A stretch of 64,000 nucleotides of DNA, taken from the IMG/VR virus record IMGVR_UViG_3300028186_000155, one strand, 5' to 3'. A model generated the notes under the pieces. The model was not told the origin of the DNA. It was given only the letters and a program-made list of their open reading frames with translations, and ran no database searches. Shown one piece after another: positions 1-64,000 of this stretch; positions within the stretch are counted from its first letter, which is position 1, and each line of letters opens with the position of its first letter. The position numbers and the translations under genes are program-made. Source of the DNA: a virus (lineage: Duplodnaviria > Caudoviricetes).

Positions 1-377
1 TCGCGCACCGCGACATGGCGATCATCCACAAAGATATAGTTGGCTGCGAGTTTTGCTGCCTGCGGGTCGTAGTGGGTTTGGCCAATGTACATGAATTGCG
101 CTGTTTCGAATTCTTCCGGCGATTCGTCTGCAATCTGTTTGTAAATTGCAGAAAATTCTTTGGTGCCCGGAACGGTTTGACCAAAGCGTGCCGCGTAGGG
201 TTTGCCGAAACTGGATTTCAGGAAGGCGGCCATGGTGCCGGTGTTCGATGCCAGTTGGTGCTTGCCATAGCTCACACCGCCCTTGTCACCTTTGCCGGTG
301 CTCACGGTTTTTACACCGAGGCCACCAGATTCGTATTTACCGGAAATCGAACCGGTAATTTCACGACGTACAGACAT
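1..377 (-). CDS. Putative endolysin, lysozyme-fold VgrG3-C-like muramidase (5' part; continues off the window)
   Basis: Not in the ORF track. Manual translation from the ATG at 377 gives MSVRREITGSISGKYESGGLGVKTVSTGKGDKGGVSYGKHQLASNTGTMAAFL..., open to position 1, with an AGAGGA RBS. It matches the hydrolase domain of ORF 20139..23723. Confidence 0.8.
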   Translation of the reverse strand, partial: MSVRREITGSISGKYESGGLGVKTVSTGKGDKGGVSYGKHQLASNTGTMAAFLKSSFGKPYAARFGQTVPGTKEFSAIYKQIADESPEEFETAQFMYIGQTHYDPQAAKLAANYIFVDDRHVAVR

Positions 378-407
378 AGCATATTCCTCTTTTTGAATGC
401 TATGTCT
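372..407 (-). promoter_or_regulatory. Hairpin occluding the endolysin start codon and RBS region
   Basis: Perfect 11-bp inverted repeat AGACATAGCAT (372-382) / ATGCTATGTCT (397-407) that includes the ATG. Confidence 0.75.
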
Positions 408-413
408 AAATTA
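408..413 (-). promoter_or_regulatory. Putative late promoter core TAATTT (endolysin)
   Basis: The same motif precedes several structural operons. Confidence 0.5.
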
Positions 414-424
414 CTGCTTTCCTG

Positions 425-790
425 TTATTTCAGCCCGGCTTTTGCGCAAGCTTCGCGCCACGCTGCCCGACGTTTTTCATCACGCCGCAATTGGTTCATG
501 ATTCGCACCTGCCTCAGCAGTTTTGTGCGTCGTTTGGATCGTGGCTGCGCGGCGTCTGATTTGCGTTTTAACCACCAACGCCCACGACCTTCAATCAAGG
601 TTCGCACATAGCCGGGTTGGTTGGCTGCCCAGTGGATGTTTAGGGCGATTGCGGCCCCTAGTTTTTGCCATGGATCATAGGCCAAACTTTCCTGTTGCTC
701 AGGATGCGATTCCGCCGGGGTAAATTCCATCAACTTTTTGATTTCGTCAATCAGTTTGGTTCGGTTGCTGTGGGTATTAAGGGCATCCAT
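425..790 (-). CDS. Hypothetical protein with basic C-terminus
   Basis: ORF in the packed minus-strand array; start moved to MDALN. Confidence 0.65.
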   Translation of the reverse strand: MDALNTHSNRTKLIDEIKKLMEFTPAESHPEQQESLAYDPWQKLGAAIALNIHWAANQPGYVRTLIEGRGRWWLKRKSDAAQPRSKRRTKLLRQVRIMNQLRRDEKRRAAWREACAKAGLK

Positions 791-1464
791 ATCAGTTCCT
801 TCGGCAGCCACTGCAAAGAATCCATCACCAGCTTACCATCGGCAGAAGAATGCATTTCTACCTGATGCTCGATGAAATTGAAGGTTTGATAGCCTGCGCA
901 CTCACGTTCTGGATACTTGACCGAGTGGTACACGTTCACCCAACCATCTTCAGAAACTTCGCCATGACGCAAACTGTAGGTCACAGTGCGTGGCATTAAG
1001 CGGCTCAAAATATCCAGCAGACGCCCAACACGCTCCGTCGTCTGTTTTTGGATATTGAAAATGTGCTGCTTTTCGAATTCCTCATACCACGGTTCAGAAT
1101 TCAGCAGTTCGTAAGTCGCTTTGCTCAGATAGCTTTCACAGAGCAAACCAAAAATATCGACCTGATCATTCCATTCCCAGTTGGTCGGTTTGCGCTCGGC
1201 GTCGATCAGGCCCGGATACTTTTGCGCGTCTGCATCGGTGGCACGGCCAATGCCACCCAGCGGCTCCAAACAATCCATCAATTCTTTATGGTAAATGCCG
1301 GTACGCATGCCACGAAAACGATTACGCAACACCGATTGCACATAGCGCAGGGTCAGCGCCTCGGCCCTGTCTTTGTTGAGTGGTAGGGCATTCAGCGCCA
1401 GCACAATTCCGGGGCTGGAAAGTCGCGACGAATACAGCTGGCCATTAACGAGAAATTGCATCAA
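751..1464 (-). CDS. Hypothetical protein
   Basis: 237-aa ORF overlapping its neighbours. Confidence 0.7.
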   Translation of the reverse strand: MMQFLVNGQLYSSRLSSPGIVLALNALPLNKDRAEALTLRYVQSVLRNRFRGMRTGIYHKELMDCLEPLGGIGRATDADAQKYPGLIDAERKPTNWEWNDQVDIFGLLCESYLSKATYELLNSEPWYEEFEKQHIFNIQKQTTERVGRLLDILSRLMPRTVTYSLRHGEVSEDGWVNVYHSVKYPERECAGYQTFNFIEHQVEMHSSADGKLVMDSLQWLPKELIWMPLIPTATEPN

Positions 1465-2005
1465 TCGATTCCTTCGTCATCAGCGGGAGTGGAACCGGCA
1501 AACCTTCCACGATTTGCCAAACTGCACCGTGGTTACAGGCGGCACATACGTGATCGAAACGGCGCTGATCTTGGTACAGGTTCATTTTCAATTGCTGTTC
1601 CGGGTAATCCGACAGGAATTTTCCACATTTCGGATTCGGACATTGCAGGTCGAGTGCACTGCGTGAAAAACCATCACGGCCCGTGTCACCTTTGGCACCG
1701 CGTGGACCCTGCGGGCCGGGCATGCCTGCGTAACCTTGCGGCCCTACTGGTCCCTGAAATACTTTGAACAAACGGGAACCCAACGGCAACCAATTTACGC
1801 AACCGATAAAATCACGTTTGTTGCCGACAGCACGGCGGGCACAGGCTTCTGCAACTTCGGACGGAGTGAGTTCGGTGTCGTAGCAGTCGAGATTTTCCGA
1901 TTCCTGATCGAATTGTTCGTCAGAAATGTTGTACCAGAACGGGCTCAACATGTGCCGCACTTGTGGGATGTAGCAGCCGTCTTTATAGAGCACACGACTT
2001 TTCAT
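1445..2005 (-). CDS. Hypothetical protein with a short collagen-like G-X-Y repeat and a C-terminal Zn ribbon
   Basis: GPVGPQGYAGMPGPQGPRGAKGDTGRDG followed by CPNPKC...CAAC. Confidence 0.75.
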   Translation of the reverse strand: MKSRVLYKDGCYIPQVRHMLSPFWYNISDEQFDQESENLDCYDTELTPSEVAEACARRAVGNKRDFIGCVNWLPLGSRLFKVFQGPVGPQGYAGMPGPQGPRGAKGDTGRDGFSRSALDLQCPNPKCGKFLSDYPEQQLKMNLYQDQRRFDHVCAACNHGAVWQIVEGLPVPLPLMTKESIDAISR

Positions 2006-2223
2006 ATCGACCCCTCGAAAAACAATGTGAAATTGCGCCCGCGTGGAAAGATTTTTGCGCTGATTTTCTTGCTGGCTTTCCAGTAGGCTTTACGCTTGTC
2101 ATCTGCCACTTTGCCCGTGGCCAGAATGTTGCCCATGCAGCGCATCATTCGGCTAATTTCTGCATCACGTTGCTGGCGGTAAGCTTCCGCCAAATCATAA
2201 GATCGAGTCACAGGCGGCCCCAC
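2002..2223 (-). CDS. Small hypothetical protein
   Basis: ATGA overlap with the next gene. Confidence 0.55.
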   Translation of the reverse strand: MGPPVTRSYDLAEAYRQQRDAEISRMMRCMGNILATGKVADDKRKAYWKASKKISAKIFPRGRNFTLFFEGSI

Positions 2224-2417
2224 GTTTGATAATCGGCTTCGGTCATACGCTGGTCGGCGCGTGCGTCTTCCACTTCTTTTTTGTGCAGGTCTTCACGATG
2301 TTTTTCACAGGCCCACGAACCACCGTGTGCACGTTCGCGCCAGATGGCTTGCACTTTTTCGCCCGCTTTCTTACACCACGTGCAGCCGTGTTTTTGGTTT
2401 TCTTTCAAGCGTTTCAT
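2208..2417 (-). CDS. Small Cys/His (Zn-binding?) protein
   Basis: CTWC...ACEKH; ATGA coupling. Confidence 0.65.
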   Translation of the reverse strand: MKRLKENQKHGCTWCKKAGEKVQAIWRERAHGGSWACEKHREDLHKKEVEDARADQRMTEADYQTWGRL

Positions 2418-2719
2418 TGGCGGTGTTGCTCCGCCAGATAATTGGTCACATCGTAAATGTGCCAGATCAGTTGGCCGCTTTCGGTGCTCACGGTGCCGAT
2501 GAAACGGCCAGTATGTGGTTCGTCCATCGTATGGCCCGTGCCATAGATACGCAGCTGGCGTTTGAGGGCTGGCGCGTCTTTTTCCATTTCCGCATACAGC
2601 ACGACGTTTTCATTGCCGAAAATATCGGGCTGCATGATCACTGACAGGATGTTGGCAGGTGCCGGGATTTCCAGTTCTTGCCAGTCACTGACCATAACGT
2701 GAAATTTACCGATGATCAT
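2414..2719 (-). CDS. Conserved-looking phage hypothetical protein
   Basis: Start at MIIGKF; IYGTGH...FIGTV...LIWHIY pattern typical of small phage proteins. Confidence 0.7.
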   Translation of the reverse strand: MIIGKFHVMVSDWQELEIPAPANILSVIMQPDIFGNENVVLYAEMEKDAPALKRQLRIYGTGHTMDEPHTGRFIGTVSTESGQLIWHIYDVTNYLAEQHRQ

Positions 2720-2721
2720 TT

Positions 2722-3165
2722 TCAGAATCCTTTGAGATTTATGATGGAATTGTGTGGGCGAATCGGGATGCCAAAGTCTCTCATATCGACAAATCCGCGC
2801 TGCGTGTCTGCCGAGGGCATCCACCAGTTATAGCCGGGATCAGCACGCATGCCCATAGAAACATTAGGCAATTGTGGTTCTTTTAGCGCAGATTCCAGCG
2901 AACCCAACTGGCGGCGAATTTCATTGGCCATTGCGGGGTGCATGATCAGCTTATCACCCATGCGGATCACGGTGCGCGAAGGTTTCGTGGTGGTCGTGAT
3001 GTTGAAACGCTTTTCAGGCTTATGGCGTTTTCGGTGTGCCCACTTGCGTTCGCGCAGATGGTGCACCAATTCTACTTGCGTCGAGTCTTCGACAACCTGC
3101 AACCCATTAAAACCAATCAGACCAGCTAAATTTCGGGACGTATCTTCGGAGTGGCCCAGCGACAT
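2722..3165 (-). CDS. Hypothetical protein
   Basis: 147-aa ORF with GAGG RBS. Confidence 0.7.
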   Translation of the reverse strand: MSLGHSEDTSRNLAGLIGFNGLQVVEDSTQVELVHHLRERKWAHRKRHKPEKRFNITTTTKPSRTVIRMGDKLIMHPAMANEIRRQLGSLESALKEPQLPNVSMGMRADPGYNWWMPSADTQRGFVDMRDFGIPIRPHNSIINLKGF

Positions 3166-3541
3166 TGTTCACCTCGGTAAATAATCCAACTAGGCGCCGA
3201 CGTGCTTTTTTCTCACCCTCTTCAGGAAGAATCCGGGCATAAGCATGATTACGCAGGCGGTGCCAGTTGTTCAGATAGTGGCGGCGCACGAAGGTTTGGC
3301 GCAGCAGCGAAAGCGTGCAGCTAACGTTCTGCATCTGATGCCCGGCCAACAAAAGTTCGTCCAGATAACGCAGGTCTTCATGGCGACAACGCATCATGGT
3401 GAAATCGAAAGTAATGTCGCAAAGTTCACGGCAATATTCGCGATGGCTTTCGGTGTTTGCAATTTCCAGCAACTGGCTGGCTGTAAGCAGAAAGGTCGGT
3501 TCCTGCAAACGTCCGGGGTGCCGGTGCATAAAAATCAACAT
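3107..3541 (-). CDS. Hypothetical protein
   Basis: 144-aa ORF in the array. Confidence 0.65.
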   Translation of the reverse strand: MLIFMHRHPGRLQEPTFLLTASQLLEIANTESHREYCRELCDITFDFTMMRCRHEDLRYLDELLLAGHQMQNVSCTLSLLRQTFVRRHYLNNWHRLRNHAYARILPEEGEKKARRRLVGLFTEVNNVAGPLRRYVPKFSWSDWF

Positions 3542-3822
3542 GAGTTAACCTTCCGAATAATGTTGGACAGCTGGCCTAGCGACAGAAAACCTAGCTGTTC
3601 CTTGGTTTCAATTCCAAACGGTTCACGGTCGCGCAGCTTGTAGCGGTCCTGTTCGGTTCGCCACATGTTGCACAGCCTTTTCGATTCCTTGATCGGATCG
3701 GCTACGTCTGAAACTTCGCGAGGTACGAGGCCAGCAAAGCGCCAGCCATGGCGGGGGCCGATATAAACCCAGTGCTCGATAAAGGCGACAACAGAGACGC
3801 CTTGCTGTTTGAAAGTTTTCAT
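3535..3822 (-). CDS. Hypothetical protein
   Basis: 95-aa ORF with GAGGG RBS. Confidence 0.65.
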   Translation of the reverse strand: MKTFKQQGVSVVAFIEHWVYIGPRHGWRFAGLVPREVSDVADPIKESKRLCNMWRTEQDRYKLRDREPFGIETKEQLGFLSLGQLSNIIRKVNSC

Positions 3823-3833
3823 GATTCCCTCAC

Positions 3834-3862
3834 AAAAACGAAAGGGCCTTCCTTGGCCCCAA
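3834..3862 (-). terminator. Rho-independent terminator
   Basis: GGGCC-aaggaa-GGCCC followed by TTTCGTTTTT on the minus strand. Confidence 0.6.
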
Positions 3863-3867
3863 TCGTC

Positions 3868-4902
3868 TTATTCCGCAGCGTCTTTTTCGATATCTTCCAT
3901 GTACACGGTTTGCGGCTCATTGGTATTGCAACCAGATACCTCGCCACGGCTTCCAGTCTGGAATTCTTCCGGGTACATCACGCATGTTTCAATCACGTTT
4001 TCGAACATTTTCCACGCGATGTAATCATCGAGGCAGACCATGCGCGCCTGCTTGTGCTTGTCGTCTTCTGCGCAGAGCAAACTAACGCCATAGGGCGACA
4101 GGTCATCGATAATTTCGCGCAGGTACGACAGGCGCACATGGCGGAAATCGCGACCGATACGCACCGGGTGCAGGTTGTTGGTATCGAAACATTTGGTACG
4201 GTCGAGGAAAGCCACATAGGTTTTCACCGGGTCCAATTCGTGCGGTCCCATGAATTCCAACGGGTCATGCTCGGAGGCATCATCGGGCAGTTTCTTCGGA
4301 GCTACGTCACGCGCCATAGTGCGCTGGCGGATCAGGAAATCGTCGGCCTTGGGCCAGTATTTGATGAAACGGTGCTCAGCATTTTCGATCAGGATATTGC
4401 GATGTGAACCGAACTGTTTGAATTTCCAGTTATCGAACATTGCCCACAGCAGATCGTTTTCGACACTGGTGTTTGGAATCAGGGTGTGGAAATCGCGGTT
4501 GTAGCGACCTTTGCGATAGTCCATATCATAGCCAACGATATTCAACATGCAGGCCAGATGGTAATACACATGGTCACGGGCGTGCTCGACTTCCGGGCAG
4601 ATAATCACGTGACCATTGAAACGGTTTTTGTCGAGGGCGGCGCGCAGGTCGTCCAGTTCGGTATCGGAACCAACGCAACGAATGTTCACGTAGTTGGTGC
4701 CCTTGAACGTGTCGCTGGCGCGGATCTTGGCGGATGCCTCGGTAACTCCGTACAAAATCACGTTGGTATCAAACTGCGAACCGTTTAATGCGTCTTCAGA
4801 CAGCCGGGTTACGTTCTTAGCATAACCGATCAGCATGGTGTGAATCACCGTGTCGTAGACGCGTGGATTGTTGAAAACAGAACGTTCGAATTTGTATTGC
4901 AT
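3868..4902 (-). CDS. Hypothetical protein (344 aa)
   Basis: Long ORF, GAGG RBS, upstream ACTGTAAAT motif. Confidence 0.8.
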   Translation of the reverse strand: MQYKFERSVFNNPRVYDTVIHTMLIGYAKNVTRLSEDALNGSQFDTNVILYGVTEASAKIRASDTFKGTNYVNIRCVGSDTELDDLRAALDKNRFNGHVIICPEVEHARDHVYYHLACMLNIVGYDMDYRKGRYNRDFHTLIPNTSVENDLLWAMFDNWKFKQFGSHRNILIENAEHRFIKYWPKADDFLIRQRTMARDVAPKKLPDDASEHDPLEFMGPHELDPVKTYVAFLDRTKCFDTNNLHPVRIGRDFRHVRLSYLREIIDDLSPYGVSLLCAEDDKHKQARMVCLDDYIAWKMFENVIETCVMYPEEFQTGSRGEVSGCNTNEPQTVYMEDIEKDAAE

Positions 4903-5008
4903 AAAGTCCTCTGCGCTTACCGCGCAACAGTCTCAGTTTAGTGGGTTGGCGATGCTTACCACACCGCCGGTATTTCGGTGAATCTACAGCGGTCCTACAA
5001 TGAGATAT

Positions 5009-5347
5009 TTACAGTTTCTCTTCTGTTGCTTCATCGACCAGCTGATCCACAATCGAGTTGGGAATTCCGATGGTCGCGTGAATGATTACCTTGCGAATTT
5101 CTGCAATGCGCGCCAGCAGGAAACGTTCGAAAGCTTCCTCGGTCAAATACTGGCTATCGCCCGCAGTGTTCCAGATGCCGAAGCCGCAATACTCTACGCC
5201 GTATTCGTCGGCGCAGTAGTGGAACTGCACAAGGGGCACGAAATGTTCCAGTCGGGCGGGCAAGCCTTCGTAGACAAAGTGGCTATTGATACGATCAACA
5301 ATTTTGATCGCAATGTCGGGAGTAATCGGGTCCGGGTCCATTTCCAT
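5009..5347 (-). CDS. Hypothetical protein
   Basis: GAGG RBS, 112 aa. Confidence 0.7.
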   Translation of the reverse strand: MEMDPDPITPDIAIKIVDRINSHFVYEGLPARLEHFVPLVQFHYCADEYGVEYCGFGIWNTAGDSQYLTEEAFERFLLARIAEIRKVIIHATIGIPNSIVDQLVDEATEEKL

Positions 5348-5356
5348 GATATTACC

Positions 5357-5785
5357 TCAAAGGTTTTTTGTTTGCCGCTCAAGACGTTTGATCGCCAAGA
5401 GCAATTTTCCCATAGGTAGCCGGGAAAAATCTGTAATGTCCGGTGGCCGATTTGGCTTGGCACTGGCGGCCAATGCGAGATTGTAGCGGGCCTGTGCATC
5501 TTCTGCCCGCTGCCGCACGTCGGTGTAAATACCGGAAATGTATGGCTGCACAATCCGCAGGAAAACCCAGCTGATACCATCAGGCTTTTGCAGGTATTCC
5601 GAAATGCCGCTGCAACGACCACAGCGGAAAATGTGCGTGCCTTTTGCGAAGCTTGGGATCAGCTGGCAACGGCGCTGTTGTTTGCGGCTAAAGTCTTCGC
5701 GGATCGCGCGATTGCAGCGCGGGCACACTTGGATATTGTGCTTGAGAATTTCCGGGTACAACCACGACCGTATCCACTTGATCAT
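5357..5785 (-). CDS. Zn-ribbon hypothetical protein
   Basis: Start at MIKWIR; CPRC...CGRC. Confidence 0.65.
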   Translation of the reverse strand: MIKWIRSWLYPEILKHNIQVCPRCNRAIREDFSRKQQRRCQLIPSFAKGTHIFRCGRCSGISEYLQKPDGISWVFLRIVQPYISGIYTDVRQRAEDAQARYNLALAASAKPNRPPDITDFSRLPMGKLLLAIKRLERQTKNL

Positions 5786-5795
5786 GTTGGAATTC

Positions 5796-6353
5796 TCACA
5801 AGGGCAGGTATTCGTCGGTTTCCAGACTGAAGTTGCCGCGCTGTTCATGCAGGTGCATCTTGCGCTCTTTTTGCTGCATGTAGTCTTCGAAGTTTTTGGA
5901 GACGTTTTCGCCTTCACCCTCGGTGCGCATCATGCGCCACGCAATGACTGTCAGGGCCTCGATAACCTTGCTCACTTCCACGCGGAAATTCATTGGTTCC
6001 ATGTGGTCGGTGGCTTCCGCGATTTTGCAGAATTGCCCGGCCTGAATGATCAGGTCAACACTGGTCAGCATATGGTCGATGCCGTCCGGGTATGCCAGCA
6101 CGTTTTCTTCCATGGTTGCGAAGCCGTCAATTTCCTTATTCATGAAATTGGCGAACATGGTGTTGTAGTAGAACAGATCGAAGCCGTGGTTGGCGAACAT
6201 GCCCGGCCCTTCGATGCGATAGTCGGTGCTAATGCGCGACGTAACCAGCGCGAAATGCTTGATCTTTTCCGCCTGCGTCAGCACGCCGATATCGTTGAAG
6301 TAGCGGGCGGCATGCTGCGAGAGTTTCCACTGAATGTCGTTGACGTAAATCAT
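5796..6353 (-). CDS. Hypothetical protein
   Basis: 185 aa, ATGA-coupled. Confidence 0.7.
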   Translation of the reverse strand: MIYVNDIQWKLSQHAARYFNDIGVLTQAEKIKHFALVTSRISTDYRIEGPGMFANHGFDLFYYNTMFANFMNKEIDGFATMEENVLAYPDGIDHMLTSVDLIIQAGQFCKIAEATDHMEPMNFRVEVSKVIEALTVIAWRMMRTEGEGENVSKNFEDYMQQKERKMHLHEQRGNFSLETDEYLPL

Positions 6354-6937
6354 CCGTATAATCCTTCGGCCATCAGGCGCTGTTTGTAGGGAACAATATC
6401 GTGTCCGAAATCTTCGAGTCTTTGCAGCAGCTTTTTCATGTGCGGCTTCAGACGAAGGTTCCAGATTTCAACGTCGAATTCCCATGCAATCATGATCGCA
6501 ATTCCGGTGCCCCCGGTGCGACCACGCATGTACTCTGATGGCTTGGTGCAGCCGTCAGGCGTCCAGCACATCAGGAATTCTGAAGGGTCGGAATCTTCCA
6601 CGCAGGTTGATAGGCCGACTACCTGAAAAGCATTGCGGCGAAACATTTTCATGTGCTGGCGGTTTTGAATCACAATCGGATAAACTTTCTGCGCCAGATA
6701 TTCGCCCCACGCTGTTTGTTCGGGGGTGTACTGCCAGATGCCAGTTTGGTGCCCACGGAACCCACGATCAGGCAGGTAAATCTCCGCGTGTTTAGCACCT
6801 AACTCAAATGCTTCATCGGAACCTTTTGCGGCCCCTGATCGCAGGATGGAATTGGGCTTTGTCTTGGCGAACAAAGTTTGCAATTCGCAAACCACTTTCG
6901 GGGTCTTCTGCGAGCCGACGCCAGTCCACTTTTTCAG
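6350..6937 (-). CDS. SLOG-superfamily (DprA/Smf-like) nucleotide-binding protein
   Basis: WTGVGSQKTP...LRSGAAKGSDEAFE...RRNAFQVVG...CWTPDG...GGTGIAI motifs. The first motif lies upstream of the tracked start, implying a CTG start at 6937. Confidence 0.75.
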   Translation of the reverse strand: MKKWTGVGSQKTPKVVCELQTLFAKTKPNSILRSGAAKGSDEAFELGAKHAEIYLPDRGFRGHQTGIWQYTPEQTAWGEYLAQKVYPIVIQNRQHMKMFRRNAFQVVGLSTCVEDSDPSEFLMCWTPDGCTKPSEYMRGRTGGTGIAIMIAWEFDVEIWNLRLKPHMKKLLQRLEDFGHDIVPYKQRLMAEGLYG

Positions 6938-7287
6938 CGATATTCGCCGTTAGCTTGGGCTTCGACGGTCAGCTTAATAAGCAGGTCTTCCCGCTGAAAA
7001 AAGTCGCGCAATTCTGCATGGCGCTCTTTGTCCATGTATGCCAGAATTTTGCGGTTGAGTTCTGCGCGAATATCGCGTTCTTGTAAGATCAGATCGAACC
7101 ATTTGGCCTCGCTGTAATAGCGAGTAATGCCACTCCCCGGTACACCTTTCAAACCATCACGACCGAGAAGTCGATCCAGCGACATGCCTTCAGGCACATC
7201 GTATTCAAGGGTTTCCAATTGACGGCGCAGGCGCGTGTTCTGGTCTTTGAGAGTATTGTAAATTTCTTCAAGCTTTGCCTTGTCCAT
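6934..7287 (-). CDS. Hypothetical coiled-coil protein
   Basis: Start at MDKAK with GGAGG RBS. Confidence 0.7.
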   Translation of the reverse strand: MDKAKLEEIYNTLKDQNTRLRRQLETLEYDVPEGMSLDRLLGRDGLKGVPGSGITRYYSEAKWFDLILQERDIRAELNRKILAYMDKERHAELRDFFQREDLLIKLTVEAQANGEYR

Positions 7288-7613
7288 CAGTCCTCCAAAT
7301 CGTTTGGTGGAATTGCGTGTGCCTCGAAATCGGTCGAACCTGTATCGACGTGCTCCAGATTGCCCCGGTCGTTGGTCTTCCACTTCCCTTTCTCAAGGAA
7401 AATTCGTGGGAATTCACCGTGCCACTTGCCGTACTCGGTTGGCTTGCCACTACGGTAGTTGGTAGGGCCGCAGGCGCTGCACAGTTCAAGGCCTTCACGC
7501 TCAGGCGCATAAGCCCAGCTGAAAATGTTCATGAACAGCATTTTCTTGAAACCTTGCGCGGCCAGCGCAGTATTCTCACAGCAGCCGCAAACTTCACACT
7601 GAAACAAACTCAT
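7287..7613 (-). CDS. Cys-rich phage hypothetical protein
   Basis: MSLFQCEVCGCCENTAL...LCSAC...GKWHGEF. Confidence 0.75.
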   Translation of the reverse strand: MSLFQCEVCGCCENTALAAQGFKKMLFMNIFSWAYAPEREGLELCSACGPTNYRSGKPTEYGKWHGEFPRIFLEKGKWKTNDRGNLEHVDTGSTDFEAHAIPPNDLED

Positions 7614-7654
7614 GAAATTTCCTCAATGGTTGGGCCGTCCTTGGCCCGCAGGAA

Positions 7655-7960
7655 TTAGGCAGCTGGGTCCATGTCTGGTTCCAGTTCCTCTTCTTCCTCT
7701 TCTTCCTCTTCCAAGTCGTCGTCAATGCGATTGTTGAAGGCTTCGTGGAAGGCGCCGCCCTCGAAAATCAGGCTGTCACCGAAACCGATAAACGCGTCCA
7801 GATTTCCGTAGGCGTGTTGCAGCAGGGAACCAACGAAGTATTGGCAGGCAACACTGACAATTTCGCCGGTTTCTTCGCTACGGATAACGTCGCTCACAGT
7901 CATGGCCACTGGGCTGTTGTTGTAGGCAGTCAGGGCACCAACGTATGGGGTAGAGGACAT
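7655..7960 (-). CDS. Small protein, possibly DUF2158/YodC-like, with acidic tail
   Basis: SPVAMTV...VACQYF pattern; poly-E tail; AGGAG RBS. Confidence 0.55.
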   Translation of the reverse strand: MSSTPYVGALTAYNNSPVAMTVSDVIRSEETGEIVSVACQYFVGSLLQHAYGNLDAFIGFGDSLIFEGGAFHEAFNNRIDDDLEEEEEEEEELEPDMDPAA

Positions 7961-7973
7961 GCAAAAACTCCTG

Positions 7974-8603
7974 TTAACGTTTCGATTTTTTCTTGCGGTT
8001 TTGCTTCTGCTTCTTACGCCGTTCGGCAGCGTCGAGGGCAGACAGCATGGCGGCGCTGTAGACCGGTGCACGGCCCGCAGCTACCAGTTGCTCATTGAGG
8101 TATTGGGCTTCGGATTCTTTGTCGAACAAATCCAGTGCACCAGATTCCTCAAGTTCATCCAACGCCTTGTCTGCGTCGAATTCGGTTTCGCCACTTTCCA
8201 CATATTCCACACGCTTTTCTGCTTCGCGCATGGCGCCAGCCAGTTCCTGCAAACCGGCGATTTTCTCGGCGGGGAAAGTTGCGTAATACGCCTTGGTTTT
8301 TTCGTCCAGTGGTTCGCCACCCCACTTGGAATCAGCCATGTAGCCAATATCTTCTAAGGTTGCGAAATGTTGGGTGCGACCGCGCATGACACGCGATTTG
8401 ATTTGGTCGGGATGCGCACTGAAAAACTTTGCGGCGTTTTCTTCGTGATTGGAAGTAACGACGTGACCATCAGGCACCACAGGATCGGTCGAATAGTGCG
8501 CTTTGATTTCTGCGATTTGTTCGCCGTAACCTTTGACGGCCTTCGGGTCTTCATCGCTCCAGTTGATGATACCCGGTGTTTGTACTTCGCCGTGTTCGTT
8601 CAT
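7974..8603 (-). CDS. Hypothetical protein with highly basic C-terminus
   Basis: Start at MNEHG (ATGA overlap); ends RRKKQKQNRKKKSKR. Confidence 0.7.
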   Translation of the reverse strand: MNEHGEVQTPGIINWSDEDPKAVKGYGEQIAEIKAHYSTDPVVPDGHVVTSNHEENAAKFFSAHPDQIKSRVMRGRTQHFATLEDIGYMADSKWGGEPLDEKTKAYYATFPAEKIAGLQELAGAMREAEKRVEYVESGETEFDADKALDELEESGALDLFDKESEAQYLNEQLVAAGRAPVYSAAMLSALDAAERRKKQKQNRKKKSKR

Positions 8604-8953
8604 TTGAATTCCTTGGCGGCCTGTGTGGAAAGGCCCTGTAATTTTGCGATGTACCAATACCCGTGCTCAGTGTCGCGCAGCTTTTCGTAGCGAATAACGT
8701 CCATCAGCAGGAAAACGTCTTCGTCGTATTGCGGCACAACTTGCAGCACGGTCGGCAGTTCAAGGTTTCGGGCCGTAGAAAAAATTTCCACAACCAACAT
8801 CAAATCCGCGTCACCGTCTTGCGATTTGCGATCACGGTGCGTCACGTATTCCGCCTGCATAAATCCACGCTTGTGACTCAGGCGGAACAGGCCGTGTTCG
8901 TTCTGGCGGTAATGTTCCAGTGCGGACCACAGGCGGGTTTGAGAATTAGCCAT
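8600..8953 (-). CDS. Hypothetical protein
   Basis: 117-aa ORF. Confidence 0.65.
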   Translation of the reverse strand: MANSQTRLWSALEHYRQNEHGLFRLSHKRGFMQAEYVTHRDRKSQDGDADLMLVVEIFSTARNLELPTVLQVVPQYDEDVFLLMDVIRYEKLRDTEHGYWYIAKLQGLSTQAAKEFK

Positions 8954-9548
8954 TGCACAGGCCTTGCAGCGCAGCGCGCCAGCCCAGCTTCTGCCGAACG
9001 TAATTGAACGAACGTCGGCGGTCGAATTCCTCGAAAATTTCTTCCAAGGGAATCGGGCGCATGTTGGTATGCTCCAATCCGCAATTGAAATAACGTGGAT
9101 CTTTCACCAAATCGCCGTGCAGGTGGCCATGCAGGTTGCGTTTGCCGCGCAGGTGCGCCGGGTGCATTGGCGCATGGGTCAACCACATGCCTTTGTAACT
9201 CAGCATGCTATGCACATTGTTTACAGTTTTTAACGACGCAATTTTCTCGATATGCGTGCGTTCGGTGCAGTGGTTGCCGAGGATCACGACCTTGCGACCG
9301 GGTAGCGAATCCAGCAGATCCCACGCTTCCGGGGTGAATGCCAAATCGCCCATCAAATAGATGGTATCGCGCTTGGTTTTAAAACCCATTTCCAACCAAC
9401 GATCAACCACGCACTGATCGTGCTCGGCGCTGTCCGCGAAGTTGGTGAACATTGCGGTTTGATCCAGCGCCCAGCCATCGGGTTTGTTGCGGTATTTGTG
9501 GATGTTGCGATGGCCCAAATGCAGATCAGCGCAAGCGTATGCTGCCAT
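8946..9548 (-). CDS. Calcineurin-like metallophosphoesterase
   Basis: DLHLGH, GD, GNH, TH-x-P and HGHLH motifs. Confidence 0.9.
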   Translation of the reverse strand: MAAYACADLHLGHRNIHKYRNKPDGWALDQTAMFTNFADSAEHDQCVVDRWLEMGFKTKRDTIYLMGDLAFTPEAWDLLDSLPGRKVVILGNHCTERTHIEKIASLKTVNNVHSMLSYKGMWLTHAPMHPAHLRGKRNLHGHLHGDLVKDPRYFNCGLEHTNMRPIPLEEIFEEFDRRRSFNYVRQKLGWRAALQGLCNG

Positions 9549-9892
9549 TATGCGATCCCTACCCAAAACGTGAGATACGAGTCGTATTTTTCGACTTCCC
9601 AATGCTCCAGCCCGGATTCGTTATCGTCCGGGTAAAACTCTGCACCCTGCTGCATTTCGATGCCTTGCCAGATGCAGGTCAGCACACCCTGATCCGCTTG
9701 GTGGCGGATGTGTGCCGAAGGTTCCGGGTTATTCAATCCCAGCACGATTTCGAAACGCTTGTTTTTGAAATCTTCGGTGGCACAAACCATGTGGCAGATT
9801 ACACCGTCCATCCCGATTTGAATTTGTGCGGGCAGCGCCATCATGCGGCCTGCTTCGTTGGCCAGCTGTGCGGATTGTTGACGGGTGATCAT
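9548..9892 (-). CDS. Hypothetical protein
   Basis: 114 aa, AGGA RBS. Confidence 0.65.
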   Translation of the reverse strand: MITRQQSAQLANEAGRMMALPAQIQIGMDGVICHMVCATEDFKNKRFEIVLGLNNPEPSAHIRHQADQGVLTCIWQGIEMQQGAEFYPDDNESGLEHWEVEKYDSYLTFWVGIA

Positions 9893-9901
9893 AAAAGTCC
9901 T

Positions 9902-10354
9902 TTACGCGACAAGCACGTCGGTGAAATAAGTTGGATCGTTCGCAGCTTTCTTCTGATCAGCACGGTCGATACCGGTGGTGATTGCATAGGCGCGAACGGC
10001 GCAGAACATTGACCATTTCTGCCAAGCTGGAACGTTGAGCACGCCCATAGCTTCGAGGAAAATCAGGTCGCCTTGCTTACGGGTGACATACACGTTTGTT
10101 CCATTCATGTTTACAGTTCTGTATGAACAGATGTAATCGTGAATGACGGCGGCTTTGCCGTACTTGCCGTTAGGTGGCAGCAGCCAACGAATCCACCACG
10201 GAACCGAGGCCAGATCGGTTCTGTAGCCAACCGGCACATTGACCATCACACCGGAACCCAGCGCACCGATCATGTAGGTAAACATTTGCCAAATGACGTA
10301 ATGAATCCCGTCATCTTCAAACTCGGCAACCAGTTTGGTGGTAAAGCTACTCAC
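9902..10354 (-). CDS. DUF1353-family protein
   Basis: VPVGYRTDLASVP...AAVIHDY...R..GD.IF.EAM..L.V motifs. Confidence 0.85.
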   Translation of the reverse strand: MSSFTTKLVAEFEDDGIHYVIWQMFTYMIGALGSGVMVNVPVGYRTDLASVPWWIRWLLPPNGKYGKAAVIHDYICSYRTVNMNGTNVYVTRKQGDLIFLEAMGVLNVPAWQKWSMFCAVRAYAITTGIDRADQKKAANDPTYFTDVLVA

Positions 10355-10759
10355 TTAGAAAAACTCCAGTTCAAATACCCATTCCACCCGGTCATCCGAG
10401 GAATAGGCAGTGCTAATCGACCGCCCAAAATTGAATTGGTCAAATCCTAATTTTGGTTCGCTAAAAGTTCGGTGGTGTGCAATGTCGTCGTACATGCCTT
10501 GCATCGCGTAATGCATCACGTGCACTGTCTTAACCCAAGGCAACGTCGCTTGCATGCGCAGGCGTACATGGTCACGACCTGTTGAGGTCAGGTCTTCCAC
10601 GTGCGTTACACGCAGGGTTTTTGCATCAAACGTAGTGCCACCAAACGACAGTTTGATCGTTTTACTTTTGAGTTTTTCAAACTCTTCGCGCAGATCAGAC
10701 AGGCTCATACGCTGCGTGCGGTCGAAGGCTTCCAGCTGCTGCTCGGTCGGTGCATTCAC
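10355..10759 (-). CDS. Hypothetical protein
   Basis: 134 aa. Confidence 0.65.
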   Translation of the reverse strand: MNAPTEQQLEAFDRTQRMSLSDLREEFEKLKSKTIKLSFGGTTFDAKTLRVTHVEDLTSTGRDHVRLRMQATLPWVKTVHVMHYAMQGMYDDIAHHRTFSEPKLGFDQFNFGRSISTAYSSDDRVEWVFELEFF

Positions 10760-11115
10760 AAGAAAATCCTCGCGTTAATCTGCCACGTGAAATCGCCCTG
10801 CTCGGTTTGTAGCAATTCGATTGTGTCTTGCAGATACCAGCTGCTTTTGGTTTGCGCCAGAACCACGACGCAGCAATACTTTTCGATCAGCAGGCTATCG
10901 ATTGCCTCTTCCTGCATGCGGATCAATTCGTCTTGCGTGCTACGCAGGCGCAAACCTGCTTGGAGAATGCCGGGGTTTGGGTTCTTACCGTCGTTAAACG
11001 GTTCACGGATCATTGTCGTTTCGAGAACGTCGGCGTTTACCGTGTAGTTGCCGATGGTGACGCGCACAGTGCCTTTGTGGTTGCGCACTGTTTCCAGTTG
11101 GGTTTGTAGTTCCAT
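10756..11115 (-). CDS. Hypothetical protein
   Basis: Start at MELQT. Confidence 0.65.
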   Translation of the reverse strand: MELQTQLETVRNHKGTVRVTIGNYTVNADVLETTMIREPFNDGKNPNPGILQAGLRLRSTQDELIRMQEEAIDSLLIEKYCCVVVLAQTKSSWYLQDTIELLQTEQGDFTWQINARIFL

Positions 11116-11117
11116 GT

Positions 11118-11825
11118 TTATTCTCTTTCGGACAATGCGAGCCAAATATTCATTTCGTTGGCCCAGTGCTCTTGGAAGACTTTGCGGATTTTACGTTGCT
11201 GCTGGCGCTGGTCTTGGTGCACACCTTCGAGGTGGCTAGGCATCATTTCGAAAACCACCTGTGATTCCATGCCGTGGAAATCGGGTTGGTTGCCTGTGTA
11301 TGTCAGACTGCTGATCACGAAAGGCATGCCGCAAATGTTGACGTAAACGACAGGCGTCTCATAATATTTCTTCATCAGATTTTGGAATTTATCGTGGACG
11401 TGACCCGGCGACAAATCGTAGAGGCCGCACGTTATCTTGAACGTCGAGGGGCCAGAACTGATCTTAACTTGCTGCCCGTACATTTCCATCATTTGCGGGG
11501 GCGACATTTCATATCCGGCTTGGGTTGGCAGGAACCGGAAGAATTCGCCGCCAACGTACACGCACAAAAGCTTGCGCTTGTGCGCCTTCGGATCACCAAA
11601 GGGACGTAGCAGCATGCGGCTGAAATCGGCTGTAAACTTTTGCAGTTTCTTGTGGTACTTGTAGGCCTTCAATCGATCCGCCAGCACCATAGGCTGCTCG
11701 GCCTTCAGGTAACGAGGCTTTCGCTTAGGCGGCATAAAGTCGGAAAAGTCCAGACTGTACGTGCAGTAATCGCCGTCGTCATCTTCGTATTCTAGGTCGT
11801 CTTCTGCGAAAAATTCTTCACACAT
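11118..11825 (-). CDS. Hypothetical protein
   Basis: Start at MCEEF; acidic N-terminus. Confidence 0.7.
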   Translation of the reverse strand: MCEEFFAEDDLEYEDDDGDYCTYSLDFSDFMPPKRKPRYLKAEQPMVLADRLKAYKYHKKLQKFTADFSRMLLRPFGDPKAHKRKLLCVYVGGEFFRFLPTQAGYEMSPPQMMEMYGQQVKISSGPSTFKITCGLYDLSPGHVHDKFQNLMKKYYETPVVYVNICGMPFVISSLTYTGNQPDFHGMESQVVFEMMPSHLEGVHQDQRQQQRKIRKVFQEHWANEMNIWLALSERE

Positions 11826-12285
11826 TTTCCGGTTCCTTGATAAAGGTAGGCGCAATCCAAAAATCGATATGCAGGCCGGGATCGAAAGGCACGTCCTGAT
11901 AGCCAGTCATCACGAACTTTTGACCCAACAAACTCAGGTGCAAATGCTTTTCGACTTCGTAGCTGTTATGCATGTGGCCACGTGTGATTTCCAGAGCGAA
12001 TTTCGCCAGTCTTTTCTGCATTTCAGCCGCCAGTGGGTAGGCCAAAACAGCGTGCGGGGTTTCGTGATCTTTGACGGTCAGCAGGCGCAGGTGAATTGGA
12101 TGGAACGAAACGCGATTTGCATAACTCGCACCATTACGCACCAATGGCGGTGGATTGAGTCCTGCTCGCAGTTCGTCGCGGTTCTGCACCACGGCCAGCA
12201 CCGGATGGCCATAGACGATCCAATGGAACTGGAAATATTCTTTTTGTGTGAGGTGACGATACACATTGGCAAACAGGTCAGCCAT
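11818..12285 (-). CDS. Hypothetical protein
   Basis: Start at MADLF (GGAG RBS), downstream of a terminator and an ACTGTAAAT motif. Confidence 0.65.
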   Translation of the reverse strand: MADLFANVYRHLTQKEYFQFHWIVYGHPVLAVVQNRDELRAGLNPPPLVRNGASYANRVSFHPIHLRLLTVKDHETPHAVLAYPLAAEMQKRLAKFALEITRGHMHNSYEVEKHLHLSLLGQKFVMTGYQDVPFDPGLHIDFWIAPTFIKEPENV

Positions 12286-12315
12286 GGGGCAGGCTCCGTG
12301 ATGGTCTACCCTGTA

Positions 12316-12323
12316 TTTACAGT
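12316..12323 (-). promoter_or_regulatory. Putative early/middle promoter element ACTGTAAA(T)
   Basis: Intergenic, directly after a terminator and about 30 nt before a start codon; recurs 10 times on the minus strand. Confidence 0.55.
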
Positions 12324-12335
12324 ATTGACCAAAAT

Positions 12336-12372
12336 GAAAAAGCCCCCGATCCGCCATGGAACCGAGGGCCTT
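12336..12372 (-). terminator. Rho-independent terminator
   Basis: GGCCCTCGGTTC...GGATCGGGGGCT followed by TTTT. Confidence 0.75.
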
Positions 12373-12375
12373 TGG

Positions 12376-13185
12376 TCAAGCGTAGAGCAAGGTCTTTGCC
12401 ACAAAGTTTTCGAATTGATGCAGCAGCACAAACTGGCTCCAATTCGTTGTGGTGTATACCGCGTTATGGGTCAGTACCGTGCCGTCATACAAAGCCACGG
12501 CAGGCGCATCGAGGTCAACAATGTTGAATGTCCAGCCGTTTTTGTACACACCAAAAATCGGTTGATCATCAAACACCGCGCTAACCACAGCGTACCCATT
12601 TCGAGCATCGTACCAGCAGCCCGTAACCACCAAACCGTCAAGGTCGGTCACGCCTTCAGAGGTCAATGCTGTGATTGGTCCCCGGAAAGTTTCCATGGTT
12701 TGTCCGCTGTGCAGAACTACCCGGAAATTGGTTGCTTGATCCGTGAGCCACACCCGGCCCGCACCTACCTCAATTTCTTGCCAATTAGGGCCAACCAAAA
12801 TTGATCCCTGATCGGTGCCGAATGCAGGTCCGTTCACATTGCGAGCGCAGACAAAATTGCCATCAAACTCATGAACCAGCGTCCAGTCTGAATCCAGTGC
12901 ATAGATCCCCACACCATCCACCGACGCGTAGAACGCACCGGCAGCAAAAACAATGTGAGAAAATACGAGATTTACATCGGTTGCGGTCCACTCGACTTTA
13001 TCGGTCGAGGTGTGAACCTGCTGCCCTATCGCGATGTACTGGCCTGCACCGAATGCAATGCCGTTGATAGAATCAGCAACCGACGCAGGTACGAAACCAT
13101 TAGACTGAACGAATAGACCGTTTCCATCTTGGGTCGTACCTGAACCACCGACAACAAGCGAACGTCGCGGAACAGGTTTTACGAC
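12376..13185 (-). CDS. Beta-rich (propeller-like) domain, probably made as a -1 frameshift extension of 13179..14111
   Basis: The frame is open for 88 codons upstream of the first GTG (12921), with no ATG/GTG/TTG, back to the A_AAA_AAG site; repeats IAFGAGQYIAIG / IVFAAGAFYASV. Confidence 0.75.
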   Translation of the reverse strand, partial: VVKPVPRRSLVVGGSGTTQDGNGLFVQSNGFVPASVADSINGIAFGAGQYIAIGQQVHTSTDKVEWTATDVNLVFSHIVFAAGAFYASVDGVGIYALDSDWTLVHEFDGNFVCARNVNGPAFGTDQGSILVGPNWQEIEVGAGRVWLTDQATNFRVVLHSGQTMETFRGPITALTSEGVTDLDGLVVTGCWYDARNGYAVVSAVFDDQPIFGVYKNGWTFNIVDLDAPAVALYDGTVLTHNAVYTTTNWSQFVLLHQFENFVAKTLLYA

Positions 13186-14111
13186 TTTTTTACGACGTTT
13201 GCCAGAACCTCTACGCTCACTTCGTCACCGGCGCTAAGGCGCGGTTTGGCTACGAGTTTCAGGCCGTAAATGCCGAGCGGAACACCTTGCTTGGTGCGTT
13301 CGGTGGTGGCGGGCAGGGAATGCGAAATGAACGGGAATTCATAACGCTGAATCATCTGCGTGACGTTGTGCAGTTCGTTGGTGGCGCTATCGCTGATTAC
13401 ACGAATGCCGTTGTTGAACCACGCGTAGCTGTCACCTTTGCCGTCCAGCGATTTACCGAATACCAAATCCCATTTGATTTGATCGGTTTCACCCGAAGCG
13501 TCGGTGTCGAGATACAGCGAAATATCGTACATTTGCGTCACGTCGGTTACGCCGTCTTTCAGCGAGCCGACAGTTACCGCAAAATTCCACGATTCCGCTT
13601 GTGCTTCGTCCAGTTCGATATCGAACCCATTGGCGCCATCGCCGTAGTAGGTCGAATCGTTTACTTTGCGTACAGCCAAACCGAGTTCGATATTCGCGTT
13701 GGTGCCCAGCACGAAATCATCAGCCGGATTACCATGGCCGACCAGCATGTAATTTTTGCCGCCAGATTCGCGAACAAAACTGGTTTCGGCTTTCGGCTGT
13801 TCAGTCAGCGGACCATAGGTCACGGTGGCCAGTGCGCCGGTTGGTTCCCACGGGCCGAGACAGATCAACGTGTCATTCAAATAAAACGAAATGATCTTGT
13901 TGTCAGAACCGGCGATGATATTGGACATTACGATGGCGTCGGAGGTGCCATAGTGTGTGCAAACCGCAGTTCGGAACGCGCCCGACTTTACGATTTCGTC
14001 CATTTCGTCTTCGGTGACTTGAATGCGGCGAATTTGGTTAGGATCGCCACGTTCCTGCATGGCTTCCAAAATGTCAGCCACTACCCCGGTATATTTCTGG
14101 ATGTTCATCAA
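13179..14111 (-). CDS. Putative virion structural protein (310 aa)
   Basis: Beta-rich ORF preceded by a TAATTT motif; ends in the slippery sequence GTA AAA AAG TCG TAA. Confidence 0.75.
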   Translation of the reverse strand: MMNIQKYTGVVADILEAMQERGDPNQIRRIQVTEDEMDEIVKSGAFRTAVCTHYGTSDAIVMSNIIAGSDNKIISFYLNDTLICLGPWEPTGALATVTYGPLTEQPKAETSFVRESGGKNYMLVGHGNPADDFVLGTNANIELGLAVRKVNDSTYYGDGANGFDIELDEAQAESWNFAVTVGSLKDGVTDVTQMYDISLYLDTDASGETDQIKWDLVFGKSLDGKGDSYAWFNNGIRVISDSATNELHNVTQMIQRYEFPFISHSLPATTERTKQGVPLGIYGLKLVAKPRLSAGDEVSVEVLANVVKKS

Positions 14112-14168
14112 GAACCCCTTTACTGGTCAAAAACTCCGTATTGTTCAATACGAAACCCTACCATTAAA

Positions 14169-14474
14169 TTACCCTTTTAGTACGTGGCGAATGTCTTTGA
14201 ACTCTTTGTAGAATTGGCGGTATTTCATAGTGCCACTACGAATCCAATCCTCCATAAAAACTAGCGCGAAGATGGTAAGCAGCGACATGATCAACACCTG
14301 AAATTCCATACCCTGTTTTTGTAACAGTGACATTGCGGTTGCCGCACTCCAAACAAACAGGCAGCAAAGGACCACCAGCCCTACAAGGCACGCGGGCCAT
14401 AACACAACAGCCATCCAACAAAGGGCCAAACCAATCCGATCTTTCATCACATGTAATCCGAAATAATTGCGCAT
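14169..14474 (-). CDS. Small membrane protein
   Basis: Two long hydrophobic segments. Confidence 0.6.
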   Translation of the reverse strand: MRNYFGLHVMKDRIGLALCWMAVVLWPACLVGLVVLCCLFVWSAATAMSLLQKQGMEFQVLIMSLLTIFALVFMEDWIRSGTMKYRQFYKEFKDIRHVLKG

Positions 14475-14701
14475 TTAAAGAGCCGTCGCGCCGACCAAAT
14501 GCAGAGGGCAATAGCCGACGCAAATAATACACCAATCAAGGTTGCAGGCACGATGAACGCGACAGCATATGTGGCGAAAAGTTCCGGGCCACGATCCGCG
14601 TACATTTTCACCAGATGAAACAAGCTCACGCAGAACACAGCCAATATCGTACCAATGCAGGTTGAAGACACGGCCAACACCGCTAGATAGATCGCAGGCA
14701 T
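14447..14701 (-). CDS. Small membrane protein
   Basis: Two hydrophobic segments. Confidence 0.6.
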   Translation of the reverse strand: MPAIYLAVLAVSSTCIGTILAVFCVSLFHLVKMYADRGPELFATYAVAFIVPATLIGVLFASAIALCIWSARRLFKCAIISDYM

Positions 14702-14774
14702 CAGGATAATCCTTTATAGTTTTGATCATTTGATACGAAAAACGGGATTCACCGCTAGGCAAATCCCGTTCGTT

Positions 14775-15098
14775 TTAACCGATGCGCGAAACTCGGTTAT
14801 AGTTTAGGCGGCGAATGGTCTTCCACCAGCGCGGGAAAGTCTCGATTACGAAGTGCGTGCATACCACGATCATTACGACGTGCGCCACCCGCTCGAAAGT
14901 CGTCCACTCAAAATGCGAAATCGACAGGCTGTATTGAACACCGTCGATGGTGCCGCTGTAAATCAATTCCGCCTGATCTTTGATAACGCGTTGCCACGTG
15001 TAATAAATCATCAGCGCGTACATCAGCGGCGGGTTCCACAGTTTGCTGATAACACGCACCCAACCAACGATCATTTCTTTCATCAGGTTAACTCGCAA
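14775..15098 (-). CDS. Small membrane-associated protein
   Basis: Hydrophobic segments and a basic C-terminus. Confidence 0.55.
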   Translation of the reverse strand: MRVNLMKEMIVGWVRVISKLWNPPLMYALMIYYTWQRVIKDQAELIYSGTIDGVQYSLSISHFEWTTFERVAHVVMIVVCTHFVIETFPRWWKTIRRLNYNRVSRIG

Positions 15099-15256
15099 AG
15101 AATTTGTACGAAACGTTTATGGGCCTGTTCCATAGTCGAACCATAGCCCACGTAATAGCCTTTAAAGCGATAGGCTTTGAAACCGCCGCCTACAACTGGG
15201 CGGATGCGGTATTTGTGCTGCTTAGCTTTCGAAGCGTGGTTATCTTGAGGCGCCAT
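15083..15256 (-). CDS. Small basic hypothetical protein
   Basis: Start at MAPQD with GGGAG RBS. Confidence 0.5.
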   Translation of the reverse strand: MAPQDNHASKAKQHKYRIRPVVGGGFKAYRFKGYYVGYGSTMEQAHKRFVQILCELT

Positions 15257-15599
15257 CGTGTTCTCCCGGCAATGGCCACTTAGCGCTATACCGTTTCGGC
15301 CTTGCGTTGCGTTCACGGAAATAAACACGAATTGAATTGCGCGTTTCCTCAACAGGCGGGCGCTTCGATTTGCCGGGCCACTTCGGGCGTGGTGGCCGGT
15401 ACGTCTGCACCACACGCTCCACGGTCAAGTTTTTGAAAGTTGCCCGCACCCGCGCATCGAGTTCTTGCACCGCCTGTTCGCTGTACTCAACCGGGCCGAA
15501 ATCCAACAGGTTGAAAATGTGGTTATCCAACATGTTTTCGTAATCGGAACAGAGGCCGTAATGCGGCAGAATGAACGTGGTTCCGTTCTGCAACGGCAT
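15240..15599 (-). CDS. Hypothetical protein
   Basis: ORF in the array; start uncertain. Confidence 0.55.
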   Translation of the reverse strand: MPLQNGTTFILPHYGLCSDYENMLDNHIFNLLDFGPVEYSEQAVQELDARVRATFKNLTVERVVQTYRPPRPKWPGKSKRPPVEETRNSIRVYFRERNARPKRYSAKWPLPGEHDGASR

Positions 15600-15603
15600 G
15601 CAA

Positions 15604-15963
15604 TCACGCAGGGGTGCCGGGTAGTTCTTTTCCAGTGGAAGAGCCATCAGAAACTTCCTCAAAATCGCTGATCATGCCAATGGGGACAATCAGATTGCCG
15701 CCATTCGGGTGACTGAAAAGAATGTCGAGTTTGGTGGATTCTTTCACAACCAAAATGTCTTCGGTCGTGACGTTTGCCCACCACTCGTTTTCCAGAACAC
15801 GATACTTGGCGCCGATTGGATATTTCGGGTTTTCTTGTGGCTCTGTTGGCCGGACTGGGGCAGCCATTGCGCTGCTGGGACTGGCAGTGTCCGTTCCGAA
15901 GAGTTCACCGAAAAATTCCGCAACGCCCTCAAACAATTGGTCAAGGTCGATATCGTCGCTCAT
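15604..15963 (-). CDS. Hypothetical protein
   Basis: 119 aa, GAGG RBS. Confidence 0.65.
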   Translation of the reverse strand: MSDDIDLDQLFEGVAEFFGELFGTDTASPSSAMAAPVRPTEPQENPKYPIGAKYRVLENEWWANVTTEDILVVKESTKLDILFSHPNGGNLIVPIGMISDFEEVSDGSSTGKELPGTPA

Positions 15964-15969
15964 GGGGCC

Positions 15970-16713
15970 TCACAGCATTTTCGGTGCGGTCGGAACAGCC
16001 GATTGGTTTTGATATTTCCCTTTGCGATCCGCATAGGAAATGTCGCAATCGTCGTCACCGCTAAAGAACAGAATTTGTGCGCAACCTTCGCCAGCATAAA
16101 TCATGGCGGGGAGCGGCGTGGTGTTGGAGAATTCGAGGGTCAAACTGCCCTCCCACTCGGGTTCCAACGGCGTGACGTTTACGATAATGCCGCAGCGGGC
16201 ATACGTCGATTTGCCGAGGCACACCACCAGCGTATCGCGGTCGATTTTGAAGTTTTCCGGCGTGTTGGCCAGTGCAAAGCTGTTCGGCGGAATGATCACC
16301 GCTTGGCCGTCACGAACCTTTTTGGTAACGAAGTTGTCTTCGGTGAAATTCTTCGGATCGACAACCGTGGTATTCAGGTTGGTGAAAATCTTGAACTCGT
16401 TACCGACACGAATGTCATAGCCGTAGCTGCTCAGGCCATACGGAATGATCTTGTGAGTCGAACGCTCGCCGTCTTCGTCGCCCAGTGCTTTGTACTGCAC
16501 TTCAGTAACTTGTTTGGGCGAGAACGGGAAAATCATCGGTACTTGATCGATCATTTTCTCATTGAGAATACGCGCGCCACACGGCGGCAATTCACGTGCT
16601 TTGCGGGCCTTGTGCGTGTTGGCCCATGCGTAGAATTCGCCGTTGATAAACAGCGCTTTCCGCGTCGGTTGGCACATGCTTTCAATCCAGCGATCCGACA
16701 TAATACCCGGCAT
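15970..16713 (-). CDS. dcd: dCTP deaminase
   Basis: [55 protein letters not shown]. Confidence 0.95.
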
Positions 16714-17012
16714 TAGTGTTCCCCCTTTTGAATTTCAGAAATCTTGCTCAAGAAATGCCCAACCACGTCGTCCAGCGTCAGACTTTTGCGCTGGTCCGGG
16801 TCGCGGTTATTTAATTCACGGCGAATAGACGACAGCAGATCATTCAGCACTTTTGCTGTGCTGTGCGCTTGGATCATATCTTGGCGCTCACTGGCCATTT
16901 CCAGCAGGTAGCGCACGCGCTCTTTGTGCACGTGTGGGCCGGGCGTAACCCCGGTCAATTGAATGGTTTCCACCATGTTTAGCTGGGCGATCACTTCGTC
17001 AATCACGTTCAT
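16713..17012 (-). CDS. Hypothetical protein
   Basis: Start at MNVID, ATGA overlap. Confidence 0.6.
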
Positions 17013-17224
17013 TCCGGCTGCTCCGTTTTGGGCAGCAAGCATTTGATGTGCACGCGACCGCAGACGTAATGCCAGTCAATCAAAACGCCATGTTTCACCA
17101 GCACCTGATTCAGGCTTTGGCAAATGTGCTCGGCGGTGTGCTTCGGCACGTCCACCAAACAAACGCTTTCGCCCCGGTCGTAAACTTCCTGATTGCATGG
17201 TGGAATTTCTTGTTGATCAGTCAT
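17009..17224 (-). CDS. Hypothetical protein
   Basis: 71 aa. Confidence 0.6.
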   Translation of the reverse strand: MTDQQEIPPCNQEVYDRGESVCLVDVPKHTAEHICQSLNQVLVKHGVLIDWHYVCGRVHIKCLLPKTEQPE

Positions 17225-17227
17225 AAA

Positions 17228-17611
17228 TCACCCGAACGAAAACGAAGTTGCGTAGTGGCCCACATAATGTGGAATCTTCGTGTAGCCGTCCGGCAACAGG
17301 TCGATATGGCGTTGCGACAAACGCACCACCGTATATTCGAAGTCTTCCCGGTCGATCAATTTCCGTTCCAGCTTTTCGCTGTAGTCGCCAAGGATATTGC
17401 GGTCCTTGTCAACGAACACGCTACGCACCACCACCTGATCCTGCATAGCCTGCTGGGCAGTTACGCGGTTGCGCAAAAGATCGTCGCGAATTCCACAAAT
17501 GAGGTCTTCGACTTCGTGCACCGTGAAGGATTTGCGGCCTTCGGTAAATGCGATGTTCCACGCTTTGGTTAGCGCTGCATTCAGGTTGGTGTTCGGGATG
17601 TAATGACTCAT
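17228..17611 (-). CDS. Hypothetical protein
   Basis: Start at MSHYI. Confidence 0.65.
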   Translation of the reverse strand: MSHYIPNTNLNAALTKAWNIAFTEGRKSFTVHEVEDLICGIRDDLLRNRVTAQQAMQDQVVVRSVFVDKDRNILGDYSEKLERKLIDREDFEYTVVRLSQRHIDLLPDGYTKIPHYVGHYATSFSFG

Positions 17612-17793
17612 TGAATTTCCCTTTGGTGTAACACGGTTAAACCGTGCAGTGAATTTACCTCTATAGCGCCAGCCAGTTGCAGGCATGTGACGCTATCGGC
17701 GTGTTCAATCGTTATGAAGGCTATCCCTAGTCTGTTTACAGTTTCTTCGACTTCGGCTGGCCGCTCATGATTGTCGATGTATATTTCAATCAT
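17608..17793 (-). CDS. Small hypothetical protein
   Basis: Coupled at both ends (TAATG / ATGA). Confidence 0.45.
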   Translation of the reverse strand: MIEIYIDNHERPAEVEETVNRLGIAFITIEHADSVTCLQLAGAIEVNSLHGLTVLHQREIQ

Positions 17794-19064
17794 TAGGTGA
17801 AGTTTCGGCTGCTTGTGTTGACGCCGGAACTAGATGCGTTCACGGTCTTTTTCGGGGCGGCAGTGCCGCTGGGGTTGCCCGCTTCGGTCAGGAACGGACG
17901 GTACAGATAAAACAATTCGGAATACTTTTTGCCGCCTTTGATCATGATGGTTTTGCCACCAACCACGTAACGGCCTGCAATGTCGTTGGGCGGCGGGCTG
18001 CTTGGGCCTTTGGCGCCGGAACCCTGCTGATAATCAATCGACTCGAAAGTTTTCACTTCGGTTGCCGAATCAGTCAGGGCAATTACACCCTCACTCAGCA
18101 TCGCCAGAAAACGCACATTCTGGTAATACGCACGTTCGTAAAATTCGTGGATGTTGAAGCCTTCGTCGGGACCAGTGCCCGGATCGAATCCAGCATAGGA
18201 AATCCGGGCGCCACGATCTTTCAACATGGCCAACACTTCCTCGTTTACAGGAACCCCGGCAGCACTGGGGGCCTCAACGTCGATGGACTCGATAGAAAAC
18301 GTCGCATCATCCGAACCAAAATCGTGACCAAACAGCTTGTGGCCGTAATTCACGAAGTGGGAAAACAAACCAGAATACGAACGGTCTTTTGCTTCGCGAA
18401 CATCCACTGCATTACCAGTGGCACCCGCACCGTCCTTGTTGTGAATCAATGTGTTTTTTGGTTCCTCTTTTAGGACTGCCATCAGGTCTTTGTAGACCAG
18501 CGTGCCGTCCATGCGCACACAGCGGGCCATGCAGCTTTGATCGCTCATGTACCCGTGTGCCGCCACGTCTTCAGAAAACGACAAACGTGTGTGCCCGATA
18601 TTCAGCCAAACCTGCGTGTCTTTGGTATCGCCTTTCGGCCCCTCATAACGCAGGCTGCTTCGTTCGGCAATTTGCTGCATGACATTGGCGCTAGAACCCT
18701 CAAACGATTCGGTGTTTGTACCGGCGCCGAATTTGGGCGCGTCGAGAATGCACACAACGTTCAAAACTTTACCGCTTGAGTTTCGGTGACGGCCCCAGCC
18801 GAACACCCGGAATTTGTATTCGGGTGCGGCGTCGGCGGTCTTGCCCAAACGAATCGAAATCGTGGTCCCTTCCTTGAGGTTTAAATCACGGCTCAAGGTT
18901 TCTTTTTCATCGTACAGCGACAAACGCATTGTCGGCAAACCCATGCCGAAACCTTCCATGATCAGGATATTTTCAATCAGGTTCATGGATGGCGGCATGG
19001 AACTACCTGCAATATCCAGCGTGCAAAACGCCATGCCGTCGATGTTGAGGGATGCTTGAGCCAT
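17793..19064 (-). CDS. Baseplate hub / tail protein (gp27/gpD/VgrG-N-like)
   Basis: Position after the wedge and tube-initiator genes; ESFEGSSANVMQQIA...; C-terminal GRYVVGG pattern. Confidence 0.65.
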   Translation of the reverse strand: MAQASLNIDGMAFCTLDIAGSSMPPSMNLIENILIMEGFGMGLPTMRLSLYDEKETLSRDLNLKEGTTISIRLGKTADAAPEYKFRVFGWGRHRNSSGKVLNVVCILDAPKFGAGTNTESFEGSSANVMQQIAERSSLRYEGPKGDTKDTQVWLNIGHTRLSFSEDVAAHGYMSDQSCMARCVRMDGTLVYKDLMAVLKEEPKNTLIHNKDGAGATGNAVDVREAKDRSYSGLFSHFVNYGHKLFGHDFGSDDATFSIESIDVEAPSAAGVPVNEEVLAMLKDRGARISYAGFDPGTGPDEGFNIHEFYERAYYQNVRFLAMLSEGVIALTDSATEVKTFESIDYQQGSGAKGPSSPPPNDIAGRYVVGGKTIMIKGGKKYSELFYLYRPFLTEAGNPSGTAAPKKTVNASSSGVNTSSRNFT

Positions 19065-19079
19065 GATGGTTCCTAGTGT

Positions 19080-19409
19080 TTACAGTGTTAGGGTGACACT
19101 GCTTGCAGTGCTGGTTTTCGCTCGTTGCAGGCGTGTGGTCATTTCATTGATATCGGGTACGCGAATTTTGGCACCTTCCGTGATTTCCCAAATATCAACA
19201 TATCCGTTGTAGACCATGACAGCCCGCCACCATTTCGGCGTTCGGTACACGTTGTAGGAAATCAGGCCGGGGTTGAACTGCTCCATTGCGTTTACAGTAT
19301 AATCCCGGTAGCTGGTGGTGCCCGTAATGGCATCATAGGAATCGTCCAGCAGCGGATCGATTCCAAATTCATCCACGCTAATAAATTCGCGCTGATCATA
19401 AAGCGACAT
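19080..19409 (-). CDS. Baseplate wedge / tail-X LysM-like protein (gp53-like)
   Basis: PGLISYNVYRTPKWWRAVMVYNG...G.KIRVP motif. Confidence 0.75.
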   Translation of the reverse strand: MSLYDQREFISVDEFGIDPLLDDSYDAITGTTSYRDYTVNAMEQFNPGLISYNVYRTPKWWRAVMVYNGYVDIWEITEGAKIRVPDINEMTTRLQRAKTSTASSVTLTL

Positions 19410-19418
19410 AGGCGGCCC

Positions 19419-20138
19419 TTACAGGATGGTGAAGAATTTATCGAGGTCTTCTTTCGTGGTGGTCCAGAAGGCTTCGAATGTCACGTTAATGGTTGCAGCA
19501 ATCGGGTTGCCCATGGCGTCAAACTGCGAATCAAACGTCGCGTTCACGTCGTTGATAATGCACGGTGTGAATTTGAAAAACCGTCCGATTCGTAGCGTGA
19601 TTTCATCGCCACCCAACTGCGCGCCACCGGTAAAATCACCGGACTTAATTGCTTCCATGTTGCCGATATGCGGACCCGGCGCAATCAACGTACCTGCCGC
19701 CGATTCCGAAGGTGCTGCCAGCTGCATGAGTTTTTTCATTTTGTCCGTTACTTCTAGATAGGCGTTATCGTGCGCCACAATCACGAAAGGAACGGTCAAT
19801 ACCAAAGAACTACCCGAGGACCACACCGCACCCGACAAATATTTCATGACGGATGTTAAACCAGTGGTGGCCCGTGCAGCTGTCTCGGCCATGGCGGTTG
19901 CCTGCCCTGTGCCCGTGGCGTTCCCTGCAACTTCCGACAAAGGTTTTGCATATGGTCGGTCGTAACTGGATGCCAACTGGAACCCGAAGTTTTCAGGCAA
20001 CGGGGTATCCAGATTGATCACCACGGCACCTTCGCGGCGCACCTCAAGATTCACAGTATAAATACTGGAAAGCTCAGGCGCAGACCGCGTAACCGTCGGC
20101 ATTTTTGGACTGAATGGATCGAATTGAATACCGGACAT
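19419..20138 (-). CDS. Tail tube initiator / baseplate-tube junction (gp48/gp54-like)
   Basis: CIINDVNATFD...GNPIAATINVTF motif; position in the tail module. Confidence 0.65.
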   Translation of the reverse strand: MSGIQFDPFSPKMPTVTRSAPELSSIYTVNLEVRREGAVVINLDTPLPENFGFQLASSYDRPYAKPLSEVAGNATGTGQATAMAETAARATTGLTSVMKYLSGAVWSSGSSLVLTVPFVIVAHDNAYLEVTDKMKKLMQLAAPSESAAGTLIAPGPHIGNMEAIKSGDFTGGAQLGGDEITLRIGRFFKFTPCIINDVNATFDSQFDAMGNPIAATINVTFEAFWTTTKEDLDKFFTIL

Positions 20139-23100
20139 TTAAACCATCCCGAAGTTTACGAAAAGAAGCCCGTATTCATCCATGATTGCAGGTGCGTCGT
20201 CGATTGAAGGCATGTCGTTTTTCGCAGCGCCCGAAGCACCCGGCGAACCACCGGCAGGCGCAGCATCACCGCCACCGGAACCCATAGGCACATCAGATGC
20301 AGCAATCGAAACTTTTTGCACACCATCAAACGTATTTCGTTCGACTTTTTCTGCAACTGGCATTGCGGTCGCTTGCGAAGGCGCTGCCATGGTCGCAACA
20401 GGGGCACCCGCTGATCTAGTCGTGACCGGCGCGTCGTTGTTGTAATAAGTTGGTGATGCAGGCGACATGGATGCAACCGGAGCATTTAGCGAAGTCGTAC
20501 CGATTTGATCGGTCGAAGTCACGGCAGGCCCATCATACGTCACACGTTGCCCGTTCATAATGCGAGGGCGTTCGGATGCAGGAACCATGGCCGGGGCAGG
20601 TTCATCGCCGCCAAACATACCGGCGACTTTATCGGCACCTGTTGAGAAGATTTTTCCGAAGCTAGGCAGGCCCGAGGAAACCGTAGGAATTCGCGGCATT
20701 CCCGGCAGACGCATCAGTTCACAAAGGCCCGGAGTTTTGTTCAGAACTTCGTTTACTTTTCCGTCTACTTTACGCAACCCGCCGTAGGCACCCGGCGCCA
20801 TCGTACCGAAAGAACCCATGCCATAAACGCCACCGATTTTTGTAGCTGCGCCAGTAATTGCACGCCCGGTTTGCGTTTGCGACCATGGCCGTGCACGCTG
20901 CCCGTACTGCCCACTTGTACCAGAACCGTTTGCAGAAACACCCGGATTTTGTCCGTTGCGTTGCGACCATGTACCAGTCTGCCCAGTTACAGGCGTTGTG
21001 GTTACGCCACCGTATGGATTATTTCGCAATTCATCACGGTCACGTTGGCGGTCGGCTTCAGTGCGCGGATTTGCTACAGAGTCAGGAACACCACGCGGAT
21101 CGCCGCCAGCTTTTTTCAGGTATTGCTCATAAAGCGCCTGCTGTTCTGGCGTGCGCGTGTTTGCATCACCGTTCATTACGTCAACGGTTGGTGGCATCAC
21201 TTCTTTGTTGATTATTTTGGTGTCATTTTCACCAATATCGTCAACCGGTTCGCCTACCTCTTCCTCTTCTTCCTCTTCCTCAACACCTTTGGCTGCTTTT
21301 GCGCCATTTGTCTCAGCCGTTTTCGAGGTGCCACCGGTTTCAGAATCGGTAGGAGGTTTACCTTTTTCATTCAGCTTTTGCGACCACGTTTTTTCAAGGC
21401 CTTTGGTGTTTTCTTCGGCCTTGTTCATCGTGGCTTCAGCAGCCTTATCCATTTCCTGCGAGGCAGCACTTTGCATCAGTTGCGGGCTTGCATTTGCAGC
21501 CGCGACCGCAGGCGTAGCAGAACCGCCTTTGCCTGCCCCGATCATTTCAACGTGCCAAGGCTCGTTGGAAAGTGGGCGATGGAAACCGTATTTTTTGAAC
21601 AGGCCGCAACCTTCCATGGCGCTGGCGCTGTTACGGTCAATGTCGATTGCAAAACCAGATTCGTGGCGGCTGGTGCCCGGTCGTGCAACACGTTTGGTAT
21701 TGCGACCGTATTTAATCCACAACGCTTCCTGTTCGGCACGGGTACGGAAAGCAGAAGCAACGTTACAAACTGTGCCCTGATTATTTTGCACCCAGTCGCC
21801 AACCATGGTGTAAAAAGCCTGTTTAAACTTGTCGTTCAAACCTGCCATATTCACCGAGTTATCATTGGGCCGCGTGTGCTTCACGCCCAACGAATAAAGC
21901 GCACCGCCCGCAGGCGCCAGCATTGCAGCCGCTGTACCGCCCCCGGCTTCGTCACCTGCACCTGTTGCACCACCGCCCCCACCTTGCGGCATGGCCATAA
22001 CGCCAACAGTGCCGTTGGATGCTGCACCGGTCCCAACTTGACCTGCACCACCAGCCGGTTTTCCACCAAACTGGCCAATCATTTTTTGCGAATATTGCGA
22101 ACCGATTCCAGAGCCTACCTGCGCAGCAGAACCGGGGCCTTGGCGCTCTTCGTTGAGCATTGCCAACAGTGCAACTTTTTCTTCGCCCGCACGTTTGTAA
22201 ATGCTGTTCTTGGTATCGTCGCTGGAATTGCGGAAACGTTCCTCAACCGTAGACGCACGGGTTTCCTGAATGCGCGTAATAAATTCCGCATCATCCATTT
22301 TGGAAATATCACGGTTGCCGAATGCGTCACCCATCACACCCTTGGCTTTGCCGGGGCCGTATTGGGTAGCTACCGAGAAAAACGCTTCCTGCACAGCACG
22401 CGAACGCTTGTTGATATCGACGCCGTATTGTTTTTCGAACCACTTAACAACCGGGTCATAGTTTTCGCGTTTGATGAAAGCGGTTTGGGCCTGTTCCATG
22501 CCCTTGCCATCGCGACTAACAATGTCTTTATATTTCTTGGTGAACTCTTCCGAACCCGGCGTCAATCCACGGAGTTCTCCGTAGTATTTTGCACCTTCTG
22601 CCGAGCGCAGGAAGTTGGTCATGCCACCTTTGTTCGAATTCAGCTGGTGTGCACCGTAGGACACGCCGCCCGGATCACCTTTGCCACTGGATACGGTGCC
22701 AACCCCACGACCGCCCGATTCGAATTTTTTGGAAATTGCACCGAAATCTTTGTGAATTGCCTCCTGCCCAAGCGCCACGTTTGTGTTCTTGGACTTCGAA
22801 GTCATTTGATCGAGAACGGTGTTATTCGGATCGCCCGGCTTGTGATCGTCTAACCAATCTTTGGTGTTTTGCCAGCCACGGGAAAACATGTTCGAATCAG
22901 ATTTCTCGAACACGTATTTTTCACGCACAGCGTCGATTGCCTGCTTACCGAACAGGCCAACACCCAGCGTTAACAGGGGCAGCAGTGCACCGCCCGCCAT
23001 ACGCCCCAAACCACCGCCGAGACGACCGCCCAAACCTTCCAGTGCACCGCCGCCAGTACCGGCACCAACGCGCTGAATGCGTGGCAATTTACGCGGGGTA

Positions 23101-23723
23101 TTTCGTTTAAAACGTCCGCGTTTATCACGTTCCTGTTTGCGTGCACGTTCGCGCTGGGCTTCGCGGCGACGTTCGCGCATTTCATCCATAACCGAGCGTT
23201 GACGTTCCTGCGCCGCGACCTGTTTGTCGTTGACGCGGGTGAATTCGCCTTCGTAGGTGTTGCCTTTGGATTCCTGAATTTTTGGCTCAGGTTTGGTCAT
23301 TTGTTTCTGGATGTAGGCGGCCAGACGATTCATCACGTCCGACATTTCCTGCGTAGCCTGCAATTGATCCTGCATCAGGCCAGATTGTTGTTGCAGCAAA
23401 TTCGATTGTTTCTGTGCCGCAACTACCTGCGTGCGGATAATCTGCGTTTGGCCCTCAATGGCCTCGGCATTCGAATCGTCACCGCGCTGGCCTTTCGCCT
23501 GCTGGGTTTTGACCGACACATCTTTTTCGTGCTGATTTTTCGGGCCAGATTTTGCGTACTGATGCTTTTTCTGGCCAGTCAGTTTTACATCGTCGTCACG
23601 TTGCATGTGGGCGTGCTGCATGAGGCGTGGCGCAGTCTCATTACGGGACCGGCGTTGCGGTTCATGCTTGGCTTCTGCGCCATGCTTATCGACAATTTCG
23701 TTAAGTGCCTCAAGAGACGCCAT
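20139..23723 (-). CDS. Tail protein (tape-measure-like) with VgrG3-like muramidase and M15-type peptidase domains
   Basis: Coiled-coil N-terminus and hydrophobic segment; FESGG...GDPGGVSYGAHQL; SAFRT..EQ..L...ARPGTSRHESGFAIDI...EPWH. Confidence 0.8.
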   Translation of the reverse strand: MASLEALNEIVDKHGAEAKHEPQRRSRNETAPRLMQHAHMQRDDDVKLTGQKKHQYAKSGPKNQHEKDVSVKTQQAKGQRGDDSNAEAIEGQTQIIRTQVVAAQKQSNLLQQQSGLMQDQLQATQEMSDVMNRLAAYIQKQMTKPEPKIQESKGNTYEGEFTRVNDKQVAAQERQRSVMDEMRERRREAQRERARKQERDKRGRFKRNTPRKLPRIQRVGAGTGGGALEGLGGRLGGGLGRMAGGALLPLLTLGVGLFGKQAIDAVREKYVFEKSDSNMFSRGWQNTKDWLDDHKPGDPNNTVLDQMTSKSKNTNVALGQEAIHKDFGAISKKFESGGRGVGTVSSGKGDPGGVSYGAHQLNSNKGGMTNFLRSAEGAKYYGELRGLTPGSEEFTKKYKDIVSRDGKGMEQAQTAFIKRENYDPVVKWFEKQYGVDINKRSRAVQEAFFSVATQYGPGKAKGVMGDAFGNRDISKMDDAEFITRIQETRASTVEERFRNSSDDTKNSIYKRAGEEKVALLAMLNEERQGPGSAAQVGSGIGSQYSQKMIGQFGGKPAGGAGQVGTGAASNGTVGVMAMPQGGGGGATGAGDEAGGGTAAAMLAPAGGALYSLGVKHTRPNDNSVNMAGLNDKFKQAFYTMVGDWVQNNQGTVCNVASAFRTRAEQEALWIKYGRNTKRVARPGTSRHESGFAIDIDRNSASAMEGCGLFKKYGFHRPLSNEPWHVEMIGAGKGGSATPAVAAANASPQLMQSAASQEMDKAAEATMNKAEENTKGLEKTWSQKLNEKGKPPTDSETGGTSKTAETNGAKAAKGVEEEEEEEEVGEPVDDIGENDTKIINKEVMPPTVDVMNGDANTRTPEQQALYEQYLKKAGGDPRGVPDSVANPRTEADRQRDRDELRNNPYGGVTTTPVTGQTGTWSQRNGQNPGVSANGSGTSGQYGQRARPWSQTQTGRAITGAATKIGGVYGMGSFGTMAPGAYGGLRKVDGKVNEVLNKTPGLCELMRLPGMPRIPTVSSGLPSFGKIFSTGADKVAGMFGGDEPAPAMVPASERPRIMNGQRVTYDGPAVTSTDQIGTTSLNAPVASMSPASPTYYNNDAPVTTRSAGAPVATMAAPSQATAMPVAEKVERNTFDGVQKVSIAASDVPMGSGGGDAAPAGGSPGASGAAKNDMPSIDDAPAIMDEYGLLFVNFGMV

Positions 23724-23725
23724 AT

Positions 23726-24688
23726 TTAATATTTCCTTCTGGTGCCCATCACCTTCTGCCCGTTAGCTTTCGCTTTTTGTTCCTGTTCGCGCCGGTCGGC
23801 AGCAAGCACCGAATGGCTGTACATGAACCACTGCACAGGCATATCAAGATCAACCATCACACCGAATTGCGACATGAGATTGTAGGCCATGTTGTAAATG
23901 TCTTTATCGGAATTATCCGCAAAGAAACTCAGCATGGACGGGCTGGATTCGTGGAACATCACGTGGTTGCACTGGCCACAACGCAGCCGCACTTTTTCAC
24001 CCACGCCGTGGTAATACCGGTTCTTGATCTTTTCGATTTCTTGGAAAAGTTTCATATCAGGCTGGGCCATCAGATAGCGCAGTTTAGATTTGAAATCCTT
24101 ACCCGGTTTTACCCAGCGTGCAATGTCACCGACGTATTTGAAACGCGGGAAGTCGTCCACGTACTCGTAATAGTCGGTCAGGGTGCCGACTCTCGGTAAC
24201 GAAATTTGCGGATGGATCAGCCGGTTATCGTCGTCAGGCAGCGTGTGCATCATGGTTTGCGTATGCGGCACGATTTCCGATTGTTCGTGGCCACACGGTT
24301 GCAGCGTGTAGCCCAAGCGTTTTGCATCTTTTGCACTCAACCCGAAACCGATGTTGTTTTTGCTGTTCACGTAAACCATGTTGGAACACGTGTACTGCGC
24401 ACGCACCGGAAATTCGGGGAAAGAACTTCTGCGCAGACGGGCCATCAAATACATGAAATCGCCGTCAGTCAGTTGATCAATATCTTCATTGCAGCACATC
24501 TGCACAGCGCGGATGATGTGCTGGTGCGGGCGGGTCTTCGCCGTCATACCGGTATGCAACAGCGGCAATTCACGCAGAGTAAATGGCCGCAGGTACAACC
24601 GGTTAAACGAATAGAAATCGTCCTTAGCGGGATTGCCCGTAAGCAAATCCCCGACCTCTACAAACGAAGCGTCAAGATCCGTTTTCAT
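23726..24688 (-). CDS. Baseplate hub assembly / tail chaperone (T4 gp26-like)
   Basis: LRPFTLRE, LTDGDFMYLMARLRRSS, LPRV, CGQC, SFF. Confidence 0.65.
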   Translation of the reverse strand: MKTDLDASFVEVGDLLTGNPAKDDFYSFNRLYLRPFTLRELPLLHTGMTAKTRPHQHIIRAVQMCCNEDIDQLTDGDFMYLMARLRRSSFPEFPVRAQYTCSNMVYVNSKNNIGFGLSAKDAKRLGYTLQPCGHEQSEIVPHTQTMMHTLPDDDNRLIHPQISLPRVGTLTDYYEYVDDFPRFKYVGDIARWVKPGKDFKSKLRYLMAQPDMKLFQEIEKIKNRYYHGVGEKVRLRCGQCNHVMFHESSPSMLSFFADNSDKDIYNMAYNLMSQFGVMVDLDMPVQWFMYSHSVLAADRREQEQKAKANGQKVMGTRRKY

Positions 24689-25473
24689 CAGACAAAGAAC
24701 GAATGCGCGTCAATGGAAACATCGAACGGATACGAGGTGCCGCACTTCTCGCATTTCTTGTGGATGCGTTGCAGGATGCCGTGGTTGTATTTGTGGGAAG
24801 CGCGGGCCGCTTTATCGTACAATTCCATGTCGATTTTTTCGATGTTGGCCCAGCGTTCGTGCATGGTGCGACCTTCCTTGATGAAACGCAGTGGCCCCAG
24901 CACTTTTTGGGTACGCACATCGGTCCCCAAATCTTTGGACGCCACCATGTCACGGACACGCGGATAATCCAGACGATCATCGCCCAAAGGTTCCGGGTCC
25001 ATTTGCATCATTTTGAAATCTCCCCACTGCGCGAATTGCTCGTTGTAGTGCTCGCAATCCTGTTCAATGAAAACGATTTCGAACGGGTTTTCCATGTGTT
25101 CCTGTGCTTCGGTATCCTTAGCCAGTTCCCACTGTTCGTGCATCAGGTCAATATCTGCAATCGTGTAGATTTTTCCCGATTCGTCACCTTCACGGGTGAA
25201 GACAACGCCGTCACATTCCCAGTTGGCAAAGATCGGCAGGTCACGCGAGTGGAAGCGCAGCCAAGTCAGAATGTGATAAAAATCACCTTCAGTCAGCTGG
25301 TTAACGTCGAAATCGATGACCATCCCCACCGCCTCGATCAGCGGCGCATCGTTCTTGGTCAAAATGGCCTCGGACAGATACGGCAGATGCATAGGCCGGA
25401 AAGGCTGTGCAGTGATAGATTTAACCGCGTATGGAATCAAGCGCGATGGCAGATTAGTTTCATCGAATTTCAT
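24688..25473 (-). CDS. Baseplate hub assembly / tail chaperone paralog (gp26-like)
   Basis: LPSR...PY, LTEGDFYHILTWLRFHS, YPRV, CEKC, SFF. Confidence 0.65.
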   Translation of the reverse strand: MKFDETNLPSRLIPYAVKSITAQPFRPMHLPYLSEAILTKNDAPLIEAVGMVIDFDVNQLTEGDFYHILTWLRFHSRDLPIFANWECDGVVFTREGDESGKIYTIADIDLMHEQWELAKDTEAQEHMENPFEIVFIEQDCEHYNEQFAQWGDFKMMQMDPEPLGDDRLDYPRVRDMVASKDLGTDVRTQKVLGPLRFIKEGRTMHERWANIEKIDMELYDKAARASHKYNHGILQRIHKKCEKCGTSYPFDVSIDAHSFFV

Positions 25474-25482
25474 AACGTCCCC

Positions 25483-25986
25483 TTAGCTGTAAGCAATATC
25501 GTCAATCGCAAAGTTTTGCTGGACCTTGATCGGTTGGCCACCTGCGTTTTGCAGTTCAATGGCGCTGGTCGTCGTGGGCCATACGTTGATCAGTTCAACA
25601 GTGACGATTGGCGTGTCAGTCGTGCGCCCATCGGTCAGTGCGAACTTCATATTTCGTTTGTAATTGCCGGGCAGGAAATAAGTGCCTGTCTCCGGGTCCA
25701 TAATCTTGTTTTGCCAATCGATTAGCCAGTTGCGCGTTCGCATCGCCACGTCTTCATAAAACGTGATATCGAACGCAGACAATTCACGGAAGCCCGGAAA
25801 CTGTCGAAATTTTGCACCCATGAAAACTGGTTTCATGTTGATGGATGGCATCGGCAAACTTACCGTCTCGACATACGACGGATCGAGGTCGAAAGGTAGT
25901 TCAAGGCAATACCAATAGAAATCGAGCATCGGGCTTCTGTCGCCCGAACGCTTTTCGTAAAATTCATCGAGCGTCAGAATAGGCAT
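25483..25986 (-). CDS. Tail-tube-like protein (second gp19/gp54-family copy)
   Basis: VETVSLP...ITFYED...W...I.DP.TG...YK...NVWPT motifs. Confidence 0.75.
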   Translation of the reverse strand: MPILTLDEFYEKRSGDRSPMLDFYWYCLELPFDLDPSYVETVSLPMPSINMKPVFMGAKFRQFPGFRELSAFDITFYEDVAMRTRNWLIDWQNKIMDPETGTYFLPGNYKRNMKFALTDGRTTDTPIVTVELINVWPTTTSAIELQNAGGQPIKVQQNFAIDDIAYS

Positions 25987-26004
25987 TATGCCTCCACACA
26001 AGCG

Positions 26005-26045
26005 AAAAAAGCCCAATGCAAAAACTTGCACCGGGCTTCTTTTTC
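26005..26045 (-). terminator. Rho-independent terminator after the tube gene
   Basis: AAGCCCGGTGCA-agtttt-TGCATTGGGCTT followed by TTTT. Confidence 0.75.
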
Positions 26046-26046
26046 A

Positions 26047-26556
26047 TCAGAGGGTACGTTCGACGTAACCGTAAGCGAAAGTCGCGTCTTGACGCAGCGC
26101 TTGGCCACCGCCACCCTCGAACTGGTATTCGGAGATTTCGGTAGGGAACATCCGGTGAATGTTCCACTTCGCAGCATCCGCACCAGTTTGGTCGAATACG
26201 GTCAATTCCGCAGTGCGCATGTAATCCGCAGCGAAACCACCGGTTTGCGTTTGCGTTGCACGACCTACAGCCGCCCAATCTTTCAGCGCCTGATAGGTGC
26301 GTGCGTCGTAAACTTCGTGCAGCGCCACGTTCATGCTGTGGCTGAAAGTTTTACGAGCCGCGTAAATCAGTTTGTGGCCGAACAATTCGACCTCAACTGT
26401 TTGCAGACTGGCGCCGGGGAGCGAAGCACCCAAGCACTGAATCCGCAGTTGACGCCCATCGCCGCCGCCCGGAATGTCAGTGAACAAAAGTTCAAAGTTG
26501 TCATTCAGCATCGGGTCGAGCAGGCTATAGGTTTCTTCCAACGTTACTTTAGGCAT
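26047..26556 (-). CDS. Tail tube protein
   Basis: Follows the sheath; T4 gp19-like pattern (ASLPG...W...FPTEI...FAY). Confidence 0.85.
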   Translation of the reverse strand: MPKVTLEETYSLLDPMLNDNFELLFTDIPGGGDGRQLRIQCLGASLPGASLQTVEVELFGHKLIYAARKTFSHSMNVALHEVYDARTYQALKDWAAVGRATQTQTGGFAADYMRTAELTVFDQTGADAAKWNIHRMFPTEISEYQFEGGGGQALRQDATFAYGYVERTL

Positions 26557-26581
26557 AAATCACCTGATTTCCTTGTTGGGG

Positions 26582-28174
26582 TTAAGCCGCGAGAGATTCG
26601 ACGGCGGTGCTCAATTGACCTGTAGCCGCAACAGTGGTCGTGAACTTGATCCGCTTGGCATAACGCGTCGGCTGGATAATGTAGACCAATGCAACGTCTC
26701 CGTTTGCAATCTGCGCCGGAGGGTTGGTATTTTTGTCGCAGTAGACTTTCGCGTAATACAAACCGCGTTTGCCTTTGATCGGGTTAACGATCCGCTCAAC
26801 AATACCGCGCAGCTGCGCCCACAAGAATTCGTCGTTAGGATCGAACAGGCCGACCAGAACGTCATATTTTGCGGTGGTTTCGATCAAGTTGATCAGACGG
26901 CGCACGTTGATATCCTGCAACGCCGATTTGGTCGATTGCAAGGTCTGTGCACCCCACACGCAATAACCGTAACCGGCTTGCTTGTGGATCATGTTGATCT
27001 GGTTTTGATCCAGAATATTTCGTTCCGGCAACGAATATTTGTGACGCACACCGTTGATTTCGGTAATGACGCCACGGATCACACCAGCCGGTGCCCAAAA
27101 CACATCGCGCATTTGGTCACTCTGTGCGAACACAGCGGCCACTGCGCCAGATGGCGGCACGTAGACTTCTTGGTTGTCGTCGGTAACTTCCAGAATATCC
27201 GAGCAATAAATCGCTGCGAAACTGGTGTTGGTGTTCAGCACGTTACGACGGTGATTTACCGCACGGGTAACGGTTTGCTGATCCGACGGAATGTCGAGGA
27301 TTGCGAAGCAGTCACGGCGGGCCTCGGCCAGCGCGATCATGGCTTGCTGCACCCCAGCATCGGAATAACCCGCGTTGATCAGAATACGAATTTCGTAATC
27401 GTCTTCGTTCGCGAATTCGTCCCAACCGCTGATGATATCGCCGTTGGTTGCGGCGCGGCCATTGTCACCGTAAGACAAATCAACCTGCACAATGGCGTTG
27501 ATCAGTCGTTTGGCACCTTTAGACGCCACGTATTCCGGGTGGTTTTCGTTGACCATGAAACGCACACGCGATTCCATGTTTTCCAACTGGTACGCGATGG
27601 ACAGTTGGCGGTTTTGACCGTCTACTTTTTCGCGCAAAGTGCCACGGTAAGTTTCTACCGGAACGCTCATGTTGGTTTCGAAAACTTGGAGAACGAAAAT
27701 CTCGTTTTCCACGTCGTTCGGATCGGGGTACATCAGCACGCGCAGCTGGTTGTTCCAGTCGCCGGGGTTCGATCCGTAGATAAACCCGATTTCGTCTGGC
27801 AGTTGGTTATGCTCGGTTGCCGGGTCCAAATAGCCTTGAGTTGCAGCTTTCGGAACCGAGAAACCGTTTTCAGTTTTGACCGCCGCGTTACCGTAATTCG
27901 CTCCGGTATCAACGCGAAGGGTCCACAAACGTTGTGCTTTTTTCAGGAAGCGTTCAGCCGCAAAGTGGCCGAAGGTAAGCGATGCATCCCGCAGGCCATA
28001 ATTGGCCCGGAATTCCGCAACGCTGGTGCTCAGTACAGGAACACCAACGCGACCGCGATTCGATTCACTTACCATTGCCCCTGTGGTTGGGTAAGTCGAG
28101 GAAGCCGATTGCGAATTATCGACTTCGCCGCCATACACACCCGCCGACGTGTTACTGCCGTTTTGAAGGGTCAT
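26582..28174 (-). CDS. Tail sheath protein 1
   Basis: SAGVY N-terminus, AEARRDCFAILDIP, VPPSGAVA, WAPAGVIRG, INVRRL, FDPND. Confidence 0.95.
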   Translation of the reverse strand: MTLQNGSNTSAGVYGGEVDNSQSASSTYPTTGAMVSESNRGRVGVPVLSTSVAEFRANYGLRDASLTFGHFAAERFLKKAQRLWTLRVDTGANYGNAAVKTENGFSVPKAATQGYLDPATEHNQLPDEIGFIYGSNPGDWNNQLRVLMYPDPNDVENEIFVLQVFETNMSVPVETYRGTLREKVDGQNRQLSIAYQLENMESRVRFMVNENHPEYVASKGAKRLINAIVQVDLSYGDNGRAATNGDIISGWDEFANEDDYEIRILINAGYSDAGVQQAMIALAEARRDCFAILDIPSDQQTVTRAVNHRRNVLNTNTSFAAIYCSDILEVTDDNQEVYVPPSGAVAAVFAQSDQMRDVFWAPAGVIRGVITEINGVRHKYSLPERNILDQNQINMIHKQAGYGYCVWGAQTLQSTKSALQDINVRRLINLIETTAKYDVLVGLFDPNDEFLWAQLRGIVERIVNPIKGKRGLYYAKVYCDKNTNPPAQIANGDVALVYIIQPTRYAKRIKFTTTVAATGQLSTAVESLAA

Positions 28175-28219
28175 TGGACAATCTCCAGTAATCTCCCAAA
28201 AGGTTTCGGGATTACTATT

Positions 28220-28225
28220 AAATTA
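28220..28225 (-). promoter_or_regulatory. Putative late promoter TAATTT (sheath 1 / tube)
   Basis: GCGTAATTTAAT, the same 12-mer as upstream of sheath 2. Confidence 0.6.
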
Positions 28226-29572
28226 CGCTTTTATCAAAGTAATGCGAGTCACTTTATCGGCCATCAGTTTAATGGTCCCGGCAAAGGAACCATTCAGCAT
28301 GAATTGACCGTTAACCCGGAAGCGTACAGGTGCGCTCTGTAGCTCTTCGTCCGGTGTTGGAACAATTACCGGAATTTCTGGTGCAGGAGGTGCCACCAAT
28401 TCCAGCTGTTTCGTTACGGTCTGCCCACCTGCCGTGTATTCAACGGTCACAGGCTGGCCGGGCAGTCCGTATTGATAGAACGATTCAAATTGCGCAGTGT
28501 ATTTGCCCGAATATGCGAAGGTCGCAGTCAACGGGAAATACAGCACGGCGCCGCTCACCTGATTGCGCAGAGTAAGACGCGGATTATCCGACATGTTTGG
28601 ATCAGTAACCGTGACCGTAAACGGTTCAACGATATTGACCTGCGTTTGCACATCGAGCGCAGGCACCACGTTGGAACGAACCGTGATTTCGTGCACGATA
28701 CTTTGCGGGTCGCCGTGGATATCTTTGCCAACCGTTACCAGCTGGAAAACATCACCATCGTCAGCAGCAAACGACGTTGGCGAATCCACATAACCAACTT
28801 CGATTGGCACCATTTGCGCATGGGTAACTTGCAGCGTGGAACCCGAACGCAGGTTGGTGATTTGCGTGTGCGGCGTGGATGGATTTTTCACCCGGAAATT
28901 GATGAATTTCCCGAACGGTACAGAAGCGGGTGCTTCAAACGAAGTGGGAACGAAATCGAGGGTAACAACCTGTTCTGCCGTCACGACCTGCGAGTGTCCC
29001 GAAGCGCCATAAGCCTCTTCGTATTTGAAACTCAAAATGTCGTTTTCTTGGCAGTACATCACCTGATCGAAATCTTCACCTTGGGCCACGTTGTTTTGCG
29101 TCACAAGGAAACCCGAATAGAGTCCTTGCGTAACGCGCTGCAACACCACCTCTTCAGTTTCCCCGGTGCGCATGTTCATTGCTTGAATGGTCAGCGGTGC
29201 CGAAGTGAAAATATCAAGGTCTTTCACCGTCACGGAAACGAAGCGACCGGCGTCTGCTTTGCCAATCTCGATTTCCGCGTCGTGGAAGATTTGTTCGGTG
29301 CGCACTTCCGGTTCTGGAATCGAACCAAAACTCACCAATTCCATTTCGATTTCGTGCGGACACTGGATCGAAACGATGTTGTGCACGTCTTTGATTGTGT
29401 ACGGATTATCCGGTCCAATCGTGATATCTTTTTGCTCCAGCGTACTCTCCGTTACCTTGGTGGCCACGCTGAAACTGTTGACGCCGGTTTTCCGGGTATT
29501 GTCCACCAGAAATTGCCGCACTTCGGTAACGATGGTGCGTTGTGGTGGCCGGTAAACATTGAAAGGTTTCAT
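28223..29572 (-). CDS. Virion structural protein with Ig-like repeats
   Basis: Beta-rich with three internal repeats; lies between the head and tail genes. Confidence 0.65.
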   Translation of the reverse strand: MKPFNVYRPPQRTIVTEVRQFLVDNTRKTGVNSFSVATKVTESTLEQKDITIGPDNPYTIKDVHNIVSIQCPHEIEMELVSFGSIPEPEVRTEQIFHDAEIEIGKADAGRFVSVTVKDLDIFTSAPLTIQAMNMRTGETEEVVLQRVTQGLYSGFLVTQNNVAQGEDFDQVMYCQENDILSFKYEEAYGASGHSQVVTAEQVVTLDFVPTSFEAPASVPFGKFINFRVKNPSTPHTQITNLRSGSTLQVTHAQMVPIEVGYVDSPTSFAADDGDVFQLVTVGKDIHGDPQSIVHEITVRSNVVPALDVQTQVNIVEPFTVTVTDPNMSDNPRLTLRNQVSGAVLYFPLTATFAYSGKYTAQFESFYQYGLPGQPVTVEYTAGGQTVTKQLELVAPPAPEIPVIVPTPDEELQSAPVRFRVNGQFMLNGSFAGTIKLMADKVTRITLIKA

Positions 29573-30291
29573 ACATCATCCGCCGTTTTGAGTGTTGTGG
29601 TTTCTTCGTCCACGACTTCACCGTCTGGATTGACGACAACGGCATGGAATTCCACGGCCCCAGCGTTGTTAACTTTCGAGATTTTCTTCTCGACGCCGGT
29701 CCACGTACTGCTGGTGCAAGAAATCACAAGGTCGAACGCTTCAGGATCGGCCTCATTATCTTTATCTGCACGCGGTATTGGGATTTCTGTCATGTCGGCC
29801 TTGATTTCAAGGAACGAACTTGCGTTGCCGGTTGTGATGCGCACGTTTAGCACCTTGGAATCGAAGAGGATCAGGGCCTCTCCAATAAACCGGATCGCAT
29901 CGAAATAATCGTTGGTCACGTAATGAAATTCGTATTTCAACGTGATCGGGAAATAGTGCAGCCGCGTTAGCGTACTGTTGGAACCATCGAGCACGTGACC
30001 AATGCCACGCCGTTTCAGCGTAGGGCCTAGCAGGTGCGCTTCAGCCTTTGCGATACTGGTCATGGAAACGTAAGCATAGGGATAGCTCGGCTCCATTTGG
30101 GCACGTAGCATTTGCTTTACGTCGTTGTTGTGCACGAATGGCAAATCTTTCAGCTTAAAAAAGCGTTTCAAGCTGGCGCGGATTGCAGCAAACGCAGTGA
30201 ACAAATGCGTCTGCTTGAAACTGGTGTTGCCGATCAGGTCGCGCTTCAGCATCGCTTCACGGATCTTTTCCCGTTGCTGCGTATCAGTCAT
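29569..30291 (-). CDS. Putative neck / tail-completion (terminator-like) protein
   Basis: Position between capsid and sheath; YPYAY...FPITLKYE pattern; start at MTDTQ. Confidence 0.55.
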   Translation of the reverse strand: MTDTQQREKIREAMLKRDLIGNTSFKQTHLFTAFAAIRASLKRFFKLKDLPFVHNNDVKQMLRAQMEPSYPYAYVSMTSIAKAEAHLLGPTLKRRGIGHVLDGSNSTLTRLHYFPITLKYEFHYVTNDYFDAIRFIGEALILFDSKVLNVRITTGNASSFLEIKADMTEIPIPRADKDNEADPEAFDLVISCTSSTWTGVEKKISKVNNAGAVEFHAVVVNPDGEVVDEETTTLKTADDV

Positions 30292-30310
30292 GTTTTTCGT
30301 CTCCAGAAAA

Positions 30311-30348
30311 CAAAAAAGGCCGTCGTGATTTCTCACAGCGGCCTTTTC
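30311..30348 (-). terminator. Terminator of the capsid operon
   Basis: AAAAGGCCG...CGGCCTTTTTT. Confidence 0.75.
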
Positions 30349-30349
30349 G

Positions 30350-30895
30350 TTACAGCTTGATCCTGATACGGCCCGGAATTAGCGGTTCACTCGCCCCGGC
30401 AGGTTCACGGGAAACCAAAGATTCTTCATCAAGGGGTTCCAGATCAACCGAAGCAAAAGCCGATAGTTGTGGATCGACGATAATTGTTTCACCGTCTTCC
30501 AGATACTGCTTTTGTGCGTATACAGCGGAAGCCAAACCAACAATTTGTTGGAGGGCCACGCTATCAGTTCCATGCAATGAAGGATTCATGGAATTTTCCG
30601 AATTTGGAGCAGTACCAAACTTGGTGGTCGTTGGGGAAGTTGTTTCAACGTAACTGGTAAAACTATCCAGTCCGTCTACTTGCCCCTCGGTGCTACCTTC
30701 GGCGGTTCCCGCCTGACAACCATCAGCGCTCAGGATACCCGGAGCGCATGACAGAGTTGGCATCAGCGAACTGTTCAGAACCGAAGAAAACTCAGGGCAT
30801 GCGCAGGCCTGTTTAAGCACCTGCACCGCCAATTCGTCTCTTCCGTTTTTGCAACAAATTGCCGCAAGTGAAAGCAGAGCCTGAATGTCCATCAT
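30350..30895 (-). CDS. Hypothetical head-region protein
   Basis: GGAG RBS, start at MMDIQ. Confidence 0.7.
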   Translation of the reverse strand: MMDIQALLSLAAICCKNGRDELAVQVLKQACACPEFSSVLNSSLMPTLSCAPGILSADGCQAGTAEGSTEGQVDGLDSFTSYVETTSPTTTKFGTAPNSENSMNPSLHGTDSVALQQIVGLASAVYAQKQYLEDGETIIVDPQLSAFASVDLEPLDEESLVSREPAGASEPLIPGRIRIKL

Positions 30896-30970
30896 TAAAT
30901 CTCCAAAAGTTTCTAACACTAACCGGATTAAAAGGGGCGCTCCTTTCAACCCGGAAAGTGCGGAGATTTA

Positions 30971-32068
30971 TTAGCGAACCAGACGCTTACCTTTCACCAC
31001 GGAGCGGTTGTTGGCCAGAACGAACGAGAACGCTTCGGACAGCATCCAGCCTTTGGCGGTCGAACCTTCGTGCGCGTAGTCAACCGGGCGGGATTGGATA
31101 CCACCGCGAGTCGAGTAGGCAGCGTGGTGCTCAGGGCTGGCAACAACGTAAATTTCGCCGCGTTCCAGAACTTTCTGGTTCGGTGCACGGAAACCGTCGG
31201 TCAGCAGTTGCAGGCCGACCAGCGTACCGAGTTGACCATTCAGGGCCAGATCGTATTTGGTGATCGGGTCCAGCATGGTGGCGAAATCGTTGGAACCGAT
31301 GATATCGGCCCAGTAATCGTTGCTGATGATCGCGGTGGTGGCTGGCAGGTTCCAGTCGGTAACAGCGGTGCGCAGACGACCGAGGTTTTTGGTGGTCAGT
31401 TCGCCAGCGATGTATTCCAGTGGGTTCATCATGCCCACGGTGGCATCGGCAGCTTTTTTCCACAGGCGGTCTTCTTGAACCATGATGGATTGCAGCGCGT
31501 CGTTATACGCGTGCTCCAGCAGGTCGCCGGAAACCTGTTCCATGTCGAGTGCGTTCACGCGAACGTTCGCGATGATTTCGAACTCAGCTGGCAGGAATTG
31601 GCGAGCGCGAATGTTCTGGTAGCCCACGCCAGCAGGACCGGTGGCAACTACTGCCATCGAATCGTGCGGAGGCATTGGAACGCGCTGCACTTCGCCTTGA
31701 CGCAGGGTGTTACCTTGCGAAAGTTTGCGCAGGAAACCATCACGCTCGCTTTGCTCGTAAACCTGTTGGGCAATGTTGGCGCCCAGTGCTTTCCAGTTGT
31801 CATCGGAAGCCATGGCTTCGCGCATGATTTCGCGGCGATCATCGCTGGACGAAGCGATAGCCATCTGGCTTTGTTCTGGAACGATCAGGCCATTGCCCAC
31901 TGCTTCCATCAGACGGCCAATTTGCATGGCGAGGTCTTTGGTGGACGAAGCGTTAAATTCGCCGGTCGAACGGGACAGGGCCAGTTCACCACCTTTCGAA
32001 TAGCGCAGTTCTTCCAGCGGGCTACCGTCTTTCAGAACCATGCGTGCGCCGGTCAGTTTGTTCAACAT
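30971..32068 (-). CDS. Major capsid protein (HK97 fold)
   Basis: Strong codon bias; follows scaffold and decoration genes; PAEFEI.AN...IMVQEDR...G.LGTLVG..LLTD...GW...E pattern. Confidence 0.85.
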   Translation of the reverse strand: MLNKLTGARMVLKDGSPLEELRYSKGGELALSRSTGEFNASSTKDLAMQIGRLMEAVGNGLIVPEQSQMAIASSSDDRREIMREAMASDDNWKALGANIAQQVYEQSERDGFLRKLSQGNTLRQGEVQRVPMPPHDSMAVVATGPAGVGYQNIRARQFLPAEFEIIANVRVNALDMEQVSGDLLEHAYNDALQSIMVQEDRLWKKAADATVGMMNPLEYIAGELTTKNLGRLRTAVTDWNLPATTAIISNDYWADIIGSNDFATMLDPITKYDLALNGQLGTLVGLQLLTDGFRAPNQKVLERGEIYVVASPEHHAAYSTRGGIQSRPVDYAHEGSTAKGWMLSEAFSFVLANNRSVVKGKRLVR

Positions 32069-32104
32069 GTGTATTTCTCCAGAAATTTAAACGAAAGCGC
32101 CGGA

Positions 32105-32842
32105 TTAGGCGTTGGTGATTTTGACGACCAGCGGACCGTAAGACGCGGCGTCTTCGACCGGAGTTTGCAGCACGATAACGGTTTGCACGGTTTCACCGTT
32201 GCCGGTGGTGGTGAACTTGCCGTCAACGCCCAGTTTTGGCTTGATCACGTTGGACCAGTCAGCAGCGGCGTCGTAGAAAGTGGTGGCCACGGATTCGGCG
32301 CGGGTCAGAACGGCGATGCGCTCCAGTTCCGAGGAAGACAGGCCGCCGATTGGCGCGTCACCACGGATGGTTTTGGCTTCGGAAACCAGCGGTTCGTACA
32401 TGAATTGCACGAACAATTCTTTGCCCTGATCACCAGCAACGGCAGGGGTGCCGCCGTTTTCCGGGGTGCCGGTGAAGAAGTACAGTTTCGAACCGACGCT
32501 CTGCACTTTGCCTTCGACTGGGGCGCTGGCGGAAACTTCGAGAACGTCGCCGTCAACTTTCACCAGAATTTGGCCGTTCAGTGGAACGCGGGCCAGATCA
32601 ACCACGCCGCTTTCTGGAACAACCACGCCGGAAACGATTTTCGGCAGGAAGGAAGGCGGGGTGTTACGGTTGACCGAAATACCGGCGAAGATTTCGCCAG
32701 CAACGCCCTGCGATGGACGAACGTAGGTGCGACCGGCAACTTTCGAGTAGACCAGTGCTTGGCCGTCTTCGCGCAGATCCAGACCCGGTTCAACATCGCG
32801 GAATTCGGTGTTGAAAGTGCGAGTGTATTTATCAACGATCAT
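32105..32842 (-). CDS. Head decoration / cement protein
   Basis: Beta-rich ORF with high-expression codon usage directly upstream of the capsid gene. Confidence 0.6.
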   Translation of the reverse strand: MIVDKYTRTFNTEFRDVEPGLDLREDGQALVYSKVAGRTYVRPSQGVAGEIFAGISVNRNTPPSFLPKIVSGVVVPESGVVDLARVPLNGQILVKVDGDVLEVSASAPVEGKVQSVGSKLYFFTGTPENGGTPAVAGDQGKELFVQFMYEPLVSEAKTIRGDAPIGGLSSSELERIAVLTRAESVATTFYDAAADWSNVIKPKLGVDGKFTTTGNGETVQTVIVLQTPVEDAASYGPLVVKITNA

Positions 32843-32857
32843 TTGGAATTTCTCCGA

Positions 32858-34834
32858 TTAGCGGAACAGTTTCAAGCCTTGCAGCTTGCTTTGGAAGTTG
32901 GAAGGTTGCGACTGCTGCGCCGAAGCGGTTGCGAGTTCGCTTTCCTGTTTTTGCACTTGTGCAGGAGTTTGCACCGGACGGCCCATCGACATTGCCGAAG
33001 ACGCGGTAGCAACCACATTTTTCGGTTCGATTTGGGTTACAGCGACCGCCATCTGATTCTGAATTACTTCGTCGTATTTCAGGATCTCACCAGCTTTAGC
33101 CAGAATGGCAGCGTGGTATTCCGGCGAGTTTTCGATGAATGCGCGTTGCAGCATTTCTTCCGCGCCCTGAATGCCGATGGATTCCAGCGAACTGGCCAAA
33201 GCGGTCATGATCGGGTTTTGCGTATCGCGGAAATAACCGGTATTGATACCGTGCGCGGCGGTGGCCAGTGCGCGGTTCATACGGTCGCCCAGCGTTTGCT
33301 GGTCACGGGCGCTGGCTTCGGCCAGTTGGGTGCCTTGATCGGCTACTTGAGTAGCGATTTGTTCGGCCACAACTTGATCGATTTGCAGAACCGGTTTGAT
33401 TTCTTCGAAACGCAGTTGAGTCAGCGCGGCTTGCACACCTTGTTCCGAGGCAACGGCAGTGAAAGCACGGCCAAACGACGGATCAGCGAAAGTGGCAGGG
33501 TTTTCCGAAGCCGATGCAACAGCTTTTGCGAAAGGAATGCCGTTGTGGAATGCCATCCAAGTAGGTTCGCCTTGAACGTTACCTACATAATTAACATCAA
33601 CAGATTTTCCTTTCATGTCGTTGGCTGCGATGGAAACGAAAGAGGCTTGGATTTCCACCGGGGCCGCTTCGGTTTGCTGTGCAGTTTGTTCGACATTTGC
33701 AGTTTCCACGTTGGTGGTTTCTGCGGCGCCGGTTTGTTCAGCGTTGGCAACGGCAGTTTCCTGTACGTTGGCAGCTGTTTGTTCGGCGTTTTCGGTTTGT
33801 TCTTGAGTTTCTTGCTCGGTCGCGCTGGCGGTAGCCATTTCTGGTTTTACCTTTTTACGAACGCCACCTTTTTTCGCTGGTTTGTCAGCGGCGGCGAGGC
33901 CCAAAGACAGGTCATCGTCGTCCTCTTCTTCGAGGTCGTCGTCTTCCTCTTCTTCCTCTTCGTCGTCTTCCTCTTCGTCGTCTTCAGATTCTTCATCTTC
34001 GTCGTCGAATTCTTCGTCGTCTTCTTCCTCTTCTTCATCATCGGAGGCAGTAGCGGCGAAATCAGCAGAAGCAACAGCTTTTTGTTCATCGCTGAACTCT
34101 TCTTCAGGATCTACAAGACCCATCGAAGTTACAGGGCAGAAAATTGCCTTGTCGCTGTTGGAGACGATGTGCATTTCCGGGCCGTCATCGCTGGCAGTTA
34201 CCAGATAATGCACTTTCAGTTTGCCGTTTTCGGCGCTGGAAGCTACGGCCAGTTGTGGCACATAGTTTTCAACGGCTTCAGCAGCGGTTGCACGGAAAAT
34301 GTCGAAGTTCACAGGCTGGTTCGAAACCACCGTGTGATCAACGCATTGTGCGGCGAAAGTCTCGCAGTTACCGCTGGCCAGTGCGCGGAAAGCTTCGATA
34401 GCTTCAGCACGCGTGGCAGCAACAGCAACCAGCATTTCTTTCGGTTGTGGTTTGTTTTTCAAGTCGGCGTCTTCCATTTTGGGGAGGTCGGAAGCGCAAG
34501 CCGGGCATTTATCCAACAGTTCAATACTGTCTGCGATAACGTGAGCGCCGCAACCCGAGGAACAAGCCTGATAGAATGCGTCCATATCGCCATCGGCGGA
34601 TGCGGTCGCTACCATTTCGTGCTTTTCGTCTTCCGGCACGGCCACCATTTCTTCCCCGTCAACGGGGTTCAATAGTTGCATATCGGTGTTGGCGGTAGCG
34701 ATGGCAAATTCACCATCCTTGCTTTCCAAAACACGATATTCGCCGGAAGCAACGGCACTGAATTGCTCTACTGCTTGCTCTTGGTTGTCAGCCATAACGA
34801 CGATGCCGCGCAGGCGCGAATTTCGTTTCGACAT
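32858..34834 (-). CDS. Prohead scaffold / core-like protein
   Basis: Upstream of the capsid genes; long acidic tract; helical C-terminus; many A-x-A-S sites. Confidence 0.65.
   Translation of the reverse strand: MSKRNSRLRGIVVMADNQEQAVEQFSAVASGEYRVLESKDGEFAIATANTDMQLLNPVDGEEMVAVPEDEKHEMVATASADGDMDAFYQACSSGCGAHVIADSIELLDKCPACASDLPKMEDADLKNKPQPKEMLVAVAATRAEAIEAFRALASGNCETFAAQCVDHTVVSNQPVNFDIFRATAAEAVENYVPQLAVASSAENGKLKVHYLVTASDDGPEMHIVSNSDKAIFCPVTSMGLVDPEEEFSDEQKAVASADFAATASDDEEEEEDDEEFDDEDEESEDDEEEDDEEEEEEDDDLEEEDDDDLSLGLAAADKPAKKGGVRKKVKPEMATASATEQETQEQTENAEQTAANVQETAVANAEQTGAAETTNVETANVEQTAQQTEAAPVEIQASFVSIAANDMKGKSVDVNYVGNVQGEPTWMAFHNGIPFAKAVASASENPATFADPSFGRAFTAVASEQGVQAALTQLRFEEIKPVLQIDQVVAEQIATQVADQGTQLAEASARDQQTLGDRMNRALATAAHGINTGYFRDTQNPIMTALASSLESIGIQGAEEMLQRAFIENSPEYHAAILAKAGEILKYDEVIQNQMAVAVTQIEPKNVVATASSAMSMGRPVQTPAQVQKQESELATASAQQSQPSNFQSKLQGLKLFR
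33910..34045 (-). repeat. Low-complexity GAA/GAC tract encoding poly-D/E
   Basis: DDEEEEEDDEEFDDEDEESEDDEEEDDEEEEEEDDDLEEEDDDD. Confidence 0.85.
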
Positions 34835-34878
34835 GGTTCACTCCATTAAGAGTTCGTGGGCTTTCACCTCACATTAAA

Positions 34879-34884
34879 AAATTA
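34879..34884 (-). promoter_or_regulatory. Putative late promoter TAATTT (capsid operon)
   Basis: Intergenic, about 45 nt before the scaffold ATG. Confidence 0.55.
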
Positions 34885-34896
34885 CAAAGTTCAGAA

Positions 34897-35259
34897 TTAC
34901 AGCAATTTCAGCAGCAGCCCACGGACCTTCCGGCAAATGGCCTGCACCGAATGGTGTGCCGTATAACCTTCATAATTCGTGAGTTCGCCATTAATATTCG
35001 TTTCACCCTCATACCACCAATTCGTTTCTTCGCGGGTAAACCGAATAAATCCCGAACCCATATCAGAAACAAAATCGACGCGAGCGCTGTGATGCGGTTT
35101 GCCGTCCCCTTCTACGTCGTATTCAACCTTGCATTTGATCAGACCCTTTCGGATTTCTTGGATGCTGAACAAATGGTGCTTGAGCGACAATGGATCAAAG
35201 GTTTTAGGCAGATGCATTTCAGTTAATGGCGAGGCTGCTAAAGCAATCATCATTTCCAT
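34897..35259 (-). CDS. Putative inner-head protein (MIALAAS N-terminus)
   Basis: AGGAG RBS, TAATTT at 35286-35291, shared N-terminal tag. Confidence 0.7.
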   Translation of the reverse strand: MEMMIALAASPLTEMHLPKTFDPLSLKHHLFSIQEIRKGLIKCKVEYDVEGDGKPHHSARVDFVSDMGSGFIRFTREETNWWYEGETNINGELTNYEGYTAHHSVQAICRKVRGLLLKLL

Positions 35260-35311
35260 AGCAGTCTCCTTGGAGCTACAGGTTTAAATTAGGGCAAACA
35301 GAAATTTTGGG

Positions 35312-35353
35312 CAAAAAAAAGCCCACTCAGGCGGGGGAACCTGAATGGGCTTA
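35312..35353 (-). terminator. Rho-independent terminator
   Basis: AAGCCCATTCAGG...CCTGAGTGGGC followed by TTTTTTTT. Confidence 0.85.
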
Positions 35354-35407
35354 AATGCTGTGACATAAAGAGATAAAGCTAGCCTACCCTCGTAGACTAT
35401 GAATAAA

Positions 35408-35677
35408 TTAGCGACCTTTTACAAACTGCATATCCAGCACGAATGCTTCGTTTGCCGCCTGTTCGGCCAAAGTCAATTGGCCTTGGGTACGGCGTGGATT
35501 GCAGCACATAAAGCAGCCCGAACGCCCGCAATTAAATGCATTGCGTTTTGCCCACTTATTGGAGGGCTTAATACGGTCAGATGCGTGCGGATAGTTATTC
35601 CAATCTTTCACGTGCTTTGCAATCACGCGATTACGATTAGAAATACGCTGCTGTTTCGCCAGTTTATCAAACGACAT
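35408..35677 (-). CDS. Small basic Cys-cluster protein
   Basis: CGRSGCFMCCNPRR motif; GAGG RBS. Confidence 0.7.
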   Translation of the reverse strand: MSFDKLAKQQRISNRNRVIAKHVKDWNNYPHASDRIKPSNKWAKRNAFNCGRSGCFMCCNPRRTQGQLTLAEQAANEAFVLDMQFVKGR

Positions 35678-35682
35678 GATGT

Positions 35683-35736
35683 AGCCTCTACAGCGATGCC
35701 CGCCCCGGTATTGGAACGGGCTATCGTGTGTAGGCT
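35683..35736 (-). promoter_or_regulatory. Long hairpin covering the RBS of 35408..35677
   Basis: AGCCTACA..CGAT.GCCCGTTCC / GGGGCGGGC.ATCG.TGTAG.AGGCT. Confidence 0.6.
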
Positions 35737-35763
35737 TTAAATGTCTGGACGTTCGTCATTCAT
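35737..35763 (-). CDS. Candidate 8-aa micropeptide MNDERPDI
   Basis: AAGGTG RBS, then ATG AAT GAC GAA CGT CCA GAC ATT TAA. Confidence 0.45.
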   Translation of the reverse strand: MNDERPDI

Positions 35764-35773
35764 AAAACACCTT

Positions 35774-35902
35774 TTAGATATCGGGGCGAACGTCTTTTGG
35801 TGTGGCAATCACGCCAACGCCCGGACCCTGTTTGATACCGAGTTTCTCAGCACGTTCGCGGGCGGCTTTTGCTTTGCGATACATGATCAGAATTTCAGCC
35901 AT
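35774..35902 (-). CDS. 42-aa basic peptide ending KDVRPDI
   Basis: AGGGA RBS, start at MAEILI, 14 nt after the protease stop. Confidence 0.6.
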   Translation of the reverse strand: MAEILIMYRKAKAARERAEKLGIKQGPGVGVIATPKDVRPDI

Positions 35903-35915
35903 TTTGTGTTCCCTG

Positions 35916-36725
35916 CTAGATGGATTTTGGATCAAGGATAATATCCCCGATTGCGCTAACATACGACGGATCACCGTAGCCCTGTTTGTAGCCGTCAACG
36001 CCCGAACGCCCACCCACATATTCCAGCAACGACAATTCGTAACCGGTAATGTTTTGGCAGCGACGATAAACCAGATTGCCATTAGGCATTTGATACGTTG
36101 GTTTGCGCGGGCGAGTGTGCGAACACGGATTGCCAACGCCTTTACCGGCCACATGGCCGCAAACCGAACAGGTATAACGGTTGTACAGCATGCCCATGGA
36201 ATAGGTATTCAAAACCCGATCCAAAACCAATTGGCAACGCTTAGGATCAAGGGTGCGATCCAGTGCCCCGAGCATTACCAGTTTTTGAATGTTTTTAAAC
36301 CGGGTTGGGCGCAGGTACGAACCGAGAATCAGACCACGAACCCATTCAGGTTGGTGCTGGTGCTCAACGTACATTGGGCGGCCTTCCCACGTTTTGTATG
36401 CGAGCCGTCCGCACGGTTCATTCCACGCAGTGAATTGCTTCAAATCTACCGAATCCCCGTTGGTATTGGGAATCATGGTGATCATTGCAGGAACCGCCAC
36501 CAGAATATAATCGCTGATATTCTTGGACAAACCGTGGTATTCCGCTGCACGTGGCAACCACACATTCGCTTCCAAGTTTTCAGCTTGATCAGTACCAGAA
36601 ATCGAAGCACTGATAGGCAATTGCCCGGCTTCGTTTAGGCGTGCACCGTGTAGCTCAGTGGTGATCGGCGTCCCCATATTGAACGCCGTGGCCACATAGT
36701 CATTGCCGTAAATGTCTTCGATCAT
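35916..36725 (-). CDS. Putative prohead maturation protease with Zn-finger insert
   Basis: N.NGD, GRPMYVEH (candidate catalytic His), TYSMG (candidate Ser), CSVCG...CSH, ELS; upstream of scaffold and capsid. Confidence 0.65.
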   Translation of the reverse strand: MIEDIYGNDYVATAFNMGTPITTELHGARLNEAGQLPISASISGTDQAENLEANVWLPRAAEYHGLSKNISDYILVAVPAMITMIPNTNGDSVDLKQFTAWNEPCGRLAYKTWEGRPMYVEHQHQPEWVRGLILGSYLRPTRFKNIQKLVMLGALDRTLDPKRCQLVLDRVLNTYSMGMLYNRYTCSVCGHVAGKGVGNPCSHTRPRKPTYQMPNGNLVYRRCQNITGYELSLLEYVGGRSGVDGYKQGYGDPSYVSAIGDIILDPKSI

Positions 36726-37057
36726 TGCTTGCCCCCGGTGTAGTGATCACGTACCCACTGGCGAGCATCAGCAATTGCCATTTTGTTGGGATTATTCAGA
36801 GAAAGTAAACCTTCCTCAGATTGCGCAACGTGGACGTTTGGCTCTTCCTCATTGAATTCGTGGTCGTGATCAAACGGGTCGAATTGCTGATGGTGAAGTT
36901 TTGCGGTCCACATTGCAGTTTGTTGTGAACGATTTGCGCTTTCGTCAGGAACGGAGGCAAGGGTTGCAATGCGTTTATCGCCATCGCAAACCCATACCTT
37001 GGTGCGTTCAGTCATCGGCAAATGGCGTTCGTCAGGATCGCTCAGAAAAGTGAGCAT
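36722..37057 (-). CDS. Hypothetical protein
   Basis: AGGAGG RBS; ATGA coupling. Confidence 0.75.
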   Translation of the reverse strand: MLTFLSDPDERHLPMTERTKVWVCDGDKRIATLASVPDESANRSQQTAMWTAKLHHQQFDPFDHDHEFNEEEPNVHVAQSEEGLLSLNNPNKMAIADARQWVRDHYTGGKQ

Positions 37058-37068
37058 TTTTCGCCTCC

Positions 37069-38544
37069 TTAAAGAACAGTGCGGTAATCGAAATCACCGT
37101 CAAAATGGATGTAATATCCATCGTCAATACTGCCGAGAGTGGCACGACCTTTCCCGTTGTCGTAGTGGTACGCGACTTGGCCATCGTTTTCGGTGGCACT
37201 CACGAAATACCCCATACGACGGAACATTTTTTCTAGGGATGGAACACCGCCCGCGCAGCTGAATGCCATGCCGTTTCCGCATTGACGGAAATCATCACAG
37301 TTGGCGAAACGCAGCAGGTATTTCAGGTCTTGGAAATTGTTCACGGTTTCCGAGGCACCTGCAAACATTTCGTCGCGGTGTTCTTGGAAATCGCGCACAG
37401 AGTGGTATTTCAGCAGGTCGGTTACATGATCCACGATCAGGCCAATGGTATCTTCGTCCGACATTTCCGGTTCTGCTTCGAAGTCGAAAACCGAATCGGA
37501 TGCAACTGCCAAATCACCTTGTTGTTCACGTTTTTCACGCGCTTTACGCTGGGCATCTTTGTACATGCGCGTCATGTTGTCGCGAGCGCTAATTGTGTTA
37601 ATGAAATCCAGTTCCTCTTTGGTCAGGGCTTCACCAGCTTCATGGCGCTTCAGCAAGGATTTATGGCGTTTACGATCAACGTCAGAAACGTTAAATTTGC
37701 CCGCTTTGTAATCCTTGTGCAAACGACCGGCTGCGCTTTGGCTCTTCGAATCGTCATCATCGAAGTTTTCGGTGCCCAGTGCTTTGCGTTCGTCGCGGCG
37801 TTTCTTCTCACGTGCGGCTTTCAGTTCGTTGATATCATCACGCAGGTTTTTGCCGTGTTTCGAACCGGCCCACATGTTGAACAACGTAACGCCCATCAGC
37901 ACGCCCAGCGGGGCCGCAGCCATGCCACACGCCATTACACCAGCACCCAGCAGGGCCATGGTTGCAATACCGCCCAAAACGCGGTGCATTGCGTGTTTCT
38001 GCGTGGTGCTCAGGTCGTCGGGGTGTTCCTTGCCGCTTACCAGATCACGCGTAGCGGCCAGCCCACGCCCGTACATGTTGGGCAGGCGTTTTGCTTCTTT
38101 GCCAACAGTCTTGACGATATCCTGCTTGTTTTTGGTGATATTGTCCGCAGCTTCGCGCAGGTGGCTATCGGTCACATGATCGAGCGCCTGCAACGAAGCC
38201 GGGTTAATCACCGCAGTATTCGCCTTGTTGAATTCCGCGATTTCTTTGCGGGTGTTAATGTGTTCAGCACGCTTTTTGCGTTTTTCCTGAATCTGATCCT
38301 CGGACATAAAGCGATCACGGCCAACAGGCGCCACCGCTTTAGTTTTCTGCCCGTCTTCCACGTTATCGGGATCGCCTTTGTGCATCAGGAACCGATAGGA
38401 GGAATGCGGATAAAGTTTCAGATAACGCTCACGCTGCGATTTGGAGAGTTTGAGGAATTCCCCTTTACTCAGGCGCTTTTGCCATGTCGCCATTTCTTGC
38501 ACATGGCTGTCATCTTTGAACGCCCACGCTAGAGCAATAATCAT
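37069..38544 (-). CDS. Putative inner-head / ejected protein with a hydrophobic hairpin
   Basis: MIIALA N-terminus; GGIATMALLGAGVMACGMAAAPLGVLMGVTLF segment. Confidence 0.7.
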   Translation of the reverse strand: MIIALAWAFKDDSHVQEMATWQKRLSKGEFLKLSKSQRERYLKLYPHSSYRFLMHKGDPDNVEDGQKTKAVAPVGRDRFMSEDQIQEKRKKRAEHINTRKEIAEFNKANTAVINPASLQALDHVTDSHLREAADNITKNKQDIVKTVGKEAKRLPNMYGRGLAATRDLVSGKEHPDDLSTTQKHAMHRVLGGIATMALLGAGVMACGMAAAPLGVLMGVTLFNMWAGSKHGKNLRDDINELKAAREKKRRDERKALGTENFDDDDSKSQSAAGRLHKDYKAGKFNVSDVDRKRHKSLLKRHEAGEALTKEELDFINTISARDNMTRMYKDAQRKAREKREQQGDLAVASDSVFDFEAEPEMSDEDTIGLIVDHVTDLLKYHSVRDFQEHRDEMFAGASETVNNFQDLKYLLRFANCDDFRQCGNGMAFSCAGGVPSLEKMFRRMGYFVSATENDGQVAYHYDNGKGRATLGSIDDGYYIHFDGDFDYRTVL

Positions 38545-39616
38545 AGAAAAGATCCTGAATTGTGCGGTTCAGCACCACAATGTCGTTCGCCACATCGACC
38601 GGAATTTCTTGGCCAATGTACATACTTAACAAATTATCACGGTGCTTTGCCGCTTGTTTGAAGTAGCCCAATTGTTGGTAGCAGGCCATCAACATATGGT
38701 CTACCCACGGACCCGAATAATACTTGTCCTCGAAAATCATGTCGTATGCAGGACGTTCAAAATCGAGTGCGCTTTTGATTGTTGCAACCGCGTGTTCGTA
38801 GCGCTGGTGGCGGAAATAGAATTGCGCCAAATGGCAGTACGGTTCGCGGATGTTGTTGCAGTTTTGTATTGCGTGGCGGAACCACCATTCGACCGTGGAA
38901 AACTCTTCAGACATGGCGGCAATGCGCATGCAGCTTTCGGCCCGGAACGGTGCGTATTCTTCGATTTCGACGTGCTGTTGGTACAGCGAGGTCGCCATCT
39001 GGTAATTGCCCAGCGCATAATACTCACGCGCCAGATACTGAATATTGCGGGCGTCTTGCGGATTTTCAGATAGTGCGAGTTGCAGCAGATCGAGATAGTG
39101 CCCGGCTTCTTTCTCGGTTCCGTAGTGCACACAATGGATATCCAGCGTTGGCTTCAATCCGGTTTCGTGTGGCACCAGCAATTCGTGTACAGGGTATTGC
39201 CATGTAGCGCAATTACGGCGATGAATCGCGAGCCTTGGGTAAGATACGAGAATGTTACCCTGATCGTCATGATCATACACTAACGTATAGTTGGCCGAGG
39301 ACATTTCTTCAGTGAATTGATTTTCGACTACTTCCCGCCAATCGGGGGACAAACGTTCATCGAAATCCAGAGAAATGCAAACGTCGTAATCCTTCGGAAT
39401 ATATGATTGCGCTTCGTTTCGCGCATGGTCAAACCGGAAGGTTTTTCCAGTATGCAACTGGTGGACTACGGCGCCGCCTGCTTCCAGCAAGCCTATTGTG
39501 GCGTCTTTGCTGCCAGTGTCCAGCACAAAGATACCGTCTGCATCCTTCACGTTTTCCAGCCATTCGGAAACGTTGTGTTGCTCATTCTTCGCAATCGCGT
39601 ACACGGCAATTTTCAT
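38510..39616 (-). CDS. Family 2 glycosyltransferase with TPR repeats
   Basis: YAIAKNE, VLDTGSKDAT, FDHARN, SLDFDE (DxD), W..PVHE, followed by TPR helices. Confidence 0.9.
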   Translation of the reverse strand: MKIAVYAIAKNEQHNVSEWLENVKDADGIFVLDTGSKDATIGLLEAGGAVVHQLHTGKTFRFDHARNEAQSYIPKDYDVCISLDFDERLSPDWREVVENQFTEEMSSANYTLVYDHDDQGNILVSYPRLAIHRRNCATWQYPVHELLVPHETGLKPTLDIHCVHYGTEKEAGHYLDLLQLALSENPQDARNIQYLAREYYALGNYQMATSLYQQHVEIEEYAPFRAESCMRIAAMSEEFSTVEWWFRHAIQNCNNIREPYCHLAQFYFRHQRYEHAVATIKSALDFERPAYDMIFEDKYYSGPWVDHMLMACYQQLGYFKQAAKHRDNLLSMYIGQEIPVDVANDIVVLNRTIQDLFYDYCSSVGVQR

Positions 39617-39933
39617 TACTTGACCCGCTCTTTATCGAAAGTCGAAATGCTGTCCATAATGGTCTTCACCAACTCGACGGCACCGGTTTCATTCGGCGCA
39701 GCTTTGAGGTCGCGAGGCCACTTCACATTGCGATAGTCGTTGTTGGTTTTTACGTCCGAAATGCCCCACGCTTCGGACTTTTCCAGTGTCACTACAGCCA
39801 GCCCATTGCGAGTGTCGTACACCATCAGGCTCAGGCGTGGCAACACTCCCTCTTTTTCGTGATGCTCCACAACTTTTACATCGTAGTTGTAATCACGGGC
39901 TAACATGGATTGGACTAGGGGTACGGTGTTCAT
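39616..39933 (-). CDS. Hypothetical protein
   Basis: 105 aa, TAATG coupling to the glycosyltransferase. Confidence 0.65.
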   Translation of the reverse strand: MNTVPLVQSMLARDYNYDVKVVEHHEKEGVLPRLSLMVYDTRNGLAVVTLEKSEAWGISDVKTNNDYRNVKWPRDLKAAPNETGAVELVKTIMDSISTFDKERVK

Positions 39934-39936
39934 TGG

Positions 39937-41880
39937 TTAAATTCCGTGTTTTTTGCGAAAAGTGTTGATCGTTTGTTTTGGGATTTTCAGGGATTCGGCT
40001 TCGGTGATTTTATTATTGGAAGACGATTCATCCTTCACGATCAGCAGAGTCGCCTGCTTAACCGTAGAGGCGATCTTACCACCGTTTGCAACGATCCATT
40101 TTTCCGCTTCTGCATCGCGGACGGAAGTGAACAGCACGGACTGTCCCGCCATCTTGGAACCAGAGACTTCTACCTTTTTGGCCGCCACCAATTTGATGCC
40201 GTTCCGTTTGCAGAATTTGATAAAGGTCTTCAGGTTTCCAGCAATTTGCGTAGCCAGTTTGTCGAAGCCTTTGATGTTCCGCACACGTTGCTCCAGCTGG
40301 CGGTCATCCCACTGCTTTTCCAGCAGATCGGGAATGTCGTCGTAAATCAGCTGTAGACGTTTGCCGCCGATGCCTTCGCCAAATGCGGCGCTGCCTTCTG
40401 CGACATTGAGGAACGTCATTTTCGACTTTGTAGATTTCAGATTTTTCTGTAGCTTAACTGCCGATTGATCAGCATAGCCGGGCAGTTGTTTAATGTCTGC
40501 CAAATCCATATCTAGGATTTTCTTCACCGTGTCGTAACCAGCGTCAACCAGCTTGGTGACAACACCTTGCTTAACGCCGTCAATTTCCAGCACAGTGAAG
40601 AAATGGGTTAGTTCTTTGATGGTGCGCAGATCGGATTTTTCGTCGTGCACCGCATACAGGAATTTGCCTTTGCGTTTGAAAGGCTGATCAGGTTTCGCTG
40701 GCTTTTTCGCACCCTGCACAACTTCCATAATGTACGGAATCACGTCACCAGAGCGCACGGCCCGGATGGTGGCACCAACGTTAATGGGGCGTGGGGAGTA
40801 CGGAGGCTTACCGCCGTTTTTCTTCACCTGCGCTTCGCTGTAACCGTTCTCGATGAATTCGTAATTGTGCGCAGTAAAACTGGTCACAGAAACGCCACCG
40901 ATAATGGTCGGATCGATCTTGATAACCTGCGTGAGTTTTCCGAGGCGGGATTCTTCGAACACCACGTCTACCACAGGGATCACTACCGAATTTGCAAGGC
41001 TGTTAAATTTGACTGCATACGAATGGCTTGGATAACCGGCAGTCACCTTGTAGGCAATGTTCTGCGTGGCCACCACACCATCGATATCGCGGCCAGATTC
41101 GGCCTTGCGTTGATCGTGATATTTTTCCAGCGATTCTTGCGTGATTTTCTTAACCACAATGTGCGGCACCACGTCGAACTTGTAGCGTTCCAAAATGGCC
41201 AGCTGTTCGTTGAGTGGGATACCCGCACCTTTGCCCATGAGGATTTCGTAACACACGACGCGGAATTTCTTCATGCTTTCGTGCGCCACGTTTCGATTCA
41301 ACAGACCGGCCCCCATGTTGCGGCTGGTCTTGTATTCTGCGGCAAAGTGTTTTTGGAATACGGTTTTGTCAGCTGTGAATTCCGCACGCACCGAGAACCG
41401 GCCTTTGTACGGAATCTTTTTCGGAATCTTCAGCAATGGAATTGCTTTGGAAATGTCCTTGCCAACCACACCCGATTTACCGCGAGTGGTCAGCAACACA
41501 GGCACACCGCCGTCGTATGTGAGCGCCAGCGAAATACCGTCTTCTTTATCGGACAGGGTAAAGCTGGTGTGCTTCATGAATTGCAGCCGTTTGGCTTCGG
41601 ACAGAGTGTTGAATTTCTCCAGCGAAGCCATCGGCACTTCCAATTGAATGTCGGCGTTTTTCACACCACCAACATCCTTGGAAGTCTTCTTTCTTTTCTT
41701 TTGCGACCAGCGATAATCATCCATGATATCGTACTGGTCATCACCAACAATTTCTTTCCCTTTGCGATACCGATCATCCAACTCTTCCAGCACGGCATCT
41801 AGTTGAGGAAGCGGCAACGATTGCGCAAATTTCAAAGGTGCGTTTCTCATTGCGCGCTTCTGTTCAAGCGTGAATTTCAT
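39937..41880 (-). CDS. ligA: NAD-dependent DNA ligase
   Basis: Domain Ia (Y..G...DDQYD), KEDG motif I, SRN, IDGVV, AVKF, TAHN, RSGDVIP, HhH repeats, C-terminal BRCT. Confidence 0.93.
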   Translation of the reverse strand: MKFTLEQKRAMRNAPLKFAQSLPLPQLDAVLEELDDRYRKGKEIVGDDQYDIMDDYRWSQKKRKKTSKDVGGVKNADIQLEVPMASLEKFNTLSEAKRLQFMKHTSFTLSDKEDGISLALTYDGGVPVLLTTRGKSGVVGKDISKAIPLLKIPKKIPYKGRFSVRAEFTADKTVFQKHFAAEYKTSRNMGAGLLNRNVAHESMKKFRVVCYEILMGKGAGIPLNEQLAILERYKFDVVPHIVVKKITQESLEKYHDQRKAESGRDIDGVVATQNIAYKVTAGYPSHSYAVKFNSLANSVVIPVVDVVFEESRLGKLTQVIKIDPTIIGGVSVTSFTAHNYEFIENGYSEAQVKKNGGKPPYSPRPINVGATIRAVRSGDVIPYIMEVVQGAKKPAKPDQPFKRKGKFLYAVHDEKSDLRTIKELTHFFTVLEIDGVKQGVVTKLVDAGYDTVKKILDMDLADIKQLPGYADQSAVKLQKNLKSTKSKMTFLNVAEGSAAFGEGIGGKRLQLIYDDIPDLLEKQWDDRQLEQRVRNIKGFDKLATQIAGNLKTFIKFCKRNGIKLVAAKKVEVSGSKMAGQSVLFTSVRDAEAEKWIVANGGKIASTVKQATLLIVKDESSSNNKITEAESLKIPKQTINTFRKKHGI

Positions 41881-43172
41881 AGACGTTTTCCGGGGGTCAT
41901 TTCGAGGTCGGCTGCCTTTTCCATGATCTTGTCGAGTGCGTCACCTTCCAGTTTCTTCCCGACTTTCACGGATTTGACGTTGCGCAGGTCTTCACCCGCG
42001 TGAACCTTGTAATGGCGCAGGGATTTGGTATCTTCGTTGTAGAGCACCAGCGAATCGGACATGCCCTGTTCTTCAATACCAACAATTACCCATTCGGAAT
42101 TGTCACGGCTGATCAGCACCAAACCTTCCTCGGCCAGCACTGCTTCATCGTCCACAATTTCCTCACCATCCTCGTCAACTTCCTGATCTTTGTGGAAGTC
42201 CATTTCAGGGTCTTCCTCTTCCTCGAAGTCTTCGTCTTCGAGGTCAGTAATTGACGGTTCCTCTCCATTATTTACAGTATCTTCTTCGAGTGGGAAATCT
42301 TCATCCGTTACAGGATTCAATACTTCCTCTTCATCCTCCGGCTCGAAGTCGAAGTCTTGGTCCATATCTTCGTAATCGAAGGTAGTCACCAATTGCTTGA
42401 TACGTTCTGCGTGTTTCTCACTTTCTGCATCGCCCGTTTTGGTCGGACGCGGGTCAGTGGATTTCGGTTTGATCGGGATTTTAATACGCCGGGCAGCAGC
42501 ACGTTTAGGCAGCGAGTCTTTCAGTTCGCTGAATTCCACAATGCCGGTCTGCTGGCGCGCCCGTGGCAAAATGTCGGTGTTGTTGGTGATTTGTTCGTAC
42601 AGGTCGTGGGCAATCAATACCCGTTCGCCGTTCGGCATGATGATGTAACCACCATGCGATTTACGCAAATAGCGCAAACCAATTTCATCACCCGGTTTCA
42701 GCACCGCCCGCGACGTACCGTAATGCTTGGTGGTGACTGGGGTCGAGTGCATGACCTTGCGCCACTGATAATCGTCGCGGTTGTAGCTTTCGGTTTCCCG
42801 TGGCTTGCTTGGACTGGTCCAGAATTGCGATTCGAGACGGTCATTTTGCAGACGACCTTTGCTCATGTAGGAATGCCGGGCACCTTCCTTTTTCGGTGCG
42901 TCGGGAATGCCCGTGTATTCCTTGAATCGTTTAATGAACTTGTCGATTTGTTCTTGCTTGATAGAGCGGTAAATCTTTTGTGGATATTTGGCCAGCACAA
43001 CTTGATAGGCACCAGCGGTTGGGCCGCGTGTAGCCTTTCGGAAACCCATCAGGTCATCAGGTTCAACCTTGATCGGCGTGCCGTCCAGATTGAGTTCGAA
43101 TTGTTTGCCCGCGTTATACATCCATTCGAACTGCTTGAAATCAGCTGGTGACGCGGCGAGGGCAATAATCAT
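41877..43172 (-). CDS. Putative inner-head protein (MIIALAAS N-terminus) with acidic linker
   Basis: 431 aa; shared N-terminal tag. Confidence 0.7.
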   Translation of the reverse strand: MIIALAASPADFKQFEWMYNAGKQFELNLDGTPIKVEPDDLMGFRKATRGPTAGAYQVVLAKYPQKIYRSIKQEQIDKFIKRFKEYTGIPDAPKKEGARHSYMSKGRLQNDRLESQFWTSPSKPRETESYNRDDYQWRKVMHSTPVTTKHYGTSRAVLKPGDEIGLRYLRKSHGGYIIMPNGERVLIAHDLYEQITNNTDILPRARQQTGIVEFSELKDSLPKRAAARRIKIPIKPKSTDPRPTKTGDAESEKHAERIKQLVTTFDYEDMDQDFDFEPEDEEEVLNPVTDEDFPLEEDTVNNGEEPSITDLEDEDFEEEEDPEMDFHKDQEVDEDGEEIVDDEAVLAEEGLVLISRDNSEWVIVGIEEQGMSDSLVLYNEDTKSLRHYKVHAGEDLRNVKSVKVGKKLEGDALDKIMEKAADLEMTPGKRL

Positions 43173-44839
43173 GTCACAATAATCTCTTTCTGCGCGGTGA
43201 CGGTTTCATGTTGGAGCGTGTAGGAAACTTGCAGCAAATAAGTGCCCGGAACTTTCGCAGTCACTTGGCCAAGGTAATTCGAAACGTTGTCGTCCGAACA
43301 GAACCAAAGCGCAGATGCCACACGTTCCGAACCATCGCTGAAGGTTACAAACGCTTCAAAGTTTGTCGGTGTATTTGCACGCAGGGTTTCCGGCCCGGAA
43401 ATTCGCATTTCGGTCGGGTACGTGCGATTGTCGATAATGGTTACAGGCAGCTGCGCCTCAAGATCCACACCACTGATCGACAGCGTTGCATAAATCGTGA
43501 GTTCTGCGGTTTCCATCACCTGCACCGCATGCAACACACCGGCAGCGGAAATGCTGGCAATGTGATGATTGGACAATTCCCATTTGGCAGGCAGCACAAT
43601 GTCTGTGCCATCCGCGTAAACAACGTGGAATTTCAACGATTGATATTCACCAACATACATCGGACTACGCAGTTCAATCCAGCAACGAACAGGCAGCGTA
43701 CCACTGGGCACAACTTCAACCGTTTTGTATGCCGTGAGGTTTTCATAGGCAGCCATCAAGCTAACTGGCGTATCCTGAATCACCTGCGGCACCGCGTGGA
43801 ATTGGTTGCCGTCATCGAGGTGGCCAACGGCGGTTACTGTGTGAATTTTCGATTGGACAGCTTTACGCGTTCCATCACTGAAAATCAACGTGGTGTAATA
43901 CTGCACCACAAGGCCTTCGCGCACTTTGGCCGGGCCTTCAATTACCAACGTTTCCGGCCTTACGGTCAGGTCCACCACGCTCAATTCGATTGAAGCGCTG
44001 GTGACAATTCCTTCGTATTCGTAGGTGCCAATAATCGTGGTGGTTTCAACACCTTCGACAGCGTTCGCAACGAATGCACCATTGACCTCAACGTGTCCCG
44101 CTTTCGGGTTGGTGTTAATCCAATTGGCGACAACTTCGTTATTTTTTCCATTGTCGAACAGAACATCGAGGCCAAAGGTTGCACGGCCCTTTTCCATGAC
44201 AATCGAAGGCCCGATAACGTGGGCTTTGACTGGATGAATCGAATGATCTTCTACCAAAATATCAAGGGATACTTGGCGGGTCACGTTGTTGGCCGTGTAG
44301 GTGGCGGTAAAGCGCACCATGGCCGAGCCGCGAATCTTTTGGAAATGCGCAACGCCCGTCGTGTCGATTGTGGCAACGCTGGGGCGGCTGGAAACAAACG
44401 TGGTGGGTACAACAGGAACAACAGAACCGTTATCGAAATGCGCTTGCACAACGTAAGGTTCAACCGTGTTTTTCTCCACCTCGGTTTTACCGTCGATGGA
44501 AATGGAAACTAGGGCGGGCGGTGTATCGGTATCACGCACGGAAACCGTGGTGATGGCAGTCAACGTAGTTTCAGACGCGGCATGGTAATACCGGCAATGC
44601 AACTGCACCGGGCGGGTGCCTGTCGTAACTGATCCTGCGGTGAATAATCCAGTCAGAGAAATTGTGCCGTACTGACCACCAGAAGAAACAGACCATTCGG
44701 CCTCGACTTCATGTTGCGAATTGTCGTCAAAAGTAACGACGGCACGCATCTGAAACGTCGTGCGCTCCGCAAGTGGAGCACTAGGGCCGATCAAATCCAG
44801 TTGTACCGGCCATAGTTCCTCAAAGCTAGTGTCGGCCAT
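43169..44839 (-). CDS. Virion protein made of tandem Ig-like (Big_2-type) domains
   Basis: About six repeats of I.GP..V.E......A...F.DG......W.....I...G. Confidence 0.8.
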   Translation of the reverse strand: MADTSFEELWPVQLDLIGPSAPLAERTTFQMRAVVTFDDNSQHEVEAEWSVSSGGQYGTISLTGLFTAGSVTTGTRPVQLHCRYYHAASETTLTAITTVSVRDTDTPPALVSISIDGKTEVEKNTVEPYVVQAHFDNGSVVPVVPTTFVSSRPSVATIDTTGVAHFQKIRGSAMVRFTATYTANNVTRQVSLDILVEDHSIHPVKAHVIGPSIVMEKGRATFGLDVLFDNGKNNEVVANWINTNPKAGHVEVNGAFVANAVEGVETTTIIGTYEYEGIVTSASIELSVVDLTVRPETLVIEGPAKVREGLVVQYYTTLIFSDGTRKAVQSKIHTVTAVGHLDDGNQFHAVPQVIQDTPVSLMAAYENLTAYKTVEVVPSGTLPVRCWIELRSPMYVGEYQSLKFHVVYADGTDIVLPAKWELSNHHIASISAAGVLHAVQVMETAELTIYATLSISGVDLEAQLPVTIIDNRTYPTEMRISGPETLRANTPTNFEAFVTFSDGSERVASALWFCSDDNVSNYLGQVTAKVPGTYLLQVSYTLQHETVTAQKEIIVT

Positions 44840-44865
44840 GAGAAAACATTCTCCATATTCAACGG

Positions 44866-44898
44866 AAAAAGCGGGGAAACCAAAATGGAATCCCCGCC
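44866..44898 (-). terminator. Rho-independent terminator
   Basis: GGCGGGGATTCC...TTTCCCCGC followed by TTTTT. Confidence 0.7.
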
Positions 44899-44905
44899 TG
44901 TTCTG

Positions 44906-47230
44906 TTAATCGTATTTAATGGAGTATTGGTTAGTACGTGGGCTGAACTCCGGCAGAGTTGTGGCCTCGTTACGAACAATAATCCACGGACGTACACCTG
45001 TGCCGTCGTCGTACTGCACGGTCAGCTGCTTCGGCAAGTTCGGATCATAGCCCGGCAACCCGTCTTCGTTACCCAGTACATCGTTACGGTAGTTAATACC
45101 GTCAAAAGTAACGTTGAAAGAGTTTTGCAGGTCGATGATGAACGTATCGCCAGCGCGAGCATCCCACATCAGGTAAACGTAATCGTCAACGGTGATGGTG
45201 GTTTCGATGTTTTTCGCAGTTTCACCCGGTTGCAGCGACAGCGTATTGGTCATGACTTTCGACACGAAATCATCGAGGCCAGTCCAGTGCGTGTACTGTT
45301 TGCCGGAAGGCGAAGTTTCTTCGGTTACGCCGTAATCGCGCTCTTCCTGCGTAATTTCGCTGGCGATTGGACCACCAGTGAAATTCACGTTGGAGAACAT
45401 CGCAACACCATAGCGCAGCGGCGGAATTACTACGCTGCCAGTCACCACGGTAATTGCTTTGGTTGCGTTGAGGTTTACACCGTCTTCGCTGTAGGTCGCA
45501 CGAATGTTGGTCGCACCATCCGCAACACCGGTCACTTTACCATCTTGGGCCACAGTGGCTTTCGAGGTATCCGACGACGACCAAACCGGGGTTTTATTCA
45601 CGGTCGAACCATCGGCGTAAGTAACGGCGTATGTGAACGTTTGAGTTTCCAACGGAGCCAGCGAATTAGGGCCGGTAATGGCGCCCGAAACAGGCCAGTT
45701 TTTCGTGTCGGCAATTGCAACGGTTTTCTTCGCAGTAACAGTCTGGCCGTTCTGCGTGAACGAAACGTTGATTTCTACCGATTTCGAACCCGGAACAGTC
45801 AGCGGTTTCGCGGTCAGCACACCAGTTGCAGCACCAATGGTGGCGTAAGTGGTGGCGGTCACGGTCCACGCGGCAGTTACATCGGAGGTGGTGCCATCCG
45901 AGAACGTTACGCGGCCAACGTAAGTGCTGGTCGAATCTTGATCCACCGAATTCGCACCGTTAATCACGATGGAATTTGGATAAATTGCAGGATCTTTGAT
46001 GGTGACGTTCAGTTCTGCGGTACGCGTCACGCCGCCCGAAACATAGGTCGCGGTCAGCTTGGTGGTAACGTCGCGCACTTGGCTTTGACGCGGGGTCAAT
46101 ACGCCGTTGCTGAAGGTGCCCGCCGTGGTGTTACTGGAAACAAATGCATTTGGCGTAACGATTTGTTTCGAGTTGTCACTGTAGGTCGCTTCGACGGTGT
46201 AGGTGCCGGTTTCCGATTTCAGGAATTGGGTTGGACCAACAATTCGAATCGATTGCAGCAGCACAATGGACGGATCGCCGTTAATGGTGATCACGTAATC
46301 ATGGAAAACAACAACGCCGCTTTCTTCGTGTTTCCAGCTGGCACGCGCAGTTACCGGGGTATCAATTGCAACCGGGTTGGCGTGGAAAACACCAGTGTTC
46401 TGGTTGATGGTGCCGAATTCCGCGTTTACGGTCAGGGTCCAAGTGGCCTGCACGCTGAAGAATTTCGAACCATCGTCCATCAGCACGTCGGCGCGCAGAA
46501 CGTGATTGGTATTTCCGTTCACTTTCTCGGTTGGACCAACTACCGAAACCGAAATGGGGCGCGGACCAACATACGCAAATTCGGTGGTAGGCGGCAGCCA
46601 TTCCGCAACAAAGTTTCCGTCGCCGGAATCTTCGGTAATGAACAGCATGTAACCGGCAACCGGTTCGCCTTTTACAACCACGTAGTTTTCGGTTCCGTCA
46701 CCGGTCGAAAGCTTGGTGCGCGGGAAATCCGGGTGGCTGTGTGGCAGCGGTTCGCGGGCGTCACTCATGCGCGAATCATTGGTGTAAACAACCACCGGAT
46801 CTTCGCCGTCTTCAGGCTCGGAACCTTCCGACAGAGTGAAACCACCGAGGCGCTGTTGCGAAGCGAGCGGCGGGCGGAAATCAGGCACTGCACCGAGGAT
46901 CGGGTCAGCGTCTTTTTTGAAATACTGATCTTCGGTGAAAATTTCATCCACAGAAGACAGCACAGACCACGAACCACGATAGTTTTTATCGTCGTATTTT
47001 TCAGCGTCAACACGACGCATCAAAACCTTGTAGTCTTCGTGTTCTGGATCAGCGTTGATCCACGTCACGTTGTAGGGAACGGTCAGGGTATCCGGTTCGA
47101 GAAGAGAAACGAGGACAACGAATTGTTTTCCGTTGCCCTCGACAATAATCTCGACCGGGTTAAATTTCGACAAACCGCGATAGTTGAGTGCAATCGCGAT
47201 TTTTTCGTCGATAAACTCGGTCAAAGTCAT
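44906..47230 (-). CDS. Tail fibre / appendage protein with Ig-like repeats
   Basis: N-terminal DSRMSDAREPLPHSH fibre motif; four Ig-like repeats (WSSSDTSKATVAQDGKVTGV). Confidence 0.8.
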   Translation of the reverse strand: MTLTEFIDEKIAIALNYRGLSKFNPVEIIVEGNGKQFVVLVSLLEPDTLTVPYNVTWINADPEHEDYKVLMRRVDAEKYDDKNYRGSWSVLSSVDEIFTEDQYFKKDADPILGAVPDFRPPLASQQRLGGFTLSEGSEPEDGEDPVVVYTNDSRMSDAREPLPHSHPDFPRTKLSTGDGTENYVVVKGEPVAGYMLFITEDSGDGNFVAEWLPPTTEFAYVGPRPISVSVVGPTEKVNGNTNHVLRADVLMDDGSKFFSVQATWTLTVNAEFGTINQNTGVFHANPVAIDTPVTARASWKHEESGVVVFHDYVITINGDPSIVLLQSIRIVGPTQFLKSETGTYTVEATYSDNSKQIVTPNAFVSSNTTAGTFSNGVLTPRQSQVRDVTTKLTATYVSGGVTRTAELNVTIKDPAIYPNSIVINGANSVDQDSTSTYVGRVTFSDGTTSDVTAAWTVTATTYATIGAATGVLTAKPLTVPGSKSVEINVSFTQNGQTVTAKKTVAIADTKNWPVSGAITGPNSLAPLETQTFTYAVTYADGSTVNKTPVWSSSDTSKATVAQDGKVTGVADGATNIRATYSEDGVNLNATKAITVVTGSVVIPPLRYGVAMFSNVNFTGGPIASEITQEERDYGVTEETSPSGKQYTHWTGLDDFVSKVMTNTLSLQPGETAKNIETTITVDDYVYLMWDARAGDTFIIDLQNSFNVTFDGINYRNDVLGNEDGLPGYDPNLPKQLTVQYDDGTGVRPWIIVRNEATTLPEFSPRTNQYSIKYD

Positions 47231-47239
47231 GACGATTCC

Positions 47240-47881
47240 TTATCGCTGAATATCGTTGGAAGTCACTTGGCGCCATACGGCTTTGCCGTTACCAGCAGCG
47301 AACAAAGCGGCGCCCACAACCGGAGTTGCAGAATCGCCAATCTTGATCGAACCGGTGTTGGTTTTCAGCATGGTTGCCGGTTTTTCTTCGTGGGTGTGCT
47401 CGGTCGGTTTCCGTGCGTTGGTCAGGCGCGGATCGCCCTCACCTACCGCGATTGGAGCCGCGCCGTTGGTTGGTTCAACCGACAGGCGAGCGATACCCAG
47501 CGTCGAAGCGGTAGCGGCTGGAATCGGATCGTTTTGATTCAGAATTTCCGAATCTTCTGCGTCGTAATACTGATCAGCGTTGTACTGATCCATGGTGTCG
47601 ATCACTTCCCACGTGTGCACGGTGCCCACGCTGGTATCGGGGTTTTTCGACACGCGACGACGCGCCTGATTGTAGAAAACCGACGCCGGGTCGAAATCGA
47701 ACCAAATCACGTTGAGTGGCAGGATTTCGTTGTACGGTTCGCGCAGTGCAGCAACCACGGTGGTAACACGACGCACCGTGGAGTTTTGCATGCGGATCGG
47801 AACCGGGTTGGTTTCGTCCAGATTTTCGATATCGGAAATCACGCGAATGGAATCGCGGATTTCTTGCAATTGTTTTTCCAT
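47240..47881 (-). CDS. Short fibre-anchor paralog of the 774-aa protein's N-terminus
   Basis: ATASTLGIARLS, DPRLTNARKPTEHTH. Confidence 0.75.
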   Translation of the reverse strand: MEKQLQEIRDSIRVISDIENLDETNPVPIRMQNSTVRRVTTVVAALREPYNEILPLNVIWFDFDPASVFYNQARRRVSKNPDTSVGTVHTWEVIDTMDQYNADQYYDAEDSEILNQNDPIPAATASTLGIARLSVEPTNGAAPIAVGEGDPRLTNARKPTEHTHEEKPATMLKTNTGSIKIGDSATPVVGAALFAAGNGKAVWRQVTSNDIQR

Positions 47882-47886
47882 TTTGA

Positions 47887-49527
47887 TCAGTTCTCGGTGA
47901 ATGTGATGGAAGAGCCGAAATTGCGAATGTCTGCGGTCAGAGAAGCGCGACGTGCAGGAATGCTCGGATCAATCACGAAATCGAGGTTGATATCGTTGTT
48001 CGCGATATCTGCCGGGGAGTTGTTGCGGCTGTCACAAATGGTTTCCCAATCGTACAAACCACGGCCCTGTTTAACAGTGCGCGCTTCCGCGTCAACGATG
48101 TTTTTCAGCTGCTTGCGTTCGAAATCGTCAGCAGGGTTGAAAACGGACGGCAGGAACGCTTTGCGAATCATGGCCTTGATCCCGTTCACCAAACGACGAA
48201 CGTTCACGTTTTGGAAACCGCTGGCAAAGGTTTGCAGGGTCAGCTGTTCCATGATCACGTAACCACGGCCCGGAATGCGGCGCACGTAGTTGATTTGCGC
48301 TTGTTCCAGCGCATTGCGTTCTGGCAGCGAATATTTCTTCGAAAGATCCGTGACTTTCACTTGGCCGCGATTCAAACCGGCAGGCGCCCAGTAGTAGGCA
48401 CGCACACGGTCGGTGTACGCATATTGCGCAGCGACCATACCGGAAATCGGGCACCAGAATTTCTTACCCGAAACGTCATCGGTGACTTGCCCGCGTGGGC
48501 CGTACAGTGCCGAATAGCTGCTCGACAGGTTGAGGATATTTCGACGCCAGTTAACGGCGCGTGCAACTTCCTGCATATCGAACGGCAAATCCTGAATGGT
48601 GATTGCGTCACCACGGGATTCTGCAACGGCGTTCATGCGGCGCACGATTTGTTCGTTTTCGTAACCGCACGCAACCAGCATTTGCACCGCGAATTGGTCG
48701 GTATCTTCGATGCCTTCCCAAGCTGCGTTGATTTCTGCAATGGTTGCACGCTCGCCATCTTCGCCGCCGTCGAGGCGTTCGATGGTGGTGGTGCGAATTT
48801 CCACAGCCGGGCACAGGCTGTTGTTTTTGACCTTGATGTAGTTGGATTGCGAGTTCACCCGCGCCTCAACAAACATTTGGTTTCCTTCGCCGTCCAGTTC
48901 GTAAATCCGCGAACAGAAATACGATTCTACCGGAATGCTAGACGAACCTTTGTAGTTCAGGAAAACATCGAGGTAGAAATGGGTCGGGTCGTTGAATTCA
49001 CCAACTTCGGTGCCTTCCGGGTTAGCGGGGCGAATGCGAACGCTGATGATGCCAGACCATTCGCCGGGCGAGTTGGCGCAAACATAAAGCAGCGCGTTTT
49101 TCACACCAGCATCAGCGGCGGTGAAGCCCAGTACATCGAGGGGATTACCCAAAACGCCTTGCGGTTTATTGGTGCCATTATCCCAATTGACCAGCTTAAC
49201 GACCGGCACCAAAGCGCTGGTATCGTCAACCGACAGGTATGCCCCGGCGGTGCGTGCGGTCGCGGCGTTGACTGCACGTTTGATCCACATGGCGGTTTGC
49301 GCCAAAGTGTGTTCGGCACAGTGCATGCCAAAGCCGTATTTGGAATAGTTTTTAATGCCGAACTTTTCGCGCAGCACTTGTTTATCCGTTACATAAATCC
49401 AGTCGCTGGTAGAACCGCGAGGGGCTTCGATAACGGCGGATGCGATGGAGCTAACCACCGGGGAACCACGTTGACTTACGTCATTGTCCCGGTCGTAAAC
49501 ACCAGCGCTGGTGTTGGTGAAATCCAT
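47887..49527 (-). CDS. Tail sheath protein 2
   Basis: NTSAGVY, AESRGDA, WAPAGLNRG, VNVRRL, FNPAD. Confidence 0.93.
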   Translation of the reverse strand: MDFTNTSAGVYDRDNDVSQRGSPVVSSIASAVIEAPRGSTSDWIYVTDKQVLREKFGIKNYSKYGFGMHCAEHTLAQTAMWIKRAVNAATARTAGAYLSVDDTSALVPVVKLVNWDNGTNKPQGVLGNPLDVLGFTAADAGVKNALLYVCANSPGEWSGIISVRIRPANPEGTEVGEFNDPTHFYLDVFLNYKGSSSIPVESYFCSRIYELDGEGNQMFVEARVNSQSNYIKVKNNSLCPAVEIRTTTIERLDGGEDGERATIAEINAAWEGIEDTDQFAVQMLVACGYENEQIVRRMNAVAESRGDAITIQDLPFDMQEVARAVNWRRNILNLSSSYSALYGPRGQVTDDVSGKKFWCPISGMVAAQYAYTDRVRAYYWAPAGLNRGQVKVTDLSKKYSLPERNALEQAQINYVRRIPGRGYVIMEQLTLQTFASGFQNVNVRRLVNGIKAMIRKAFLPSVFNPADDFERKQLKNIVDAEARTVKQGRGLYDWETICDSRNNSPADIANNDINLDFVIDPSIPARRASLTADIRNFGSSITFTEN

Positions 49528-49592
49528 GGGTGAATCCCCTTATATGGTTGGAATGCGGGAAATAGGAGCGCATTTGTGCATTTCCTTCCATT

Positions 49593-49598
49593 AAATTA
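49593..49598 (-). promoter_or_regulatory. Putative late promoter TAATTT (sheath 2 operon)
   Basis: GCGTAATTTAATGG just downstream of a terminator. Confidence 0.6.
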
Positions 49599-49620
49599 CG
49601 CAAAGGGGATTTTGAACAAC

Positions 49621-49646
49621 AAAAAAGGGGCCAATTGGCCCCTTTT
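49621..49646. terminator. Palindromic (bidirectional-type) terminator
   Basis: AAAAAAGGGGCCAATTGGCCCCTTTT. Confidence 0.8.
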
Positions 49647-49659
49647 CGGATATTACGGT

Positions 49660-50418
49660 TTAGCTAAAGAATTCGTCATCGTCATTACGTGCGGCGGCCT
49701 CGGCTGCATCGTGTTTAGCCTTTTCGCGCAGGTAATGTTTGAACATAATAATGGCGAAATTGTGATTGCCATCGCGCCATTCGAGGATTGCTGGGGTGAA
49801 TGGCTTATTCATCAATACGCCCATATGGCGCAGGATTTGGCGGTGGCGTTCGCGCACATACGATTCAATATACATCGGGATTTTGTGTGGTTCGTTTCGG
49901 ATCATTCGGATCTTAACGTAACAGAATACCAATGCTTCGAGATTGTCGTCTTCCATGAACTCGGTTGATTCGTGGAAAATGTCAATCAGTTTCTTCTTAT
50001 CTATGGCACTGAATCGCAGCAGCTTATCCGGGTGGGTCAGTTGCTTGACCATCCGGTACAATTCACCAATTGCAACCTTTTGGTGCTCTTCACGCTTTTT
50101 CGGTTCGTTCGGGTTATTCGGATCAACCACTTCGTCTTCGAAATACTCTTCATCGTCTTCGTCGAAACGTTCACGATCAAACGACTTCAGGTCTTCGCCT
50201 TTGATTTTCATCAGGGCTGTGCAACCTTCTGGCGGCAGGTCGAAAGTGGCTTCGGTTTCTTCCTCTTCGGCCTCTTCCTCTTCGCCGTCACCTACGCCGC
50301 CTAACGCGTGATTACAACGTGCGCTAAGCCAGCTGTAACCATGCTCCAGCATTTCAATGAATCGGTTTAGGTTTTCTTCGTCTACCCGGATTTCTTCGAG
50401 TTTTGCGTTTGTGATCAT
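49660..50418 (-). CDS. J-domain-like (HPD) protein
   Basis: ELYRMVKQLTHPDK...IF...EFMEDDNL. Confidence 0.6.
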   Translation of the reverse strand: MITNAKLEEIRVDEENLNRFIEMLEHGYSWLSARCNHALGGVGDGEEEEAEEEETEATFDLPPEGCTALMKIKGEDLKSFDRERFDEDDEEYFEDEVVDPNNPNEPKKREEHQKVAIGELYRMVKQLTHPDKLLRFSAIDKKKLIDIFHESTEFMEDDNLEALVFCYVKIRMIRNEPHKIPMYIESYVRERHRQILRHMGVLMNKPFTPAILEWRDGNHNFAIIMFKHYLREKAKHDAAEAAARNDDDEFFS

Positions 50419-51188
50419 AGCATATCCATTAGATCGGCTTTATCGCTTCGTTTGCTGTTGAGCATCAGAGCAAACTGCATGGGCATTCGCATTTTCTCCG
50501 CAAAGAACGTAACCGGGTCACAACCGTTTACCACCACAATTCGCGGAATGTTGTCGTATTTTTCGAGTAGGTCACGGACCTTTTCGATTTTGATTTGCGT
50601 GGAATCAAGGCCAACGTTGGCGATGATCAGCATTGAGATATTGCGGCGGGTTTTCTCGGCCAGCAATTCATCATAGAACCCGCTCATTACGCGATGATAA
50701 ACCGGCAGCATCTTGCCCTTTTGTTTACCAGAACGCTGGTCGTCAATGGCTGCATCCATAATGCTCATGGCCATGAATTTTGCGCGTTCATCCGTCACCA
50801 TCGAACCAATGCCAATGATCGGGGAACCGTGCAGCGGGTTGGACAAAAGACGATAGCACGTGTCGATTTGACGGCGTACCGAGGTCTTTGGAATCACGTA
50901 GTCTTCAGGCAGCCATTTAGGCACCATCGGGGTAATCGAAGTCAACGCATCATCTAGCAAGAACGGGTGCCGCATCACCTGCAATGCGGTCCCGTCCACG
51001 CCTTGTGATTTCAGCAATTTTACGCGGGCTGTATCGTATTTGAAATTGAGGGTAGGCGCAGGCATACGCGAAGGGGCGCTAACCTGCCCTTTCGGTTTTT
51101 TAATCCCGGCTACTTTCTCCACGACAGCCCGTTTCTTCGGCTGCATCAAGCTTTTGGCCGACTTCGCGACCTTCACATCCTTCGCCAT
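50415..51188 (-). CDS. Degenerate DnaC/IstB-like AAA+ protein (helicase-loader-like)
   Basis: MLIIANVG (Walker B-like) ...VRDLL...PRIVVVN; no intact Walker A. Confidence 0.45.
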   Translation of the reverse strand: MAKDVKVAKSAKSLMQPKKRAVVEKVAGIKKPKGQVSAPSRMPAPTLNFKYDTARVKLLKSQGVDGTALQVMRHPFLLDDALTSITPMVPKWLPEDYVIPKTSVRRQIDTCYRLLSNPLHGSPIIGIGSMVTDERAKFMAMSIMDAAIDDQRSGKQKGKMLPVYHRVMSGFYDELLAEKTRRNISMLIIANVGLDSTQIKIEKVRDLLEKYDNIPRIVVVNGCDPVTFFAEKMRMPMQFALMLNSKRSDKADLMDML

Positions 51189-51441
51189 AGTCGGTCCCGA
51201 GTGAGTTAGGTTTATGTTGAGTGTTTACAGTTTTGGGCGCTGCGTCATACAACATTTTGTAAACGGCTTGCTGTAGTTCTTTACGATCTTTGCCGGAGAA
51301 TTCAGCGGCAGCCAGCACAGGATCAGCAGGGAAATCTACCAGCATTTTGCTTGCCATGTAGATTTCCATTTCTTCCAGCTGGGTTTGCGGCCAGCCGCTG
51401 GGCGGCACGCTCATACCGCGACATACCCGTTTATCAATCAT
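51100..51441 (-). CDS. Hypothetical protein
   Basis: GGAGG RBS, start at MIDKR. Confidence 0.6.
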   Translation of the reverse strand: MIDKRVCRGMSVPPSGWPQTQLEEMEIYMASKMLVDFPADPVLAAAEFSGKDRKELQQAVYKMLYDAAPKTVNTQHKPNSLGTDYGEGCEGREVGQKLDAAEETGCRGESSRD

Positions 51442-51460
51442 TGGTTGCACCTCCGTTTGC

Positions 51461-51784
51461 TTAGATTTTCCATTCACGTTCGGATGCCTTCCATGCGTAG
51501 AACGTTTCTTGATTCCACGTCTCGGTAGAACCATCGGAATATTCAGCGGTGTACGTTTGGCGTTCGCCACCGTTCCAATCGGCAACCACACTCGACAGGA
51601 AACGTTCCGATTTTGGCACTTTGAAAATGTGCACAATGCCATCGACGGTTGAGCGCATTTCTTCATCGTCGCGCAGCACCGGAGTTTGCACCCATCGGCC
51701 ATCGTGTCCTTTTACAACACTGTGCACGTGTCGCAGTTGTTGCTCACCGTCCACAATGACAGTCATTTGCAGTGGCTGTTGCAT
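51461..51784 (-). CDS. Hypothetical protein
   Basis: Start at MQQPL. Confidence 0.6.
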   Translation of the reverse strand: MQQPLQMTVIVDGEQQLRHVHSVVKGHDGRWVQTPVLRDDEEMRSTVDGIVHIFKVPKSERFLSSVVADWNGGERQTYTAEYSDGSTETWNQETFYAWKASEREWKI

Positions 51785-52025
51785 TATTTGTTCCTTCAAA
51801 ATCCAGAGGGTGTGGAATATTCTGCATGATCAGAACTTGGCGCATGCCTGCGTCGAAGCCGCTGGCGTCAATTCCGCTACTATCGCACTCGGCCCATAGC
51901 CGGTGATAATCCATCAGGCTACCACGGTATTTGCGCAATTGTTCCTGCGCGTATTGAACACCGGCCTGAAAATCCTCTTCGTAGTTGCGGAACCCGAAAA
52001 GTTTGCGAAAGAGTTCACTGATCAT
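51744..52025 (-). CDS. Hypothetical protein
   Basis: 93 aa. Confidence 0.6.
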   Translation of the reverse strand: MISELFRKLFGFRNYEEDFQAGVQYAQEQLRKYRGSLMDYHRLWAECDSSGIDASGFDAGMRQVLIMQNIPHPLDFEGTNNATATANDCHCGR

Positions 52026-52338
52026 ATGCGAGATTCCCTTTCACATCACGCACCCGCTGATCAGGAAATGCCGGGTCATCCAGTTTAATGGCCATGCCGA
52101 GGTCAAGCCACGTAGTCCACTGCCCACACTGGCCGCATTTGTAGCGGTCGTGATGCATGGTAGGCACATTCCTTTCCTCGGCGGCCCAGCAATTATTTGG
52201 CATATTGCTGCCCCACGTGTTGCAGTGGGGACATTTCAAATCGCCCCACATCCGCATGCCCGCGTGATAGGCATCACGTTCCTGTTTTGCTGCCCAATGT
52301 TTCAACCACGTAAAGAAACGCAGTCGCCGCGATTTCAT
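52015..52338 (-). CDS. Zn-ribbon protein
   Basis: CPHC...CGQC. Confidence 0.65.
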   Translation of the reverse strand: MKSRRLRFFTWLKHWAAKQERDAYHAGMRMWGDLKCPHCNTWGSNMPNNCWAAEERNVPTMHHDRYKCGQCGQWTTWLDLGMAIKLDDPAFPDQRVRDVKGNLAYDQ

Positions 52339-52535
52339 GGTCCATTTTCCTTTTTGTTGTGATTGGCGGGCGGGCCAGATGCCTCATGGTTATAAACTCG
52401 ATTCATACGCATCGCGTCTTCCATATCCCGCAGAAGTCGTTTGTTTTCTTTATGGGTTCGGAAAATCGAGGCGCCAGCCGCAATAAAGGCTAGCACCGCA
52501 ATTCCGTAACCAATTAGGTTAAGGGCCTCTTTCAC
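52335..52535 (-). CDS. Small single-pass membrane protein
   Basis: LIGYGIAVLAFIAAGASIF. Confidence 0.6.
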   Translation of the reverse strand: MKEALNLIGYGIAVLAFIAAGASIFRTHKENKRLLRDMEDAMRMNRVYNHEASGPPANHNKKENGP

Positions 52536-52762
52536 AGAACGCCCTGTTTTTTCAGCAGGCGGCGCTGGTTGCGCGTGAGGTTTTTCCGTTGCAACGGCAC
52601 TTCGTCAAAGTGCACAATGTCAGGGTTCATTTGCGCCAGCAATTTCTTGTATTGCTTGGGATCGCGCTTGGCCATTTCTTTCATGGCCTCGGTAAGCTGG
52701 CGCTGGGCCTCTTCCTGATTCAACTGTTCCTGCGATTTGAGGTCTACCGTTCTTTCTTCCAT
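52532..52762 (-). CDS. Hypothetical protein
   Basis: 76 aa. Confidence 0.6.
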   Translation of the reverse strand: MEERTVDLKSQEQLNQEEAQRQLTEAMKEMAKRDPKQYKKLLAQMNPDIVHFDEVPLQRKNLTRNQRRLLKKQGVL

Positions 52763-54417
52763 TTCGATTTTCTCTCGGCACGTTGTTCTGATGCACGGTT
52801 TTTGATGCGGGAACCAATCTGGCTAAACATGCCGCCAAACATCCCGTTATCTTTCTTCGTGATGGTCGATACTTCGACTTCCTGTTCGGGGTCGAAATCT
52901 TCGGAAATATCACGCTTCACATTGCGCAGCCATTGACGCATGCGCTCTTCGGCAACCTCGGTTGGCTTGTGGTTGAATTCCAAAGCCTGTTGCCACGTGC
53001 GTGCGCAATACTTCAGCGATGCTTGGTGGCCAGTGTCAGCAAAGAAGCGGATGATAGGCGTGCGCTTATCGGGATCGGGCGTCAGAATACGCGACGATTC
53101 CTGTTTCCAGTTTTCCGGGTTGTTCATCGGCATGATGTAATACAGGCACGACCACGGCTTAACGTTGATACCGCGTTGCAGCAGCTTGCGGATACCAACC
53201 ACCACACGGATTTTCCGTTCGCCAGCCAGCTTTTTGATGCGGTCGCGATCATCTTTGTTTTTCTTGCCACCGCCACCAACAAAGGCAGCAGCCACTTCGT
53301 ATCCGACAGCCGAGTTAACCCGTTTGACGATTTCGAAAATGTGGTCCTTGAAATGGCAAGGAACAACGATGGAATGCCCGGCCTCAAGGTCTTTCAAAAT
53401 CCACGAAATGATCAGGGTGTTTCGTGGCTTGTTGTTGGCTAGGTTTTTACCCAGTTTCACAAAGCCCGGTTTGCCCTTGAACACGCCTTTGGATTTCATG
53501 CCGGTATCAACTGCCAGCATCTTGGCCACCAGCTGCGCCCGTTTGATTTCGGACTTCGGCGGCCCCATAACCAACGCCGTGATTTTGTGCTTGCCGTCTT
53601 TGCGGGTCCATGTACCGGTGCAGCCGAAGCGATAGCGCATCTTCAGGCTGTTCATGACCGTTGCAAATTCCGGGGCGCCAGTCGATTGCACTTCGTCCAC
53701 AATGACGGTGCCGAAAACCTTGTTACAGGCCTTCATCAACTTACGGCCTTTCTCGCTCAAGAAACTCTGATAGGTGATGATACCAATCTGAATATCCTTG
53801 AGGTCTTCTTTGGTTTTGATGAACCCATAAAGTTTCTTGCCGGTGCGTTCTTGCAGCTGGGGCAAATTCGTGGATTCTTCAATGTCGCCAATGAACTGGT
53901 TTAGGAAGTCGTACTGGTCGGCCATAAGCAGCACCTTGTAACCCAGTTCGATTGCCAATTTCAGCGCGGTTAACGACTTACCCGAACGCGGCGGAAGCAC
54001 GAAAAGGCCAAACTTGGCCTCTTTCATTCGCTTAACTGTTTTCAGCTGGTAACTGAACCAGTCGCGATCCTCACCGAGGTCGATTTTAACTTTGTAATCA
54101 AACGGAACTTTAGTGCGCTTGTCGATGATTTTGTAATCACCTAGATCAATGCGCATCTTTTCTTCGAAATTGTCTCGGTCGCCCAAAGGCAGGCCGATGT
54201 ACTCCGTATTCCCAATGACGCGTGCTTTGGCCAGCCGATACGAACCGTTGAAGTTCTCGCAGCCTTTGCAGGCCTGCACCGGGCGTTCTGGTCTTAGTTC
54301 ACACGACCGGCAACCTTGATCGGAAAAGAAGTCGTGAAAATACTCTTTCTTGACTCGCTTTTCCGACAGGTCGATCCGGGGAATGTACATCTTGTCCGAT
54401 ACGATGATTTTGCCCAT
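52744..54417 (-). CDS. Superfamily 2 DNA helicase (UvsW/XPB-like)
   Basis: LPPRSGKS, IVDEVQ, GCTGT..RKDG, RGINV, Q..SRI; N-terminal Cys4. Confidence 0.88.
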   Translation of the reverse strand: MGKIIVSDKMYIPRIDLSEKRVKKEYFHDFFSDQGCRSCELRPERPVQACKGCENFNGSYRLAKARVIGNTEYIGLPLGDRDNFEEKMRIDLGDYKIIDKRTKVPFDYKVKIDLGEDRDWFSYQLKTVKRMKEAKFGLFVLPPRSGKSLTALKLAIELGYKVLLMADQYDFLNQFIGDIEESTNLPQLQERTGKKLYGFIKTKEDLKDIQIGIITYQSFLSEKGRKLMKACNKVFGTVIVDEVQSTGAPEFATVMNSLKMRYRFGCTGTWTRKDGKHKITALVMGPPKSEIKRAQLVAKMLAVDTGMKSKGVFKGKPGFVKLGKNLANNKPRNTLIISWILKDLEAGHSIVVPCHFKDHIFEIVKRVNSAVGYEVAAAFVGGGGKKNKDDRDRIKKLAGERKIRVVVGIRKLLQRGINVKPWSCLYYIMPMNNPENWKQESSRILTPDPDKRTPIIRFFADTGHQASLKYCARTWQQALEFNHKPTEVAEERMRQWLRNVKRDISEDFDPEQEVEVSTITKKDNGMFGGMFSQIGSRIKNRASEQRAERKSKWKKER

Positions 54418-54450
54418 GGTTTAACCGGAGCTTCCTTGTTCGTGCATTTA

Positions 54451-54897
54451 CTACCTCGGATAAAGATGGCGATATTCTTCGGTCAAACAGAATTCACTGC
54501 TCAGTTGCAGGGAGGCTGGGATCTTGCTTTGGTCAACGAACTTCACAAATTCGATAACGTCTTTCGAGGTCCAACCACGCGGGTACACATTCACTGCGCC
54601 CCATGGTTTGTTTACAGATTCGTAGGTGCGCACGATGTGCATGCCCAGCTGTTCTGCGTTCTCGAATTCGCACACGACAATCGGGCGGTGGCCCATCTTC
54701 CACAGAATATCGAATGCGTAATCATTTTCTGCGAAAAGGTGGATATGATCACCCCAAGCAAACAGGCCTTTGGAATCGTATGAATACCACGACGCCTTGT
54801 CGCTTTTGATAGCGATCAGTTGCGGTGTGTAGCCACGCGGGTCCAGTGTTTGGTTGCCATCAGGAATTGCGTCGGGATCAAGTTTCACAAGTTTCAT
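54451..54897 (-). CDS. Hypothetical protein
   Basis: 148 aa. Confidence 0.65.
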   Translation of the reverse strand: MKLVKLDPDAIPDGNQTLDPRGYTPQLIAIKSDKASWYSYDSKGLFAWGDHIHLFAENDYAFDILWKMGHRPIVVCEFENAEQLGMHIVRTYESVNKPWGAVNVYPRGWTSKDVIEFVKFVDQSKIPASLQLSSEFCLTEEYRHLYPR

Positions 54898-55220
54898 TCG
54901 CAGCCCACCAATTTACGTTGATATTCGTCCAGTTCGAAAACCACCGGCAGCCCATGTTCCAGCAAATCGAAAACCACACGACGCAACAGCGAAATGTCTT
55001 GAGTCAAAACGGCAACCACCACCGGTTCGTCATGTTCATTCGTGTACGCCGCAATCTCTTCGCGAAATTCCCGAACCATATCCTGTTCGGTAGCGGCCCC
55101 AACAGCTTCAGGCGAAACGAAAATCACCTTGGCACATTGAGGCACGCGGGTATCCCCGAACTGTGCCAGAGCGTCGTCTGGAAACACGGTTTCGGGTGCG
55201 TACACGAATGCAGTTTTCAT
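54894..55220 (-). CDS. Hypothetical protein
   Basis: 108 aa, ATGA coupling. Confidence 0.65.
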   Translation of the reverse strand: MKTAFVYAPETVFPDDALAQFGDTRVPQCAKVIFVSPEAVGAATEQDMVREFREEIAAYTNEHDEPVVVAVLTQDISLLRRVVFDLLEHGLPVVFELDEYQRKLVGCE

Positions 55221-55762
55221 AACAATACCTGTTCTGGTCGGGAGAGGACTTTGATAACCTCGACAAGGTTTTTAAACATAAAGCCTGCCTTGTCAATGTC
55301 TTCGATTACGATTTGTGCAGCCTTTTCCAGCCCTTTAACTTCATCGAAATAATCGTAGAAGGGGCGCATGATCGACTCCACAAATGCTTTACGTTCGCCC
55401 TGTGCACCAACCGACTTTAGGTAGCTGGCATATTCGGCACACAGGTAATCGCGCAGCTTGGACAGCGTGCGCTCCATAGCGTGGGAAATTTTCGTGCACT
55501 CGCCAAGGATTTCAGCGCAGCGGCTGCGCGTTGCTTGGTCTTGCAAAAGTGCTTCACAAACTTTTTCTGGAAATGCGCGCGAGCGTTTGCGCTTCAATTC
55601 GCGGGTTATGCGTGTCGTGTGAAGGCGTTGCAATTCCGAATGGTACGACTCAAAGTCGATGTTGTACGCCGGGTTGCCCCGGAAGTTTTCAAGGAATTGC
55701 TGGAAACGTTTGTTCTTTTTGATCGTAGAACGAATCGCCTTCTGTTGCTCACGACTACTCAT
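55217..55762 (-). CDS. Helical protein, possibly a UvsY-like recombination mediator
   Basis: C-terminal IEDIDKAGFMFKNLVE resembles the UvsY tail; close to the SF2 helicase. Confidence 0.4.
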   Translation of the reverse strand: MSSREQQKAIRSTIKKNKRFQQFLENFRGNPAYNIDFESYHSELQRLHTTRITRELKRKRSRAFPEKVCEALLQDQATRSRCAEILGECTKISHAMERTLSKLRDYLCAEYASYLKSVGAQGERKAFVESIMRPFYDYFDEVKGLEKAAQIVIEDIDKAGFMFKNLVEVIKVLSRPEQVLL

Positions 55763-56144
55763 AGGCCGTTCCGCTCACTTGGGTGCCGAAGTGCCCGGCC
55801 ATGATCAACGTGAATTCCGCAACTTGCACCACGAAATCCTGTTGCAGGTCGGTGGTGTTTTCGTAGTCAGGTTCTGCCCACGGGAAAATCCGCCAGTTGT
55901 CCCTGTACCAGCCGCTAACATCGAACGCTTCTTTTTCAGTGGCGTTTTGCTGCCGGTTGTTGTGCAGTTCGATCTTGTCGGATAGGTCGGTAATCGACTC
56001 GACAAAACGTACCTGATCCACGTGGTGCTGCTGATCCCATACCGGGTACGGCAGGCCGCACACCTTGGCAAACGTGGCGATCATTGCACAGAGCAATTCC
56101 GCCATTTCAGCCTCTTCAAAATATCGCATTTTATCCTCGGACAA
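55755..56144 (-). CDS. Hypothetical protein
   Basis: 129 aa. Confidence 0.6.
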   Translation of the reverse strand: MSEDKMRYFEEAEMAELLCAMIATFAKVCGLPYPVWDQQHHVDQVRFVESITDLSDKIELHNNRQQNATEKEAFDVSGWYRDNWRIFPWAEPDYENTTDLQQDFVVQVAEFTLIMAGHFGTQVSGTAYE

Positions 56145-56463
56145 TTGTCATTTGTTGGCACAGCTTGTGGACGTACTCAACGAAGCGCTGCGCGTCGTGG
56201 TCCAGATCGTTCCAACGGTTGGTGAATGGGAACAGCGCCCAATGCGTTTCGAACCACATTTCGTGAGGCATGTAATAACCATCAGCAGTGCGCTTCAGGT
56301 CTTTAACTGCCGCCAGATACAAACGCATTTTCTCTTTGGGGAAATTCCGCAGATCAATAGGCTGATATCCGCTAGGGTCGTTGTGTTCCATCATGACGCG
56401 GGCGGCCACCACGTTGTGGCGCAGCAGAATTGCAATTCTTTCGTCGTTGAGATTGAGCATCAC
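56131..56463 (-). CDS. Hypothetical protein
   Basis: 110 aa. Confidence 0.6.
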   Translation of the reverse strand: MMLNLNDERIAILLRHNVVAARVMMEHNDPSGYQPIDLRNFPKEKMRLYLAAVKDLKRTADGYYMPHEMWFETHWALFPFTNRWNDLDHDAQRFVEYVHKLCQQMTIVRG

Positions 56464-56906
56464 ACGGCCTCGGTTACAAGGTAGGGAGATTCGGCGTTGC
56501 CGCTGATGGCCAACACAGAACCGGTGCTACTCTTGAATATTAACAGTTTTTGTTTGTATGACGTGATCGGGTGCTGCACGTAATCATACAATTCCTTTTT
56601 ATTGCAGGCGACGATCATTTTGTGCGGCTCTAGCTCAACCTTGGATTCATCCGAGATAACGAACAGGTGGCCATAGATCGAACGCCGGGCATTGACGAAG
56701 TTGTACATTTTGCAGAAGCGGTTGAGCGGATACGGATTTTCATAATCAATCAGCATCGGTGTATCAACCAGCTTACGGAAAAACAGCCCGACATGGTGGC
56801 CGTCGTGGGCCTTGCCGAAATCCTCGAAGGTATCAACCTGCCGCACGGTATGAGTGAACGTGTCGGCCAGACTGAAAATCGGGCTGATATTACTTAGCTT
56901 CATCAT
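56460..56906 (-). CDS. Hypothetical protein
   Basis: 148 aa. Confidence 0.6.
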   Translation of the reverse strand: MMKLSNISPIFSLADTFTHTVRQVDTFEDFGKAHDGHHVGLFFRKLVDTPMLIDYENPYPLNRFCKMYNFVNARRSIYGHLFVISDESKVELEPHKMIVACNKKELYDYVQHPITSYKQKLLIFKSSTGSVLAISGNAESPYLVTEAV

Positions 56907-58032
56907 AGGTGCCGACCAGCGTCAGGGTGCCGCCATCGATTTTGGTTACGAGGCGATAGGCGCTCATGGCACCCGGCACCTTGTAGAAATTCATGTCGAT
57001 TTCCACACCAGAGATTTTGTTGAAAAGGTCCATAAAGATTCGCGGGTCAACCCGGATATCCAACGGTTTACCTTCCACCTTGGCTTTGAATTCGTCGGAG
57101 ACTTTACCGCCACCGCCCTGCACACTCATGCGCGCCTTACCCTTTTCGAGGGCCAGCGCCATTTTGGTATCGCCATCGGACAGAACCGACATATTCGAAA
57201 CGACGCCCACGGCCTTCGTATCGAACAGCATGGAACTCAGCGGCTTTTGATCGTCCAGCATTTTGTTGTACTGCACAGCCTGCCCAACTTCACCGTAGAT
57301 CAGCTGGCCAACCGGGATCGACACAACGAATTGTGCACCAGTCGCACGGAAACGGCCACCATCCACCGAGAAACTGATTTTGTCAGATTCGATGAATTTT
57401 TCGATTACGCTGAAGGCCTTGGCGGGCAGCGAAGTTTTCAGCGGCACCGCGCCTTTCACCTTGGTTTTGAACAGGGCGACGTGGTGTTCATCGTGGCAAT
57501 AAACACGCATCAGTTTGTCGCCAATTTCAAAGATGATTGGCAATTCGGTTGAGCCGTAGAAGTCGGTAAGGCGTACACGCTTCACCGCTTCGCGCAGGGC
57601 GTGCACCACGTCTTTTGGCATAGGCTCGGTTTTGGTTCCGACCAGCTGGTGCTCCAGCATCTGGATATCATCGCCGTCGAATTCACCGACCGGCAATTGC
57701 GCTTTGAACTGGCCTTTTTGTTCCTTGAATGCGATGTTGCCGCCACCGGTTTTGAACTGGCAAGGGCCACGCGCTTTCAGCAGGCCAATCATCTTGACAG
57801 CATCGATTTTCACGGTGCCGCTTTTGTCGCAATTGTCGCTCACCTTGGCACAGGCCAGCGCATCGGTAGAACTGCCGATCAAGTAAACACCTTTGCCCTT
57901 TTGGCAGGCAATGATGAATTTGGCGTCGTCGGCTTTGATGTAGGTTGTAACGTTAATGATTTTGGAAAGCGTGGCCGCAACATCGCGACCAATCGCCGTG
58001 AATTCCAGTTCGTTACCTTCGATAAGTTTCAT
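56890..58032 (-). CDS. dnaN: DNA polymerase sliding clamp (Pol III beta-like)
   Basis: 380 aa with three-domain beta/alpha periodicity (CHDEHHVA, SLPAKAF, RVDPRIFMDLF); adjacent to the polymerase. Confidence 0.7.
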   Translation of the reverse strand: MKLIEGNELEFTAIGRDVAATLSKIINVTTYIKADDAKFIIACQKGKGVYLIGSSTDALACAKVSDNCDKSGTVKIDAVKMIGLLKARGPCQFKTGGGNIAFKEQKGQFKAQLPVGEFDGDDIQMLEHQLVGTKTEPMPKDVVHALREAVKRVRLTDFYGSTELPIIFEIGDKLMRVYCHDEHHVALFKTKVKGAVPLKTSLPAKAFSVIEKFIESDKISFSVDGGRFRATGAQFVVSIPVGQLIYGEVGQAVQYNKMLDDQKPLSSMLFDTKAVGVVSNMSVLSDGDTKMALALEKGKARMSVQGGGGKVSDEFKAKVEGKPLDIRVDPRIFMDLFNKISGVEIDMNFYKVPGAMSAYRLVTKIDGGTLTLVGTYDEAK

Positions 58033-58403
58033 TGCAGCTTGTACCCAAAAATGTCAGCGAATTCGTATGGAACCAACGTGATGGTCATGAACGTTTCTTC
58101 GTTGTCTTCGTCGGCGGGTTGCACACTGGCCATCCACGCCCACACCAGACCATAGCGAGGTAAAACCTGCGACTCTAGCGAATCCAGAAACGGCTCAATT
58201 GATTCCTTTGTCGGGTAGATTTCAAACGTGGAATCTGGCGAGTTTAATTCCAGCATCAGTTGCCCGGCAAATTGCTTGAAGAGCGCCAAGCGCGGATCAT
58301 CCACGCTGGCACCCTCAACCTCAAGGCAGAACGATTTGATGCGGGTAGTCTCTAGGCAGCTTCCTTCTGATTTTTCCAGAATTTCTTCTGCTTCAATACC
58401 CAT
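58029..58403 (-). CDS. Acidic hypothetical protein
   Basis: 124 aa between the polymerase and the clamp. Confidence 0.65.
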   Translation of the reverse strand: MGIEAEEILEKSEGSCLETTRIKSFCLEVEGASVDDPRLALFKQFAGQLMLELNSPDSTFEIYPTKESIEPFLDSLESQVLPRYGLVWAWMASVQPADEDNEETFMTITLVPYEFADIFGYKLQ

Positions 58404-61309
58404 TCCGGGGCATCCTCTTTCATGCGGCCCATGATCCGCCTGTACACCTCTTTAGGCTTGATATCGTGACCGAGAACGTCACGCTGCCCCTCAAGGGTTG
58501 TCATTAGCAGTTCATCGAGTGCGCATTTGTCTTTTGTTTTGAAGTCGCCGGTCAACGCGTAGTTCCAGCCTTCACACTTATCCAGCGAGTAACCGAATTC
58601 GAAGTCGATTTCCAGCTGAATGTCGAAGTTGAAACCGTGACGTGCAATCATTTCTTTTTCCACGTCGTGCGTTAGGCCCTGTTCGATCATCCCAACCGCC
58701 AACCAGAAATCCTCATAAGCGCAGGAGAATTCGAGGGAGTCGTGCACCGAGTTAGCCTGAATGAAATCAGGATAATGACCGGTCTTTTGGTAGTGTTCGA
58801 AACGGCGGCGCTCAATGCACCGGGCGCCCGTCATCATGAAGTCAGAACCCATGCCCTGTACTGGACTGTTTACAGATTGCCGCTCAGAGCGCGACGTGAT
58901 GTTGCCAGCGTCTTCGTGGCTGCTAGGGGTCAGCAGGCCCCACAGGTTACGGCGACGGCCCACAGGCGATTCGACAAACAGGTGCTTGCGTGCGTGGTCC
59001 TTGGCCTTGTCGAACCACTTGGCGCCCACAGGGAAGCGTTTAAAGAACTGTTCTGTCAGTTCCTCAACCATTTCAACCGTAGCGTTAATCGACTTGGCTG
59101 TACCCTTCGCACCCTGCTGGTAAATCAGACCGAAAATAACCTGCTTAACCGATTGACGCATCACCTTGTCAACGGCTTCGATTGGCTTACGGAAGAAGTA
59201 CGCGGCGTTAATCTTGTGAACGTCACCCTTGAAGTCAATTTCCTTCGCGAGTTCCAGCGTTGGTTTACGCTTGAATTTCTCACGAAGTTTCAGACCTACA
59301 CGGAACGCATCAGCCACGCCCTTGTCGCCGGAAATGAGGGACCAGCATCGCACTTCGTGCGCCGAGTAGTCCACCTTAATGATTATTCGACCTTCAGGGC
59401 TAACGAAGAGTCGTTTAATCAGTTTACCCATTTCAGATCGTGACGGAATTGTCTGCAACGTTGGGTCACGTGCCGAGGTACGACCAGTAACCACATCCAG
59501 ATAACCGAAGCGTGGCCGCATGCAGCGGTCGTATCGGAAATCTTCGTCTTCGCCCCATTTTTTAATGAAGCTTTTGACATAGGCGTTGTAGAGTTTTTCG
59601 ATCTTCGTTAGCTCGGTGAAGAGCTTGATTTCCGGCACGTCTTCGTAACGCTTCTGGAAATCTTTGTCGATCTTGCCCAAGCCCTTTTTGTTCTGCGACA
59701 AGGGCTTGAGTTTGAGGACTTCAAAGAACAGCAGTTGCTTATGCTCTTCCTTGTTGATTTTGAACAGCTTGGTTTGCGTTCGTCCGAATAGGCCCATGGA
59801 CGGCACACCCGAGCGTTTGGCCAGAAGCTTGTTAGCTTTCTGCACCCCCTCGGATTCGTACAACGCTTTGAGGACTCGGTTTTTCTCACGAACAATATGT
59901 GAGTCTTTCGATTTGAGTTTGAACAGCCAGTCGATATCGACATACGAGCCGTTGAACTCAAGGTTAGACAGCGTGTGAATCTGATCCGACAGCTGTTCCG
60001 AAACAACGGATTCGTATTTCTTGTATCCGATTGTCTTGGCTTGTTTCAGCTGAAGTTTCTGAATGTGCAGCAGCAGGATTACGTCAAGGGCCATGTACGT
60101 GAGCACTGGGCCGTCGAGGTCCATGTCCGCAATGAATGCCCGCTGTTCCTTACCGAAGTCGGATTCGTAATAGGCGCGACAGCCATACTGCATGGTGATA
60201 TTGAGCAACGAATAATAGTTTCGGCCACTCACACCTTGGATCGATTTGTGGTTTTCATCCTTGGCGAATTCCGCCGAAATGATGCACCACAATTTGCATT
60301 TGAAGAAGCGCACCCCAAGGTCACGCCGGGCAGCGATCAGGTCGAACGCGGCGTTGGCGTAGAGGTTATATTTATTCTTCGATTTGTGTTCGAAGTATTC
60401 GCGCAGCTTCGTCTTGATGTACGCAATTTCCTTGGGGAGAAACGGCGTGTCTTTGTGCAGGAATGGCAGGATGTACGCTTTGCCTGTGTCGGTCGCGAAC
60501 TGCCATGTTACCGTGTAGTTCTTTCGTCGCTTCAGATTTCGCGACTCGGTATCGATTGCCACCACCTCGGCGTTGGTAATGGCCTTGAGCATCTTGTCGA
60601 ATTTCTTGATTGTATCGACCATTTCGATCTTGTAATCAAGCTTCGGAACTTTGTACATCAACTTGCCATCGTTGAGCGCGGTGGTCAGGTTGCGCGCAAC
60701 GTACCCTGCTGCCGCCATCGTATCATCCGAGGTTTGCAGCTTGCGCAAACTCAAGGTCGAGACGTGGTTGAATTTGTGCGTGTTGCCCTTGTAAGTTGAT
60801 TTGGCTTTGATCGGCACACCGTAAAAGTGTTGCCACAAAACACCGCGTTCGTTTTTGTGCTGCGAAATGAAATCGCCGCTCAGGGCCATGGTCGGATCGG
60901 GACCAAAGGTCACTACCGTGTCAGGCTTGTACGTGGTGATCACGTATTCAAGGCGTTTCTTAAATTCCTGTTTCGCCAGTTCGATAAACGCAGGTGCGCC
61001 ACCTTGCGTTTTGAAACTGTGATAACTCATGCACAGCCAGTTGTAATCGTCCAGCTTATTCGGGGCTTTGTAATACTCTTCTGCGGCCCACATGAGGTTT
61101 TGCAAAAGGTCGCCGGTCGCCCCGTCGAGGATACGGTTTTTCCGCATCGCCTCGCCCGGCATGTAGTCAAAGACAAACAGAATTTTCCCGCGAGCCTTTT
61201 TGGTCACGTGCTTAGCCAGTTCAACCTGATCGAAACCAGTAATGTCGTACTGCTTCAGCCCCTTGCCATACTTGTAGTCGCTGGGAAATTCTACATACTC
61301 ATACTTCAT
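58352..61309 (-). CDS. polA: Family A DNA polymerase with N-terminal UDG-like and 3'-5' exonuclease domains
   Basis: Exo AIDTES / NAAFD / YMALD; TGRTS..PTLQTIP; motif A DYSAHEVR; motif B RQSVKQVIFGLIY; motif C VHDS. Confidence 0.95.
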   Translation of the reverse strand: MKYEYVEFPSDYKYGKGLKQYDITGFDQVELAKHVTKKARGKILFVFDYMPGEAMRKNRILDGATGDLLQNLMWAAEEYYKAPNKLDDYNWLCMSYHSFKTQGGAPAFIELAKQEFKKRLEYVITTYKPDTVVTFGPDPTMALSGDFISQHKNERGVLWQHFYGVPIKAKSTYKGNTHKFNHVSTLSLRKLQTSDDTMAAAGYVARNLTTALNDGKLMYKVPKLDYKIEMVDTIKKFDKMLKAITNAEVVAIDTESRNLKRRKNYTVTWQFATDTGKAYILPFLHKDTPFLPKEIAYIKTKLREYFEHKSKNKYNLYANAAFDLIAARRDLGVRFFKCKLWCIISAEFAKDENHKSIQGVSGRNYYSLLNITMQYGCRAYYESDFGKEQRAFIADMDLDGPVLTYMALDVILLLHIQKLQLKQAKTIGYKKYESVVSEQLSDQIHTLSNLEFNGSYVDIDWLFKLKSKDSHIVREKNRVLKALYESEGVQKANKLLAKRSGVPSMGLFGRTQTKLFKINKEEHKQLLFFEVLKLKPLSQNKKGLGKIDKDFQKRYEDVPEIKLFTELTKIEKLYNAYVKSFIKKWGEDEDFRYDRCMRPRFGYLDVVTGRTSARDPTLQTIPSRSEMGKLIKRLFVSPEGRIIIKVDYSAHEVRCWSLISGDKGVADAFRVGLKLREKFKRKPTLELAKEIDFKGDVHKINAAYFFRKPIEAVDKVMRQSVKQVIFGLIYQQGAKGTAKSINATVEMVEELTEQFFKRFPVGAKWFDKAKDHARKHLFVESPVGRRRNLWGLLTPSSHEDAGNITSRSERQSVNSPVQGMGSDFMMTGARCIERRRFEHYQKTGHYPDFIQANSVHDSLEFSCAYEDFWLAVGMIEQGLTHDVEKEMIARHGFNFDIQLEIDFEFGYSLDKCEGWNYALTGDFKTKDKCALDELLMTTLEGQRDVLGHDIKPKEVYRRIMGRMKEDAPEWVLKQKKFWKNQKEAA

Positions 61310-61348
61310 AAGTTGTAGCCCGCCATAGGTGTGATAACCTACCTGTTA

Positions 61349-61356
61349 TTTACAGT
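61349..61356 (-). promoter_or_regulatory. Putative early/middle promoter element ACTGTAAA(T) for the polymerase operon
   Basis: Between a terminator and the polymerase ATG. Confidence 0.55.
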
Positions 61357-61369
61357 TTTTCTAGGCATG

Positions 61370-61403
61370 AAAAAGCCCCCAAATCCTAATGGAAATGGGG
61401 GCC
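61370..61403 (-). terminator. Rho-independent terminator
   Basis: GGCCCCCATTTCC...TTTGGGGGC followed by TTTTT. Confidence 0.75.
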
Positions 61404-61406
61404 AGT

Positions 61407-61892
61407 TCAAAACAACTTCACCATGCGGAGGATATCGGACAGCCTTGCGTCGTACTGTTCGGGCGTTGGGTAGCAGCACCAGCGACGGCTCATGGTGCGT
61501 AGCGTGTCGGTGGCCAGCAGCTTGTCGCCAAGCTGGGTGTATACTTCCCAATTGATCGGCAGTTCGTAAATCGACGTGTCACCACCACGGAGCACCACAA
61601 CCGGTTTATGGTGTGGCGCCGCGTCGATGAATCCGATAAAACGAGGACTGTCTTTCCACAACAGCAAGCCGCCTTCAGTGTCGGGAATTTCCACGGTTGT
61701 TACACCGTCTTCCAGACCGTTAATGCGCGGCCCCCAATACTCCCCGGAACCGAGGCCAAAGAAACCGAAAAGATCAGACGTTTCGTGCCCGGCGATCAGC
61801 TGCGGAAAGTTGGTGGTCAGAATCCGATAGTGCGTGTCGTTGCCTTTGAGATAAGCGTAATGAAACGCCACATCATCCTTGTGCATCGTCAT
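61407..61892 (-). CDS. Hypothetical protein
   Basis: Start at MTMHK, GAGG RBS. Confidence 0.65.
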   Translation of the reverse strand: MTMHKDDVAFHYAYLKGNDTHYRILTTNFPQLIAGHETSDLFGFFGLGSGEYWGPRINGLEDGVTTVEIPDTEGGLLLWKDSPRFIGFIDAAPHHKPVVVLRGGDTSIYELPINWEVYTQLGDKLLATDTLRTMSRRWCCYPTPEQYDARLSDILRMVKLF

Positions 61893-62250
61893 CGGAATAA
61901 TCCTCTTCGTCTTCCAGTTCCTCTTCCAGTTCTGGCTCTTCAACCACTGGCGGCGGAGTGACCGGAGTTTGACGCGTGCGTTTCTGAATCAAGGCAGCTG
62001 CTTGTTCGGCAGACATGTCGCGATGATTCAGCAATTTTTTCTCCCAATACAAACCTTTTGGCAGACGGTCAGTCACCGCGAATGGCAGGCCGTTGGAAGG
62101 GATGCCCGGCACATAGTTGTCTGCGCATTCGAAAGCCACTTTAGCCTTCATACTGGCAGCACTCCAAATGCCATCAATCGCGCCGTTGTAGTAGCCGAGG
62201 AAGGCCAGCACAACTTGCTGCGACATGAGTTCCATTTTTCCAGTTTGCAT
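61873..62250 (-). CDS. Peptidoglycan-binding-domain protein with acidic tail
   Basis: QVVLAFLGYYNGAIDGIWSAASMKA matches the PG_binding_1 pattern; GGAGG RBS. Confidence 0.65.
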   Translation of the reverse strand: MQTGKMELMSQQVVLAFLGYYNGAIDGIWSAASMKAKVAFECADNYVPGIPSNGLPFAVTDRLPKGLYWEKKLLNHRDMSAEQAAALIQKRTRQTPVTPPPVVEEPELEEELEDEEDYSDDDAQG

Positions 62251-62294
62251 AAATCCTCCAAAGCTAATTGGGGCCTTCCATGGCCCCGTGGACA

Positions 62295-64000
62295 TTAGCG
62301 GGTTTTATATTTGAAGTTGATATCGGCCAGTTCTTTCAGCGCCATATCTTTGTTGTTGACGGTCACGCTGCGAGCGACTTCCGCGATTTTCTGTTTCAAA
62401 TCGGTTTTGTTCTTACCGAAGTAGAGCCATTCGCCGTCAACCTTCTGCCATTTCACGCCAGCATTAGGAATCGGCTTACCGATTTGTTTGAGGATACCGG
62501 GGTTGGTGCGGATATCCACGCAGAGACGCACGTGCTCTTCAGTGAAGATTGGGAACACGCGCAGCGCACGGCGGTTGCTGTTCATGCGCTTGTTGACCAT
62601 GAAGAAAGCAGGCAGTTCGGAAACCGGCGCCAACTCCAAGTTGTACCACAGTTTGTGGGTATTTTTCATGCCCACTTCGAACGCATCGTTGATTTGTTCG
62701 AAGATACGGTTGGTGGCCGCCGACAACTCGAAGTTGTCATAGATCCAATCGTAAATAACGTGGAACTTTTTCTTGTTGTTAACGTCGATGTACGCGTAGG
62801 CCGGAACGTGTTGGAACCCAACGCCTTTCAGGTCCAATTCACCCTCGTCGAATTGCGCTTCGAGGGTTGCGAAACCGTGATAGTACATCGGGTACAGAGA
62901 AACGGAGGATTCTTCGATTTCTTCAGGGAAATCTTCGTCTTCCTCGACCGGCGCAGGCACCGCTGCTGGTTTTGGTTGGACCTTCGGTTTGACTTTGCCA
63001 CCGACGACCTTGACCGTACCACCAGTGTTGTAAATGCCTTCGTTGATCGGCTTCCCTTTTTTCTCGTTCTCTTCGCGCTTGTCGCCGTCTTCCTTTTCTT
63101 TCTTGATAACGCGGAGACGTTCGGTTTCCTGTTTCTTGCGAATGCGCTCTTCACGCTCTTCGATTTCGCGTTGCTTCTGTTCCTGTTTTTCCAACCGTTT
63201 GGCCCGTGCAGCATCGCGGGTTTCTTCGGTGGCAGTCGAAGCGGTGTTAACGTCGAAGAAACGCTCTTCCTGATCCGGCGTGATATTGCGCTGGGCAATG
63301 TAGGCCATGTTCAGTTGAACGGTTACGCGGCTAGGCATGCCAGCAGGCGGATTTTTGAGGTTAACGGTCAGGCTCGACAGCTTGCCGCCACGCGTGTTGA
63401 AACCAACGATTTTGCCGGTGCCCCATTCGGTAACAACCGGTTTCAGTCGCAGTTTATCGCGGAAGTTGTTGAAGACTTCCGGGTCGCGCACCATTACCTC
63501 GACGTTTTGCAGGCCCCAATTGTTTGGATCGGGAATTGGTTGGTTAGCAACGAATGGCACAACATCCATACGCGCCGCGCCTTCCATCGGGGCAGCCTTT
63601 TCGATAGGCAACATTTCGATTTTGTTTTTCGCTCGCATTTCTGCGAACTCTTTGGATTCAACGCGGTTCAAACGACGATACGCGTCTTCCATTTGGCTGA
63701 ATGGTTTGTCGTCCAGACCAGCGGCGTTCGCCAGCATGTCAATGGACAGGGCGAGGCGCGCATCTTCTTTCTCGGTCGGAACGCGAACCGATGCCAGCAA
63801 TTCCGCATAGAGCGGGTTCGAGGCTTCGGTGATTCGAGCAATGCCGAAAGTCTTGGAAATAACGCGAGCAAGTTTTGCAACTTCCATCGTGTTATCGGCC
63901 AGTACCCAATCCAGATAAACCACATCACGGGTCAGGGTGCCGGTGCCTGCGGCTGCTGCCATTGCGCCTTTTGCATCAGGGCGCCATACACGCGCAGAGG
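62295..64000 (-). CDS. C-terminal part of a large SNF2-like helicase (starts beyond the window)
   Basis: Frame open to the window edge: SARVWRP...VVYLDWVLADNTME..K..R resembles SNF2 motif VI and the following segment. Confidence 0.6.
   Translation of the reverse strand, partial: SARVWRPDAKGAMAAAAGTGTLTRDVVYLDWVLADNTMEVAKLARVISKTFGIARITEASNPLYAELLASVRVPTEKEDARLALSIDMLANAAGLDDKPFSQMEDAYRRLNRVESKEFAEMRAKNKIEMLPIEKAAPMEGAARMDVVPFVANQPIPDPNNWGLQNVEVMVRDPEVFNNFRDKLRLKPVVTEWGTGKIVGFNTRGGKLSSLTVNLKNPPAGMPSRVTVQLNMAYIAQRNITPDQEERFFDVNTASTATEETRDAARAKRLEKQEQKQREIEEREERIRKKQETERLRVIKKEKEDGDKREENEKKGKPINEGIYNTGGTVKVVGGKVKPKVQPKPAAVPAPVEEDEDFPEEIEESSVSLYPMYYHGFATLEAQFDEGELDLKGVGFQHVPAYAYIDVNNKKKFHVIYDWIYDNFELSAATNRIFEQINDAFEVGMKNTHKLWYNLELAPVSELPAFFMVNKRMNSNRRALRVFPIFTEEHVRLCVDIRTNPGILKQIGKPIPNAGVKWQKVDGEWLYFGKNKTDLKQKIAEVARSVTVNNKDMALKELADINFKYKTR

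Follow-up and report, generated by a model that had tools for sequence, protein, structure and literature searches.

On the minus strand of the window, by which we mean the whole 64-kb stretch of viral DNA analysed here, an open reading frame of some 300 codons (ORF1) stops directly past a run of six A's, while a second long frame, displaced by -1, stays open across that stop. The question raised by this locus is whether it holds two genes or one gene that is read two ways. The first-pass annotation, made from the letters of the window alone, had favoured a programmed -1 ribosomal frameshift with two products of about 310 and 578 aa, the longer one carrying a propeller-like domain. Our analysis supports this proposal through an invariant slippery heptamer, a predicted hairpin, suppressed synonymous variation, a coding pattern of substitution and a naturally fused ortholog. 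From these comparisons we consider it very likely that the gene is read two ways via -1 ribosomal frameshifting, yielding a 309-aa protein and a 577-aa version that bears a propeller.

A Lu11-like giant phage and its relatives

The IMG/VR virus record to which the window belongs is 113 kb long, metagenome-derived and estimated to be 36% complete. Besides DNA ligase, helicase and dCTP deaminase it encodes a major head protein and a pair of tail-sheath paralogs, a content from which we conclude that the record is a fragment of a jumbo myophage genome of ~300 kb. Over the locus its closest named relatives are the Pseudomonas phages HRDY3 and Lu11 (72% and 66% nucleotide identity, respectively), and the window phage is a Lu11-like giant phage. 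The GenBank records of both named phages present the locus as two separate CDS for hypothetical proteins (Lu11_0042 and Lu11_0041 in the case of Lu11), with a stretch between the two that is given to neither (116 nt in Lu11 and 263 nt in HRDY3). The frameshift is without annotation in both records, and a search of the literature for this frameshift found no description of it.

The comparison set used throughout consists of 13 relatives in which the gene is split in the same way, namely the isolate genomes of Lu11 and HRDY3 and, for the rest, contigs of IMG/VR, JGI and Logan. Their trans-frame proteins share 45–78% identity with that of the window. Related loci were sought with an alignment of the N-domain, because the C-domain alignment was too divergent. 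A search for tRNA genes in the window returned none.

Architecture of the proposed recoding site

ORF1 starts at ATG 14108 behind an AAGGGG ribosome-binding site, and both elements are conserved; the earlier ORF listing had used TTG 14111, and the length reported as 310 aa comes to 309 by our count. Since the 3′ end of ORF1 reads GTA AAA AAG TCG TAA on the minus strand, A_AAA_AAG stands in the X_XXY_YYZ phase one codon ahead of the stop, exactly where the first-pass annotation had placed it (Table 1). The open stretch of the -1 frame begins at 13224, 11 codons ahead of the heptamer, and ends with a TGA at 12378–12376. Its first ATG, GTG or TTG is GTG 12921, 90 codons past the start of the heptamer, so that the initially start-less character described earlier holds, with 90 codons in place of the 88 originally counted.

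The string AAAAAAG is found 15 times on the two strands of the 64-kb window, and a single one of these copies is in phase with a long ORF, an immediate stop and a long open -1 frame. This arrangement of heptamer, stop and open frame is far beyond chance, and all that the first-pass annotation had seen at the site holds. No upstream Shine-Dalgarno-like enhancer is conserved among the relatives, which counts against the frameshift, though such an element is optional for sites of this class; GAGG lies 16–17 nt upstream of the heptamer in some relatives, and GAAG, GAGA or CAAG in others.

Table 1. Features of the locus, in window coordinates
Feature	Position	Strand	Basis
Promoter-like motif GTAATTTAATGG, ~50 nt upstream of the start codon	14161..14172	-	putative late promoter
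ORF1 (0 frame), short product of 309 aa + TAA	13179..14108	-	ATG and SD conserved; orthologs align over full length
ORF1 beta-sandwich domain, ~residues 105–305, ending at the shift site	13194..13796	-	hhalign, fold matches
Slippery heptamer A_AAA_AAG	13185..13191	-	X_XXY_YYZ phase; exact A6G in 13/13 relatives
-1 frame extension, 269 codons post-shift + TGA; trans-frame product of 577 aa	12376..13191	-	
7-nt spacer including the 0-frame stop TAA (13181–13179)	13178..13184	-	stop 0–1 codons past the heptamer in every relative
Predicted stimulatory two-tier hairpin: outer ACCUG/CAGGU, inner CCGCGACG/CGUC-GGUGG	13138..13177	-	folding
Predicted beta-propeller domain, residues ~12–271 of the extension	12379..13158	-	AlphaFold2 + Foldseek
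Intrinsic-terminator-like hairpin + T-run closing the unit	12338..12373	-	

Conservation around the heptamer

Conservation of the heptamer in homologs had been put forward as a check on the frameshift, and all 13 split-type relatives carry exactly A6G, in phase, with the 0-frame stop 0–1 codons later. The -1 frame in these relatives opens just 6–13 codons upstream of the heptamer, and its first possible start lies 12–90 codons downstream, at positions that are not conserved. The ~50 nt on the 3′ side of the heptamer are nearly invariant among the relatives and the flanks diverge.

Synonymous sites were compared after the trans-frame products had been aligned by codon, taking the identity of synonymous codons in pairs that encode the same amino acid, over windows of 15 codons. 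The gene-wide mean of this identity is 0.537 (sd 0.097), its peak at the heptamer is 0.86, and every top-ranked window begins no more than a few codons to either side of the heptamer. A peak of this kind is classically the mark of an RNA element embedded in a coding region. In the start-less stretch of the -1 frame, the pairwise differences at codon positions 1, 2 and 3 are 0.30, 0.28 and 0.57, and the corresponding values for ORF1 are 0.29, 0.25 and 0.53. The start-less stretch evolves as coding sequence in the -1 frame, and both halves of the gene are under purifying selection over deep divergence.

A predicted hairpin 3′ of the slippery site

A possible stem downstream of the heptamer, CCGCGAC...GTCGGTGG, had been pointed out in the first-pass annotation, and it turns out to be the inner tier of a larger predicted hairpin (Table 1). 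The architecture is that of a 5-bp outer stem, a small internal loop and an inner stem of 5–8 bp. In the window the hairpin has a minimum free energy of -17.1 kcal/mol (z -2.1) and begins 7 nt after the heptamer. Stimulatory structures usually begin 5–8 nt past the slippery site (PMC4066793), a range that includes the spacing seen here. The two-tier hairpin was also predicted in each of 11 relatives folded separately (11/11), with energies of -15.3 to -22.8 kcal/mol and z of -1.9 to -4.4.

At the paired positions, 94.9% of the alignment cells form standard pairs, compared with 15–52% when the partner is slid by 1–3 columns. The changes observed within the hairpin are single-sided and keep the pairing (G-U/G-C/A-U and U-A/U-G). 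In the divergent loci L009 and L010 the inner stem differs in both sequence and register (CCCGCC/GGCGGG and CCGCC/GGCGG), yet the stem remains. The alignment holds no double compensatory substitutions in the hairpin; the column-shuffle control was not exceeded and formal covariation was non-significant. Since Pro/Arg codons stand opposite Gly codons in the inner stem, the persistence of that stem may be due in part to protein constraint, and much of the hairpin's conservation could reflect the conserved Pro/Arg...Gly-Gly-Ser-Gly peptide. The predicted hairpin is therefore well supported by conservation and not proven by covariation. An extension of the stem, GUCGU/ACGAC, was set aside as specific to the window, since it is not conserved in Lu11. 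Rfam covariance models run over 12000–14500 gave no match at E <= 1, a result with which a functionally equivalent hairpin remains compatible.

The same data bear on which machinery slips. The A6 run is a homopolymer, and an RNA polymerase that adds one A within it would produce a subset of mRNAs that encode the fusion, with no ribosomal shift and an identical protein outcome. Bacterial polymerase slippage is known to be efficient on runs of ~8–9 A's or more, however, and a run of six is shorter. What is fixed in 13/13 relatives is A6G, which corresponds to the X_XXY_YYZ requirement and not to a length requirement, while a hairpin at the canonical 7 nt combined with suppressed synonymous variation fits a ribosomal stimulator. 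Transcriptional slippage is on these grounds improbable, and we take the slippage to be ribosomal.

The extension is predicted to fold as a beta-propeller

The propeller-like domain of the first-pass annotation was borne out by structure prediction. The AlphaFold2 model of the extension has a mean pLDDT of 90.9 and a pTM of 0.89 and is all-beta, with ~27 strands. Its top Foldseek matches in the PDB are all propellers, of the WD40, Kelch and designed 6–7-bladed kinds (prob 1.00, TM up to 0.71), and the extension is confidently predicted to fold as a beta-propeller. The first predicted strand spans residues 12–18, directly past the shift site. The first strands precede any start codon, and consequently a product begun at GTG 12921 would be short of ~90 residues and of eight strands of the model.

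Weak sequence relatives of the extension are repeat-rich bacterial proteins with PKD, F5/8-type-C and DUF6242 domains, and this domain company suggests a binding role for the propeller. Pfam and PHROGs searches with both halves of the gene gave nothing significant and no chaperone match.

A natural ortholog with both halves in one ORF

An exhaustive protein search with the extension returned P0006 (locus L005, 4001–5749), a more distant ortholog of 582 aa in which both halves lie in one ORF; a homolog search limited to longer proteins had given no fused form. Residues 1–305 of P0006 match ORF1 (41% identity, E 5e-74) and residues 308–582 match the extension (35% identity, E 1.8e-30). Its gene is syntenic with that of the window, standing a few small genes downstream of dCTP deaminase. 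The linker, composed of Pro/Thr/Lys, is read straight through and contains neither an A-run nor a slippery site. At least one lineage therefore uses the two halves as parts of a single polypeptide, and the fusion, as judged from these alignments, argues strongly against two independent genes.

Two separate genes are nevertheless what GenBank annotates in Lu11 and HRDY3, and gene callers yield stand-alone C-terminal fragments (P0003–P0005 and P0008); ribosomes would then enter the downstream ORF by termination-reinitiation or at an internal or non-canonical start, which would make the heptamer incidental. Against this, the annotated starts differ between relatives, lying anywhere from 12 to 90 codons downstream, and assign conserved sequence of coding type to neither gene. 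No ATG, GTG or TTG occurs near the stop, and products of this kind would be without the first blades of the predicted propeller. Heptamer, phase and adjacent stop do not vary, and P0006 indicates that the parts work as one chain. We regard two separate genes as very improbable. An artefact or decay, be it a homopolymer sequencing error that hides a seventh A and a continuous gene or a recent inactivating frameshift, is scarcely credible: homopolymers are error-prone in some sequencing chemistries and the window derives from a metagenomic contig, but A6G and the frame layout are repeated in independent assemblies from different samples (Lu11, HRDY3 and at least 10 metagenomic contigs), and both halves are under purifying selection.

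The shift site lies at a domain boundary of a putative virion protein

The C-terminal ~200 residues of ORF1 form a beta-sandwich that is homologous to a domain of ~190 residues common to EST35_0383 of phage PA5oct and gp9 of Sphingomonas phage PAU. In hhalign, the ORF1 profile aligned with the two proteins at probabilities of 98.2% and 98.3% (E 4e-14 and 2.5e-14) over ~180 columns, the aligned part of PAU gp9 being residues 102–282. The homology to both proteins is supported by tblastn (E 2e-6 to 7e-5), and Foldseek searches of BFVD with the ORF1 domain gave E of about 1e-10 to 1e-11. The VIA fold search returned generic Ig-like sandwiches only for this domain (Z 5–6), and Foldseek against the PDB gave no clear match for the ORF1 N-domain. 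Identity to the two proteins is ~29%, the N-terminal ~100 residues are not alignable, and neither relative uses a frameshift.

EST35_0383, of 326 aa, is annotated in its record as a structural protein (ESI-MS/MS) and ends at the point equivalent to the shift site. PAU gp9, of 768 aa, is annotated as 'capsid decoration protein (banana)' and continues past that point. The sandwich ends at the shift site, and one of its relatives is short where the other is extended; the shift site thus falls exactly at a domain boundary. To judge by their sequences, distant relatives occur naturally in a 'short' (PA5oct) and an 'extended' (PAU gp9) form. The extension of PAU gp9 is unrelated to the propeller of the window, a comparison of the two having found no similarity.

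On the strength of this homology at ~29% identity and of the depositors' annotations, ORF1 probably belongs to a family of virion or capsid-decoration proteins. Counting against the virion reading is the neighbourhood of the locus, which consists of small unknown genes with dCTP deaminase upstream and has no obvious head module around the gene. In the PAU capsid, an arch of extra density has been described only on peri-pentonal hexamers (PMC5646251). PAU gp9 may be that arch, a link which is drawn here and which the paper does not directly state.

Transcription signals

The promoter-like motif upstream of the gene has the form GTAATTTAAT[G/A]G and is invariant at this position in seven relatives. 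Only three copies are present in the window, and the 113-kb record as a whole contains no more; all three are on the minus strand, the remaining pair sitting directly upstream of the two tail-sheath paralog genes. In HRDY3 the motif stands ahead of the annotated tail sheath gene and of an operon that runs on to a gene labelled portal. Lu11 has it upstream of the present gene's ortholog and also of Lu11_0132, with which the Lu11 counterpart of this HRDY3 operon begins. The motif is similar to what the Lu11 record labels a 'putative middle/late promoter', and timing of expression is probably late. That the motif is common to this gene and the sheath genes lends indirect support to co-expression with virion genes.

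The terminator that had been proposed to close the unit is present as a hairpin followed by a T-run (Table 1). In Lu11, the matching terminator-like sequence sits after the next gene downstream.

A model for decoding and its implications

We propose one functional gene, transcribed into a single late mRNA and decoded two ways. Most ribosomes would translate ORF1 from 14108 to 13179, terminate at the stop one codon past the slippery site and release the 309-aa protein. A fraction of ribosomes would pause at the hairpin 7 nt downstream and slip back by one base on A_AAA_AAG, with the tandem Lys-tRNAs re-pairing from AAA-AAG to AAA-AAA. The slipped ribosomes would then read the -1 frame to 12376, giving a chain of 577 aa made up of the N-terminal part, a short K/P/R-rich linker and the ~260-aa propeller. 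Both forms would be present in the virion, probably on the head surface, where a set fraction of subunits would show the propeller, likely for binding; the extension may in this way serve as a surface binding domain.

Under this model, the two 'hypothetical proteins' and the gap between them would become one recoded gene in Lu11, HRDY3 and many metagenomic relatives, and the annotation would be corrected for a whole clade of ~300-kb jumbo phages. The site offers a clean and deeply conserved case of A_AAA_AAG with a hairpin, which could serve the study of frameshifting in Pseudomonas. A likely virion-surface protein in two forms, one of them with a large propeller, also bears on the decoration of giant phages and possibly on surface adhesion. 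A more speculative reading, which we consider unlikely, is that shift efficiency, fixed by heptamer and hairpin, determines a defined ratio of subunits with the propeller to subunits without it at particular places on the capsid, and that the propeller is a new head-borne adhesin for host or environmental glycans. If this were true, the ratio might be tunable by the modification state of the host Lys-tRNA.

Comparison with known frameshift systems

C-terminal domains added by frameshifting, among them Ig-like ones, are found in phages in the T7/T3 capsid proteins 10A/10B, in the capsid and tail proteins of Listeria phage PSA and in SPP1 gp17.1*. The present gene resembles T7 10A/10B, PSA and SPP1 gp17.1* in its predicted pairing of a major short form with a minor C-extended one, in that the extra domain is probably exposed, and in the location of the shift at a domain boundary. 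It is unlike them in that the module is a ~260-aa propeller instead of a short tail or an Ig/FN3 domain of ~100 aa, in its setting in a ~300-kb jumbo myophage, and in that its place in the virion is predicted. Unusual here are the jumbo-phage setting and the added module, both in its kind (a propeller) and in its size (~260 residues).

The lambda-type tail assembly chaperone pair G/GT likewise involves a conserved -1 shift in a phage morphogenesis-related gene, with two products that are identical at the N-terminus. We considered and rejected an assignment to this class. The locus has 309 + 269 codons compared with about 140 + 140 aa for G/GT, and it does not match the position between tail tube and tape measure, its neighbours being small unknown genes and dCTP deaminase. 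There is also no relation in sequence or fold and no chaperone match, and G/GT are chaperones, not propeller-bearing proteins.

The closest parallels for the site itself are E. coli dnaX and the IS3 family (IS911, IS3 and IS150), which have the identical A_AAA_AAG, a hairpin a few nucleotides downstream and a 0-frame stop close by. The mechanism is in this sense textbook, of the dnaX/IS3 type, so the value of the locus lies in being a well-supported new instance and not a new principle. The proteins concerned are unrelated, and dnaX and IS911 have an upstream SD-like enhancer of which the window gene carries no conserved counterpart. Whereas the shift in dnaX truncates the protein, that in the window would extend it, as in the IS3 transposases.

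A promoter-like motif shared by the frameshift gene and the tail-sheath genes

Exactly three copies of the motif GTAATTTAAT[G/A]G are present in the window, and the entire 113-kb record contains no others. A start codon lies roughly 40–60 nt downstream of every copy, and the genes that follow are the frameshift gene and both tail-sheath paralogs, each of the latter matching phrog_23 (see table). The tail sheath gene of Pseudomonas phage HRDY3 is likewise preceded by the motif, which probably represents a strong class of late promoter. In the frameshift gene, a short hairpin (CGTATTG-AA-CAATACG) separates the motif from the ribosome-binding site and may form a structured 5' leader; a short hairpin also occupies the equivalent leader position in HRDY3 (L001) and in the loci of further relatives (L003, L014–L016), its sequence differing from relative to relative.

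Locations of features in the window and in related loci
Feature	Locus	Coordinates	Strand	Family
GTAATTTAAT[G/A]G copies	window	14161-14172, 28215-28226, 49588-49599	minus	
Leader hairpin	window	14137-14152	minus	
Tail-sheath paralogs (530 and 546 aa)	window	26582-28174, 47887-49527	minus	phrog_23
Adjacent tail-protein genes (three)	window	43169-44839, 44906-47230, 47240-47881	minus	PHROGs 13325/14098
DUF1353 protein gene	window	9902-10354	minus	
DUF1353 protein gene	L005	5795-6187		
Single-ORF ortholog (582 aa)	L005	4001-5749		
Annotation problem regions	L001 (HRDY3)	2517-2779, 3250-3393		
Annotation problem region	L002 (Lu11)	2511-2626		

Among the works cited by the PaBG paper (PMC7412058) is one on the PaBG tail sheath, and its title points to several sheath components; possession of more than one sheath component may therefore be a feature common to this phage group. 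Beside the second sheath paralog, all three adjacent tail-protein genes match the tail-protein families PHROGs 13325/14098. The match of the 213-aa product is restricted to the N-terminal part, which is also present in the 774-aa product. The cluster has the appearance of a partial duplication or of a family of paralogs that arose locally.

Fused ortholog, gene neighbourhood and public annotation of the recoded gene

A 582-aa ortholog encoded by a single ORF on a Logan contig (ERR3200795; L005) carries a Pro/Thr/Lys linker without a slippery site. A DUF1353 protein gene is a conserved neighbour of the gene in both its forms and lies downstream in each case: directly after the fused gene in L005, and a few genes after the frameshift gene in the window. 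In Pseudomonas phage Lu11, the next gene downstream of the ortholog, Lu11_0040, is annotated as a 'putative tail assembly protein'.

The recoded gene is broken up in the public annotations of HRDY3 and Lu11, which leave conserved coding sequence unannotated. In HRDY3, a probably spurious antisense CDS (XDJ15263.1) covers the propeller ORF, the downstream -1 frame half of the gene, at its 3' end.

Follow-up and report, generated by a model that had tools for sequence, protein, structure and literature searches.

A conserved hairpin, an overlapping reading frame and putatively detached tail peptides form a candidate translational leader for a Cys-cluster gene of jumbo phages

In Lu11-like jumbo phages the gene for an 89-aa basic Cys-cluster protein (family phrog_4499) is the last cistron after the prohead protease, and directly before it lies a conserved hairpin that contains its Shine-Dalgarno sequence. 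On balance we consider it probable that this gene is gated by the hairpin and unmasked when a short upstream ORF is translated, and that two micro-ORFs in the same leader, each ending D-x-R-P-D-I immediately before the stop codon (hereafter RPDI ORFs), are detached acidic tail modules. The hairpin is most likely opened by an ORF that overlaps it (uORF b), which is also present in phiKZ and had previously gone unnoticed. From the layout, its conservation and covariation, the frame statistics and the existence of fused homologues we infer ribosome initiation and translation at uORF b, at the RPDI mini-ORF (mini-ORF a) and at the 42-aa ORF before it, and likewise the melting of the stem and any binding by the peptides.

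Results

Organization of the locus

The window (the whole stretch of DNA analysed, 64,000 nt) is part of a 113-kb viral contig whose kin are the Pseudomonas jumbo phages HRDY3 and Lu11, with nucleotide identities at the locus of 81% and 69%, respectively: the window phage is a Lu11/HRDY3-like jumbo phage. A scan of genome contigs for relatives found none. The minus strand carries every gene in the locus part of the window, and the features are as follows, in the order in which they are read.

35916-36725, minus strand: prohead (head maturation) protease, 269 aa, the upstream neighbour; phrog_18299 (E = 1e-91), annotated as head maturation protease in HRDY3
35774-35902, minus strand: 42-aa ORF ending DVRPDI-stop; an annotated CDS in HRDY3
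35768-35773, minus strand: Shine-Dalgarno sequence AAGGTG, directly after the stop of the 42-aa ORF, 4 nt before the ATG of mini-ORF a and 8 nt before the ATG of uORF b
35737-35763, minus strand: mini-ORF a, MNDERPDI-stop, 8 aa; the mini-ORF of the initial annotation
35721-35759, minus strand: uORF b, MTNVQTFKAYTR-stop, 12 codons, shifted +1 with respect to the frame of mini-ORF a; UAG stop at 35723-35721
35741-35745, minus strand: GACAU, 5' strand of the outermost helix; its partner AUGUC (35677-35673) lies in the start region of the 89-aa gene
35683-35736, minus strand: leader hairpin, 54 nt, from single-sequence and alignment folds
35685-35688, minus strand: GAGG, Shine-Dalgarno sequence of the 89-aa gene, within the 3' arm of the hairpin
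35408-35677, minus strand: gene for the 89-aa basic Cys-cluster protein, ATG at 35677; phrog_4499 (E = 2.1e-14)
35309-35352, minus strand: intrinsic terminator and end of the transcription unit, a 14-bp stem (35352-35319) plus eight T, kept in HRDY3 and Lu11

The unit ends with the G+C-rich stem and T run of a Rho-independent terminator, and no sigma-70-like promoter was found between the protease and this terminator. Between the 42-aa ORF and mini-ORF a lie ten nucleotides, AAGGTG (35773-35768) followed by TTTT; the layout – a common AAGGTG with two nested starts – is the same in HRDY3 and in the genome L004.

The Cys-cluster protein

The product of the last gene had been described as a small basic Cys-cluster protein, and its composition agrees: among its 89 residues are 17 Lys and Arg, 6 Asp and Glu, and 4 Cys. 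Residues 1-77 align with positions 1-75 of the 88 positions of the profile of phrog_4499, a PHROGs family without assigned function whose members include PHIKZ238.1 and PhiPA3 gp279. An exhaustive profile search for the Cys family gave 184 clusters, and tblastn placed the phrog_4499 protein in 54 cultured Pseudomonas jumbo phages; residues C50, C55, C58, N60, R62 and E72 are invariant in the family. The AlphaFold2 model is helical (pLDDT 89.7). Searches of the protein against Pfam and NCBIfam, and of its sequence against the PDB, gave no match; for the model, Foldseek returned nothing from the PDB at E <= 0.001, and in the VIA wide search the highest Z, 3.9, fell on single helices; no fold match was informative. 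The literature searched for PHIKZ238.1 and gp238.1 yielded nothing. A complex prediction for the 89-aa protein with the product of the 42-aa ORF gave a score of 0.02 (mark 0.32), which speaks neither for nor against an interaction.

A conserved hairpin precedes the gene

The hairpin reported in the initial annotation is confirmed: it spans 54 nt (35736-35683), begins one base after the stop of mini-ORF a, and carries the GAGG of the next gene (35688-35685) inside its 3' arm. It comprises an outer stem (35736-35732 with 35687-35683), a middle stem (35726-35723 with 35697-35694) and a 9-bp inner stem (35721-35713 with 35706-35698) closed by a loop (35712-35707). For the 141-nt stretch the folding energy is -49.2 kcal/mol (z = -5.8), and none of 200 shuffles folds as well. 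In the alignment 99% of inner-stem cells are paired, and four pairs of this stem show compensatory change; none of 500 shuffles reached the covariation score. For the hairpin alignment 86% is paired, versus 30-53% in slid controls. The sequences of the loop and internal loops are conserved beyond what pairing needs.

This conservation extends over 15 sequences from at least nine lineages and over unrelated gene neighbourhoods. The stem-loop lies 46-49 nt before the start codon in PhiPA3 (L038), in phiKZ and three relatives, in DT01 and in four metagenomic contigs; in the last of these the hairpin gene stands among genes for RNA ligase, thymidylate synthase or acetyltransferase, not among head genes. 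The covariance model (R1) finds one copy of the hairpin per genome. Judged by this distribution, the hairpin is a leader element of the phrog_4499 gene family. A cmscan of positions 35200-36000 against Rfam 15 (E up to 1) gave no match to the hairpin, and weak sub-threshold matches on the terminator only. A nut/boxB-like multi-site system was considered and rejected because each genome holds a single copy.

Fold predictions place the Shine-Dalgarno sequence of the gene mostly in paired positions in all 14 folded leaders: the mean unpaired probability over positions -15 to -5 is 0.27 in the window phage and ranges from 0.04 to 0.40 over the 14. The 3' arm of the hairpin is not the outermost layer, and here the initial annotation needs correction. 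A further helix encloses the hairpin, in which GACAU (35745-35741), formed by the D-I codons of mini-ORF a, pairs with AUGUC (35677-35673). With the stop codon included the helix can be written GACAU(UU) with (AA)AUGUC, and the predicted unpaired probability of the main start codon is 0.00-0.07 in the window, HRDY3, L004, L006 and Lu11. In the hairpin-proximal RPDI copy of five genomes GACATTTAA is nucleotide-invariant. Since it pairs with the main start region, its nine bases are also under RNA constraint, and the conservation of the proximal copy is thus partly not driven by the peptide. A ribosome completing either mini-ORF a or uORF b would open this outer helix, and to that extent part of the earlier picture survives.

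An overlapping reading frame enters the stem

To compare leaders, reading frames were anchored on the stem, and ATG ORFs entering the 5' arm of the hairpin were counted in the 15 sequences. An ORF enters the stem in the frame of uORF b in 15 of 15 sequences; the counts for the other two frames are 0/15 and 1/15. In the window the ATG of uORF b lies 4 nt after the start of mini-ORF a and 8 nt after the common AAGGTG, and the ORF runs into the 5' arm and ends at a UAG (35723-35721) within the internal loop. A strong Shine-Dalgarno-like sequence precedes uORF b in most lineages. The spacing of the leader follows the same frame: the D-I-stop motif lies 16, 19, 25, 25, 25 or 28 nt from the stem – all 1 mod 3 – and indels upstream of the stem are without exception multiples of 3. 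In genome L003 a G-to-A change keeps the stop (TAG to TAA) while breaking a base pair. Throughout the Lu11 clade and in DT01 uORF b ends at UAG or UAA within the internal loop; in the other outgroups it passes through the stem and over the main start codon, an arrangement that could mean repression, not activation.

The peptide encoded by uORF b is not conserved. Among the window, HRDY3 and L004, changes within the overlap that leave the RPDI peptide intact alter that of frame b, and mini-ORF a in HRDY3 and L004 carries three substitutions, each synonymous in frame a but not in the +1 frame. Because the changes in uORF b are non-synonymous, its peptide is not under selection, and the argument for uORF b being real is the conservation of its frame; if so, it is the act of translation that would matter, not the product. 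The initial annotation had proposed a leader-peptide switch in which a ribosome on the RPDI mini-ORF melts the stem. Much of this stands – the hairpin is conserved, it buries the ribosome-binding site in predicted folds, and a short ORF is placed to melt it – but the conserved ORF that enters the stem is uORF b (15/15) and not the RPDI mini-ORF. A bypass in the style of T4 gene 60, from ATT to ATC before the main ATG, was also considered; it was rejected because the landing codon is not conserved.

Twin RPDI peptides are kept at the codon level

The twin peptides are as first described. The 42-aa ORF (35902-35774, minus strand) ends GAC GTT CGC CCC GAT ATC TAA, and 10 nt on, after AAGGTG, mini-ORF a reads ATG AAT GAC GAA CGT CCA GAC ATT TAA; the R-P-D-I codons of the two copies differ synonymously and at third positions only (CGC/CGT, CCC/CCA, GAT/GAC, ATC/ATT). 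In the six frames of the 113-kb contig RPDI-stop occurs twice, both times at the locus. The degenerate DNA pattern CGNCCNGAYATHTAA, run on three whole relatives of 280-314 kb, has exactly two matches per genome, always at the locus, and the reversed pattern has none in the same three. The arrangement is thus more than a chance one. Hexapeptides were collected from the window, HRDY3, L003, L004, Lu11, L009 and one outgroup, giving 11 copies in which five codons are fixed in meaning: besides the V/E position, variation is confined to third codon positions and all of it is silent. The changes in the D, R, P, D and I codons number at least seven, all synonymous, where the random expectation is 22% (P ~3e-5). 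Selection on the peptide rather than on the DNA, which the initial annotation had read from the two copies in the window, is upheld by this larger sample.

The 42-aa ORF encodes a basic N-terminal helix, a Gly-rich middle and the acidic C-terminal hexapeptide. A protein identical to its product is called on 18 contigs, and a search with the ORF recovered the identical protein alone. The carriers of the motif vary (8, 10, 13, 42, 72 or 115 aa), and RPDI is always at the extreme C-terminus before UAA, with a Shine-Dalgarno sequence within 0-4 nt of each upstream RPDI stop.

The locus is otherwise very fluid, modules being gained, lost, fused and frame-shifted between close relatives. In L004 the first RPDI copy is a separate 13-aa ORF (MKTKEWSDVRPDI-stop) behind a 45-aa ORF ending ...REEDWL-stop; the homologues of the 42-aa ORF in L003 and L004 end ...REEDW[IL]-stop. 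L003, which by its 89-aa protein is the nearest relative, carries one RPDI ORF, of 13 aa, and none adjoining the stem. In Lu11 one copy ends a 72-aa ORF and the other is a 10-codon overlapping ORF 200 nt upstream. RPDI is absent from L006, where only the relic GGCATTTAA is left, and from L007 and L025, which have a small ORF of another kind instead; in all the outgroups (phiKZ, PhiPA3, DT01 and the four metagenomic contigs) no RPDI ORF lies upstream of the hairpin. The hairpin and the 89-aa gene are kept in L003, L004, Lu11, L006, L007 and L025 despite these differences. Thus, while the RPDI codons are kept synonymous in the 11 copies, the motif is missing from many hairpin-bearing genomes, and a role for the RPDI mini-ORF as the conserved key to the hairpin is not supported as stated. 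One predicted 8-bp helix, in which the twin copies pair with each other (GACGTTCG with CGAACGTC), was discarded as a conserved feature: it is seen in the window only, and is lost in HRDY3 and L004.

Fused and putatively detached tails

The same peptide endings are found on the Cys protein itself. The outgroup homologue P0007 ends ...GADDERPDI-stop, of which DERPDI is the hexapeptide of mini-ORF a, and the two sequences are identical at 19 of 21 bases; here the motif ends a 115-aa protein and is followed by a terminator, with no hairpin after it. P0025 ends ...IGCEEI...REEDWI-stop, and its tail aligns with the small ORF of L003 (BLASTP E = 2e-4); P0004 and P0011 end ...DEYDGI-stop. The tails of the outgroup homologues are Gly-rich and predicted to be disordered, that of P0007 being modelled as coil (pLDDT 56-61). 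A further arrangement is present in phiKZ, PA7, PhiPizzaParty and AttikonH10 (4/4 genomes read), where an 8-aa ORF, M[H/Y]EEYEAI-stop, begins three nt after the stop of the gene and is preceded by GAGGAT within the last codons of the Cys gene. Together these cases show that acidic Ile-ending tips occur fused, detached upstream or detached downstream, according to clade.

The two RPDI ORFs of the window look like detached tail modules of the Cys protein, a homology suggested by short motifs. BLASTP of the window's 42-aa ORF against P0007 gave no alignment, no match emerged when the small-ORF alignment and the Cys family were compared as profiles, and a word search with the P0007 tail returned P0007 itself only. 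The 42-aa ORF as the truncated end of an upstream paralogue was a separate candidate, now set aside: the profile comparison was negative, and a MAFFT alignment was suggestive and is not counted as evidence.

Besides the switch, the initial annotation had suggested a free micropeptide competing for the target of the RPDI C-terminal motif. That DERPDI also ends the tail of a fused homologue lends indirect support to a free peptide with a common C-terminal motif. Going further, the free octapeptides – MNDERPDI upstream in Lu11-like phages, M[H/Y]EEYEAI downstream in phiKZ-like phages – might be the functional tip of a small, nucleic-acid-binding-like protein (the Cys protein), acting in trans, for example by docking to the partner of the tip or competing for it; we regard this as doubtful, and to our knowledge there is little precedent for a free peptide of 8 residues functioning in trans.

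Discussion

A model for the leader

We propose that the stretch may serve as the translational leader of a phrog_4499-family gene. A multi-tier hairpin would mask the Shine-Dalgarno sequence of the Cys gene, and in the Lu11 clade the outermost helix would mask the AUG too. A ribosome that reads uORF b into the 5' arm and stops at the internal-loop UAG would unwind the stem and free the ribosome-binding site, so that the Cys protein would be made only when the uORF is read – that is, translational coupling by structure melting. The two D-x-R-P-D-I-stop ORFs would be translated and maintained by selection at the peptide level, without being a general key to the hairpin; they may be detached copies of the acidic, hydrophobic-ended tail which, in sister phages, is joined to the Cys protein by a disordered, Gly-rich linker. 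Probably the hexapeptide acts as a docking tip at the C-terminus, with the basic domain of the Cys protein or some third protein as its possible partner, and the tip would be supplied both on a 42-aa carrier and as a free octapeptide. Because mini-ORF a and uORF b compete for one Shine-Dalgarno sequence from starts 4 nt apart, the choice of start may set how many ribosomes enter the stem.

Other explanations put the weight elsewhere. If D-x-R-P-D-I acted in the nascent chain to slow or stall termination at UAA, then a held ribosome could melt the stem or sense a ligand and so turn the Cys gene on, while the upstream copy, stalling on the Shine-Dalgarno sequence of mini-ORF a, would gate the mini-ORF. 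Such a motif would be expected where RPDI stands, at the extreme C-terminus before UAA whatever precedes it; the Shine-Dalgarno sequence 0-4 nt after each upstream RPDI stop, the use of the last codons of the proximal copy as the 5' strand of the helix masking the main AUG, and the RPDI stop that adjoins the stem in the window and in Lu11 all speak for it as well. We nevertheless judge stalling unlikely, since the hairpin is present without a proximal RPDI ORF in L003 and without any upstream RPDI ORF in L006, L007, L025 and every outgroup. Moreover, in HRDY3 and L004 the stop codon lies ~6 nt short of the stem base, a distance from which a ribosome could unwind little of the stem, and in P0007, where the motif is followed by a terminator, there is no hairpin to operate. 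The related tails end in other acidic sequences (DEYDGI, REEDWI, EEYEAI), which is easier to reconcile with a docking tip than with an arrest motif specific to the tunnel.

The hairpin might instead be mainly a protein operator, with the Cys protein binding its own leader to repress or (like Com of phage Mu) to activate its own translation, and with the uORF secondary. A single-copy hairpin that accompanies one gene family through unrelated contexts, loops conserved beyond pairing needs, and a small, strongly basic product with an invariant three-Cys cluster are what an operator would predict; however, searches by family and by fold linked the 89-aa protein to no RNA-binding protein, and an operator leaves unexplained why an ORF runs into the stem in all 15 sequences. 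As the main account we think an operator rather improbable; as an added layer it is compatible with uORF-driven unmasking and is no alternative to it. Lowest of all we rate the notion that the RPDI micro-ORFs are decaying, functionless remnants of a duplicated or rearranged tail region, their likeness inherited and the proximal copy kept by RNA pairing only. The gain, loss, fusion and frameshift among close relatives, the relic GGCATTTAA as all that L006 retains, and the pairing of GACATTTAA with the main start region would suit it, but remnants would gather missense and frameshift changes, and the D, R, P, D and I codon variation is all synonymous in the 11 copies, including distal copies outside the helix. 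This makes decay very unlikely, and uORF-driven unmasking with detached tail modules remains the explanation we prefer.

Relation to known systems

One of the closest known arrangements is translational attenuation of erm and cat genes (ermC, ermB, cat86), in which a short upstream ORF with its own Shine-Dalgarno sequence is followed by a hairpin that holds the downstream Shine-Dalgarno sequence and is opened by the leader ribosome. The phage leaders share the short upstream ORF (uORF b, 15/15, most with a Shine-Dalgarno sequence) and, by prediction, a hairpin containing the Shine-Dalgarno sequence or start of the regulated gene, the stem being supported by covariation. They differ in the ORF that controls the hairpin: in erm and cat leaders a conserved arrest peptide together with an antibiotic holds the ribosome at a fixed codon, whereas the stem-entering peptide here varies freely. 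No alternative anti-structure was found, and a uORF that stops in the internal loop or passes through the stem resembles constitutive coupling, not sensing. The leader also resembles the coupling of coat to replicase and lysis genes in MS2, and to that of many bacterial operons, where a start masked by upstream pairing is exposed by upstream translation; unlike those cases, the upstream cistron is a dedicated uORF (12 codons in the window) and not a full gene, and in unrelated phages the element accompanies one and the same gene family.

The phage Mu Com/mom system likewise combines a small phage Cys-cluster protein with a stem that occludes a ribosome-binding site. Com, a four-Cys zinc finger, acts on another gene (mom), whereas in the window the stem stands before the gene of the Cys protein itself and only three Cys are invariant; no likeness of the 89-aa protein to Com was found in sequence or fold. 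The tails recall the acidic C-terminal tips that SSB-type proteins carry on Gly-rich disordered linkers (E. coli SSB, ...DDDIPF; T7 gp2.5). By analogy the fused homologues resemble these, in that a folded basic domain is followed by a Gly-rich linker modelled with low confidence and then by an acidic tip, whose hydrophobic last residue is the free C-terminus; the linker, the acidic motif and the hydrophobic free end are all found in P0007, P0004, P0011 and P0025. Unlike SSB, they show no sequence relation and no OB fold, and the tip is also found as separate micro-ORFs of 8-42 codons; we know of no SSB tip encoded in that way.

Implications

phiKZ, PhiPA3 and other cultured Pseudomonas jumbo phages, at least 54 in all, carry this gene family, for which a leader made of a hairpin and an overlapping uORF is undescribed; no leader, uORF or tail peptide is recorded for phrog_4499. 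Because genetics, transcriptomics and ribosome-association data exist for these phages, the proposed coupling is directly testable. The tail motifs indicate that C-terminal tails can be encoded on their own, in micro-ORFs of 8-42 codons that are clearly under purifying selection and that gene callers miss. Should the peptides act in trans, functional phage gene products would reach below their present lower size limit; few functional peptides made by ribosomes in bacteria or phages would then be shorter than the octapeptides, and a protein motif would have been split off into its own micro-gene.

A last observation concerns annotation. The phiKZ record places the start of PHIKZ238.1 before the hairpin, so that the gene runs through it. 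The family alignment instead favours a start 75 nt downstream of the annotated one.

Small acidic ORFs around the Cys-cluster gene

In phiKZ and the phiKZ-like phages, PHIKZ238.1 – the phiKZ member of the Cys-cluster family – is followed by an in-frame stop (TAA or TGA), a single codon and then an 8-aa ORF, M[H/Y]EEYEAI*, with GAGGAT lying within the last codons of the family gene. The arrangement is kept in all four phiKZ-like genomes read, with one H/Y replacement and two silent substitutions.

L041:1426-1830 (phiKZ; also L043, L044 and L045), PHIKZ238.1 and downstream 8-aa ORF
L041:1426-1503 (phiKZ), deposited 5' part of PHIKZ238.1, including leader hairpin
L003:2160-2403 and L004:2224-2399 (close relatives of the window), micro-ORF chains

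As deposited, PHIKZ238.1 starts 5' of the leader hairpin, and its reading frame spans that hairpin; both the family alignment and the Shine-Dalgarno sequence favor a start at the ATG (MSSNK...) lying 75 nt further 3'.

The micro-ORFs of L003 and L004 are linked by ATGA stop-start overlaps (...REEDWI* / MSDPIKREEEWV* / MKTKEWSDVRPDI*), and the R-E-E-D codons of each preceding ORF constitute the Shine-Dalgarno sequence (GAGGAAGA) for the next. At the locus of P0007, an outgroup homologue with a fused tail (...DDERPDI*), a 26-codon +1-frame ORF beginning MNVQT... overlaps the P0007 stop (L027:4320-4420). Its product contains additional acidic modules of the tail type (...DEYDGI...DEHDDL*); such modules seem to duplicate and to move from one frame to another.

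On the minus strand of the window (35749-35787), the first RPDI copy contains GACGTTCG and the second its perfect reverse complement, CGAACGTC; the two are predicted to pair as an 8-bp stem surrounding the start of the mini-ORF, a feature of this genome alone.

Neighboring features

32858-34834 (-), 658-aa protein with a long Asp/Glu tract
35275-35307 (-), block of ~33 nt, AATTTCTGTTTGCC.TAATTTA.AC.TGTAGC, immediately 3' of the terminator

The 658-aa protein is labeled 'ATPase' in PHROGs and in the Lu11 and HRDY3 records, the latter splitting its counterpart into two CDS; its position is that expected of a scaffold protein. The post-terminator block, near-identical across the window, HRDY3 and Lu11, stands 5' of the AAGGAG belonging to the next gene (34897-35259) and is a candidate phage-specific promoter.
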